From assembly GCA_030390025.1 (NCBI GenBank), contig JASTWF010000332.1, positions 310,001 to 374,000 of the forward strand: 64,000 bases of DNA. Direction: 5' to 3'. Shown here piece by piece: positions 1 through 64,000 of this stretch (the first letter of the stretch is position 1; each line of letters opens with the position of its first letter). This stretch comes from Squalus acanthias (Eukaryota). Below the pieces are notes generated by a model. That model saw nothing but the letters and a program-made list of their open reading frames with translations, had not been told where the DNA came from and did no database searches. The position numbers and the translations under genes are program-made.

Positions 1-520
1 TCTAGCAGTCTTTCAGGCAGTGCATTCCAGGTCACAACAACTCCGTGTTAGAAAAATGTTTCCTCATGGCGCCTCTGGTTCTTTTGCCAATTACCTGAAA
101 TCTGTGTCCTCTGATTACTGACCCTTCTGCCACTGGAAACAATTTCTCCTTATTTACTCCATCAAAACCCTTCATGATTTTGAACACCTCAGTCAAATCT
201 CCTCTCCTCCTTCTCTGCTCCAAGGAGAACAACCCCAGGTTCTTGAGTCTCCCTACATAACTGAAGTTCCTCATCCCTGGTACCATTCTCGTAGATTTCT
301 TCTGCACCCTCTCCAAGACCTTGACATCCTTCCTAAAGTGTGGTGCCCAGAATTGAACACAATACTCCAGCTGAGGCCTAACCAGTGTTTTATAAAGGGT
401 TAGCATACTTTCCTTGCTTTTGTACTCTATTCCTCCATTAATAAAGCCAAGGATCCCATATCCTTTTTTAACAACAGCCTTCTCAACTTGTCCTGCTACC
501 TTCAAAGATGTTGTGTACAT
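1..520 (-). mobile_element. CR1-clade LINE fragment, C-terminal part of ORF2, running off the window
   Basis: ORF 32..520 has the CR1 motifs LYKTLVRPQLEYCVQFWAP and LERVQKKSTRMVPG...RRRRGDLTEVFKIMKG. Confidence 0.95.
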
Positions 521-979
521 ACGGCCCCCCCCCCACAGGTGTCTCTGTCCCTTTTAAAACTGTACCAATTTTAGACTAAAATAAAAGGCTCTAAAATAAG
601 CAGCACATTGATCTGAAATAAGCAAAGTAGTTTAGCTTTGGTACCAAAGCACAACGATGCTTCCAAACTTCCACCCCAACACACTTTGCAACTGCAGTGA
701 CAAAGCATCGGTGACTATATCCATCTTAGATCTGCTCACTCACTCCTGCCATTGGGATTATTTCGCTTGGTTTAATTTTCAGGTATCCAAGTACACGTGT
801 CACACGTGCAAATGTCAGGAAAGATTATTTGCAGTTCAAAATTTCCAATGCGCGTCACAGCCACTGACTGTAATCTGTTCATCTCCAACCTCATAAACTT
901 TCCTACGGCCACAATCCTTGACCTTCCCTGCCTCCTTCTGCAAACAAACAATGCAGTCAGGCAAATACTTACTTTCAAC

Positions 980-1082
980 TAAAATAAAAACAGAAAATGC
1001 TGGAGTAGGAGTGATTCACTGGCAAAAGGGGTGATGGTGCAATGCGAAAGTGGGTGATAATGGGACAAGTCAAGAAACAAAC
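980..1082 (-). mobile_element. Degenerate Penelope-like element (PLE) terminal-repeat remnant
   Basis: aaaacagaaaatgctgga and gtgataatgggacaagtcaagaaacaaa resemble the terminal repeat of the PLE at 54016-54380. Confidence 0.5.
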
Positions 1083-2094
1083 TGCTATTAACTCCCAGCA
1101 GGAAGAATGGAAAACGTGGGAGATGAAGCATCACATTACAGCCACTAGGGTGTTTTTAAAAAAAAACACACAACAGGCTCTACCCATGGAAGACAAAGGA
1201 CAAAACAGAAGGGTCAAGGACAAACACCTTCCATTGCAATAAACTGTCTGGAGCAAACACAGTCGGTACGCCAGGGACAACAACAGAATAGAGAGAGGTT
1301 TTAGTTTGCCCAAGAGAGGCTTACAAACAGATAAGAGATGCAGTGCCTAGGTGAGGGGCAGGGGAGGAAGCAAGGCTGAACTCAAGCAAAAGAACAACCG
1401 GTGAACTGCCCACTCGTTCTACCAGGAAATCCTGCCCTAATGCTAAAGCAGCAAGCACCACAGTTTTAATGTAACGTCCAACTTAAAAAAGGAACAACTG
1501 GTCTGAGCACTCGATTCAAGCATTGGCATCTCGGTCACTTAATACTTTCTCACGATTTTTTGTTGTTGCTGATTTGGAATTGTAAAAATTCCCATCGTCT
1601 TTCACTTGGTAAATCATTGTTGAATTTATGCTTCAAGTGCAGCCAGTTACAGTTCAGTACGTGCTGCAATAAATAATTGGGACACACTGAAAAATTATAA
1701 GCATCTCTCACTGGCAGCGTAAACCTCAGGCTGGAATTTATGCTGTATTTGTACAGCACTCCCACACTCAGACCAAACCGCACACTATACTTGCTCAATT
1801 TTTATTCTGCTTTTCTGGTATAATTTTCCCGACATGACAGCGGACATAGCAAGAAACAGAAAAACAAGAGTGGGAACAGTTTACATACTTTGGCTCCTGT
1901 GTCGTCACCAGAGTGGGGAGAAGAATTTTTAATTCTAAGCTCAATATTTCTAACTGTTCACTGTGCTTCTCTCAATCTTCGTTTCTCCTTGCTGCCAATT
2001 GTTTTCTTTCGGACGTACTTTCTCTGCTACCTCAGTTGCATTAAAGTGAGAAGTCGCACAACACCAGGTTATAGTCCAACAGTTTTATTTGAAA

Positions 2095-2132
2095 TCACAA
2101 GCTTTCGGAGCGGCTGCTCCTTCGTCAGGTGA
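2095..2132 (-). ncRNA. Minimal type-I hammerhead ribozyme motif (intact stem I)
   Basis: Minus strand reads UCAC-CUGACGA-A-GGAGC(agcc)GCUCC-GAA-AGCU-U-GUGA: conserved core, 5-bp stem II, palindromic stem III, stem I UCAC/GUGA. Confidence 0.8.
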
Positions 2133-2154
2133 AGTGAAGAGGTATTTCTTCACT

Positions 2155-2192
2155 TCACCTGACGAAGGAGCAGCCGCTCCGAAAGCTTGCGA
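2155..2192 (+). ncRNA. Minimal type-I hammerhead ribozyme motif (one stem I mismatch)
   Basis: tcac CTGACGA a ggagc agcc gctcc GAA agct t gcga. Confidence 0.7.
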
Positions 2193-2582
2193 TTTCAAAT
2201 AAAACTGTTGGACTATAACCTGGTGTTGTGCGACTTCTCACTTTTGTCCACCCCAGTCCAACACCGGCATCTCCGCATCAGTTGCATTACTGGTTGGTCT
2301 TTCTTCCTGTTAAACTGCTGCAGCGTGCAGATGCCTGTAACTCCCCATCTCCGGACAAGTGTCTGACTCCCATTCTGGCCAGCCTCTAACCCCACTCCTT
2401 CCACGGCATTGCGAGAAGAAAGCAGTGAAAGCTGATATTGCATTACGCTCCATCAGCAATATCAGCCGTTTTCATTTGCTAACCAAATTTCTGCAAGATG
2501 CGTCTCATTAAATTGCTAACTAGGTCAGTAGGTCCCACTGCTTCCTGAGCTTTGGAGGCTTATTCAAACAGATTATATATTG

Positions 2583-2870
2583 TTCTCGGGATGTGGGCAA
2601 CACTGACAAGGCCACATTGAATACCCATCCCTAGTTACCCTGAGGGCATTAAGAGTCAACTAGAGTCACATGTAGGCCAGACCAGGTAGGAGTGGCCGGT
2701 TACCTTCCCTGAAGGACATGAGTGAACCCGTTGGGTTTTTACAACAATCCGACTGCCCAGCCCACAAATCACCAGATTTCAATTAATTCACTTTCTCAAC
2801 TTGCCACGGTGGGATTTGAACTCACAACCTTTGAATTGCTAGTCAAATATCATAACTACTAGGCTACAGT
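2583..2870 (-). mobile_element. tRNA-derived SINE with LINE-like 3' tail
   Basis: B-box-like gggatttgaactc near 2811; tail gggatgtggg...cccatccct matches the LINE 3' end at 62430-62470 in reverse. Confidence 0.7.
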
Positions 2871-2971
2871 ACCTAGATATACTGGATCCTTTTCAAATGT
2901 GCAGCGTTGAGTGTGCGAGACCCCAGTGACAAATGAGAAAAGTCCAGTCTTCATTTAAATATAGTTATACA

Positions 2972-3450
2972 GGCCTTAGAGAGGGTGCAGAGGAGATTTA
3001 CTAGAATGGTACTAGGGATACGGGACTTCAGTTACGTTGAGACGAGAGAAGCTGGGGTTGTTCACCTTAGAGCAGAGAAGGTTAAGGGGAGATTTAATAT
3101 CAGCGTTTAAAATCGTGAAGCGCTTTGATAGAGTAAATAAGGAGAAATTGTTTCCACTGGCAGAAGGGTCAGTAACAAGACACAGATAAGACAATTGGCA
3201 AAAAGAAGCAGAGGGGAGATGTGCAGAATTTTTACACGCAGCGAGTTATGATGATTTGGAATGCATTGCCTAAGAGAATAGTGGAAGCAGGATAAATAAC
3301 TTTCAAAAGGGAATTGGATAAATACTTGAAGGGGTTCAATTTACATGGCTATGGGGAAAGAGCAGGGGAGTGGGACTAACTGGATTGCTCTTCGAAAGAG
3401 CCGGCACAGGCACGATGGGCCGAATGGCCTCCTTCTGTGCTGTATTCCTT
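2972..3450 (+). mobile_element. 5'-truncated CR1 LINE 3' end
   Basis: gccttagagagggtgcagaggagatttactagaatg through the terminal gggccgaatggcctccttctgtgctg. Confidence 0.9.
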
Positions 3451-3899
3451 CTATGTTTGCATATTAAAATGTTGTCACAGAACATCGCGGTCCTCACACA
3501 TTTATAATGGAATATGATTTCATAATTAGAGGGAAGCCGAACAAGTCGTTTTAAATATCCCAGCAATATTTATTAATTTGAAAAGATGTTTTTTTCTGCT
3601 CATTTACAAGTTTTGAAGTATTAATTGTGGATTAGGCATTGGGGAAGAGGGACTTTGGGGGGTGGGGGGTAAAATTTAAAAAACAGCCTTTATAACTGTT
3701 CAGGATATTCCCAGCGCCAGAACAGATGAAGCAACATTCAAGGTCAAGTAATTAACGAGCAGAACTTTCTTTTTGGTCTAGACTGATAATGAGGGAAAAA
3801 AGCGACTTCTTCCGGCTACATGGAAAACTTGAAGGAGGGCAAAGTTATTTTAATGGCTCTCTAATAAAATCTAGAAGTGCAAATTGTCACACGACCTTA

Positions 3900-4160
3900 G
3901 ATTAGCAGCATTTACAAAATTGATCGGCAGGAAAAGACCAGCTGGTCCATCAAGACAGCCCCAAACTCAATGCCTGGAGCTTCGTGACTGGACACTTCTT
4001 CCCCTCCCGCAGGTACGTCATCTCCTGGGAGAGGTAGAAAACCCAGGGACAATAAGGGAATAAAAACTCTGGAAAATTCCCCTCCGACCCCCTCAGGTGA
4101 CCGAAACCAGTCCAGATCATCACATTGACCGTGCGTACGTTAAATGTTAATCCACTTACC
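3900..4160 (-). mobile_element. Probable old CR1 3'UTR fragment
   Basis: ggaaaagaccagctggtccatc and gaaaacccag motifs resemble the tail of the old CR1 at 6030-6250. Confidence 0.4.
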
Positions 4161-4989
4161 TTCTATATAAAGCGATCTCTTCCCAAATTGCAGACATAAT
4201 TGCTTCAAGAAAAAAAGAGAGGGTGTTTACGTAGAATTTTTTTATTCTTACATGCAGCTGTCTCAGGGAGTTTAAGTATAAAAGCAAACTGCAACACAAC
4301 TCATAGCACCAGAATGCAACTGGATTAAGGTCTCAGATCTACAACAGTGGAACCAATTTGGGCTCGGAATGCCTCGGACTATTTGACGCACATAATAACA
4401 GTTGTGCAGAAAAGGAACTGACTGCTACTCAGGAGTTGGATAAAAGGTGCATGAAGAATAGAGACTGCCGGAAAATAGGAAAATAATGGTTATGGGTGAA
4501 AGATATTCTGGATAAATGGTAGGCAGAGGATAAGTGTTTCCAATTTAATACTGAAGGTTTTTTAAAAAAAAATACATACAATCTACAATTATTACAAATT
4601 AGAATTTTGACACTTTGACATTGACATTTTTGTGCACTCCATTGTACGTGTAACCAGAGGTGGACTGTGCAGCCTGCATGTGGAGAGTGGTCAAGAATTA
4701 GAAGAATTTTCACATTAGTAATGTTATTGGAGCCAAAGATTTTAAATTTAAAAATAACTGATTTGTGCATGGAGATGCTGTACTTGACCCGGTCATATTC
4801 TGTAACAGCATCTGCTGCAAATCACTGGTGCCAAGTTCTTTTATATAATAGCAACATTATCATCGCACTGAATCCATTGAAGAATGGATATATGTGAAAG
4901 GAGCTTGCCTATTCCCCAAATTCAACCGATGCAGTGCAATCAACAACGGCAATAGAATGTTGAACCATATAGCCGCAACAGTCGAATAC

Positions 4990-5470
4990 AAATCAGAAGA
5001 AGTCATGATCAAACTGTACAGTGCTCTGATCAGATCGCACCTTTAATACTGTGACCAGAACCACTGAGACAAGAGAGATACTGGAGGCAGTGTAGAGAAG
5101 AGCCACGAGACTGTCCCATGGTGTTAGCGGTCTGAGGCATGGGGAAAGACTGCAAAACAAAGACTTGGGTATTTTGCCCTTGAAAGAAGGCATCGAGAGG
5201 TTATCATGAAGTATTTAAAAGAGTAATGGTAAATCCAGAATATTACCTTAAATTAAACTGTAATACAAGGAGCCGCAGATTTGAATTAGCAAATGTCAAA
5301 TTTAGGACTGATAGCAAGAACTTCTACTTCACACAAAAAGGGAGTGATCTATACTTGGAAGAGAGTCCCAGATATAGAGTAGTGAAGGCAAAAACCCTGG
5401 AAACAATATAAGAACCAATCGGATGCTGCAACGGAGAATTTTAGGGATGGATGAACTAGGATGGCCTGAA
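4990..5470 (+). mobile_element. Highly degenerate CR1 3' fragment
   Basis: ctgtacagtgctctgatcagatcgcacctt, ctggaggcagtgtagagaagagccacgagact, aagaacttctacttcacacaaa are decayed LYxALVRPHL / LEAVQRRATRL / NFFTQR motifs. Confidence 0.7.
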
Positions 5471-6029
5471 TAACTTGAACAGGGCATTTGGGATTTGTGA
5501 TTCTTGCAGTTCCAGAGGGAAAACTGCTGAAAGGAACTAGAAGTTTTAAGATATTATGGAGGATGCCAGTGATATGATCTGATAGAACCAGATTAGAACC
5601 ATTAAATGTTTAAGGAAGTGCCTGAATAGCAAAATATAGCATTAATGTACAGTATCAGTGCAAGTTTCAGGGAACTGAAATGATATGTTTTGGACACTGA
5701 GGTGCTTACAAAAAGAAACCCATGTGCGTTGTTCATTCTCATCTCCACTGACATCACTACACATCCTTTGCCTTTGACAAAGCACAGTTAATGAGAGTGA
5801 TGCTGTCAATTGGTCTTGTATCTGTAGTCAACAATCCAACTAGTATTAAAATTGGTAAGTATCGCCATGCGCTTACAGGCCATATTTATTATTGAATGTT
5901 TCAATAAATCTGCATTATTCTTGTGTTTGCAAAGTATAATTCTTTAGCACCATATTTTTGGCAGGTTCCTAGCAGCTTTAAGTGTCTGCACAGACATGAG
6001 AAATATACTGGTCCTTCCACATGTACAGT

Positions 6030-6915
6030 GGGAACATAGGAATTGCTAGATGAAAAAAGACCACAGCCCATCTCGTTCATCTCCTACCATTTTGGTAGTG
6101 GCATGATGCAGCAATAATTGGAGTTGCTGACAATTCACACCAATCAATCTCTATTAATAGTCGACAACAGATCCAGACAAGAAGCGAGGAAAACCCCAGT
6201 GGTGGAGAGTTTTGGGAACCATAGATCCAAAGTCACCTGTTCCTCCCAGCATGCTACACTTACCACATATCACATCTCAAATTACTCATATACTCTATCC
6301 CAAAATGCTATTTTTTTTTTTAAAGAAATCTATCTAATCTGCATTTGAATGAATCAATACTTCCACCATCTCTCTAGGGAGTCCGCTCCATAGGTTGACC
6401 ACTCAAACCGAAATATTGTTTCTGCAGATTAGTTTTGAATTTGCCCTCTGGTTCGACTGTTCTGGACAAGGTGAAACAGCTCGTCATGGTCTACATTAGA
6501 GTCCCTTTAGAATCCTAAAAACAGCAATCAGATCACCTCTCAACCTCTTTTCCAGGGTGAACATGCCCAATTTACATAAATCGCTCCTGATAATCCAATC
6601 CCTCCAGCTCCTCAAATCATTCTGGTTGCTCTCTTCTGAATCCTGTCAATAGCTGCAATGTCCTTTTTGTACTGTGGCGACTAGAACTGTACACAGGAAT
6701 TTAAGCACCATCGCCTCAATGATTTATGAAGTGGCAGGATTACCTCACTATTTTAGCTCAAACTGACCGTTTAATACATCCCAACGTCTGATTTGCGTTA
6801 CTCACCGTCACTGAGCATTGTTGCGACAGCTTCAATTTATTGTCAATCAGGACCCCCCAGATCTCTCATTTTTCATGCACATTATTTTCTTTCCATTTAA
6901 GTAATACCTGTAGTC
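6030..6915 (-). mobile_element. Highly degenerate CR1 3' fragment
   Basis: atcagatcacctctcaacctc, tccttttt gtactgtggcgactagaactgtacacag and gtcaatcaggacccccagatctct are reverse-complement CR1 ORF2 motifs. Confidence 0.75.
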
Positions 6916-8111
6916 CCTTCCTGGATTTGTTTTGGGGGTGGGGGAATAGGAGTTTGGTGCTATAGGTGAACTGTAACATGCGTCACACAGCAACAGGTCA
7001 GCTCTATGGCTAGAGGCAAATTAAAGGATTGTTTAAAAATTGGTCCTTTTGTGGGTTTTCACAAGTTGGACACATATGGCAGCATTAAACAGCATGTTAA
7101 GCAAACCAGGTTGTGCAGAGGAATATAAACAATTTACAACCCTTTAATTGAGCAAATCACTATTTACACAACAAAATCTCCCTGTTCCACAATCAATCCA
7201 TAGGATGTCAAGGTGGAGTTCACCCATAGCTTTCCTACAGGACCAACATGAATTACCCAGTCAGGTAGCATGATGAAGTTCAACATTATTGTAGATATTT
7301 GGTACGAGGTTCATGTGATCGATACTTACACTTCACCCTGAACCGATAAGTTTTAGCCTTGGCTCTCTACAACTCGACCTTGATACATTACATCAAGAGA
7401 TCGATTATGTTTTTACTGCACATTTTACCTTTTCTTGACAAGAGTTATTGTGCTTAAATGGACCGTGAAGCATTTCCTCAAGGAGTTATTTGTCTTCAAA
7501 CTCTGGCTGCACTGTATAAACACAATACGACTTTCATTTAAAGAAAAAACCAGCAATGACCTGCAGCCCAGTAGCACAAGAAATCTCTGACAAATTCATC
7601 CCAAAGCTCAAACCTGTCTGGCATTACACACCAATTCTCAGCCACATCACTAAAGGGTACGACTTGCCAGCAAGGTTAGAATGACATCCAGATCCACTGC
7701 AACTCCGACAAGATAATTCCACACAGTCCAATCACCATCATAACCTTCCACAGTTGGCTTGACAACAAAGTACTTTGCCTGTCCAAATGTGCTCTGCTCA
7801 AAATGACATTTCCTAAACCATTTAAAACCGTGCAAGCCAAACTGATGGCAGTACAGGTAGATGGCAAATGTAGTTTTTAAAAACGGGCGTCAGATGCTTC
7901 AATTGCTGCAAACTTTCCCTCGTGCAATCTAGAGTAGAGCACAGCGGTAGACACAGTGGCAGATTTACATGGCGTGCAGAAGGAGAGAGCTTGATAAACT
8001 GCAAACCAAAACCTGCATCCTCCACTCTGTAGCCGAGTCAACCAACTTTTCTGAATAAAAACGCAAGTGCGCAACAGAAGTCACATTGAAAAAGTACAGA
8101 TGTAAAACAAA

Positions 8112-8220
8112 AAGACAGACTTGCATTTATAGAACACCTTTCACCACCTGAGGACGTCACAAAGCGCTTTCCAGCTAATTAAGTACTTTTTGAAGTGTAG
8201 TCACTGTTGTAATGTAGGCT
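8112..8220 (-). mobile_element. Deu-domain SINE 3' fragment
   Basis: gacttgcatttatagaacacctttcacc...aagtactttttgaagtgtagtcactgttgtaatgtagg, matching other copies in the window. Confidence 0.8.
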
Positions 8221-8583
8221 CAAGAATTAAACTTGGGAAAACATCACAATGGAGTCAACAACATGCTCATTGTCAAGAGCAGGGCACAGTTGTCCAAAGG
8301 TAGAGTTTGATGGGAAATGCCCTTCTAGTTTGCACAGAGTAATTCAAACCCCATTTGGTGCTTTTTGTTTACTAAACATTCTATCTCTGGCAGGGGGTGT
8401 GCGAAGACTGGCTGTTGACTTGCCTGCTACATTAATTGAGCATGCAGGGTCACAGGTGCTGCTCCAGAACAGACCATCCACCAGCTTGACGTGGATTGTT
8501 GGGAGGCCCCAGCTCACAAGCAAAGTATAAAAGGCAAAAATGGACATGCTGGAAAACTTGGATCACAAAACAAACACACGCAA

Positions 8584-11201
8584 GGGTACAAATGTATCTT
8601 GGCGGTATTGCATAGTTCGGCCAATATTCAGCTACATGAAAGTCAACAGAACTGAATATTGGGCGGGGCATATAACATAGAAACATAGAAGATAGGAGCA
8701 GGAGTAGGCCTTTCGGCCCCTCGAGCCTGCTCCACCATTTAATGAGATCATGGCTGATCATCCAAATTCAGTACCCTGTCCCTGCTTTCTCCCCATATCC
8801 CTTGATCCCTTTAGCCTTAAAATATATCTAACGCCTTCTTGAATATATTTAATGAATTGGCCTCATCTGCCTTCTGTGGTAGAGAATTCCACAGGTTCAC
8901 CACTCTCTGGGTGAAGAAATTCCTCCTTATCTCAGTCCTAAATGGCTTACCCCTTATCCTTCGACTGTGACCCCGGTTTCTGGACTCCCCCGCCATCGGG
9001 AACATCCTTCCTGCATCTAGTCTGTCTAGTCCTGTTAGAATTTTATAAGTTTCAATGAGATCCCCTCTCATTCTTCTAAACTCTAGCGAATATAATCCCA
9101 TTCGACCCAATCTCTCTTCATACGTCAATCCTGCCATCCCAGGTATCAGTCTGGTGAATCTTCGCTGCACTCCCTCCATGGCAAGAACATCCTTCCTCAG
9201 ATAAGGCGACCAAAACTGCACACAATACTCGAGGTGTGGTCTCACCAAGGCCCTGTACAACTGCAGCAAGACATCCTTGCTCCTGTACTCGAATCCTCTC
9301 GCTATGAAGGCCAACATACCATTTGCCTTCTTAACCACCTGCTACACCTGCACGCTTACCTTCAGCGACTGGTGCACAAGGACACCCAGGTCTCGTTGCA
9401 CTTCCTCTTTTCCCAATCTATTGCCGTTCAGATAATAATCCGCCTTCCTGTTTTTGCCACCAAAGTGGATAACCTCGTATTTATCCACATTATACTGCAT
9501 CTGCCCAAATCATACTGGAGTTTCTCTGCATCCTCCTCACAGCACACATGCCCACCCAGCTTTGTGTCATCTGCAAACTTGGAGATATTACATCTAGTTC
9601 CCTTGTCTAGATCATTAATATATATTTTGTGAATAGCTGGGGTCCTAGCACCGATCCCTGCGGTACCCCACTAGTCACTGCCTGCCACTCGGAAAAAGAC
9701 CCATTTATTCCAACTCTTTGCTTCCTGTCTGCCAACCAGTTCTCTATCCAAGTCAGTACCTTACCCCCAATCCCATGTGCTTTAACTTTGCATGCTAATC
9801 TCTTATGCGGGACCTTATCAAAATCCTTCTGAAAGTCCAAATACACCACATCCACTGGTTCTCCCTTATCTATTCTACCAGTTACATCCTCAAAAAATTC
9901 CAGTGGATTAGTCAAGCATGATTTACCTTTTGTAAATCCATGTTGACTTTGTCTGATCCCGTCACTGTTTTCCAAGTGCTCTGCTATTACATCTTTTATA
10001 ATGGACTCTAGCATTTTCCCCACTACCGATGTCAGGCTTACCGGTCTATAATTCCCCGTTTTCTCTCTCCCACCTTTTTTAAATAGTGGGGTTACATTAG
10101 CTACCCTCCAGTCCATGGGAACTGTTCCAGAGTCTATAGAATTTGGGAAGATGACCAGCAATGCATCTACTATTTCTAGGGCCTCTTCCTCAAGTACCCT
10201 AGGATGTAGATCATCAGGCCCTGGGGATTTATCGGCCTTCAATCCCGTCAATTTCCCCAACACCATTTCCCTACAAATACTGATTTCATTCAGTTCCTCC
10301 CTCTCATTAAACCCCATGTTCCCTGACATCTCTGGGAGGTTATTTGTGTCCTCCTTTGTGAAGACAGAACCAAAGTATGTATTTAATTGGTCTGCCATTT
10401 TTTTGTTCCCCATTATAAATTCCCCTGATTCTGACTGCAAGGGACCTATGCTTGACTTCACCAATCTTTTTCTCTTCACATATCTATAGAAGCTTTTACA
10501 GTCAGTTTTTATGTTCCCTGCAAGCTTACTCTGTTAATCTATTTTCCCCCTCTTAATTAATCCCTTTGTCCTCCTTTGCTGAATCCTAAACTGCTCCCAA
10601 TCCTCAATTTGCTACTTTTTCTGGCCAAACTATATGTCCTCTCCTTGGATCTTATGCTATCCCTAATTTCCCTTGTTAGCCACGGTTGGGTCACCTTTTT
10701 TGTTTTATTTTTATGCCAAACAGGGATGAACAAATTCTGTAGTTCATCCATGCGATCTTTAAATGTTTGCCATTGCCTATCCACCGTCAACCCTTTAAGT
10801 AACGTTCCCCAATCCATCCTAGCCAACTCGCGCCTCATACCATCGTAGTTTCCTTTATCTAAATTCAGGACCCTAGTCTGAGTCAACTACTTCACTCTCC
10901 ATCTTAAATGAAGAATTCTATCATATTATGATCGCTCCTCCCCAAGGGGCCTCGCACAACAAGATTGCTAATTAATCCTTTCTCATTACATAATACCCAG
11001 TCTAAGATGGCCTGATCTCTAGTTGGTTCCTCGACATATTGGTCCAGGAAACTATCCCATATACACTCTAGGAATTCCTCCTCCACAGCATTGTTACTAA
11101 TTTGGTTAGCCCAATCTATATGTAGATTAAAGTCACCCACGATAACTGCTGTGCCCTTAACGGGTGGCCGATGAGATACCACCCAAGATGCATTTCTACT
11201 C
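8584..11201. mobile_element. Hairpin MITE (same family as 11764-11948) split into 8584-8676 and 11158-11201 by a CR1
   Basis: Terminal inverted repeats gggtacaaatgtatcttgg / ccaagatgcatttctactc; shared internal motifs atattcag..gaactga and gccgat..gatacc. Confidence 0.7.
8677..11157 (-). mobile_element. CR1 LINE, ~2.5 kb, 5'-truncated in the endonuclease domain; ORF2 frameshifted
   Basis: ORFs 10904..11182 (VIVGDFN, SDHNMIEF), 9607..10479 (NYRPVSLTS, LDFQKDFDKV, GVPQGSVLGP), 8817..9338; catagaaacatagaa tail; candidate TSD taac at 8673-8676 and 11158-11161. Confidence 0.97.
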
Positions 11202-11763
11202 TACTCTTTTGTGCAAAACAATGTATTTACTTTCGTTGTAGGCAGATACGGAAAATAGCAATATAATAAAGATTTAACAAACCAATATGATAAACTGCAA
11301 TTCTCCTGTGATTATTACTAGTTTGGACTTTGCTTACTACTGGCCTTCATGCATTTTGAAAATTGTATAGAATAAAAATCGTTGACTGTAAGGGTACACA
11401 AATAGGCCATTTAGCCCAACAAGCCTGTGTTGTTGTCTTTCTCCACATGATCTACAGAGTCTAATCTCCAGTTTTAAAGATGATCTGCTTATCCAACCTA
11501 GATAGTTCCTGAATCTTTCAACTGGTAGATGAAATGCCACTCTAAGGTAGCAATTTAATTCTTGAGACTATTTCCTATAGCTCAGAAATATAGCTTTCAA
11601 AATAGCAATGAAAGGCCACTTAGTGGTTGTGATATACACCTGCTAGTGCATCAAATGCTTTCAGATGATCTAATGCGTTGATAGATGTTAGGTCCAAGTA
11701 TACATTACCTCTAGTGAAGAAAGTTTAACTGAGTTAGTTCAATCAGAGACTGTAAAGGACAGT

Positions 11764-11948
11764 GGCCTAGAAATTCGCCTCGGGCAGTAGCGCAACACGG
11801 GCGGTATCAGATCGGCCATCCGTCATACACAGCGCCTGATATTCAGTTCACTGACTGCAATGGAACTGACTGCCGGGCGCTGCGTATAACAGGCAGCCGA
11901 TCAGATACCGCCCGCTTTGCACCAACGCCGGAGATGCATTTCTAGGCC
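11764..11948. mobile_element. PIF/Harbinger-type MITE (whole-element imperfect hairpin)
   Basis: TIR ggcctagaaat / atttctaggcc; internal arms gggcggtatc..gatcggc / gccgatc..gataccgccc; 3-bp TSD agt on both sides. Confidence 0.85.
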
Positions 11949-12714
11949 AGTAAGTCTTAGCTACATCAACTTTTGCTTCCTGGGTAATGGTAGACAATGC
12001 ACATGAAGTGGCTGATCAGAACAGATGACTTCCCAGCAGATTATTGAATTCTGAAAATGGTATCTGACAGATCAAAGCAAGTGGGCAGGCAATTATCGAA
12101 AGGCCTCGAGAGGAACTTCAGTCCAAAGGACCTTGAAGATAATGAATTCCAAATCTTGCCAACCCATGCTTGGAATATAGGACCAAGCTATCTGCTAAAA
12201 GCAATTACATCCCGTTTTGGATACGGCATCATTTACTATCTGACCCATTAGTAATGATTCATAGATATCGCACGCTGTAACACCAGTGAGAGAGGACAGA
12301 GTTGGTCACAAGTATTTGTAGAACATTTTTGAAAATTATTTCTTAAACCAAAATTAGAAGGACCAATGGCCAGAGTACAAGACGCCAATGTTGGAAAAAG
12401 TGAAAATCAGGAGGTAAAAGTCAAGAAGTTATGATTAGGTAACTTTTTTTTTGAGAAAGCAGAGGAGACAAAGAATCTCAACACAATTTTCATTCCGTCT
12501 GTTTTCCTTGCAATTTTCTATTTCAATCTGTTCTGAGTTTTAATTCGAGTCAACTACAAATCAATTTTGATTTTCTTGTCTGTCCTTTTATCATTGTCCT
12601 TTCTGGATCACTTTGATCATCATCATTGCTTCTGTCTGACCTTTCCTCTGCAGGGGCGACACAAGCTGTGAATAATTGAATGAGGTTGGGGGGGGGGGGG
12701 GGGGGGTGGTGTTT

Positions 12715-12846
12715 GTGATCTGTTTGTGGGATCTTGCTATGCACAAAATTGGCTGCCGCGTTCTCTACCTTACAGCAGTGGCTACATTTGGCTGCAAAGC
12801 ACTTTGGGACATCCTGAAAGACACCATATAAATGCAAGTCATTCTT
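12715..12846 (+). mobile_element. Deu-domain SINE 3' fragment, preceded by a G-run
   Basis: tgtttgtgggatcttgctatgcacaaaattggctgccgcg...taaatgcaagtc. Confidence 0.8.
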
Positions 12847-13786
12847 TATTACCTCAGCCGTACTTTTAATTGGAATAGGTTTTTTTTAATCCACAACTCT
12901 TCCTCTGCTGTGGATGACTCCAGTTCCAAACAACAGTTTTGATTAAATCCGCCAAGCAATAAATAAAAAAAACAAACCCACGTCTGCTTTTTGGTGCTGA
13001 CATGCAAAGGAATGGATGAATGGTCTTGTACAGGGAGATACAGGGCCTGCAGAGGAAGCCAAGCAAAGCCACCTACCTGTTTTATAACCATCACTACTGG
13101 GATCAATACGGTTTTTCAAAATAGCAAAAGCCAGCCAGAATAAAGAGAAAATTAGATGATGAACAAATGCAGTGACGACGACAGGTCTTCACCCGACAGT
13201 TATTAAACCAACCTTACTTTCCCACTGCCAAGGGTTGGCCGATTAAATATACATTTATCTTCCATTTCCCTTCATAATATTTAAACCTCTATTTATTAAC
13301 TGTCTCCTGGAGGACACAATTAGCCACTGACGATAATTCATCAAAACCACCGGCTGACGAAATGCCAACGTATGATAAAGTAAAGCAATTTTACTATCCT
13401 TACAAAGTACAAAAAAACTCTCACATTTCATTAACAACTGCTGTAGAAGGGTAGACAGTCTACAAGCAATACCTCACTCCAGTGGCCCACTATTGCTTCA
13501 GACAGGAATTTTACACAAAAAAAAATCTTTATTAAAGACACCTATTCTTGCTGGGACACAGTTCCAGAGGGGGTACAACTTCCATTTGCTGGAGTGCAGA
13601 CTGTTCAACAGTACCATCATAAGCCAAGCCTGCTCCAGTCTCCCTCACTCCCACCCCGCCCCCCAATGTTTACATAGGCACGTTTTAGAAGTAATCACTA
13701 GCAGGGGCGGCGTTAGGACCATGCAATTGCATGGGGCAACGAGTTAAGTTCCCCCCGAGCAGATACAGCGATGTATTCAGCGATCT

Positions 13787-15014
13787 TGACATCTCACATT
13801 GTAGGGAAAGTGGCAAGTTCGATCCAAAATTGGCTCAGTGGCAGGAAGCAAAGGGTAATGGTCGACGGGTGTTTGTGTGACTGGAAGGCTGTTTCCAGTG
13901 GGGTTCCGCAGGGCTCAGTACCAAGTCCCTTGCTTTTTGTGGTATATACATCAATGATTTAGACTTCAATGTAGGGGGCATGATTAAAAAGTTTGCAGAG
14001 GATACAAAAATTGGCAGTGTGGTTGATAGTGAGGAAGAAAGCTGTAGATGGCAGGGAGATATCAATGGACTGGTCAGGTAGGCAGAAAGGTGGCAAATGG
14101 AATTCAATCCAGAGAAGTGTGAGGTAATGCATTTGGGGAGGGCTAACAAGGCATGGGAATACACAATAAATGGTAGGATACTGAGAATTGTAGAGGAAAA
14201 CAAAGGGGCCTTGGAGTGCATGTCCACAAATCCCTGAAGGTATCACGACAGGTAGATAAGGTGGTTAAGAAGGAATACGGGATACTTTCCTTTATTAGCC
14301 AAGGTACAGAATATAAGAGCAGGGAGGTTATGCTTGAAATTTATAAAACCTGAGTTAGGCCACAGCTAGAGTACTGCGTACAGTTCTGGTCACCACATTA
14401 CAGGAAAGATGTGATTGCACTAGAGAGGGTACAGAGGAGATTTACCAGGATGTTGCCTGGACTGGAGAATTTTAGCTATGAGGAAAGATTGGATAGACTG
14501 GGGTTGCTTTCTCTCGAGCAGAGGAGACCGAGGGGAGATTTAATTGAGGTGTATAAAATTATGAGGGGCCTAGATAGAGTGGATAGGAAGGACCTATTTC
14601 CCTTAGCAGCGAGGTCAATAACCAGGGGACATAGATTTAAAGTAACTGGTAGAAAGATTAGAGGGGAGATTAAAGAAAAAAGAAACTTACATTTATATAG
14701 CACCTTTCACGACCACCGAACGTCTCAAAGCCAATGAAGTACTTTTGGAGTGTAGTCACTGTTGTAAGCGGAAGAGAACTTTGTTCACCCAGAGGGTGGT
14801 GGGGGTCTGGAACTCACTGCCTGAAAGGGTGGTAGAGGCAGAAACACTCATTGCATTTAAAAAGTACTTGGATATGCACTTGAGGTGCCGTAACCTACAA
14901 GGCTACGGACCAAGAGCTGGAAAGTGGGATTAGGCTGGATAGCTCTTTTTAGGTTGGCACAGACACGATGGGCTGAATGGTCTCCTTCTGTGCCGTAAAT
15001 TTCTATGGTTCTAT
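13787..15014 (+). mobile_element. CR1 LINE 3' ~1.2 kb, decayed; contains an antisense SINE-tail piece at ~14672-14766
   Basis: ORFs with SGVPQGSV, ALERVQRRFTRMLPGL, FTQRVVGVWNSLP; ttctatggttctatg tail; possible TSD gatct 13782-13786 and 15015-15019. Confidence 0.93.
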
Positions 15015-16592
15015 GATCTCAGCTTGGCTCGACAGGGCCCCCAAACCGATCCTCTGCAAGGCAAACGGCACTCCTGATGAGAAGCTAGAATTCTGGCTGA
15101 TTTTCTCTCTTTAGCCTAAGGACACCAAGGCCACATGTAGTGCACCCCACCGCCCCCGCCACCACCACCCCCCACCCCCTTCCAATTGGCCAGCAAGAGC
15201 TACACAGCCATGCAAGGCAGGGGGAGCTCAGACAGATTTTCCTCTTCTGCGAGATACATCTGAAAATGAAGGAAGCTCGACATTGATAGCAGACAGCTTT
15301 GAAAGACAGGGACTCTGGCACAGGATCAGGGTTGGTGATTTTCCAACATTCTACTGCTAAAAAGGTGATCAACTCCTCCGGTATTCATAAAACCTTAAAA
15401 GCTTGATGGATTAAGTTGCGCATCATCGCTCTTTTTGAAAGTCTCAGAAAACCCTCTATGGTCACAGACTTACAGTAATAGGCCTGGAAGTTGCCTTGTA
15501 TTTTCAAATTCAACTCGGCCAAGGTGATCCTATGAACCCCTATAATGTTTGTCACATCATAAAGTTGAAAGGAACCTCTTGGTTTCGAAGCCTGTTTGCA
15601 TTAGGAAACCATGTTAAACTGAATAAGAATATCTAGTAGTGTTTAAAATGACTTCAATCCAAATCAAAACGAATACCAGAAAGCTTGAATGACCTCTTCA
15701 AGTGTGCAATAGAACATCAGGCAGAACCAAGAGAAATTGGAATTAGACCAGCTCCAAAGCATTTGAATTGAATTGGTGTACCCAGTGAGCAGCTTTAACC
15801 AATCAGCAGAAGGGGCCGTCTCTACTCTAAATCAAACATGTGACATGTTTACACAGTGCAGTTTGATTCAACATCGCTGTAAATCTGGAACCAATCCAAA
15901 TTTAAGGGTATTGTTTATACAGGAATTCAGATGCAGCAAAACGGCATAGCAGATTGCTAGATATGATGAATGGCTGGCAATGCTTTCTTTGGAGTAACTT
16001 TCTAGCCTTAAGGGGTCAGACAATTTTTCCATCTACTTGATTGCACCTTTATGGCCTGTGAGAACACAATAATAGAGATCTTATAACAGTGGCTAGAGAG
16101 TCAACCTGCTCAAATTATAGTGCCATCGATCTTTCAATGTGCCAGCGTGCCTTGCTAAATGCTGGAGCAGGTCATGGTCCTGACTTTGTGAAAAAAGTTA
16201 AAACTTCTGATAAAATAACATCAGCGAACTTGTGCAATTTGAAAAATAGCAGAACATTGAGGACAGGGAGTGTTCAAACTCATTAAAAAAAAACACGCCT
16301 TTTACCTTAAACTTTGGTGTGCCGAGATAGAGTGCACCTTGCAATCTGTAATTTAAAATATTTTATTCCTTGATTTTTTAAATCTTTACAACTTTAGCAG
16401 TGTGATCTGCTGCAGTATCAGCAGCGACATTCACCTGGTGATGGTGCATGGACTTGGTGAATGACGTGTTACGGCATTACGAGCATGAATCTCAAGCAAG
16501 GGTATCCCAGCGAGTCGCCAAGGTCATTGGGTTCCTGTATTTGTTGAGTTATTACATGATTTCTGTCGCTGTACACCAATAAACTGATTAAT

Positions 16593-16860
16593 AGAAAAGA
16601 AAGAATTTGCATTTATATAGCCCAAAGTATTTTCAAAGTGGAGTCACTGTTGTAATGTAGGAAACGTGGCAGCCAATTTGTGCACAGCAAGCTCCCACAA
16701 ACAGTGATGAGTTAATGACCAGATAATGTTTTGGTGATGTTGGTTGAGGAATAAATAGGGAACCCTGGAGAACTCCACTGCTCTTCCTTCAATAGTGTAA
16801 TGGGATTTTTGCATTCAAAGATGGCAGACGGGCCTCAGTTTAACGTCTCAGCCAAAAGAT
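16593..16860 (-). mobile_element. Deu-domain SINE, partial
   Basis: gaatttgcatttatatag...ggcagccaatttgtgcacagcaagctcccacaaac...cagacgggcctcagtttaacgtctca. Confidence 0.85.
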
Positions 16861-17825
16861 AATTAGTTAATATACTAATAAAAAACCTATATTCAAAGTC
16901 GATCATTTGAAGACATGTGCTTTCCTTTGAATAGCTAACAGTAGTTTAGTAGTTAGGGCACAGGCTCTCGAAGTCTGTCTGTAATTATAGGGAGTCTCCC
17001 ATTACCCAATTTAGGTTCTCCCACCAACTCGCCCTCCCCCCCCACCCCCACAGGCATAGGCAAAATACTAAACAGCACCATACTTCGGTTAGTGAACTGA
17101 AATTCGTCCACCGATGTTAATGTGCCTTTTTTTTAAAAGGAAGCTGCCATTTTACAGTTTCTCAAGGTGGTGCAGATCCTTTCAGTGAATCAGCAGTGTC
17201 ATTTTCACTGGCACACATCCCATAGTCTTGAAATGCATTTTTTGGAATGTTACACATTGAATACGCACGCCTGCAGAACCTGTTGTGTAGTCACCAGAAT
17301 TAAAGACCAACACCTTAAACCTGTAAAACTTAATTGACCCATTTCTTTTGAAGCAGTGAAGTAAAGAAGAAGGAATTTGCATAAACAAAAGGTTTGTTCT
17401 CAAACCTTGGTACACAATGGTACCATCACCTACCACAGCTGTATTTCTTTAAGCAAATTTCCCCAGACTATTTTCACACATGAATCACAACTAGACATTA
17501 CAGATCTGTCTTGTCAATGCTGCATATATTAACACTTTAAACATGCTGTCCCACCAAAGGGAATCCTTATTCAAGTGCCTAGTTCATTTTCAGCGTCTCT
17601 GGTCTAGCATTTTGTTCTTGGTGGAAAAAAAAGGAGCCACAATTTTAAATCCTAGCTGCTCAAAACTGTCACACTAAATGACAGAAATTCCTACTCTTGT
17701 CAAACACCACACAACAAAAACCACTTAGACAGTAAGTATTGATATCCAAACATTTTGCTAGCTCTACAAACACCTAAACTAATCCATTAAAGATGCATTT
17801 TTTCCATTTAATAAAATGGTGAATG

Positions 17826-18135
17826 GAAAGAAAGAAGAACTTGCATTTATATAGTGCCTTTCACGACCTCAGGCCTACACTCTCTGGAGTTTAGAAGAAT
17901 GAGAGGTGATCTCATTGAAACATTTAAGATTCTGAGGGAGATTGACAGGGTAGATGCCGAGAGGATGTTTCCCCTGGCTGGAGAGTCTAAAACTAGGGGG
18001 CATAGTCTCAGGATTTAAGAAGTCTCAGGATTTAAGACTGAGATGAGGAGGAATTTCTTCACTCAGAGGGTTGTGAATCTTTGGAATTCTCTACCTGAAA
18101 GGGCTGGGGATGCTCAGTCATTGAGTATATTCAAA

Positions 18136-18177
<42 letters not shown>

Positions 18178-18376
18178 AGACTCCAGGGGAAAGCGAGGGA
18201 TATGGTGATCGGGTGGAAAAGTGGAGTTGAGGTCAAAGATGAGCCATGATCTTATTGAATGGCGGAGCAGGCTTGAGGCCACATGGCCTACTCCTGCTCC
18301 TAATTCTTATATTCTTATGTCCCAAAGCACTTCACAGGCAATGAAGTACTTTTGAAATGTAGTTAATGTTGCAATG
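17826..18376. mobile_element. CR1 3' end (+, ~17871-18318, with (GA)n at 18139-18171) inserted in a minus-strand Deu-SINE tail
   Basis: SINE tail ...tttcacgacctcagg resumes as gtcccaaagcacttcacag after the CR1; ORF has MRRNFFTQRVVNLWNSLP. Confidence 0.85.
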
Positions 18377-19619
18377 TGAGGGAAAAAGAAAGAAAAAGGT
18401 TTTCCAGAAAAGCATCTGGCCCACCAACAGGAAATGGCCGTCTTCAACAGAGTCGCCACATACTCAACAGCAGTTTATTGGAACACCCCATCTCCCGAAG
18501 AAATAGCAACAGTAGAAACATAATCTGCAGCAGCCTGTCAGCCACAGGTAAGCGGTTTGGCCCTGTGTCAGTGCTTGCCTCTCTTGTACTGGCCTCGATA
18601 GTGATCAGGGCAGTATTCAAGACTGATTCTCTTTCCAACAAGGGTCATCACCTTCAACCATGACTGTCTAGCCTCAACATACTGTAGTAATAACAACATG
18701 ACTGAAGTCAAGTTATGGCTTTTGAAAGAGTGAGATGAAATCTGGCAATCTTCAACTATGTGTTTGTTTTTTTTTTTGCATTTAAAGTTTGGAGCTTTGG
18801 TGCCTACCAACTGACAGGCGACTGTCCTCTGTATTTATTCAAGCTATACCTTTTAATCATCAAGCCCTAATTGTTCTCAAATAACATATTTATGTGCGGC
18901 TAGGTGATAAATGCGGTTTTTACCTTTGTGGGACTTCCTCTAAATCATGTCAATGTGGTTGACGGTTGGTTGGGTCTAAACCAATGTTAATGTCAATTCT
19001 GAAGGAATGAATGAGGCAGACACAATAGCAATAGCCGAGCTGCAGAAAGACTGGCAGTCTGCAGTGTAAGTGCCATCACTCAGCCTGGGCTGCAACAATA
19101 AGACCTGGCTGGTGCCAGATAGTCATACACTTGGAACTGCAGGCAAGAGAGAGAATTTGGTGGGCATGGTGGCATGAAAGTCCTGGCAGCGCCATCGTGT
19201 ACCTGCCCACTTTGGTAGGTATAGCAGCAAAAATCAATACACCACCCGAAAAACACTCTGAACGAATCCTTTTCATGTGTCGGGAAAGCACAGCTGTACA
19301 GAGAAATGGATGATCTGGGCCTACGGATAGATCCTGTTCAAATATCCACATTGCATTCATCGAAATCCAGGTATTTCTGGGAAATAGCACAATACGGAGT
19401 TTGAACAGTCCTGCAACTTTGAACAATGCACTCGATTTGAATAGGTTGATGTCAACACCAATCAGCACAGCTTTAAAGAAGGGCAGAGTGCGTTGTGGAT
19501 AAAATAGCCAAGAAAAACAAACAGTACTTTTATGGGAGTATCAGAAGGACACTTTGAAAATGTAGAGAAGAACAAATTAGTCGTCAAGACTGATACTCAA
19601 CAAATATTATGCATTACCA

Positions 19620-19648
19620 TGTCAAGTCAAGTTAAGTCAAGTCAAGTC
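19620..19648. repeat. (GTCAA)n pentanucleotide microsatellite
   Basis: gtcaagtcaagttaagtcaagtcaagtc. Confidence 0.8.
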
Positions 19649-19696
19649 TCAATATTTGGAGTGAGAAGCAGTCATTTTAGTTTTAAAGTATGACCT

Positions 19697-19965
19697 GATG
19701 GCACAGCTGTTTAAAGCAAGGAAAAGTTGGGACACACAGACCCGGAAGGCCTCCGGTTTGACCACCAGTATATACTGGAGTTAGCTGATCTCACGCAGGG
19801 TAGTTGTAGGAAATGTTATAATTGGCCTCATTCCCTGGGTTAGGGAGCAGAACATCAGCCAGGGTTTCCAGTCCTGATCGCTATCCACGGATCCCTGCTG
19901 CACATTTACATGTGTGGCTGTTGGTTGAGGACAGGAACCAGCTGGAGCAGCGATGCCCCAAAGTC
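19697..19965 (+). mobile_element. Old SINE-like repeat; a related copy lies at ~33270-33615 on the minus strand
   Basis: Shared motifs gagttagctgat, taggg..g..cagccag, tcctgatc, tgaggac.ggat/aac in both copies; possible tRNA-like head. Confidence 0.5.
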
Positions 19966-19996
19966 TGCCAATGCTCATGGGCTTGTTTAAAAAATT

Positions 19997-22415
19997 AACT
20001 CTCGGGATGTGGGCGTCGCTGGCAAAGCCGGCATTTACTGCCCATCCCAAGTTGCCCTGAGAAAATGGCGTTGGGCCGGCTTCTCAAAACACTGGTAGTA
20101 TTTTGATGCAACAAAGTGGCTTGCTTGGCCACTTCAGAAAGCAGTTCAGAGTCAACCACATTGGTGTGGGACTGGAGTCACATAAAGGCCAGACCGGGTA
20201 AGGGCACCAGGTTTCCTTCTCTGAAAGGGCATTAGTGAACCAGTTGGGTTATGTGGCCACTTTTTACTGATTTTAAATTCCTCAAACATAGAAACATAGA
20301 AGATAGGAGCAGGAGTAGGCCATTCGGCCCCTCGAGTCTGTTCTGCCATTTAATGAGATCACGGCTGATCATCCAAATTCAGTACCCTGTCCCTGCTTTC
20401 TCCCCATATCCCTTTAGCCTTAAGAAATATATCTAACTCCTTCTTGAATATATTTAATGAATTGGCCTCAACTGCCTTCTGTGGTAGAGAATTCCACAGG
20501 TTCACCACTCTCTGGGTGAAGAAATTCCTCCTCATCTCAGTCCTAAATGGCTTACCCCTTATCCTTAGACTGTGACCCCTGATTCTGGACTCCCCCGCCA
20601 TCGGGAACATCCTTCCTGCATCTAGTCTGTCTAGTCCTGTTAGAATTTTATAAGTTTCAATGAGATCCCCTCTCATTCTTCTAAACTCTAGCGAATATAA
20701 GCCTAATCGACCTAATCTCTCTTCATACGTCATTCCTGCCATCCCAGGTATCAGTCTGGTGAATCTTCGCTGCACTCCCTCCATGGCAAGAACATCCTTC
20801 CTCAGATAAGGTGACCAAAACTGCACACAATACTCGAGATGTGGTCTCACCAAGGCCCTGTACAATGGCAGCAAGACATCCTTGCTCCTGTACTCGAATC
20901 CTCTCGCTATGAAGGCCAACATACCATTTGCCGCCTTAACCACCTGCTGCACCTGCATGCTTACCTTCAGCGACTGGTGCACAAGGACACCCAGGTCTCG
21001 TTGCACTTCCCCTTTTCCCAATCTATTGCCGTTCAGATAATAATCTGTCTTCCTGTTTTTGCCACTGAAGTGGATAACCTCGCATTTATCCACATTATAC
21101 TGCATTTGCCATGCATCTGCCCAATCACCCAACCTGTCCAAATCATACTGGAGTTTCTCTGCATCCTCCACCCAGCTTTGTCTCATCTGTAAACTTGGAG
21201 ATATTACATCTAGTTCCCTCGTCTAGATCATTAATATATTGTGAATAGCTGGGGTCCTAGCACCGATCCCTGCGGTACCCCACTAGTCACTGCCTGCCAC
21301 TCGCAAAAAGACCCGTTTATTCCAACTCTTTGCTTCCTGTCTGCCAACCAGTTCTCTATCCAAGACAGTACCTTATCCCTAATCCCATGTGCTTTATCTT
21401 TGCACGCTAATCTCTTATGCGGGACCTTATCGAAAGCCTTCTGAAAGTCCAAATATACCACATCCACTGGTTCTCCCTTATCTATTCTACGAGTTACATC
21501 CTCAAAAAATTCCAGTAGATTAGTCAAGCATGATTTGCCTTTTGTAAATCCATGTTGACTTTGTCCGATCCTGTCACTGTTTTCCAAGTGCTCTGCTATT
21601 ACATCTTTTATAATGGACTCTAGCATTTTCCCCACTACCGATGTCAGGCTTACCGGTCTATAATGCCCCGTTTTCTCGCTACCACCTTTTTTAAATAGTG
21701 GGGTTACATTAGCTGTCCTCCAATCCATGGGAACTGTTCCAGAGTCTATAGAATTTTGGAAGATGACCAGCAATGCATCTACTATTTCTAGGGCCACTTC
21801 CTTAAGTACCCTAGGATGTAGCTTATCAGGCCCTGGGGATTTATCGGCCTTCAATCCCATCAATTTCCCCCAACACCATTTCCCTACAAATACTGATTTC
21901 ATTCAATTCCTCCCTCTCATTAGACCCTATGTTCCCCGACATCTCTGGGAGGTTATTTGTGTCCTCCTTTGTGAAGATAGAACCAAAGTATGTATTTAAT
22001 TGGTCTGCCATTTCTTTGTTCCCCATTATAAATTCCCCCGATTCTGACTGCAAGGGACCTATGCTTGACTTCACCAATCTTTTTCTCTTCACATATCTAT
22101 AGAAGCTTTTACAGTCAGTCAGTTTTTATGTTCCCTGCAAGCTTACTCTCATACTCTATTTTCCCCCTCTTAATTAATCCTTTTGTCCTCCTTTGCTGAA
22201 TCCTAAACCGCTCCCAATCCTCAGGTTTGCTGCTTTTTCTGGCCAATTTATATGTCCTCGCCTTGGATCTTATGCTATCCCTAATTTCCCTTGTTAGCCA
22301 CGGTTGAGTCACCTTTTTTGTTTTATTTTTATCACAATGGGATTTGAACTCAGTCTCTGGATTATTATTCCAGCCCTCTGGAATACTCGTCTGGCAACAT
22401 AACCACTGTGCTACC
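19997..22415 (-). mobile_element. tRNA-derived SINE (family of 2583-2870) split into ~19997-20285 and ~22335-22415 by a CR1
   Basis: Tail gggatgtgggcgtcgctggc on the left; head gggatttgaactc...aacataaccactgtgctacc on the right of the LINE. Confidence 0.75.
20286..22334 (-). mobile_element. CR1 LINE ~2.05 kb, same subfamily as 8677-11157
   Basis: ORFs 20359..21186, 21231..21902, 21841..22092, 22115..22312 are RT-domain fragments; near-identical to the 8677 copy by eye. Confidence 0.97.
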
Positions 22416-22667
22416 TTACTCTTGGCTCACAAAGAAAATGGCTACTTGGGCAAGGTACTGGAAAGCAACAAACTTTATTTCAGCAAGGCCACGCGCTCTT
22501 CAGGAGAAGAGGCAAGAACAGTCAGGAAAAGGAGGAAGAAAAAAAAAGTGACCTATGTTGATGAATCGCACTCTGAAAAATAAACTCCATATTAGGTTTG
22601 CAATTGGTATCATTCTCTGTGATCATAAATCTCACTCCTAGCATTGGTGTGACGTCGACGGTGGTGC

Positions 22668-23420
22668 TTGTAGCCACCGACTCCATCCCTCTCCAGGGAC
22701 ACTGTCTGAGGCTGAACCAGACCGTTTGCAACCTTGGTGTCCTATTTGACCCAGAGACGAGATTCCGACCACATATCCGCTCCATCACCAAGACCCCCAC
22801 TTCCATCTCTAACATCACCCGTCTCCGTCCCTACTTCAGCTCATCGGCTGCTGAAACCGGCATCCATGCCTGGTTACCTCCAGACTTGACTATTCCAACG
22901 CACTCCTGGCTGGCCTCCCATCTTCCACCCTCCATAAACTTGAAATTATCCAAAACTCTGATGCCTGTATGCTAACTCACACCAAGTCCCGTTCACCCAT
23001 CATCCCTGTGCTCGCTGACCTGCATTGGCTCCCAGTCTGGCAACACCTTGATTTTAAAATTCTCATCCTTGTTTTCAAATTCCTCCATAGCCTCACCCCT
23101 CCCTATCTCTAATCTTCTCCAGCCCTATAACCCTCCGAGATCTCTGCACTCCTCCAATTCTGGCTTTATGCGCATCCCTGATTTTAAATCACTCCACCAT
23201 TGGTGGCCATGCCTTCAGCTGCCTGGGCCCCAAGCTGTGGAATTGCCTTTCCATCTCTCTCCTCCTTCAAGACTCTCCTTAAAACCTACCTCTTTGACCA
23301 AGTTTTGGTCACCTGTCCTAATATTGCCTTATGTGGCTCGGTATCAAATTTTGTTTGATAACGTTCCTGTGAAGCACCTTGGGATGTTTAACTTCATTAA
23401 AGGTGCTATATAAATACAAG
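22668..23420 (+). mobile_element. L2-type LINE 3' fragment
   Basis: LRLNQTVCNLGVLFDPETRFRPHIRSITK; cccatcatccctgtgctcgctgacctgcattggctcccag (PI.PVLADLHWLP); tail ggtgctatataaatacaagttg. Confidence 0.88.
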
Positions 23421-23924
23421 TTGTTTCAGTTAACCATGCGGTGAAATTGTTTCAAGCGTCGATCCACAGAATGCATTGAATTCACATGCAGATTATTTTT
23501 GTTAGAGATGTGGTACCACTCAGGGCAGGGGAATGAGAAGCCATGTGCTAAAATATGTATTTTAAGTAAATTTGAGATAAATAGGATAACCCAAACTAGC
23601 CTCAAACTTGTGTTATTTAAACGATTGCTTTTGGTCATTAAAATTGAAAAAGAGAGTCAGTTTCTAACTGCTGTTGTGATGGAAATTACTGGCATGTTCC
23701 TCTCGCACACACCCACCCCACAACCCCTTCCCCCCCGCAAAAACGTATCTAAAAGAACGAGGGCATTGGGGAAAGCCTGCATTTGGATAGCGACAATTCA
23801 AACAAGGGACACCCACCCACCCCTTCTATTGGGCCAAAGGACAAACACATATACAACTAAAGAGTGAGTACACAGTTATGTGTACACAACTACCCCTCAC
23901 ATAGAAATATGTGCACTATAATCC

Positions 23925-24298
23925 ATAATCTAGGCTGACGCTCCAGTGCAGTACTGAGGGGGAGTGCTGCACTGCCGGAGGTGCCGTCTTTTGGATGAGA
24001 CGTTAAACTGAGGCCCCATTTGCTCTCAGGTGGACGTAAAAGATCCCACAGATCTATTCGAAGAAGAGCAGGGGAATTCTCCCCAGTGTCCTGGTCAACA
24101 TTTATCCTTCAATCACCTGAAACAGATGGTCTAGTCATTTATTTCATTGCTGTTTGTGGGAACTTGCTGTGGGCTAATTGGCTGCCATGTTCCCTGCATC
24201 ACAACAGTGACTACACTTCAAAAATACTTCATTGGTTGTAAAGTGCTTTGGGACGCCCCGAGGATGTGAAAGGCACGATATAAATTCAAGTCTTTCTT
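23925..24298 (+). mobile_element. Deu-domain SINE (SacSINE1/AmnSINE1-like), head truncated
   Basis: cagtgcagtactgagggggagtgctgcactgccggaggtgccgtcttttggatgagacgttaaac Deu-type core; tail taaattcaagtctttctttt. Confidence 0.88.
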
Positions 24299-25144
24299 TT
24301 ATGTGCACTGCATAGCACAAACGTTATACCTACACATTGTGAAGTCCCACATACATCACCGGATAACCGGTCTTCAACTTCTTCTGATAGACTTAATTCC
24401 AGAGATAATCGTATGTGGAACAGTGCGTTTAATAATAAGCAGTGTCTATTATACAAGTCAGAACACAACAGTACTTCACTTCTCACCGCTCACTCTTCTC
24501 CCACATAGAGCCTTCTGTATCTTGCCTTTATAGCCAACTGACCCCCCCCCCCCCCCACCCCCTTCCCCAGGGTGGGAGGAACTTGCACTGCACCCCACGG
24601 CCACACATGCCATGTCCTAGAGATACACTGCAACATTTGCACCACCAGAACCCAGGCATTGCACAAACATGCAGTTCTTAACAAACATATTCACACACAT
24701 ACCAGCATGTACACTCCCTACAGTTTAAACAGATTTTATTGTTCAATTCCTCAAAGTTCCATCAGCAAGAGAACAGGAGTGTGAACCTTCTGTAGCCTCT
24801 GCGAATGTCACTCCTGAGCCGGCTGCAATCTGTATAAACTGTCAGCACAGATTACAGGTTGTCTTGCTCATGACTCTTGTCAATTAGTTGACTTTTGACA
24901 TCTCGCCTGAGCTGAATACACAGCGGTAATCTCCAAACAGCTTAAAAGATTCAGGCATATTGGCCTTGATATTAACCCCTGCCCGCCCCACGACAGGAGG
25001 AAGGGGGTCCCAGGGTGGGGGGGGAGGGAGGAAGGGGATTAAAGAGTTAAAATATGGGGAACGTGACCCCCAACTGTCTTTTATTTTTATTCTTTTACGG
25101 TGGTGGATATCGGGACGTCTGAGGCGGGACACGTCATTGGAATG

Positions 25145-25320
25145 TCAGACAGCATCGTGGAGAAAGAAACAGAGTTAACGTTTCAAGTCAATGACCCTTC
25201 GTCATTCTGTAACGTTGACTCTGTTTCTCTCTCCACAGACGCTGCCTGACCTGCTGAGTGTTTCCACCATTTTCTGTTGTTGTTTCTGATTTCCAGCATC
25301 CGCAGTATTTTGCTATTGCA
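25145..25320. mobile_element. Short PLE-derived inverted-repeat remnant with a broken hammerhead motif
   Basis: gtggagaaagaaacagagttaacgtt / aacgttgactctgtttctctctccac; minus strand aTGACGA-a-gggtc(att)gactt-GAA-acgt-t-aac. Confidence 0.75.
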
Positions 25321-25411
25321 CTTCATTAGAATATCTGAATCAAGATCTCACAGTGCAATTGGGAACCAAATTTAAAATTTACTGTTGCCGCACGGGTTTC
25401 CCAGGGGTCGG

Positions 25412-25546
25412 GAACACAAGACGTAGGAGCAGGAGGAGGTCATTTGGCCCCTCGAGCCTGCTCCGCCATTTAATTAAATCATGGCCGATCTGATCTTAGC
25501 CTCAACTCCACTTCCCTGCCCCCTCCCCATAACCTTTGACTCCCTT
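25412..25546 (-). mobile_element. CR1 3' terminal fragment
   Basis: aggagcaggaggaggtcatttggcccctcgagcctgctccgccatt. Confidence 0.85.
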
Positions 25547-27007
25547 AGCAGGAGCCTCAGCAGTTAAAAGGCAACCTCTTTCAGCGCTCTTTGTGGGCCA
25601 GGCGTGCTTCCCCAGACCCCTCAAACTAGCAATCGGCCTCTTCCCACCCCACCCCCGATCGCAGACCTCTCCGCCCTCTCGATTGCCGGGAAGCATCCCC
25701 AAGGCTCCCCAGTGTTCCCGCCCACTGCCGATTTGACCGGCTGCCGGGCACGAAACGGAGCTAATTTATGCTAATAAAAAAAAGGTCCTGCCGTTAAGTT
25801 CGACAGGACCTCCGCATCCCCGGCCTTGCCGGGTTCTTGGGCCATTTACAGCCTCCCCGTAAATATCAGCCATTATTTTTAATTACGGTTAAACTTTTGT
25901 AGGTGCAATAGGTCAGGAAGAGGTGGACATATATTATATTAAACTAGATTTACATAAAACTGGACAGCCATTAGGATTTACCATTACATACTACAGAAAG
26001 AGAAATAATGTCCTGATCAGGACATTTCCAGGAATCAATTGGCTTCAAATCAGAATTAGATTTACCTGCATTCAAACTTCTCACAGCGGAGGGCACAATT
26101 TTATCTGAAAAAACTCGGGAGATTATTCAGACAAGAATAAAATGCAGAGCATTTTAGTCTGAAGAAAAATGATGGTTTCCAGAGATAAGCAGCAGTGTTT
26201 AAAACCTTGGCCTTAATCCATTCGGTCCCAAGCCTTTTCCACAGCTCAGGTCAGGTCAGGTAAAGTCAAGTCGTGTATTTGAACCTGTTTGGGGAGGAGT
26301 GGGAAGAAAATGGGGTGCTGAATGGCATAAAAAGAGTCAGAAAAGCAGGGGGTGCGAAATGGGCCACAGGATTAGAGTTTACAGAGGTAGTGTGGGGCAT
26401 GCCATGAAAGGATTTATAAACATGAAGCACAATTTACAAATTGGAAAAATGCTACAGCAAGAGTCTTAAACAATCACAGCAACCACTTACCACAAAGTAA
26501 TTTTGACAAACTTGAAGCAGAAAATAAATAATTACAAAGAGTTGACAGGCGATGGAAACAAAAATCAGACAGTGCTGCACTGTGTAGTTTGCAAGACGGC
26601 CTTAGAGCACTCTGCTTAGCATTAGCAAACGTGGAATATTTGGTAAAGGGACACAGTCTGTTTTTATCAATTGCTTGACATATAGGAGGAATTAGAAATG
26701 AATGTCAATCAACTTGGACTTGAAAATTACTGATCCCATCTGGCTTTCCCTTAGTAATTAAATACATCCCGTCATAAGTCAAAACATTTGACAGGCTTGA
26801 GAAATTACTTTTGTTGAAGGATTTGCATGCTGGTATACTCGCACCATATTTAGCAAGCACATAGTTCATTTAATGAAATAGCTTAGCAAAAGAGATATAG
26901 AAACTGAGTAAAAGGGAAGAAAAGCACCAATTCTGGAAATCTAAAATAAAACCAACACGAGAAATGCACAGATCAGTCAGCATCTGTAAAGTGAAAGTTA
27001 GGTCATT

Positions 27008-27980
27008 GGGGGCGATTTTCGACACCGCGTTCAGGTGCTAAGGGCCAAGGTGGGGTCTTAAGCCGGTTTAGCCCGCGTTTAGTGCAAGATGCCATCATGG
27101 TAAAAGGAGTTGAAGTGCGCGCTAGGAACGGCTGCCCAGAGGCTCGTTAAGGGACAGATTGCCACTTAAAAATGCTCGATAGCGCTCATCAACAAGGTTG
27201 CATGGCAATTTGGTGGCTAGTGTTGTCCCAACACCCTCCCCGAACAGCGACCAGATGTTTAAACATGGCAGTGATGTCGATTTCAAGCACTACTTAAAAG
27301 GGATACTCACCATTTTATGTTCACTTGCTGGTGGAGCAGTGAAGAGGATCTGAAACACATCGGGAGACTTGCTGGGACACTTTGTCAAGACTTCAACACT
27401 CGAGCAACATTTATTCTGCACATTCTCTGAGGACTTCACCTAAAAGAGTAAGAGCTGCACTATTCCACCTTATAGGAGTCACCAGGAGAAAGGGAGTGCT
27501 TGGTCATCGGCATCTTGCTGGGGGTCCTCATTGGTCTGGACGAGGAATGGGAGGAGGACTTGATGCCAGGCAGAGCAGCACTAGCTGCTGCAGGAGAGGG
27601 GGAGAGGAGGGCGAGGTGGACTCCTTTCCTCCCCCCCCCCGCCCCGCGGGTACAAGGCATCCCTCCTCCTCTGGACCTCCTCCACCAGGACCTCCAGTGC
27701 TGCGTCCAGAACCTGTGCACACTCTCCTTCGGTCCCTGAGCCATCCTGCAACGGGCTGCTGTGTGCCAGCCAGAGCACTCCACACCTTCAGTAGAAGTGG
27801 GTGCAAGGAGCGCACGAAAATTGCGTCTAATCAACACTGGAGTGCTAAATCTGCAGTTTTCTGGTTCAGCACCTCCAGGCAAGTTCATGCTACAGTAATC
27901 AGCAATTAGGACCAAAATTGTGTGCTAAATCCAGACTTTCAAGCAGATGTGTCTCATTAGCACAGCACTCATTTTCACCC
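27008..27980. mobile_element. Internally deleted PIF/Harbinger DNA transposon with a Myb/SANT-like ORF remnant on the minus strand
   Basis: Imperfect TIR gggggcgattttcgac / ggtcaaaataactccc; minus-strand peptide DAALEVLVEEVQRRRDALYP, frameshifted from MAQGPKESVHRF. Confidence 0.75.
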
Positions 27981-28461
27981 TTTGGTCAAAATAACTCCCA
28001 ATGTGGCTCTTGATCAGAAAGCATTCAAATGCTGACCAATCTGTTTTATATTTCCAGGTTTTATTTGGATATCAAAATATTTCCAAAATCCAAATGTGTA
28101 ATTATCTGCCACTTCTGCCCCAACATGAAGTGTTTTTGGGCGCACGTCAAAACACCGGAGTGGCAGTATAACTCAGAAGACTGCCAAACTCACTGAAGCC
28201 CCGAGACACTCTCCAGGAGGCCGTCTCACACCGGTTTGACTTTGTACCAAGTACAATGCAGCTCCAGCCTAAAAGACTCTGGGGGTGGGGCAGGAGAAGA
28301 TTTTCCTTCTCATTCCCTTGGTCAAATGCATGAACAGTTATGTTTCATATTCAGACTGGTTAACTCCAAGGCAAGGCGAGTCATCAATATGACATAATTC
28401 AGAGTGCCTGCTTGGTTCCATGGTAACACTCTCACCTTGGAGTCAGGAGGCTGTCAACTAA

Positions 28462-29066
28462 AGAGTATAAGAGTAAAGACGTCTTACTGCAATTATATAG
28501 GGCCCTGGTGAGACCACTCCTGCAGTATTGTGTACAGTTTTGGTCTCCTTACCTAAGGAAGGATATACTTGCCATAGAGGGAGTGCAACAAAGGTTCACC
28601 AGACTGATTCCTGGGATGGGGGGGGGGTTGTCCTATGTGGAGAGATTGAGTAGACTAGGCCTATATTCTCCAGAGTTTAGAAGAATGAGAGGTGATCTCA
28701 TTGAAACATACAACATTCTTACAGGGTAGATGCAGGGAGGATGTTTCCCCTGGCTGGGGAGTCTAGAACCAGGGGCCACAGTCTCAGAATAAGGGGTCAG
28801 CCATTTAGGACTGAGATGAGGAGAAATTTTTTCACTCAGAGGGTGGTAAATCTTTGGAATTCTCTACCCCGGAGGGCTGTGGAGGCTCAGTCAGTCATTG
28901 AGTATATTCAAGACAGAGATCAATAGATTTTTGAATATTAAGGGAATCAAGGGATATGGGGATCATGCAGGAAAGTGGAGATGAGGTAGAAGATCAGCCA
29001 CGATCATATTGAATGACGGAGCAGGCTCGAGGGGCCAAATGGCCTACTCCTGTTTATGTTCTTATG
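28462..29066 (+). mobile_element. CR1 3' fragment
   Basis: RPLLQYCVQFWSPYLRKD...RRMRGDLIETY; MRRNFFTQRVVNLWNSLP. Confidence 0.93.
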
Positions 29067-29312
29067 GCCCCACTCCAGGATTTCAGCACATGATCTACAT
29101 ACTGCATTGTTGGAGATGCTATCTGTCAAATAAATGTTAGATCGAGTTCCTGTCTGCTTGTTTCGGTGGATATAAATGTTCCCACAGCATGGTTTTGAAG
29201 AAAAGCAAGAAGTTCTTCCGGTGTTCTGGCCAACATTTCTCCTCAACTTCCACCACTATAAAAAAAAATTGGTTATTCCTCTCATTTGCTGTTTGTGGGA
29301 TCTTACTACGTG

Positions 29313-29716
29313 AAAGAAAGAACTTGCATTTCACAACCTTTCACAGCCAAAAGTACTTTTTAAGCGTAATCATGAATGTGATGTCGAGCAACACAGCAGC
29401 CAATTTGTGTACAGCAAGGTCCCACAAACAGCAACGAGATAATGACCAGATAATCTGATTTATTTGGTGTTAGTTGAGGGATAAATAGGACAGGACTCTG
29501 GGGAGAACGCCCCTGCTCTTCTTTGAATGGGATTTTCTATGTCCGCCTGAGTGGGCAGACGGGTCCTTGGTTTTACGTTTCATTCGTAAGACAGCACCTA
29601 AGGCACTGTAGCATTCGACTGTCCGAGTTGATTTTGTGTTCAAGTCTCTGGAGTGGGACTTATACACAAAACCTTCTGACAGAGGCAAGAGTGCTATTAA
29701 CTGAGCCACAGCGGAC
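29313..29716 (-). mobile_element. Near-complete Deu-domain SINE
   Basis: Tail aaagaaagaacttgcattt on the left; tRNA-like head gagtgctattaactgagccacagc on the right. Confidence 0.85.
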
Positions 29717-32700
29717 ACTTGTGCACATTAGCTGCCACATTTGCTTACATTAACAGCAAAAACACTTGAAAAGTAATTCATAGGATGTAAAGTGCTTTAG
29801 GACTGAGGATATGATAAAATACTGTATGGGTTTAAATTCTTTACTTCTAAATCCCAACAATAGTAGTTTAAGAGCAGGGTCACAACTGTTACAAGTGACA
29901 GTTCAACCCAGGCTTGTTCGATCATCTCACAGTGGGGTTGCTGGAGGCCGTGGTGGCTTTGTTCAAATGCAGGTCGAATTAAATCACCGGCTGGTTGTTT
30001 GGCCAAGGTGAGATGCAGAGATGCTCCTTTGTGGCCCATTTCAACTTGACTCAATCAATATATAAAGGGAAAATATGCAGGGGGGTCACAGTGCAATAGG
30101 ACCTAGTTTCCCACAGTAAGAGAGAGAAAAACAACTAAAATCCTTCTTGTGCAGTTCAACTTTTGCTGCACGAGATAGAGATAGATAGATAGAATGAATA
30201 TATTTATTTTCTTAAACTAGCATCAATAATTTTAAGCTATGATTTTTCTTAAAAAATCAGCTAAGGGCTACTTTTGCTTTAAGCTTCAAGAAAAGAAGTA
30301 ATTCTTGCAAATTATAAATTGCAATTCAATTACAGTAAAACTTGAAACTACCAGATAACATTGCGAAGGTCTGTATTTGGTGTGTGTGTGAGAGAGCTCT
30401 ATATGCCAAATCTACTCATTTGTACATTTTACTTCCAAAAGATCTCGCAGGTTTGCTAGTCAAAAAAAAATCTAAAAGGCATCAATGCTGATACAGTACT
30501 TCAGTCAGACGGAGATTGTAAACCAAACTCAGTGCAGGAATCGAGTGCCTCAGTACGAAGAAGGTAAAGTGCGGGGGAGTTTCCTTCCCAAAAGTCGACG
30601 TGGTCAAACAAGCAAGCAGGAAACAGGCAGCAGCAATCAGTACAGGGAGGCACCATTGAGACTGGGAGAGAGAGAGATTTGGTATTAATGTATTCGGGAC
30701 TCTAATGACCGGCATCCAAATTGGTGCCAGTGTGAAGCCAACACTGAAGGTGCTTTTTGCTCACGTACAAATGTGTGTTTTGGGTGGTTCCTCCAGAGAG
30801 ATTCAGATTGAAACCAGTTATGGAGCTGAACTGACCTCCGACCAGGATTCATTATTATTCAAAGATAACGTTCAAACAGCCTTTTGTGCTTCCAGACAGG
30901 TAATTAACTCAAAGTGGCAGGGGGAAAAAAAGTTAACGGGCAAATGCACGTGCATTAAACACGAGACAAATGGTGGTGAAGCAGAATTGACAAGAGGGAA
31001 ATGAGCAAGTTTGACTGAAGCAGATTCCGTTTCCTTGTACGTTTAAGGAGCTGTGCAAGTGGGGAGAAAAAGTCCCAACTCAAATTTGTGCATCGCAGTT
31101 CTTTTCATAGCAGCCTGAACTAACTCAGTGACGCATATACTTATAGGGAATATTAATCACGATAAGAATCCAAGGGGACATACCAACAGAAACTGTAAAT
31201 CTTGGGATTTATTGACACAAGTTAAGCATTGCAACATGGCCATCGAGGAAGCAATTCAACTTCTGCTACAAACTATGCAGCCAATAACAAATTAAATTCC
31301 ATTTTCTCCCCTCAAGAATGTTGAGCCGCATTTTATCTGCAACAATTCGGTGCTCAGACTTGGCAGCTGGCAAACTTCAAATAGCAGCCAATTAAGAAAG
31401 TTTATGTTTTAGGAATCCATTGACTGTCACCTACAGAAAGAGGGAAAGAAGCTCAAAAGTAGAAGCTTCTATTAAATTGTTAGGAATTCAAAACATTACT
31501 GCAACTTTCAGAGAAGCAGCCATGAAACATCCGTGCAGCCTCCCAGCCTACCCTTGGCAAGAGATTCCAAGGAGGGCCAAATTCATCAACCCCAATCACA
31601 GCTCGGAGGCAATAGGTGATGACAGAGTAAAAGCTAGAAGTCTTAACAATCGCATACGGCAGGATGAGTTGTATTTCTTCCCGGAGTGACTCATCAGCAA
31701 ATGGCAATATTTCACTAGTGTTAAGTATGGTAATGTGGCAGTGAATGCTGGGAGCCGTCTGTTCCCGGAAACCAGCCTACCTGAAAAAAAACCCTAATGA
31801 GACACCTTTTAAATGAGGATTTGAAGTAAAAACTGTAGAAAGCACACTCTTCCTCCTCGACCCCCCGGCTCCATCTGCTTCTGTCTTGGCTGATGTCTCC
31901 GATACGAAGCCCAATGTTGAAATCATTGCACATCACCTCTGGTTTCAGCACTTTGAAATGGGCTAGTGACATAGGCACTATAGAAATGCAAGTAAATCTT
32001 TAGTTTACAGACCCTGTCTGAGCGCAAGCTTTTATAGAGGCCCCACACAAAGGCAAAATTCTCCCCACTGTCTCCTTAACATTAAGTTATGGTTATGCTG
32101 CTGTCAGTCTGAACGTTCACTGCAAGTTATTGCCAGCATGTGATATGGATTTGATAAATGTCCAGCATTGTTGTGTTGCATTTAAAAAAAAATCTCTTGG
32201 ACAATGCCAGATCTGTAATGATGACACCAGCATGTCAGAGTGTTTAAGAATAGTTTTCATGAGATGGTCTTCTTACACGAGCCATTTTTAATTTAAGTAA
32301 CCCGAGACAGTAAACTGACAACAAACTGAGAACAGATTGACACTGCACTATTGGTAAATAGTACTAACTGGTTTTATAAAAGGATGTAAACAGCAAAGCC
32401 CTCAAGTGAAGCCAAGCACGTGATTGCAAAGTCTGGCACCCAGCTGCGGACGGGGAGTGCTTACAAAGTTTCACAATTACTAGCTCAAGTGGAAAGTCGC
32501 AGACCTCGTGTGAACTTCTTAACATGAATAATATTCCAGACTGCACTGGAAAGCTTCCCTTCAGTAAATATTGCGAAGTACATCAGGTCATTATACTGAA
32601 CACCAGTGAAACTGCAGATGGGTTTGACCTGCTGCGGCAAAGCATCTCCCTCAGTCCCAGGTGTGTGCAGAACTCTACAGAAGCCAATCATTTCCTAACC

Positions 32701-33269
32701 AGTTTCATTTTTAAAAAACAAGGTTCAAAAATGCCTATCAGTGTCCAATTTTATGTCTGGCATTCGTCTGTTTAAGAGCCTTTGTAAGGATTGTGTGTCT
32801 CAAATCTATTACACATAATGTCATTTCAAATAAATTTCTGAGCTGGAATTACACCCATCAATCACTGTCGTCAATTTGTCTTTAAAATGTTGTTAACATG
32901 CAAAACAATCTGGTAATTGAACAATTGGACATTACTGCATTGGACTGGTGGTCATGAAGATGACTACTTAAATGGCAAGAGCAGATCAATGACTAATTGT
33001 TTGTAAGCAATGTCTCTACTGTAGACTGACATAAATTCAAAGCAGCATATCTGAATTACACTTAATGAAATGCTGAATAAATTATTCCAAAAATCCACTT
33101 GGCTCTCCCCTGACAGTCTACTTCCCATTAATCATCCTTGCATATTACAAGCCATTGCTGTTGTATTTGTTAAAATTTTAAACAAACGGTTCTTGAAAGG
33201 CATTGTATTTCAACCTCCGCACCCCCTGATTTGTCTCCCTCTCTCGGCTCTTACTGAGGTACAGTTCCG

Positions 33270-33615
33270 CACGCACCAATACCCTCCAGCACCTCATCCA
33301 AGCAGCCATTCTCCGTGTGCGAGCCCAGACAACGGACATCAGCAGGTTAGCCGACTGTGGCAAATAGCAGAGTCAAGCCTGATCCGGTCCTTACCCAACA
33401 TTCCACTTTCTGGCAGCAGCCAAGAGACAGGGATCAAGAACAGGCGCACTGGCCGACTTCTCCCCTACCTAGCCCAGACAGGTCGACGGTGATTGAAGCT
33501 CACCCTTCTGCCGCCATCAGCTAACTCGTACAGATCGGAGAACAAACGTGTGATCTTCCTGATCTACATGGCTCACAACCACACTGGCAAGTGGACTTAC
33601 CAACTGAGTCACTGA
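33270..33615 (-). mobile_element. Old SINE-like repeat (family of 19697-19965)
   Basis: atcagctaactc, tggccgacttctcccctacctag, ccaactgagtcac (A-box-like in reverse). Confidence 0.5.
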
Positions 33616-33779
33616 AGCTCAGGAGTTTGCTGCAATTAGGAATGGAGCTGCATTAACTCATTTTCTTAAAAGACACCAGTGTTTTGCGTGATATTAGAAA
33701 TTAATGCGTTAACAAATCCGTAAAAAAAATTCTGTGCTGCCCTATTTAACAGAGGAATTTTCTGCTCTTAGTTGAAACA

Positions 33780-35170
33780 ACATCCTGGGATTTTGTACAT
33801 CCACCTTCATAGGCAGGCAGAGCCATAGTTTACTGTCTTACCTGAAAATCAACAGCTCCAACAATGCAACACTCTCAATACAGCACTGAAGTGTTCATAG
33901 AACCATAGAAGATAGGAGCAGGTGTAGGCCATTCGGCCCCTCTAGCCTGCTCCGCCATTCAATGCGATCATGGCTGATCATCCAAATTCAGTACCCTGTC
34001 CCTGCTTTCTCCCCATATCCCTTGATCCCTTTAGCCTTAAGAAATATATCCAACTCCTTCTTGAATCTATTAATGAATTGGCCTCTACTGCCTTCTGCGG
34101 CAGAGAATTCCACAGGTTCACCACTCTCTGGGTGAAGAAATTCTTCCTCATTTCTGTCCTAAATGGCTTACCCCTTATCCTTAGACTGTGACCCCTGGTT
34201 CTGGACTCCCCGACCATCGGGAACATCCTTCCTGCATCTAGTTTGTCCTGTCCTGTCAGAATTTTATAAGTTTCAATGAGATCCCCTCTCATTCTTCTAA
34301 ACTCTAGCGAGTATAAGCCCAATCGACCCAATCTCTCTTCATACGTCATTCCTGCCATCCCAGGTATCAGCCTTGTGAATCTTCGCTGAACTCCTTCCAT
34401 GGCAAGAACATCCTTCCTCAGATAAGGCGACCAAAACTGCACACAGTACTCAAGGTGTGGTCTCACCAAGGCCCTGTACAACTGCAGCAAGACATCTTTG
34501 TTCCTGTACTCAAACCCTCTCGCTATGAAGGCCAACATACCATTTGCCTTCTTAACCGCCTGCTGCACCTGCATGCTTACCTTCAGCGACTGGTGCACAA
34601 GGACACCCAGGTCTCGTTGCACTTCCCCTTCTCCCAATCTATTGCCATTCAGATAATAATCTGCCTTTCTGTTTGACACCAAAGTGGATAACCTCGCATT
34701 TATCCACGTTATATTGCATCTGCCACGCTTCTGCCCAATCACCCAACCTGTCCAAATCATCCTGGAGTTTCTCGGCATCCTCCTCGCAGCACACACGCCC
34801 ACCCAGTTTTGTGTCGTCTGCAAACTTGGAGATATTACATCTAGTTCCCTTGTCTAGATCATTAATATATATTGTGAACAGCTGGGGTCCAAGGACCGAT
34901 CCCTGCGGTACCCCACTAGTCACTGCCTGCCACTCGGAAAAAGACACGTTTATTGCAACTCTTTGCTTTCTGTCTGCCAACCAGTTCTCTATCCAAGTCA
35001 ATACCTTACCCCCAATCCCATGTGCCTTAACTTTACACGCTAATCTCTTATGCAGGACCTTATCAAAAGCCTTTTGGAAGTCCAAATACACCAGATTATG
35101 TGCTCAAATGATAGTCAAGTTTGACCCCACAGCCTTATGACTCAGAGGCAAGTGTCCTACCAAATGAGAC
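33780..35170 (-). mobile_element. Degenerate Deu-SINE split (33780-33895 and 35093-35170) by a CR1
   Basis: caatgcaacactctcaatacagcactgaagtgt on the left; tgactcagaggcaagtgtcctacc head on the right. Confidence 0.6.
33896..35092 (-). mobile_element. CR1 LINE ~1.2 kb, third copy of the 8677/20286 subfamily
   Basis: ORFs 34639..35091 (YLDFQKAFDKV, KFADDTKL) and 33978..34823. Confidence 0.97.
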
Positions 35171-35741
35171 AATCAATTGTTTATTACTGTTACTTTCTGT
35201 CACTTGCTAAAGAAGAAATACATCTCAGCATTTTCTTTGTGCTTAGTACTTCTATGATGAAAACAACATTACTTTATTTAATAGAGAAGTACAGAGAATG
35301 CTAGGTAACTAAATATACTAGCTGATTGGAATACTATATTTTTTTTAAAGTAATTACCAATTGAAAAGTGGGAGCAAACCCATTACAATTAATCTTTGCA
35401 TTAACAAGCTAAGTAAAGATTTTGAAATCTCCCAATTCAGTTCTTGATAGCTATCCGAGGCAGAACATACCCATTCCAATACAGGATGAAGTTGGCTGTG
35501 TAACCCAATACATTAAACAGAACTGGAAGAGGCCACTTCAATCTTTCTGGCCAGTTGCAAAATGTTTGGAGAGAAGAAACAAAAACCATCTCTCGTACTC
35601 TACAATTGTTTTCTCTTCCCAATATCTAATCCGTACTCTCCTGAATTAGCTATTTACTGCCTCGCCAAGCAGTCTGCTGCATATACCTGAAGTGAGTACA
35701 AGGACATCAGGGAACTCAGATCTATACTAATGTTGGATTAT

Positions 35742-35872
35742 TTTTGTTACGCCAGGGTATTACGGGATATGGAGCTAAGGTGGATAAGTGGAGTTAAGCT
35801 ACAGATCAGCCATGATCCAATTGAACAGCAGAACAGGCTTGAGGGGCTGAATGGCCCACTCCTGTTCCTATA
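35742..35872 (+). mobile_element. CR1 3'UTR fragment
   Basis: gatcagccatgatccaattgaacagcagaacaggcttgaggggctgaatggcc. Confidence 0.8.
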
Positions 35873-36747
35873 AGTGTTGCCTCACTAGCAAAGTTTGCTA
35901 GCCAAGCATGTTAGAGTTCAACTTGGCATCACTTTCATGTACAAGTGCCCTCTGCACTCCACAAGTATGTGAGGCATCTGAAGAGGGACGGACGGACCCT
36001 GAAAAGCGCCAAAGTGAAGAAACCCCAAACTGAATGTTCCATATCCTGGAGTTACAAAAAGGGGATAAAGAACTTTCAATTAACAATAATGCTATTCTAA
36101 AAACAAAAAGTGCTTTAAATACAGTATAGGTTGATTATTTTGATTAAATACAGTCTGAGCAATCAGGGAGAGGATTAAGTATTGAGGGGCATAAATCTAG
36201 CTTCCAAAAATTAATTGCACTGAACAATCAGACACATACTGCGCAACTTACACTACACCCTTCCCCTCCCCTCACTGATAAAAGTGCTGGTAACTAAATT
36301 TAGGCATCATAAATAAATCACTCGTTATCAGCAGGCTTCTTTGGAAGCTTAGCACATTTCCAACATGTCAACATCAGTGTAACAGGGTTGGCAAATATTC
36401 TCAGTTATGTTTAAATATCCCCCCCCCCCCACAAACTTCACACACACACAGCTGCTGTATTGGTTCTCAAACTGGATTTCCACCAGCTCGCCAACAGCAC
36501 GGCCTGGACAGAACTGTAGGAGGGTGTGAGACACTCGAGCTCAGACTCTTCCCTCGTGTGTACAGTAAAAATGTAACACAGTAGTTTCAATTTACATTCA
36601 ACCCCTCAGCTCACTCAAAACACAGATTACTGGGATGTGACCACAGCCAGCTCAAATATTCAACACAGATCTTCCACGGATTAAAGCCGCAGTCTCCAAC
36701 CATTATTGAATCATAAAAATGATTTTTCCTCTTCTTAATTACTTACC

Positions 36748-37272
36748 AAGGGCTGATCTAATTGTGGTGTTTAAGAAAGGATTTGATAGGATAGGATAGA
36801 GAGAAAGAAACTATTTCCTCTGGTGAGGGAGTCCAGAACAAGGGGATGTAACCTTAAAATTAGAGCTAGGCCGTTCAGGGGTGATGTCAGAAAGTACTAC
36901 TACTACAAAAACAACTTACATTTATATAGCACATTCAATGTTGCAAAATGTCCCAAGGCGCTTAACAAGAGCGATATCAATAAAAACATTTTTGACACAG
37001 AAGGAGAAATGAGGACAGACGACCAAAAGCTTGGTCAAAGAACTCTTCCCTCTTCCCCCGCCCCCCCCCCCGACCCCTCCCAAAAAAGCTGCTGAGGCTG
37101 GGGGTCAATTGAAAATTTCAAAACTGAGACCGATAGATTTTTGTTGAGTAAGGGTATTAAGGGATATGGAACCAAGGCGGGTAGATGGAGTCAAGATACT
37201 GATCAGCCGTGATCTAATTAAATGGCAGAACAGGCTCGAGGGGCTGAATGGCCTACTCCTGTACCTATGTTC
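36748..37272 (+). mobile_element. CR1 3' fragment interrupted by an antisense L2-tail fragment (~36897-37040)
   Basis: ESRTRGCNLKIRARPFRGDVRK; acaacttacatttatatagcac is the reverse of the L2 tail at ~23400. Confidence 0.8.
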
Positions 37273-38033
37273 CAAGTACTTGTGATGATACTGAAATATT
37301 GTAATAATTGCATTTTTTAAAAATGATAAACAAGTCTGATTGGCAGTATGGAACCTGGTAGAGGGCTCCCGTAGAGGGCCTCAGATTGCGTTGCAAGCTA
37401 CAACACTGCCATTATGGGGCAGAAACCCAGTGGAAAGCGGTTCTGTCCCGCAATCCACCCATGAAATTGCCAGTGCGATGATTTTACTGCAGAAAGCGCA
37501 AGTAAATTCAGGGCCAATGGAAGGAAAATTGTGCGCACTTTGCGCTCAAATTTGCAGTAAGTGCAAAAAGCTCACCAAACTCATTTACCTGGGCCCTGAT
37601 GAGGAAAATCCAGTCCACTAGATATATTTAAAAAGTAAGCATATTACATGTAAAAGTCTGTGTACAAACTGAACAATTCTGCAAAAGTTAGATAGTTATA
37701 TCACCATTTCCAAAAAATAAACTTTTACCTCTACTGATCAGGTATGCATAGCACTCAAATCCTGAAAGGCTCCAACTGTGATCTGAAAGACTTTGTTATA
37801 ACATTTTAGACATATACTTTCTGAAATATTAATAGCAGACTTTCTATAGCCAGCACAATTAAATTTGTTGCTGCATTTAGCCTCAGACATGCACAAAATA
37901 ATCCCAGAGCTGTAACGCACTGACAGAGCATCAGATTAGTCTGGGTATAGAACAAACCAAACTGGTGGAAAAAAAATTAAGCAGACGTGACACTGCTAGG
38001 GAATCCCCCTCTGAATTAAAGCGGTCACTTACT

Positions 38034-39814
38034 GACCCAGATGTTTTAAATACGGGTCTAAAAAACACGACGTTAGGTCGCAAACCCAACCTCAGCGGCA
38101 TTTTGAAGACATGGTCATTGTTTTTTTTTATTATTCGTTTATGGGAACCCGCTGTGAACCCGCCTCCATGTAAGTTTCCAAAGTGTCGGGTCTGCGATTT
38201 CAGAACAAACTAGACACCAAGCGGCAGGGGAGTATTTAAGATAGTTAAATGCTTGTTAACTACTATTTTGCCAGCCTATTTCTATTTTACCACATTTTTA
38301 ACGGGATTCACGTCGTTCGGCGATCACGTCAGGTAAGTATGTCGGGTTCTCTATCTCTCCCCATTGCTGTGAATAAGTGACAGCTGCAAAAGTGGTATGA
38401 AAGCTACCATTTCACAGCTGATCACTTTCCAATGTCAGAAGCTTGAGCCTTCAAGACTTGGAAGACAGTTTTGAGCTGTATGCAGTTTGGAAGTGTTTGG
38501 AGTAAACTCTCTATCAACTGTCACCTCCTTGAAGCAAGCTCTCACAATTGACAGATCGCTTCTGTCATCTCAACTTCAGCTGCCATCTATTCCAGCAACA
38601 TCAGTGCCCTTCAAAAAATCTCACCTTGGTCCTCAATCTCTCCATGATCAGCCCCAACACCAATATTACTAGGCACACCAACATCAATACCAACATTCTC
38701 CGCAAGCATCAGGACACAGGGCATCAGCACCCGACAACATTGCTGCCCGGGAGGCCAGCGATGGCATCACCACAGCCAGATTTATTCACTTGATGCTGTA
38801 CACCCTGGCTGCCACATGATGTGCCAGGTTGACACTACCCCACACCAGCACCATAAAGCATCACTACAATGTCCAAGCCATTCCTTTCACACTCTTCACA
38901 ATTGGGGGGGGAGGGGTTGGAAGTTATGTCTCAACATTCACTGGAACTCACTAAGACACTTCTAAAGGTGACACAGATCTGTCCAATAAAGTAAAGTGCT
39001 GAAAATAAAGATTTCAATGTTTGACAACACATTAACAGAAACTTCACATGAACATTGGCTAAACCACCCAAGTACCTACCCTTGTGTGTTGTTAGTTGGT
39101 ATGCTTGAACTAGGATGAGGATGAGTGTGAGGGGGGGGGGGCTAGTGAGATGGGGAAGTGATAATGTAGATAGAGAGGGCTGGGTAAGTTGGTGGGAGTA
39201 AGAATGTGTAGGAGTAGGGTAGGGTTGGCAGAGTGATGGGATGTGATGAGTGGCACAGCAGGATGAGATTGAGTGTGGCTTGGCAGTAATGTTTCGTGAT
39301 CTGCTCAGATCATTGAAAGGCTTGTGCCACTGCAGCCTGGTCCTCCTGACGACATCCCTGCTTGTGTCCTCCTGTGCAATGTGCAACCAGGCTGCGTTGG
39401 TGTCCTGGGGAAGGTCTCTTCCGCCCATTGGAAGGGAAGAGAACCTCCCTGTGTGCTAGGACTCCCTCCATAAGCATATGGAGGGAGTCAGGGGAGAGCC
39501 TGGGTGCAGCCGTCCACCTTTGTGCAGTGCTGGTCAGTGTTTGCAGCACCTCAAGGCTGCAGAACACGGATAGAACAACTGTCAAAATGAATGTCGGCAC
39601 GGTCCCTTTAAAGAAACCAGCTGATGACGCGTCATCAAATGACGTCATCAGACCCGCTTCCGTTTAATTGGCCGGGAAATGCGCAGGGCGGGCTTAACAA
39701 GCCCAATCTATGTAAAATCACTTGGAGAGCGCGGGCTGGAGCCAGGAGCGAGACCGTGAACCGCCAACCACCTCTCCCACCGCAATCCCGCCTCCGCTGG
39801 CGAAATTGCGGCCC
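38034..39814. mobile_element. Degenerate PIF/Harbinger transposon with a Myb/SANT-like gene remnant on the minus strand; left boundary approximate
   Basis: Frameshifted AAPRLSPDSLHMLMEGVLAHREVLFPSNGRKR + AAWLHIAQEDTSRDVVRRTRLQWHKPFNDLSRS; right end gaaattgcggccc followed by att. Confidence 0.75.
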
Positions 39815-39924
39815 ATTTCTCTCTCGCAATGAGAAAGTTCATGGGCTGCACCTTGCACCTCCCCGTCAAGTCACAGCCAAGATCATGAAGGAAGTCTCGA
39901 GTGTGAAGCCAAATCATGCCATTA

Positions 39925-40066
39925 GACTCATAGAATCTTACAGCGTGCCTGTACCACCTCTTTGAAGGAACTGTCTGTCTAATCTAGTCCCACACCACAG
40001 CTTTTTCCCCCCATAACCCTGCAAATTAGTCGCCTTCAAGTGCACGTCCAATTGCCTTTTGAAAGT
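39925..40066 (-). mobile_element. CR1 3' terminal fragment
   Basis: catagaatcttacagc...ccttcaagtgcacgtccaattgccttttgaaag. Confidence 0.7.
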
Positions 40067-40662
40067 TCATGCATAGGATATACGGCACAGAAACAGGCCA
40101 GTCGGCCCAACCAGTCCATGTCGTCATTTATGTTCCACTCGAGCCTCCTCCCGTCTTTCCTCATCTAAATCTATCAGCATAACCCTCTATTCCCTTCTCC
40201 CTCATATGCTTGTCCAGCCTCCCCTTAAATGCATCTATACTATTCGCTTCAACCACTCCCTGTGGTAGCGAATTCCACATTCTCACCACTCTTTGGGAAA
40301 AGTAGTGTCTTCTGAATTCCCTATTGGCTTTCTTGGTGACTATCTTATATTGATGGCCTCTAGTGATGCTCTTCCCCACAAGTGGAAACACTCTCTCTGT
40401 ATCCACTCTATCAAAACATTTCATAATTTTAAAGACCTCTATTAGGTCACCCCTCAGCCTTCTTTTTGCAAGAGAAAAGAGACCCAGCCTGTTCATCCTT
40501 TCCGGATATGTATACCCTCGCATTTCTGATACCATCCTTGTAAATCTTCTCTGCACCCCCTCCAGTGCCTCTATATCCTTTTTATAATATGGCGACCAGA
40601 ACTGTATGCAGTACTTGAAGTGTGGTCTAACCAAGGTTCGATACAGGTTTAGCATAACTTCC

Positions 40663-41564
40663 TGTAAAATTTCCAAAATTTGCAGATCCCCCAAAAAAAA
40701 TCTAAAAAAGGAAAAAAATAAGAACTTTGGAACTTTATAGGAACATGTCTGGACATGTACAGCACGTGGATTGTCTGGGAATTCAAAGCCCAGCAACATT
40801 AACATTTTGACAATAGGCCCTGGGAGAAGGCCGCCCCACCCAAAACACAGAGCCCATAGGAATGCTAGGCCCAGCAAGGAACCCAAAGCATGAGAACAAT
40901 GCAAGCTTCCATGGAACAACAGCTCAACAGGATGTAAGCCATTTGATTTGGTTTAGCATAGTTGAAGGCCCATCAAAATTTAACAAGACAATGAACAGGC
41001 CTCACCTGAAAACTCACTGCATTACAAAACCAGTTTTCATGAGGAGTTTTGTGGGGGGGGGGGCGAAAAAGGACTATATCTGCAGCAGGACCCAAGATTT
41101 CTTTCTCTTTTGACTCACCGACCACGTTTGGAACAACGCTCCCTCTCAGCTCTGCCCAGAAGCCACATGGTAAAGGAAGACATTCGATGACCAGAATCAT
41201 CATCGACTTACCTGGCTGGATTTCGTACTGTTAATACCCGTTTGGTGAGCATTATCCCTGATCTCCTGAAACCGAAACCTAGCTAGAAGTGGGATTTTTG
41301 GGAGGGATAAAGGATTTTTTCTTGTATACTGTCATTTTCCCTTGCCTGTAAACGTGTGTCCCCCAAACCTGTTTAAGTGTGAAGTGTGTTTAAGTTTGTT
41401 ACCTTTTAATTTTAATAAAAGTTATAGTTCTTTCATCGGAACCTGTTGTCTACTGCATCTTTATTCACAACCCCTAAATAAGTCCAAGTTTTGAACCTGG
41501 GAGCGATTCGAACCGCTCACTGAGTCAGGGGAAAGGCTGACCCGTACCACAACCACCCCCTACA
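40663..41564 (+). mobile_element. Solo LTR (902 bp) of an LTR retroelement or ERV
   Basis: TGTA...TACA termini; 5-bp TSD cttcc at 40658-40662 and 41565-41569; TATA-like ctatat near 41074; AATAAA 41414-41419; CR1 sequence resumes seamlessly on both sides. Confidence 0.9.
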
Positions 41565-43953
41565 CTTCCCTACTTTTCAATTCTATCCCTCTAGAAATAA
41601 ACCCTAGTGCTTGGTTTGCTTTTTTTATGGCCTTGTTAACCTGTGATTTGTGTATTTGTACTCCAAGATCCCTTTGTTCCTCTACTCCACCTAGACTCGC
41701 ATCATCCAACTAATAAGTGACCTCCTTATTCTTCCTACCAAAATGTAATACCTCACATTTATCGGTGTTGAACTTCATTTGCCAATTATATGCCCATTCT
41801 GCAAGTTTATTAATGTCCTCCTGTAATTTATTGCAGTCCTCCTCAGTATTGACTATTCCCCCAATTTGGTGTCATCCACAAATTTAGAAATGGTGTTTTT
41901 GATTCCAAAGTCTAAATCGTTAATGTAAATTGTGAACACAGTGGTCCCAGCACTGATCCTTGTGGAACACCACTACCCACCTTCTGCCACTGTGAATAGC
42001 TACCCTTTACCCCTACTCTCTGCTTTCTATCTTGAAGTCAGCTAGCTATCCATTCTGATACTTGTCCCCTGACTCCGCATTCTCTGACCTTGTTCATCAG
42101 TCTATAATGGGGTACCTTATCGAAGGCCTTTTGAAAATCTAGATAAATTACATCTACTGCATTACCATTGGCTACTCTCTGTTACCTCTTCAAAAAATTC
42201 AATGAGGTTGGTCAAGCAAGACTTTCCCTTTTGAAATCCATGCTGACTATTCCTTATTATATTTTTGGTTTCTAGATGTTCTTCTATTTTCTCCTTTAGT
42301 AGGGATTCCATTATTTTTCCTACCACCGATGTTAAGCTGATTGGTCTATAATTCCCTGGACATGTTCTATCCTCCTTCTTGAATATAGGTATTACGTTAG
42401 CTTTCTGCCAGTCTTCTGGCACTATACCTTTTTCTAATGAAATATTAAATGTTTAGTAATGCCTCTGCTATCGCTTCCCTAGATTCTGTTGAAATGCGTG
42501 GATGCAATCCATCCGGACCAGGGGTTTTATCCTCTGAGTTTGATTAGGTTATTTAATATATCCTCTCTTTATTTTAAATACACTTATCTCATTACTAATC
42601 TCATCATCCAGTGTCATGTCTACCTGTTCTATCTCCCTGGTAAATACTGAAGGAAAATAATGATTTAATATTTCTGCCATCTCTCTATCGTTACCTGTGG
42701 TATTATCCAGTCTATCCCTTAATAGCCCTATTCCCATCCCAACCTTTTTTTATTGATGTGCCTGTAAAGTATTTTACTATTTTGTTTTATGTTCCTTGAT
42801 AATTTAATTTCATAGTTCCTCTTTGCCTTCCTAATTGTTTTTTGACTTCTCTCCTAATCTCTTCATATTCTCCCTTATCATACTCTCTCCTGCTGTCCAT
42901 GTACTTAATGTATGCCTCTTTCCTTACCCTCAATTGTTCCCTTATGGCTTTATTCATCCATGGAGTCTCATTAGTGTTTAGTTTGTTCTTTCCTTTTAGC
43001 AGAATATATTGTTCCTGCATTCTGTTGAACACAGTTTTAAATGTTTCCCATTGCTGTTCGCCAATATTGTTGCCCATTTTCCCAAGTTCTATTCTCAGCC
43101 CCTCAAAATCAGCTTTTCTCCAATCTATTACCCTAGTTTTCATCATACTTATGTCCTTAAAGCACATTATATTATGGTCACTATTGCCTAGATGTTCCCC
43201 TACTTTTACTTCTCTTATCTGCTCTGGTTCATTCCCCATTACTAGATCCAATAGCGAATCCTCCCTTGTTGGGCTTTTTACATATTGAGCTAGAAAGGAG
43301 TCTTGTACACATTGTAGGAACTCCACTCCCTATCCCTTCTACCTACCTCTTCTGTCCAATTAATATCAGGGTAGTTGAAATCCCCCAGGATTATTATTCT
43401 ATGTTTTTTACTCATTTCCCTAATTTGTCTGCATATTTCTTCCTCCACCTCCCTTCCACTATTAGGTGATCTGTAGACTACGCCTATTAGTGTGATTGAT
43501 CCTTTATTATCTTTTATCTCTATCCATATGGGTTTTATTTTTGTCTTGCTGATAGCGGAGTCACTTTTTTTTTTACTGCCATTAGGTTATCCCTCATAAG
43601 TACAGCTACTCCACCTCCACTTTTTCCCTCTATCTTTTCTAAATATGTTATACCCTGCAATGTTTAATTCCCAGTCGTGATTTTTCTGTAGCCATGTCTC
43701 AGTAATCCCCATTATGTCTGGTTCCTCGCAACGCATGATTGCCTCCAGCTCCCCTGTTTTATTACAGACACTGTACATTGCTGGACAGACAGTTTAACTC
43801 ATTAATAGGATTTCCTCTCACTTTATGTTTAACCATCTTGTTCTATAACTATTTATTCCCTTGCCATCAATATCCTCCCTTACTTTATTCTTTCCTATGC
43901 TCTCTTTATATTTAGGCTGGTTTCATTTCTTGTAGATCCCTCCCCCCATCTTA

Positions 43954-44799
43954 CTAGTTTAAAGCCTTTGCCACCTCCCTATTTACCCTTTCCGCTAGGA
44001 GACGGGTCCAATCCCAGTTCAGGTGGAGCCCGTCCCATCGGTACAACTCCTTCCTGTCCTGTCCCATGAAAAGGAAACCCTCTTTCCCACACCAGCCCTT
44101 TAGCCATGTGTTAATTCTCCTGATCTGACTGCTTCTATGCCAATTTGCACGTGGCTTGGGCAATAATCCAGATATTATTACCCTTGAGGCCCTGCTTTTT
44201 AATTTAATTCTTAACTCCTGATACTCTTTCAGCAGGACCTCCTCCCTGTTCCTACCTATGTCATTTGTTCCAACATGGACCATGACAACTGGATTTACCC
44301 CCTCCCTTTCCAAGTTCCTCTCCAGCTGCCATGAGATATCCCTTACCCTGGCACTATGTAGGCAACACACACGTCGGGATTCTCATTCTTGGCTGCAGAG
44401 GACGCTATCTATCCCCCTAATTATAGAGTCCCCTATCACTACCACATTTCTATTCTGCTCCCTCCCCCTGCATCGTACCTGTTGGACAGGACCAGTGTCT
44501 GCGGGACCTCCTTCTCAACCTCTCCTAAATCCCTGCTACCCGGCTCCCCAACAGTCACACCCTCCCTTTCCTAAACCTGTGCTTTCCTCTGGGGTGTGAC
44601 TGTATTCTGGATATAACTGTCCAGAAATTCCACCCCCTCCCTCATGTGTCGGAGTGTCTCCAACTCATACTCCAGCTCAATGACTGAGCCGGAGAGATTC
44701 AAGATGGAGACAGCTCCTGCAGACGTGTTCGCTCAGGACAGTCTCGCTGTCCACAAACCCCCACATACTGCAGTCCAGACACACAACCTGCCCTGCCAT
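43954..44799 (-). pseudogene. CR1 ORF1: N-terminal CxxC-x16-CxxC zinc finger plus SGNH/GDSL esterase domain (frameshift and stop)
   Basis: ATG at 44799 gives MAGQVVCLDCSMWGFVDSETVLSEHVCRSC; downstream VVIGDSIIRG, VHVGTNDIG, WDGLHLN. Confidence 0.9.
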
Positions 44800-44926
44800 A
44801 TCTTAGTCTAGCCTTATTGTATTTATTTAATTAGTTTAAGTCTTTATTCAACAATTATTTAGTGATATTAATTAGTTTAACTAGCTAAGCTATAAATTTA
44901 AGACAGTACGTAATAGTTTCCTGGTC

Positions 44927-44928
<2 letters not shown>

Positions 44929-45004
<76 letters not shown>

Positions 45005-45023
45005 CCCCCCCCCCCCCCCCCCC
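44929..45023. repeat. (AC)37 microsatellite directly followed by a C22 run
   Basis: Read directly from the sequence. Confidence 0.98.
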
Positions 45024-45039
45024 ATGGAAGCTGATGCCA

Positions 45040-46052
45040 TTACTCTTTCAGGTAGTGCGGCCCAAATCTTAATATCCCTCTGAAAAACATTCTCATTTTC
45101 TGTCTAGTTCTTTTGCCAATTATTTTAAATCTATTACCTCTGGTCATCAACCCACTTGCCAGAGGAAACACTTTCTCCCGACGTACTCTATCAAAAACCC
45201 TCATTTTCAATACCTCTATTACGTCTTCCCTTAGCCTTCTCTGATCGAAGGAGAACAATCGCAGCTTCTCCAGTCTCTCCACATAACTGAACTCCTTCAT
45301 CCCTGGTATCATCCTGGTAAACCTCCTCGGTACCCTCTCCAGGGCCTTGACATCCTTCCTAAAGTGTGGTGCCCAGAATTGTACACAATACTCCAGCTGA
45401 GGCCTAACCAGTGATTTGTAAAGGTTTAGCATGACTTCCTTGTTTTTGCATTCAATACCCCTATTTACAAAGCCAAGTACCCCAAACGCTTTAACCACCA
45501 CCTTTAAAGATTTGTGAATATGCACCCCCAAGTCCCTCTGCTCTTGCACCCCTCTCAAACAGTAATACTGCCTCTCCATATTGTTCCTCCCAAAGTGCAT
45601 CACTTCACACTTGTCCACATGAAATTGAATCTGCCATGTATCTGCCTATTTCACCAGTCAGTTTATGTCCTCCTAAAGTCTGTGACTAACTTGCACACTA
45701 TTCACATATACATATAAGACTGATGGGTCTGTAAAGAGTGGTTACAGCACAGAAGGAGGCCATCTGGCCCGTCGAGCCCATGTCAGCTCTCTGCAAGAGC
45801 ACTTCAGCTAGTCCCACTCCCCGGCCTTTTCCCCGTAGCCCTGCAAATTTTTTTCCCTTCAGGTACTTATCCAATTCCCTTTTGAAAGCCACGATTGAAT
45901 CTGCCTCCACCACCCTTGTAGGCAGTGCATTCCAGATCACAACCACTAAGTTGCCAGGTTTATTACTCTCCCCTTTTCTAAACAGGGGTGTAACATTTTC
46001 AATCCTCCAGTCCTCTGGCACCACTCCCAAATCCAAAGAGGATTGAAAGATT
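45040..46052 (-). mobile_element. Decayed CR1 ORF2 fragments with a second CR1 3' end nested at ~45735-45947
   Basis: ORF 45040..45618 (LYKSLVRPQLEYCVQFWAP); ORF 45698..46072 is chimeric (PEDWRIENVTPLF joined to IWNALP...FKRELDKYL). Confidence 0.9.
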
Positions 46053-46157
46053 GTGCTCATTGTATAATACAATGTGTTAGTGTACCATGTTTTGGGTCAC
46101 TGTGCTGATAACTTCTGTTTATTAATTGTTAATTCATTGCATGTGAAGTGCTTTTGA

Positions 46158-47292
46158 GTGTTAGCTGTGGCTCAGTGGTAGCACTCTTGCCTGAGTCAGA
46201 AGGTCATGGGTTTAAGATCCACTCCAGGTACGTGAGCACAAAATCTAGGCCAACATTCCAGTGCAGTACTGAGGGAGTCCTGCACTATCAGAGGTGCCGT
46301 CTTTTGGATGAGACGTTAATCAAGGCCCCGTCTGCCCTCCGAAATGGACGTAAAAGATCAAGAGCAGGGGAGTTCTTCGGGTGTCCTGGCCAATATTTAT
46401 CCCTCAACCAAGATCAATAAAACAGATTAACTGGTTATTATCTCGCTGTTTGTGGGACCTTGCTGTGCACAAATTGGCTGCTGTGTTTCCTGCATTACAA
46501 CAGTAGTGATAGTTCAAAAGTATTTCTGCATACAGTTTTGGTGTCCTTACTTAAGGAAAGACATCCTTGCTCTCGAGGCAGTGCAAAAAAGGTTCACTCG
46601 GTTAATCCCGGGGATGAGGGGGTGGTCATATGAGGAGAGGTTGGGTAGATTGGGACTCTACTCATTGGAGTTCAGAAGAATGAGAGGCGATCTTATTGAA
46701 ACATATAAGATTGTGAAGGGGTTGGATCGGGTGGATGCGGGGAGGATGTTCCCGATGACGGGTGAGACGAGAACTAGGGGACATAGTCTTAGAATAAGGG
46801 GCTGCTCTTTCAAAACTGAGATGAGGAGGAACTACTTCACTCAGAGGGTGGTAGGTCCATGGAATATGCTGCCACAAAAAGCTGTAGAAGCTACAACATT
46901 AATTAAATTTAAAACAGAAATATAGACAGTTTCCTAGAAGTAAAGGGCATTAAGGGTTACGGGGAGCGGGCAGGAATTTGGACATGAGTCTAGGTTCGGA
47001 TCGGTCATGGCCCTGTGGGTAGTGGAGCGGGCCCAGGGACTGTGTAGCCTGATTCTGCTCCTATTTCGTGTGTGCAATTCTGTTAGATGCAGGAGATGGT
47101 TCTGTGATAGATAGTAGATTGGCGGTTAGGATCAGATCAGCCATGATCTTATTGAATGGCGGAGCAGGCTCGAGGGGCCGATTGGCCTACTCCTGCTCCT
47201 ATTTCTTATGTTCTTATGTTCTTATTTCATTGGCTGTAAAGCACTTTAAAATGTCCTGAGGTTGTGAAAGACACTATACAAGTACAATTCTT
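46158..47292 (+). mobile_element. Full-length Deu-SINE with tRNA head, split by a CR1
   Basis: A-box tggctcagtgg 46168-46178; B-box-like ggtttaagatcc; Deu core; tail resumes attggctgtaaagcac at 47229. Confidence 0.88.
46527..47222 (+). mobile_element. CR1 3' fragment with a duplicated terminal module
   Basis: CIQFWCPYLRKDILALEAVQKRFTRLIPG; TSD tatttc at 46521-46526 and 47223-47228. Confidence 0.93.
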
Positions 47293-47805
47293 TACATTTT
47301 CTTCGAGACAAGATTATGCATTATATAAATGAATGCTTTTTTCTATCCCATACATTTGAATATTTTAAGAAAAAAAATCTGTTCTTTATATTGATGAAAT
47401 CGTAGATTAAGCATAAATGGTTCAACATTAGAGAAATTGTGCCTGTGCAAAAAAAAGGTGGTGCTTAAAAAAAAAAAAAAAAATTCTATACTCATTACAA
47501 TCAGAAACAAATATACCTAAATTATGGGCATTTCTGCACGGATGGTCTATACACAGCAACAGTCCAGCCAGCTTGTGTCAAAATGTTCTTGGGTCAACTT
47601 GGCTTCACAAAGCATACATTCATACCCATTTGTTCTAGAAAGAAAGAGACTATAACTCATTTCCAGTGAAGTCAAAGGCTTTTCTTGGGCAAAAAAATTA
47701 AAAAGTACTGCAGCCCAGGATGAGAAAACTGCGAGATGGACGACAGTTATTTATCCAATTTATGATCTGCTTCATCCTCCAAATCTTCGTTGCTCAAATA
47801 TCACA

Positions 47806-49530
47806 TCATAGAAACAGAGAAAAATAGGAGCAGGAGTAGGCCATTCGGCCCTTCGAGCCTGCTCCGCCATTCAATAGGCTGATCCTCTATCTCAATACCA
47901 TATTCCCGCTCTCTCCCCATACCCCTTGATGCCTTTTGTGTCTAGAAATCTATCTATCTCCTTCTTAAATATATTCAGTGACTTGGCCTCCACAGTCTTC
48001 TGTGGTAGAGAATTCCACAGGTTCACCACCCTCTTGAATGAAGAAATGTCTCCTCGTCTCAGTCCTAAATGTCCTACCCCGTATCCTGAGACTGTGACCC
48101 CTCGTTCTAGAGCCCCCCAGCCAGGGGAAACATCCTTTCTGCATCCAGTCTGTCTAGCCCTGTCAGAATTTTACACGTTTCAATGAGATCCCCTCTCATT
48201 CTTCTAAACTCTAGTGAATACAGGCCTAGTTGACCCAATCTCTCCTCATATGACAGTCCTGCCATCCCAGGAATCAGTTTGGTGAACCTTCAGTACACTC
48301 CCTCTATGGCAAGTATATCCTTTTAGGTAAGGAGACCAAAACTGCACACAATACTCCAGGTGTGGTCTCACCAAGGCCCTGTATAACTGTAGTAAGACAT
48401 CCTTGCTCCTGTACTCAAATCCTCTTGCAATGAAGGCCAACATACCATTTGCCTTCCTAACTGCACCTGCATGTTTGCTTTCAGTGACTGGTGTACAAGG
48501 ACACCCAGGTCCCTTTGTACAATCAACATTTCCCAATCTATCACCGTTTAAATAATACTCTGCCTTTCTGTTTTTCCTACCGAAGTGGATAACTTCACAT
48601 TTATCCACGCTATACTGCATCTGCCATGTATTTGCCCACTCACTCAACTTGTCTAAATCGCCTTGAAGCCTCTTTGCATCCTCCTCACAACTCACAATCC
48701 CACCTAGTTTTGTGTCGTCAGCAAACTTGGAAATATTACATTTGGTTCCCTCATCCAAATCATTGATATATATTGTGAATAGCTGGGGCCCAAGCACTGA
48801 TCCCTGTGGTAACCCACTAGTCACCGCCTGCCACCCAGAAAAAGACCCGTTTATTCCTACTCTGTTTCCTGTCTGTTAACCAATTTTCAATCCATGCCAG
48901 TATATTACCCCCAATCCCATGTGCTTTAATTTTGCACACTAACCTCTTATGTGGGACTTTATCAAAGGCCTTCTGAAAATTCAAATACACCACATCCACT
49001 GGCTCTCCCTTATCTATTCTACCAGTTACATCCTCAAAAAACTCCAGTAGGTTTGTAAAACACGATTTCCCTTTCATAAATCCATGTTGACTTTGTCGAA
49101 TCCCGTTGGTATTTTCTGAGTGTCCAGTTGTCACATCCTTTATAATAGACTCTAGCATTTTCCCTACTACTGATGTTAGGCTCTCCCTCCTTTTTTAAAT
49201 AGTGGGGTTACATTTGCCACCCTCCAAACTGCAGGAACTGTTCAATTATCTATGGAATTTTGGACACCAATGCATCCTTTTAATACTCTGGGATGCGGAT
49301 TATCAGGCCCTGGGGATTTATCGGCTTTCAGTCCCATTAATTTCTCCAGCACTATTTTTTTTTACTAATACTAATTTCCTTTAAGTCTCCTTCTCACTAG
49401 ACACTTGGTTCCCTAGCATTTCTGGGAAGTTATTTGTGTCCTCTTCCGTGAAGACAGAACCAAAGTATTTGTTTAATTGCTCTGCCATTTCCTTGTTCCC
49501 CATTATAAATTCTCCCATTTCTGACTGTAA
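47806..49530 (-). mobile_element. CR1 LINE ~1.7 kb, decayed
   Basis: ORFs 48246..48824 (GLPQGSVLGP, KFADDTKL) and 48817..49158. Confidence 0.96.
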
Positions 49531-49989
49531 TATATGCCATCCTATTATTGCTCATCCTCCTCCCAGCATCCTCAGTGTTAAAAGCAAGGCTCCTCAAGAT
49601 ATCTTCTACTCTATCTCAGGACCTCCGGCTGTCAACCCCTTGCCCCCCTTCCCTTCCTGCTACAATTCAATAAAAAGTTGCACTTAGTCACCTAAACTCT
49701 AGTTCTTGGTTAAACTCATCTTCTCTGACCCTGGCGAGGTATGTGATCATCAGACTTGCTCCTGATGATATTGCCTTCACTGGTCACTCTCTATAGGACC
49801 CGCCTGATTTTCATTCCATTGATTTCTATATGGGACATGCAATCCACCCCCCAGGATTCTCAATTTAATAAAAACATATGCCTCATAACATTTGGATTGC
49901 AATTCCTTTGGCTGCTATCTCAACTCAGAAGTCAATGCCTCATGTTAAAATAGCGGACTAAGAAATTGCATATGAACATGTTAAGCATG

Positions 49990-50128
49990 TTCTAGACACA
50001 AAAGGCATCAAGGGGTATGGGGAGAGAGCGGGAATATGGTATTGAGATAGAGGATCAGCCATGATCATATTAAATGGCGGAGCAGGCTCAAAGGGCCGAA
50101 TGGCCTACTCCTGCTCCTATTTTTCTAT
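49990..50128 (+). mobile_element. CR1 3'UTR fragment, inverted near-copy of 47810-47946
   Basis: tctagacacaaaaggcatcaaggggtatggggagagagcgggaatatggtattgagatagaggatcagcc. Confidence 0.9.
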
Positions 50129-50427
50129 GCATCTGCACACCAACCTTCGCACAGTGTAATTTCCACTGTTCACTATTTGTTAAAAAAAAAATTGTAAACA
50201 CATTTGGGAATATTTCAGTATATAATTACCATTACAGTAAACACATTCTTTATACTAGAGTATACAATTTCACTACAAATAGTGAACTGTGAAAATCGTC
50301 CCCCATAATTTCATTATATGGTCAGCAATCCACACAGTTACACATGACATTTTATTTTCATACTCCTCCTTCTAACTTCTCTAACCGAGTCACTATCATA
50401 GTGACTTGGCAGGATAAATCCTCTCAC

Positions 50428-50749
50428 CATGCCAAATCTGTCTCCCCTCCTAGTTACCACACATACTCTCCTCTGACAGATGCCTCAGTTAGCTGTACGG
50501 TGGCAAGAAGTGGCAGTGAAAGCGGGGAAGCGTCCAAGTTAGGAATATAGTCGTTAAGAGCTCCATCTGGATAGGCTAAAAGGGGCAGTCACCACTGAAA
50601 AGTAGTAAGGCAAGCTAGAGTGGTTCTTGGATAGTTGTAGCATAAACATCATCATCGTCTGCTGATGATGATGATGACGACATGATTAATCTCGTTGGTG
50701 CAACAAAATTTGGACGTAGTGTTCTTTTTAAAAACAAAGACACACTACG
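50428..50749 (-). other. Candidate host-gene exon (5'UTR-like, ending in ATG at a donor site)
   Basis: Minus-strand acceptor gtttgtttattttacag| at 50750; donor GGCATG|gtgaga at 50427; non-repetitive sequence; no long ORF. Unconfirmed. Confidence 0.35.
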
Positions 50750-51104
50750 CTGTAAAATAAACAAACTCCACAAAGCAGCAGACATCACATGTGCCACAAC
50801 ATGAATTTTCTTGGCAGGTAGCGAAAAGGTCAACGTATACTATTCAAAACAGGTTATTCCACATCGTAAGCCTGGTTAGGAAACGCCATGAAAGTTTGAA
50901 CGACACTGCTTTAAAAGACATGAGGTTATAAAAAAAACAGGGATTTGCCACGGCTACCAGTAAGATGTATCCCCCAGCTATGTTGAAATGAGACCACCAC
51001 GCTGCACAGATTGAGCAGAGATTGTGGGATGTATGCCAATTAAATCACATGACATTCAACCCCACCTTCGCCACCCCCAAAGAACTGGTAAATTATCAAT
51101 CCGG

Positions 51105-51212
51105 ACCACCATGAAATAAGGTGGGAGGAGGCTCGTGTGGAGCATATAAACACCAGCATAGACCAGTTGGGCCGAATGGTCTGTTTCTGTGCTGTAAATT
51201 CTATGTAAACCT
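51105..51212 (+). mobile_element. CR1 3' terminal fragment (family of the 40070 element)
   Basis: ggaggaggctcgtgtggagcatataaacaccagcatagaccagttgggccgaatgg. Confidence 0.8.
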
Positions 51213-51464
51213 CTAGGAGGCCGGCACAAGTCCCCCTCCCCAACCCCACAAAAAGGTAAGTGAATGCAAAGGGCAAGACTTTACAACCTGCTCCCAGCTG
51301 CACAAGGAAAGGGACCCAACCCGACAACACTGCTTGTAAAGGTAGGATAGATGTTCATATATAGATACACACATGTCCCTCTCTTCCTCCCCTCTTCCTT
51401 TCCCCTCCCCCACCCACCCCAGAGCACCCTAATCCACAAGTGCGCAGAACTACCGAACCAATAT

Positions 51465-51580
51465 CTACTACATTACAACAGTAACTACACTTAAAAAAAA
51501 AAGCACTTCATTGGCTGTAAAGCGCTTTGGGACGTCGGGTGGTCATGAAAGGCGCTATATAAATGCAAGTCCTTCTTCCT
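51465..51580 (+). mobile_element. Deu-SINE 3' tail
   Basis: ctacattacaacagtaactacactt...ggcgctatataaatgcaagtc. Confidence 0.85.
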
Positions 51581-52080
51581 TTTACTATGCGGTCAGCCTG
51601 CCCGCCTGTAAATGCCACATTAAGAAAATGGGCAACTGCACCAATACAGGAAGTACTGGTCGATCTTATTTCAAAAAAGTCCCTTGATAGTTAATCATTA
51701 AATATTGGACTGTTTTCCGATTTGAATTTGCAACTTATTTGTAATGATTGGCTGCTTGACATCTGCAGTTATTGCTGTTTAATTTCTTCTAATAAGAAAG
51801 ACATTTATATCCATCCCATCAATTCATTCGCTTGATTTCCTGATGAGCCATTTCACCAGAATTGGATTTGATATAATACAGCACTGTACTGTGCTGGCAA
51901 CCTGCTTCTTTTCTTCCTTTATCTGCTGTCTGCTTCACTTTTCCACGTAATCATTCCAGAGGCGCAGAAGAGGATATTTTAATGACGCACTGGGTCCAAG
52001 CGCAGCAAACGATGTGCTCACCAGAACCACGCACCGCTATCCCGGCACAACTTCCCAAGGTTGGCCTAATGAAACATTCA

Positions 52081-52480
52081 GGGGGGAATTTTAACCTAAA
52101 AATCGATCCCGACCAGAACCCGCCTACTTCTGGTTTAAGTGGAGGCAGGGGGGGGGCAGGCAGCCAACCCGCTCGCAGGAGGTGGATTGTCCATTTAAAT
52201 ATTATAATGAGGCTGGCATGTCTCAGATTTAATCATCATTTTAAATTTAACTTTAGCTGGTTGGGTTTGGCAGGCTTCGCGAAACCTGCCAGCTAATGGA
52301 AGGCAAAGACTGCTGGATCCAGGAAGTTTACACTTGCCTCCTGGATGCACTGTCCCTGCCTAACCCCCCCAACCACGATTGGAGACCTCACCCCGGGCCT
52401 CTGATGTCATCTGCCTCCATACCCCCTGCTCCTCATGGTCCTCCGATGATGCTCTGAATGCGGCCACCCCCCCTCCAACC
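52081..52480. mobile_element. Probable Harbinger-type non-autonomous fragment
   Basis: Starts ggggggaattttaacc like other Harbinger-type ends here; GC-rich; no matching right end seen. Confidence 0.4.
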
Positions 52481-52708
52481 CGGGCACTTTATTTCAACGG
52501 TGTTGAGAGAGTTTTGTTCTGATGGTGCAGAAATCCATGGTCGTTGATTTAGCAGCACTGGTCAATCCCCTCCTTGTTGTTGGTGGGGCCTAGCTGTGTG
52601 CAGATTGGCTGCCGTGTTTGCCTACAAAACAACAGGCAACACTTTAAGAGTGCTTCATTGGCCGTGAAGTGCTTTGTGACATCCCGAGGAGACAAAAGAC
52701 GCTATATA

Positions 52709-53072
52709 CAGGAAACTCTTTATTAACCGGCACCGACGGGACCGGCGTGGTGCCGGTTAATCAAAAAGTCCGGATAATGGAGAGTTATATCTCCCAACGT
52801 ACGAGAGCCCCGTACACACTGACATGCGCCTGCATTCGGAGCTCCGTCTCCCCGGGGACCGCCAGCTGACCATCTGTCGTGTCCGCTGCCTACCCGGGCT
52901 GCACATTCCCCTCCCAATCTACATGCTCCGATACAAGGCAAACGCCTCGGGGTTTTTTTTAAAGTTATTTTTAAAGGAGAGATGAAGGAAAACCCCGGTT
53001 ACCTACTCAAGAATTTTGCCGGTTAAGTGAGATTTCCGGTTATTTGGGTGCCGGTTAAAAGAGAGTTTCCTG
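52709..53072. mobile_element. Tc1/mariner (pogo/Tigger-like) MITE inserted in a Deu-SINE tail
   Basis: TA|caggaaactctttattaaccggcacc ... ggtgccggttaaaagagagtttcctg|TA; the SINE tail gctata(ta)aatg..ttctttcttt is split around it. Confidence 0.9.
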
Positions 53073-54081
53073 TAAATGGAAATTCTTTCTTTGCTAAAAC
53101 ATCTCCGTTACATACAAATCTGCTACAATATTTTGGTTGGTTGCTACTGTGGAAGAAAGACAAACAAAAAAGATTTGACCTCCATCGTGAGCAAAGATAC
53201 GTTTTCACACTACACTGAATAAGAGAGGAACTTCTTACAGTAACAAATGTGATGGCAAATGCCTTGGCAGTCATGTAACATACTGGAAATAACTTTCCAT
53301 CAGCTCTGCTTATCTTAGCTGGATACCAAACCTGAAACCCTGGATGACCCTCTCAACTTTCAGCTGGTCACGCCTTTCCTTTACATGTTATAGCTGCAAA
53401 ACTGGATTTTCGACAACTTCCTAATGTTGAGGATGGCATTACAAAAGCAGAATTGTGCAAGCATAAAAATCCATTGGTCATAATTCACTATTTTTTTTTT
53501 AAATAGACCAGCACAAAAATGTTGTTATTTTTGACAACCGCGCACTGTCCTGGCCTCACTATCACAGAAAATTACTGCTACAAACAGTAGATTTAAAGTG
53601 CAGGCAAAAGTCTGTCACTGATGCCGCTGTTATACAGGGCCAGTGTTGTGCGATTAAGTTGCCACTAAACAAAGCTACTTCAGCTTGTGATCTCTGTTCG
53701 ATATACTCACACACTCCAGGTTCCCAACAAACTCAGGTCACTGCACACACAGTCACTAGTTTAAAAAAAAAACACACAATTTGGGTAAAATTCCTTTGTT
53801 TCTTTCCATAATTAAAGGACTAACTATCAAAAATTGTACTCCAAGCCACATATTGCTGCAATGTTGTTACTGGATCAATTGTTATGGAGAAAAACAGGCA
53901 TTCCATTTTTCGGTTAAATAAGAAAATACAGGCGGCAGTCAGTGTACGTACATGGGAGTTTCTTTTGTGGGCTTACAATTCTGCCATTGGGGTAAGAGAC
54001 CTTTCAATTTGGGGATAGCAAAATACTACGGATGCTGGAAAAACTCAGCAGGCCAGGCAGCATCCATGGAGAGAGAAACAA

Positions 54082-54118
54082 AGTTAACGTTTCAGGTCGA
54101 AGACCTTTCGTCAGAACT
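54082..54118 (-). ncRNA. Minimal type-I hammerhead ribozyme motif in the left PLE repeat
   Basis: Minus strand AGUU-CUGACGA-A-AGGUC(uuc)GACCU-GAA-ACGU-U-AACU. Confidence 0.8.
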
Positions 54119-54380
54119 GGAAAAAAGCAGCAAATGGAACAGATTTTAAAGTGAGGTTAGGGGCTGCGAAATGGGGGAGGGGATGAAAGAACAAAAGGGA
54201 AGGTCAGTGATAGGATGGAAGGCAGGAGAAGTAAAGAGGCATTAAGAGATATTCAAGGCAAGAGGAGGTGGTAATGGGACAGGTTGAGGAACAAAGGATG
54301 GCTCTAGATGAAGTGTGAATTGCGCTGGTAGAATGAAGGACAGCTGCCATGTGGGAGGGAAGAAAAAAGGCACAAACAAA

Positions 54381-55320
54381 AAGTTCCTCGACTTCTCCAT
54401 TTCTGGGGATAGGTTATTGACCAACATTCACTACAAGCCCACTGACTCCCACAGCTACCTGGACTACACTTCCTCCCACCCCGCCTCCTGTAAGGACTCT
54501 ATTCCATTCTCCCAGTTTCTCCGTCTCTGCCGCATCTGCTCCGACGATGCCACTTTCCATACCAGGGCTTCAGACAGGTCTTCCTTTTTCCTCAACCGAG
54601 GATTCCCCTCGACTGTGGTTGACACGGCCCTCGACCGTGTCCGTTCTATTTCCCACACGTCTGCCCTCACCCCTGACCCTCCCTCCCGGAACCACGAGAG
54701 TTACCCTTGTCCTCACCTTTCACCCCACCAGCCTCCACATTCAACGGATCATCCTCCGCCATTTCCACCACCTCCAGCGTGATCCCACCACCAAACGCAT
54801 CTTCCCCTCACCTCCCCTTTCAGCATTCCATAGGGACCGCTCCCTCCGCGACACCCTGGTCCACTCCTCTACCACCCCCAGCACCCCTTCCCCTTTGCCC
54901 GGCACCTTCCCGTGCAAGCGCAGGAGATGCAACACATGCCCTTATACCTCCCCCCTTCCCACTGTCCAGGGCCCCAAACACCCCTTCCAGGTGAAGCAGC
55001 GATTTACTTGTACTTCTTGCAATTTAGTATACTGTATTTGCTGCTCACGATGTGGTCTCCTCTACATTGGGGAGACCTAACACAGATTGGGTGACCGCTT
55101 TGCGGAACACCTCCGTTCAGTCCGTAAGGGGGACCCAGAGCTTCCGGTTGCCTGTCACTTTAATTCACCGCTCCATTCCCACTCAGACCTCACCGTCCTC
55201 GGCCTCTTGCATTGTTCCACAGAAGCTCAGCGTAAGCTCGAGGAACAGCACCTCATCTTTCGATTAGGCACTCTACAGCCCTCTGGACTCAACATAGAGT
55301 TCAACAATTTCAGATCATAA
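54381..55320 (+). pseudogene. PLE ORF remnant: RT C-terminus, Cys-rich linker and GIY-YIG endonuclease (frameshift and stop)
   Basis: FLD..YKPTDSHSYLDYTSSHP..SIPFSQFLRL; CKRRRCNTC; NLVYCICCSRCGLLYIGET*; RFAEH..HFN..EQHLIFRLGTLQPSGLN. Confidence 0.93.
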
Positions 55321-55621
55321 CCTCGGCCCCTATCACATATGTATATTTTTTATCCACACTTTGTTTGTTCCTTTTTTCTTCCCTCCCACATGGCAGCTGT
55401 CCTTCATTCTGCAAGCGCAATTCACACTTCATCTAGAGCCATCCTTTGTTCCTTAACTGTCCCATTACCATCTCCTCTTGCCTTGAATATCTCTTAATGC
55501 CTCTTTACTTCTCCTGCCTTCCATCCGATCTCTGACCTTCCCTTTTGTTCTTTCATCCCCTCCCCCATTTCCCAGCCCCTAACCTCACTTTAAAATCTGT
55601 TCCCTTTCCTGCTTTTTTTCC

Positions 55622-55658
55622 AGTTCTGACGAAAGGTCTTCGACCTGAAACGTTAACT
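55622..55658 (+). ncRNA. Minimal type-I hammerhead ribozyme motif in the right PLE repeat
   Basis: agtt CTGACGA a aggtc ttc gacct GAA acgt t aact. Confidence 0.82.
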
Positions 55659-55723
55659 CTGTTTCTCTCTCTCCACGGATGCTGCCTGGCCTGCTGAGTT
55701 TTTCCAGCGTTTTCTGTTATTTA

Positions 55724-56586
55724 AATTTGGGGAGTCAGTTCACGGACCGTGGCCTCCCAGGATTGGAATTAAAGAAGCGGTGTAAAAACCACCTTTAGTT
55801 ACAGGTGTGAATTTAGTCATCTGAACAGGGGTTGGTGGTGGTGGGGGGGGGGGGGGGGGGGGGGGCGCGGAGAAGAGAGAGAAATCTAGTCGAACTCCAG
55901 AGCCATTCATGCTGTGCTGGCTTCAAGTTATATCAGAGCCAATACACGATGAATATCTGCAGTCAGACCAATGAATCTGCCAAACTGATAAGTCAAACAG
56001 ACAAATACTTTCTGCACTTCCTTATGCTCAGACATCAATTTAAAAGCTGTACCCTTTGAAAATCAGTGCTAGCATCATACACTGACAGAATTCTATTGAA
56101 CATGTGTGTGTTCAAATGCAGCATCACAAAATACAGGAACAGCTGTATGGATTAAGGGGTTCAAACAGCAGAATCCAGAATATGAAAGAAGAAAGCATAC
56201 AGCACTGGATCGGTTATTAACAAGAGTCTTAACTACTAAATAATCTAGCCGTACACATTCGGCATCTCTATTTGTGTGAAGGCTGCAGTTAAACGATCGG
56301 ATCGGACACAGTCCATCTCCTCACATACCCAGCAAATACAATCAATGTTTGTGACAATGCCAAAAATCCTTTTCAGAGCAATGCAAGCATCACAAAGTCA
56401 GAACCTGATCAGTTAATTGATTTACATTGGTCTGGTCTGCCTGCAGATATTCATCTTGTAGGGGCACGGATATAACCCAACCCCAGCTCAGGCTAATTTA
56501 CACCTGTAATTGAAGGTTCTTTTACACTGGCGCATGTTTAATTTGGGGTCTGAGAGATCTGGGTCTGTAAACTGACTCCCAAAATT
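55724..56586. mobile_element. Old unclassified element with ~110-bp imperfect terminal inverted repeats
   Basis: 55724-55835 (aatttggggagtcagttcacggacc..gtgtaaaa..ttacaggtgtgaatttag..ggggttgg) is inverted at 56477-56586. Confidence 0.7.
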
Positions 56587-59500
56587 TAACAAACTGAATC
56601 CAGGTCCTTTATTTCAAATGGATTTCAGTTGGTTACATACAATAAGATCCCTCAAGCAAAAAATAATTCATTTCGCAACAGTTATAAAATGCTAAAGTAT
56701 TCTGGGAGTGCGAGCTGATTACAACCCTTTGAGCAATACATATACGCCTTGAAATTATGCTTTTTGAATATTAGCATATGAATATTTCATGCATTCACAT
56801 GAAATTCCTCCATCCACTAATTTAACAGAAATGTCAATGCCGCTGTTAAAATAGCAGAGATATAGAGAGAGATAGAGAGATCTATAGAGCGAGCGAGAGA
56901 CAACAGCAAACCACATCAAATAACATGCAGAGGCTGATTCCACTCTTTCGTAAATACCAATGTGTCCAATGTATTTTCCATTTATATATTAGAATACAAA
57001 ATAAGAAAGAGAGAAATATTATACATAAAGCAACCATCTAAGACTTTTTAAATATTGTTTTTCTTGATTCAGGAATAGATCACATAAAATGCACTGTAGT
57101 GCCCAAGATCAAATTTATTACCACAGTTTGATTAAATAAATTAGTACAAAAACAATTATAAACACAGAAGAGAATAGTTAAGAAACCAAAAACAGAAGTC
57201 TCTTGAATGGTGTTAGCAGCCTTGTCAACAAGACCCAGCAGCACTGCAATGCTCATACATGCAGAATCCAAGCATTGCCCAACACTCGGACCCCATCATC
57301 AGTAAAACAATTGATTTCTGTGTCATCAGGTAAGTGGGAAAGCTACACCACGTGATGTGAGGCACAGATACCCTTGGTCTTGCCTCAAGGTACACTGCCT
57401 CCTATTTATCCAACATTAAACAGGCAAGCACCAGAACTTTGACAGAAATATGTGAACCCTTGCATTCCAGTAGGATCAGTCAGCATGAGTAGTAAAGTAC
57501 AAGGGAGGGAACAACTTAATGAAAATTCATAGTGGGTTCAAATGCCGTTCCAAAGAGTAAAACATGGTATGCAAATATACACATCTGATCTCACTGATCA
57601 AATGCCTGACCCAATATTACTCACACAGTTGGACAGAGACCAACTCATTTGTTGGAATTAAAGGGTATGATTTATACACAGGCCCAAGATATGATTGCAT
57701 AACATTTATAAAGCTCATAGCTGATATTATTCCATATCCTAAATGTTGAATATTAAACAAAGCACACTTAAACATTGATCACGCACCGAAACAGGAAAAG
57801 TATTCAGCGATAAACCCCATGGATTAGAAGTCTTTCCATGTTCCCTTTCCTCACTGTAATTTTTGCACTAAGACTTTTAACTTTTGTAAGAAAAAAAGCC
57901 AAAAGTTGGTTCAAATCAGAATAGAGATAGATAGAGATAGATAGAGATATATATACAGAGCTGGCAGCAAGACACACAGAATTAGTCACAATCGCACTGG
58001 GTCACGTAAAGATGTGTTGAACCCCAAATACCCTTGTAGATAAATTAGGTTTTGAAATGTTCCAAAGTTTCAATTAACCCAGTTACAACAACTTCACTCA
58101 ACTCTTGTCTTTGATCTGTTGAGTCACAGTAATCCTTCACACTCACTGCAACTTGCAACAACTTGGCTCCAAATTTATTTAAATTGAGTGCCTTAAATGT
58201 ATCCCACCGTCTCTGCTGGTCGGTGTATTCCACTATAGTCGAGTTTCCCAATTTAAAAAAAAAATGCAAGAAATGGAGCTTTCCAGATCTGCAAAATTTA
58301 AAAACGATATAGAAACAATATTGCCAATCAGTAAGTGCATACATAAAGCACAAAGCACTTGTTAATTGCTACTCTATATTAGTCTCAAAGCTTAGAACTG
58401 CTGCACGGAGGCAGAAAATCTTTTAAAAAAAGGTACACAAAACATAATAGAAATAGAAATTATAAATTCTTAAACGTTTTAAATACTTGAATTTCAAATA
58501 TCAATTTGCTTTACATTTCTAACCAGGCATTTTATAAAAACTGAAGAGATTAAAATGCGAGCATTTATCTCTCCTTTTTAAAGCCTAATTATCATGATGT
58601 AACAGTGTATCTATCATATTGGGGAAAAAAACCCAGCCCAGAGGAACCAGCCTAAACATTCTAATGCAAGGTCCTCACTCCCACTTAAAAACGCTCAGGT
58701 TCAAAACGTCCCCTTTAAAACCTCTGGGAATGTGAATTGGGCAAGATGATCAAAGTGCAAAACTATGTCAAACTAGAAGAAAGGACCCGATACGTTTAAT
58801 GAAAGAGAAACCTTAATGAAGTATGCACTAGTCAGTAGACACAGCTGTTACTGCCCAAAATAAAACGGAGCACTTAAGGTGCTATAACCGGTCATTTTGA
58901 AATTGATGTTAATACAAATGGATAATGGTCATCGTTTGTTGGCCGATATAAGCGTCTGATCGTTTTAAACGTGGATGTTTTAAGTGGCGGAGACAGTACC
59001 AAATACTCAAAAGGAAAGCAGAAACACCATCACACGGACTGCGGATTCTGGCACCCTGCCCACAACGGTTCACGGTGATAGTGGAAACAAGTAAACTTAA
59101 TAGAACAATATAGTGGTAGTATTACCACACCTTCAGAAAAACACAACTCTTCTTGTTGGGACTTGTAGGATTTCTGTCTCCTTTGTAAAGAACAGCAGAA
59201 ACGACAATGACCACGCACTGGTTCAAGGCACAGTCAACCAAGACCACCTACAGAAAATATTCCACTTGCATTCAGATAGCCTACACTGCAATCTACTGTA
59301 TCAGTGTTTTATTTAAAAAGAAATTGCTTCAAGTAGTTATGCTTAAAAGTTATTAAAATGTATTTGCGCCTAATATGCAATTCTAAATTATTAAAGCGAA
59401 CCAATGAATAAGCACAGTCATCTCTTTGGGGAATCATACTTTGCACTTCAATCTTGAACACTTTCAAAAAAAAAAATTGCAGATTTTCAGAACCAATGTT

Positions 59501-62237
59501 CAAAAGGCTCTAAACAAGGAAATGAACACCCAAAATCCTTCAATTCAGGATTTACAATCAGTTGAATTTTAAGTCTTGAATCCCAGGGACTTGCAATTGC
59601 AAATTAAGTTTTACCAGAGATGCAAATCCAGCCAAATGGTCATACTGCCAAACAGATGACAACTTGTGCAATCCATTCTGGCAAAGCTTTTTCCCTTCCC
59701 ACTCTGTAGACTCTGTTAATCTTTGGACTGGCACTCCCAAATAACTATACATTTTTGTCACAGATAAGATTCAGAGAGAAACTCATTTTTTAAGCATAAT
59801 GCTAGAGAACATTGTTGCCCTGACAGCACAGGCACATCATAATAAAAAGCAACACATTTATTAGCAATAAAATGAAAAAGTTGATGGGATACATCAATAA
59901 CTCAATGTTTGCTATCGGCCAAGCAATTTTTATAAAACGGTTCACAGAAAATATCAGGGGATACATCACAAAAAAATACCTGCGCCCTTAGGCACTACCA
60001 CTGCACGTACTTAGTACAATTTTTGACTGTAATGCAGATTATGCTTTCTCTTCTTCCAACAGTGTTTCCCTGTCCTATTCAGTACCAAATTGGAGGACAT
60101 TTTCCTCTGTGCACCAGTTTAGCATAGAGTACAAAGCAGGTTTCCTCGCTTTATATTCATGCTGACTTCATTGGCTAACGTTAGCAAATGGAGGAAGATA
60201 TACCCTAAACATCTCTTCCTGTCCTGATGAATCATGGTTGAACGCTGGAGCACACAATGCATCAGTGCTTAATTGTCCAGTCGCCAATAACTACCGCTTT
60301 ATTGCTATGTCTGGTGCTTCCTTTCAATTGAAAAGCATTACCTTCCAAACAACCTCCGCTTTGATCAAATAGATGGCCTGCATCGTTTTAAGGATGTGAA
60401 CAGCCCACCTACCACATCAGTCGCTGCAAAGTCCAACAGGGAAAAGGGGGGCAGCAGTGAAGGGGATGCAGTGGAGACATGGTGCTTATGCATTGACACT
60501 GCCAGAGTACTCCTAAAAGCGACAGCACTGATAGGAACAGAAGAGAAAACTTAAACATTATATTCTATGACTCCAAGTCCTTGCAAGAGTTTACTTATTA
60601 TTCCCACAGTACCCACCGCTACAACTTGGGAGGCATCTTTTCTAAACAGTTACACAAGAGCCTCCTATTTATCCTGGGCCAGGTTAGAACCTTGTATCAG
60701 TCCAAGATTAAAAGACCAGGGTCATGGGTGAAAACCTCACTGGCAGGGTCGGCAAATGATCTTCTCAAGACAAAAGTGAAACAAAGGAATTGCAAACAAT
60801 GATTGCGTTACTTTAAAAATACTAAAGACGAAATGCCATCAGCTTAGATTACAAATCAGAAGAGTTTTTTTGGGGCACTTGGAACTCTCATATAGATCAG
60901 CTGGTACATTAACCAGCCAACAGCAATCCACTGCAGTTAATCCTTTCACCATTTTGTCATGTATTTCATCGTCTCACTCGCAGCAGAGGAGGCCAAGGAA
61001 GTAGGGAAGACCCTACACGCCGTATCCTCAGTGTACAGCTAGCCAAATAAAACACAAACACATCATCAAACAAGTTCTATGGAGCCAGACAAGGAGCAAA
61101 AGCCGGTGAACATGTTACAGGAATTCATAATCAGATCTCTGGTCCAGGATATCGATTGCTCATTTAACACGTTGAAGCAGTGTTAATGCTCAACAGCTCA
61201 GGGTTGTCCAAACTCTTAGGAGCGAGGCCAGATCCACATGCTATAACTTGAGAGAGGTTCGCTCATGATTAAAATGTCTTTTTCACCAGGCAGATTCACG
61301 AGTAAACACCAAGTCCAACATAATCACTTTATTTTCTAATTAAAAATAGTTAAACATTTATTGGAGAAGCATTCTGAATCATTCCAAACATCCCAAGATT
61401 TGCAGCTGTTGGCTACACCATGTGCAATTCCCTAAAAAAAAATCAGAATGCCTGTACATGAAAATTCAATGCGCAAAGCCTCCAGACGCCAAAAAATACA
61501 ACCCCCTCCAAACCCCACTCTAAAAATCAATACCTCAAAAAGACCACCCACCCCACACCCCCCCAAAAGAAATGGCTAGAATTGGTTAGTTGCTAATCTC
61601 TTCCGGATCTGGTCTGCACTGCATCTCCACTGCTACCACGTTTGGTCTCCTCCAGTCAATGCCACCATGATCTTCTCCACCACTCGCTCTCTGAAGTGAT
61701 TTCTTCGCCGGTTGTTTGCAGCATTTTGAATTTCCCAGGGCGAGAGATGGGTGAAAAAAAATTAAAAAGCGTGCCCCTTCATTATTATAGACCTTCCACC
61801 CCGACAAAGAGAAGGCAGTCTTTTCCAATCCTCCGAGCCTGTAAAGTTCAAAAAGCTGCAACCAACCACAGCAGCTTAGGTGATCAACCACACAAACAAA
61901 AGGCGACGACTCCAGAGCTTCGAGGGCTGGATAATGGGTTCACTGGCAGTGTATGACTCCAGTTGTCCCTAGATCACTCCAGCATCCCTAATTAGGGACA
62001 GCACTGTTTGCCTCAGTTTCGAGTAGCCTTGGATAAAAGTGGCCCAAACATTGCGTGTTTCACGAAAAAAAAAGCCAGCTAGTCTGCCACAACTGGCCAG
62101 CATCCCCATATATGGTCAAAATTACAAAATGGACAAAACAAACGCTAATTCTCAGTGCATTGCTATATGGAGCTTAAAAGACCCGAATGCACCAAAAGAT
62201 AAATTGCTCATATTACGAGACATAGGTCATTACAAAC

Positions 62238-62486
62238 ATATGGGAACACCACCACCGCCAAGTTCCCCTCCAAGTCACACACCATCCTGACTTAGAATTA
62301 TATCGTCGTTCCTTCATCGTCGCTGGGTCAAAATCCTGAAACTCCCTCCCTAACAGCACTGTGGGAGTACCTTCACCACACACACTGCAGCGGTTCAAGA
62401 AGGCAGCTCATCACTACCTTCTCAAGGGCAATTAGGGATGGGCAATAAATGCTGACCGTGCCACATCCCATGAACGAATAAAAAAA
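62238..62486 (+). mobile_element. LINE (CR1/L2 group) 3' end
   Basis: tcaaaatcctgaaactccctccctaac (decayed WNSLP), aagggcaattagggatgggcaataaatgctg, gaataaaaaaa tail. Confidence 0.8.
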
Positions 62487-64000
62487 GAGAAGTTGTGGCC
62501 TTTTGTACAACAATTAGCAGAAGCAGGTCAACTGACTGAGGTTTAAGGAGGTGACATGTTCTCCTGGAAAGGCGAGAATGTAAATGAAGAGCACAAAACA
62601 AGAATCAGTTCTGCCATTCACCAAGAGCTTGTGCAATAATTAGATTTATCTATGGACATAAATGATCGATTGATGCCTCTACATCTCCTGCTTGCAAAGA
62701 AGCATTTTTCCCCCCTTGGTCAAATCATCTACCGGCACTCACTATGTAGGCAAGGACACCATCTGCAATCCTCCACCTTTCCCAAACTAACTGCATTTCC
62801 TTAGCTCACACAAGGCAACGTGCCTGATTTTCCAGGTTCTCATTGTGGCTTCTTGGATTCTGCATGTGCAACTTCCTTGAAGGATTACTTGAAAATATCA
62901 CTGTTATTGCAATCGCATTGTGTGACAATAGGATATGATGCACCCATCGCTTGCAAAATAGTTTTGAACACACAGGTACAAACGACGACACAGATTTATC
63001 TTTCCTCTAAGGAAAGCTCAGACAGATGGCTGCAGACATTTAGTTACTGGATGCAATCTGAATTAATAAACATCAGGCTTTAGATTTATGAGACAAGCTG
63101 TGGGCTGGAAGAGATTGCAGCAAGTGCAATATGATAAAAAATATTGCAAGGATCATGGTCTAGCGAATATGATAGAATAGTAAAAATAAGAACAGCTGTA
63201 TCCAACAGCACGAAGCAGACAATCTGACTTCAGCTAACCACAAAAGGAAAAAAAAATCTTTTCCTATTTCTGTAATGATATTCAGTTTAACTGATAGACA
63301 AGAATGTAAACAGACAGACATTACTGAACAGAAGCAGATTTACTGAACAGATTATAGGAGTTGCTTGACATGAATCCACTTTACTTAATTCCACTTGAGG
63401 TCCAAGGTCCGCTGTGTTTACATTAGAGCTGAGATGGTTTGTGACCAGCGTGTCTTCGCACAGTTCAAAGTCATCATTTCAGAGCAATTGTGGCTTCAAG
63501 CTTACATTGGGCCGGCAATTTTAAAATTTAAATTCCTGGCTGGATAAGGCAGTTTCAGCTCCCTTTTAAAATCTCGAATTCACACATTCATTCAGTTTAC
63601 CTTACTTTGTTAGTTGAATCCAGAATGGAATTCATTCCACAATGCATACTTGCATGGGAGGTAGAGTGGGAATGGGTCCACTTTCATGCAATTCCTTATT
63701 TCCTGACTAGCTATCTTTAATGGAATGTTTCCTCGACCCATCGGTGGGTCGATACAATGAGCAGTTTAGTAATGAGCGGTTTAGTAATGAGCGTACCCAT
63801 CAGACAGCAACCAGATTCAATTCCTGCGCTGTAATCACCAGGTTGATTTCAGCCAGCCTGACAGAGAAAGGGGAGGCGAGAGGTAGAATGCTAGAATTGG
63901 TGTCAATGTCAACCTTGACAAGCTGGCGCAGGCCACCACCTTTATAACCGTACCCAAGAGGACTGGAGGCTTTTAGGAGCGATGGGGAGAAAAGGGAAGA

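Follow-up and report, generated by a model that had tools for sequence, protein, structure and literature searches.

A 234-bp palindromic insertion carrying two hammerhead motifs in Squalus acanthias, most likely a truncated Penelope-like element

Penelope-like elements (PLEs) typically insert as an inverted, 5'-truncated copy accompanied by a tail of 30 to 40 bp on one side only, as described in the accessible sections of two papers on EN+ PLEs (Craig et al. 2021, PMC8557442; Arkhipova et al. 2013, PMC3846280). A tail of that length is described in PMC8557442 and also in work on the Poseidon PLE of Anolis carolinensis, PAc (Frangieh et al. 2024, PMC11167929). In the available parts of the latter study, the PLE protein introduces nicks into both strands of the target and extends them, reverse transcription starts at two sites that bound the tail, and the hammerhead, which required the PLE protein for cleavage, is dispensable for in vitro insertion. 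Minimal hammerheads are standard in the pLTRs of metazoan PLEs, including opposite-strand pairs lying 100 to 700 bp apart, most of which are regarded as truncated PLEs (Cervera and De la Pena 2014, PMC4209133, accessible sections). According to the same source, monomeric minimal hammerheads have no detectable cleavage and dimers have low activity; the claim on dimers is also found in the accessible part of a review (PMC6765202). In a rotifer, pLTR sequences alone sufficed for integration in trans (PMC3846280, available text).

Here, we describe a short insertion with these characteristics in a 64,000-nt stretch of S. acanthias DNA, hereafter the window. The insertion combines a head-to-head palindrome, a one-sided tail, an exact target-site duplication (TSD) and a hammerhead motif on each strand.

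Layout of the insert and its hammerhead motifs

The insert (2044 to 2277, 234 bp) is framed by an exact 12-bp direct repeat, in agreement with the first-pass annotation of this DNA. Comparison of the two junctions revealed this repeat as the sole exact direct repeat of at least 7 nt, and a 12-mer repeat with the same geometry was found in 32 of 20,000 random position pairs within the window. The arms of the palindrome (2043 to 2140 and 2147 to 2244) measure 98 nt each, are separated by a 6-nt spacer and, as had been annotated, differ by a single mismatch (2097 A / 2190 C). The RNA fold of the palindrome has a predicted energy of -193.8 kcal/mol (z = -27.9), which was equalled by none of 200 shuffled sequences. 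The palindrome is imperfect in that the insert is asymmetric, with 33 nt lying outside the arms on the right side only (Table 1). This extension had gone unremarked before, as had the location of the arm mismatch within stem I of the plus-strand ribozyme. The absence of an ORF noted earlier was borne out: there is no ATG on the plus strand and one on the minus strand near the end (2270), and two of the six frames are open over most of the insert without sign of coding. The insert had also been regarded as young, and the exact TSD together with one mismatch in 98 positions suggests probable youth, with the proviso that palindrome arms can be homogenised. The 64-kb window holds no second copy of the insert.

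Table 1. Features of the palindromic insertion (positions are those of the window)
Feature	Positions	Strand	Basis or remark
Left TSD, 12 bp	2032..2043	+	exact direct repeat
Inverted, 5'-truncated copy of the family 3' end (pLTR part), without tail	2044..2140	-	arm comparison
Minimal type-I hammerhead	2095..2132	-	predicted cleavage between 2099 and 2098
Head-to-head junction	2141..2146	.	arm comparison and loose ends before 2142
Direct, 5'-truncated copy of the family 3' end, including the tail	2142..2277	+	arm comparison, contig loose ends
Minimal hammerhead with an A-C mismatch in stem I (2190)	2155..2192	+	predicted cleavage between 2188 and 2189
33-nt one-sided extension, the PLE tail	2245..2277	+	loose ends, tail length in the literature
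Right TSD, 12 bp	2278..2289	+	exact direct repeat

Each arm carries one hammerhead motif, whose core starts at 2159 on the plus strand and at 2128 on the minus strand. The minimal hammerhead core is present (CUGANGA and GAAA-UH, with an extra base after A9 and a G10.1-C11.1 pair), and the minus-strand motif has a 4-bp stem I, a 5-bp stem II and a 4-nt palindromic stem III. Because the plus-strand ribozyme has the one arm mismatch in its stem I, an intact 4-bp stem I is found only in the minus-strand motif. Folded in isolation, the latter is predicted to form stem I with a probability of 0.94 and stem II with a probability of 1.00; the predicted stem I probability of the isolated plus-strand motif is 0.03. 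A minimal-hammerhead descriptor that allowed one stem I mismatch matched four sites in the window, the two described here and two in a second PLE-type element (see below), and matched no site in any of 30 shuffled windows. These results agree with the earlier annotation of one hammerhead core per arm and of a minimal motif with a palindromic stem III (AGCU), with cleavage predicted after the following U.

The pairing was also compared across five motifs, which represent only two to three independent sequences and include one from a marine metagenome contig (L002, see below) that was chosen by a pattern including stem II: 54 of the 55 cells were paired, and 8 of the 11 pairs had two-sided changes. 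The one unpaired cell sits in the plus-strand motif. A model search, which the first-pass annotation had named as a check, returned no Rfam hammerhead match, either at gathering level, where the insert had no Rfam match at all, or at E values up to 10. At the latter level, eight miRNA hairpin models and one snoRNA model appeared, all below threshold. A miRNA reading of the insert was rejected because all scores were below threshold and any long hairpin yields such matches. An unconstrained two-molecule fold of the minus-strand motif gave a stem II-swapped duplex rather than a catalytic dimer and is uninformative.

Compared with the minimal hammerheads of metazoan pLTRs (PMC4209133, accessible sections), the motifs share the conserved core with its extra base between positions 9 and 10.1, the G10.1-C11.1 pair, the 4-bp helix I and the short palindromic helix III. 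They differ in helix II, which has 5 bp here and 7 to 8 bp in the Schistosoma families, and in the stem I mismatch of the plus-strand motif. Moreover, whereas the dual motifs described there lie 100 to 700 bp apart, the two cores of the insert share one near-perfect hairpin, with about 30 bp between them.

The repeat family and its probable relation to Penelope-like elements

For a view of the repeat family, contigs from 4 of 24 listed public sequencing runs (X1, X5, X6 and X9) were mapped on positions 1700 to 2600. The insert clearly belongs to a hugely abundant repeat family: in two large DNA-type runs, the summed contig depth, which is not a copy number, was 0.3 to 4.9 million over the insert versus 12 to 21 in the unique flanks. 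Among the loose ends listed (24 of 386), contigs continue into unrelated flanks behind 2245 (60 in X1, 37 in X5) and behind 2280 (151 in X1, 126 in X5 and 19 in X6), with a flank agreement of 0.36 to 0.43. The family has, in other words, two 3' ends 35 nt apart, and both ends of the insert lie within 1 to 3 nt of them. The left end of the insert is the mirror of 2243/2244, so that the inverted copy stops 1 to 2 nt short of the short 3' end of the family (mirror of 2245), and the right end is 2277, or 2280 when the 3 nt common to the TSD are included. As the long 3' end of the family lies at about 2280, the match to the family extends into the first 3 nt of the right TSD.

On the other side, the loose ends listed before 2142 share one common consensus in 34, 18, 7 and 1 contigs of the four runs, with an agreement of 0.63 to 0.85 in the three runs that have several contigs. 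Hence the family extends upstream of what this copy retains: the direct copy, which matches the family from 2142 onward, has lost its 5' part at that point. The inverted copy ends 5 nt deeper, and a lone base (2141) lies between the two. The centre joints listed (15 of 127) leave the left arm at 2078 to 2135 and re-enter at 2148 to 2246, in a view that is biased because joints further upstream than 2142 are not displayable. Since the positions of the listed joints differ, the centre varies among copies. In 8 of the 15, re-entry occurs at 2148 to 2153, the edge of stem I. Joints from near 2112 to 2152/2153 reach depths of 694 and 487 in X1, versus 12 for the flank, indicating that some centre junctions are common to tens of copies. 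No empty-site allele was seen among the 15 of 127 joints listed, in which single-copy joints would rank low. In X5, of which about 55% was read, the left contig ends 2 nt into the insert and the right flank has almost no cover. The two 151-nt right-flank pieces of X9, at depth 3, resemble one read pair and were not counted as evidence for a cross-species orthologue.

Two side observations concern other copies of the family. The centre junction 2112-2117 / 2152-2153 occurs in several sequence variants, at depths of 100 to 700 in X1 and also in X5 and X6, and would represent either a recurrent hot spot or a palindromic subfamily copied as a unit. Behind 2280, the first six letters of the loose-end consensus agree in three runs and, read together with base 2280, yield an ATG. 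Judging from these letters, an ORF of the family may start right at the end of the tail.

Next, a search with the hammerhead pattern matched two marine metagenome contigs (L001 and L002) and had no match in viral and genome contigs; an exact 24-nt pattern had no match in metagenome and prokaryote genome contigs. Upstream of its hammerhead, L002 holds a 177-aa GIY-YIG-like frame (48 to 581) with a YIGET motif. This frame matches that of the second element in the window (E = 1e-9) and has two longer homologues, P0002 with an RVT_1 match (E = 5.6e-8) and P0001 with sub-threshold matches to GIY-YIG (E = 0.0086) and to RVT_1. In Pfam, GIY-YIG matched neither the L002 ORF nor the frame of the second element. 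Downstream of the search pattern, and with the tail included, L002 resembles the insert to a degree that was equalled by 7 of 2,000 shuffles. As a further observation, L002:1-1470 and L001:1-1050 carry almost identical fragments of an animal-type PLE relative, which shares its hammerhead core with the insert, and L001 has an apparent RT-like stretch on the minus strand beside the repeat. The tail-like stretch of L002 likewise ends in ATG, at the end of the contig.

The second, different PLE-type element of the window (54016 to 55723) has 350-bp inverted arms at 95% identity, each with a hammerhead whose stems are fully intact, and is flanked by a 10-bp TSD (54006-54015 / 55724-55733). A broken frame, resembling an RT end followed by GIY-YIG, lies between the arms, and the outer ends bear short extensions that differ from each other. 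This element serves as an in-window control, as its GIY-YIG remnant is enclosed in a layout like that of the insert.

Three traits of EN+ PLE insertions are found together at the palindrome: an inverted, 5'-truncated copy beside a direct copy of the terminal repeat, a one-sided tail of 33 nt between two preferred 3' ends (2245 and 2280), and an exact 12-bp TSD around the whole unit. As judged from this layout, the hammerhead motif and the distant relative L002, the insert is most likely linked to PLEs. The PLE origin proposed in the first-pass annotation is supported by layout, tail and hammerhead motif, and its retro-insertion with a TSD by the exact 12-bp repeat. Compared with the EN+ PLE units described in the accessible sections of PMC8557442 and PMC3846280, the insert shares the same head-to-head arrangement of an inverted, 5'-truncated copy and a direct copy, the one-ended tail (33 nt here, 31 bp in Pen2a_Av) and the TSD around the unit (12 bp here, 8 to 10 bp there). 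However, those units are longer, while the insert, with only 234 bp, is truncated too deeply for any ORF; stub-sized palindromes are not singled out in these sections. With PAc (PMC11167929, available parts), the insert shares the two preferred 3' ends that bound the tail, a hammerhead a short distance upstream of these ends and, presumably, the use of both target strands. The PAc ORF, by contrast, begins within the hammerhead; the insert lacks an ATG on the plus strand.

Origin of the palindrome and possible roles

Given the two 3' ends of the family, its continuation upstream of this copy and the varied centre joints, the insert is best read as two truncated copies placed head to head. We consider it most likely, with a probability of roughly 85%, that two short copies of the same end of an abundant repeat were joined in a dead, truncated PLE insertion, in which the hammerheads are passengers. 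In the proposed sequence of events, a GIY-YIG endonuclease, presumably that of the element, would make staggered nicks 12 nt apart, and the reverse transcriptase would copy the element RNA, probably by priming from both nicked strands. One cDNA would start at the long 3' end and so include the tail, and the other about 35 nt further upstream, at the short 3' end. Synthesis of both would end after about 100 to 135 nt, just past the hammerhead, and the two cDNAs would then be joined. Alternatively, fold-back self-priming of a single cDNA, as proposed in PMC3846280 (available text), would lead to the same product.

A broader proposal is that stub-sized fold-back PLE units make up a separate mobile class in this genome: the cDNA would stop preferentially at the 5' edge of the hammerhead, some palindromes would be re-copied as units and the hairpin would silence the ribozyme. 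We regard this as improbable, although it would, if true, tie the fold of the hammerhead, rather than its cleavage, to the truncation and inversion of PLEs.

A little less probable still is a non-autonomous mini-PLE, in which the 234-bp palindrome would itself be transcribed and then inserted again in one piece by a PLE protein acting in trans. Both of its ends are natural family ends within a clean TSD, some centre joints of other copies reach 40 to 55 times the flank depth, and the rotifer pLTR was enough by itself for integration in trans (PMC3846280). Against this, the joints listed (15 of 127) vary widely, the family continues upstream of the centre of this copy, the 64-kb window contains no second copy, and a perfect hairpin of 98 bp would probably be a poor template. 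The first-pass annotation had proposed a non-autonomous retro-insertion, for which other copies with this boundary would be expected. The family extends upstream of 2142 and the centre joints of other copies differ widely, although some of those joints are common to tens of copies. The evidence is closer to a truncated inversion, which the annotation itself had set against its proposal, than to such a family.

The insert had further been suggested to act as a co-transcriptional switch or as a dsRNA (ADAR/Dicer) substrate; in this reading it would be a switch between ribozyme and hairpin, or a selected dsRNA substrate, for a host transcript. The hairpin is indeed very stable, the isolated minus-strand motif is predicted to fold, and one run, guessed to be RNA but perhaps DNA, has a 251-nt contig at depth 3 that reaches 14 nt into the insert. 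Nevertheless, as the copies lie head to head, a complete antisense arm is transcribed before the sense ribozyme on either strand. For seven transcript lengths per strand, beginning with the one at which stem II is complete, the predicted stem II probability never exceeds 2e-15, and forcing stem II together with an unpaired core costs 53.9 kcal/mol relative to the hairpin on both strands; these folding figures are equilibrium predictions without proteins. The two motifs are on opposite strands and consequently cannot form a dimer in cis, stem I of the plus-strand motif is broken, and monomeric minimal hammerheads had no detectable cleavage in PMC4209133 (accessible sections). A Pfam scan of 44 of the 45 window ORFs of at least 110 aa, which short exons would escape, found no host gene (five RT matches, one GDSL-like, the rest blank), and the insert site bears no sign of selection. 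Both hammerheads are thus predicted to be locked in the long hairpin whichever strand is read, which makes a switch unlikely; for the proposal as a whole, a role in a host transcript, we see very little chance. If the site is transcribed, the 98-bp duplex could be available to editing or dicing enzymes, as with any inverted repeat. No RNA holder was on record for the 24 runs, a result that says nothing about expression.

Least probable of all is an assembly artefact or a fold-back rearrangement of a solo pLTR after insertion: tandem and inverted PLE structures trouble assemblies (PMC8557442, accessible sections) and no contig listed (32 of 30,518 pieces) spans the whole insert, but the unit as a whole is bounded by the exact 12-bp TSD and its left end falls on a natural family end. 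Contigs without differences that start in the left flank cover 23 nt (X1) and 14 nt (X6) of the inverted arm, and those in X9 connect 13 nt of the tail with the right flank, all of them below the 31-nt bar for bridging.

The palindromic insertion is real but ordinary, every component and their arrangement being already in print. In the literature, searched mostly outside subscription journals, no paper was found that deals specifically with palindromic PLE insertions of stub size or with PLE hammerheads of sharks. The single locus matters little, as one of very many truncated PLE-type insertions whose layout has been in the literature since 2013 or earlier. It is useful as a compact specimen, in which both preferred 3' ends face outward around a defined centre, so that a genome-wide catalogue of such stubs could test the inversion route. 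A catalogue of this kind could separate priming from both nicked strands from fold-back as the source of PLE inversions and could show whether truncation is positioned by the hammerhead.

Other repeats in the window

ORF fragments at 9610-10533, 21234-21902, 34642-35103, 48249-49194 and 43957-44382 gave five matches to RVT_1 and one to a GDSL-like esterase. These fragments are decayed LINE copies and account for most of the long inverted repeats in the window. The insert itself is flanked by an older pair of repeats in opposite orientation (9 to 321 and 2971 to 3277), which are about 300 bp long, 70 to 82% complementary and spaced 2.7 to 3.1 kb apart, and which are probably two independent copies of a common repeat.
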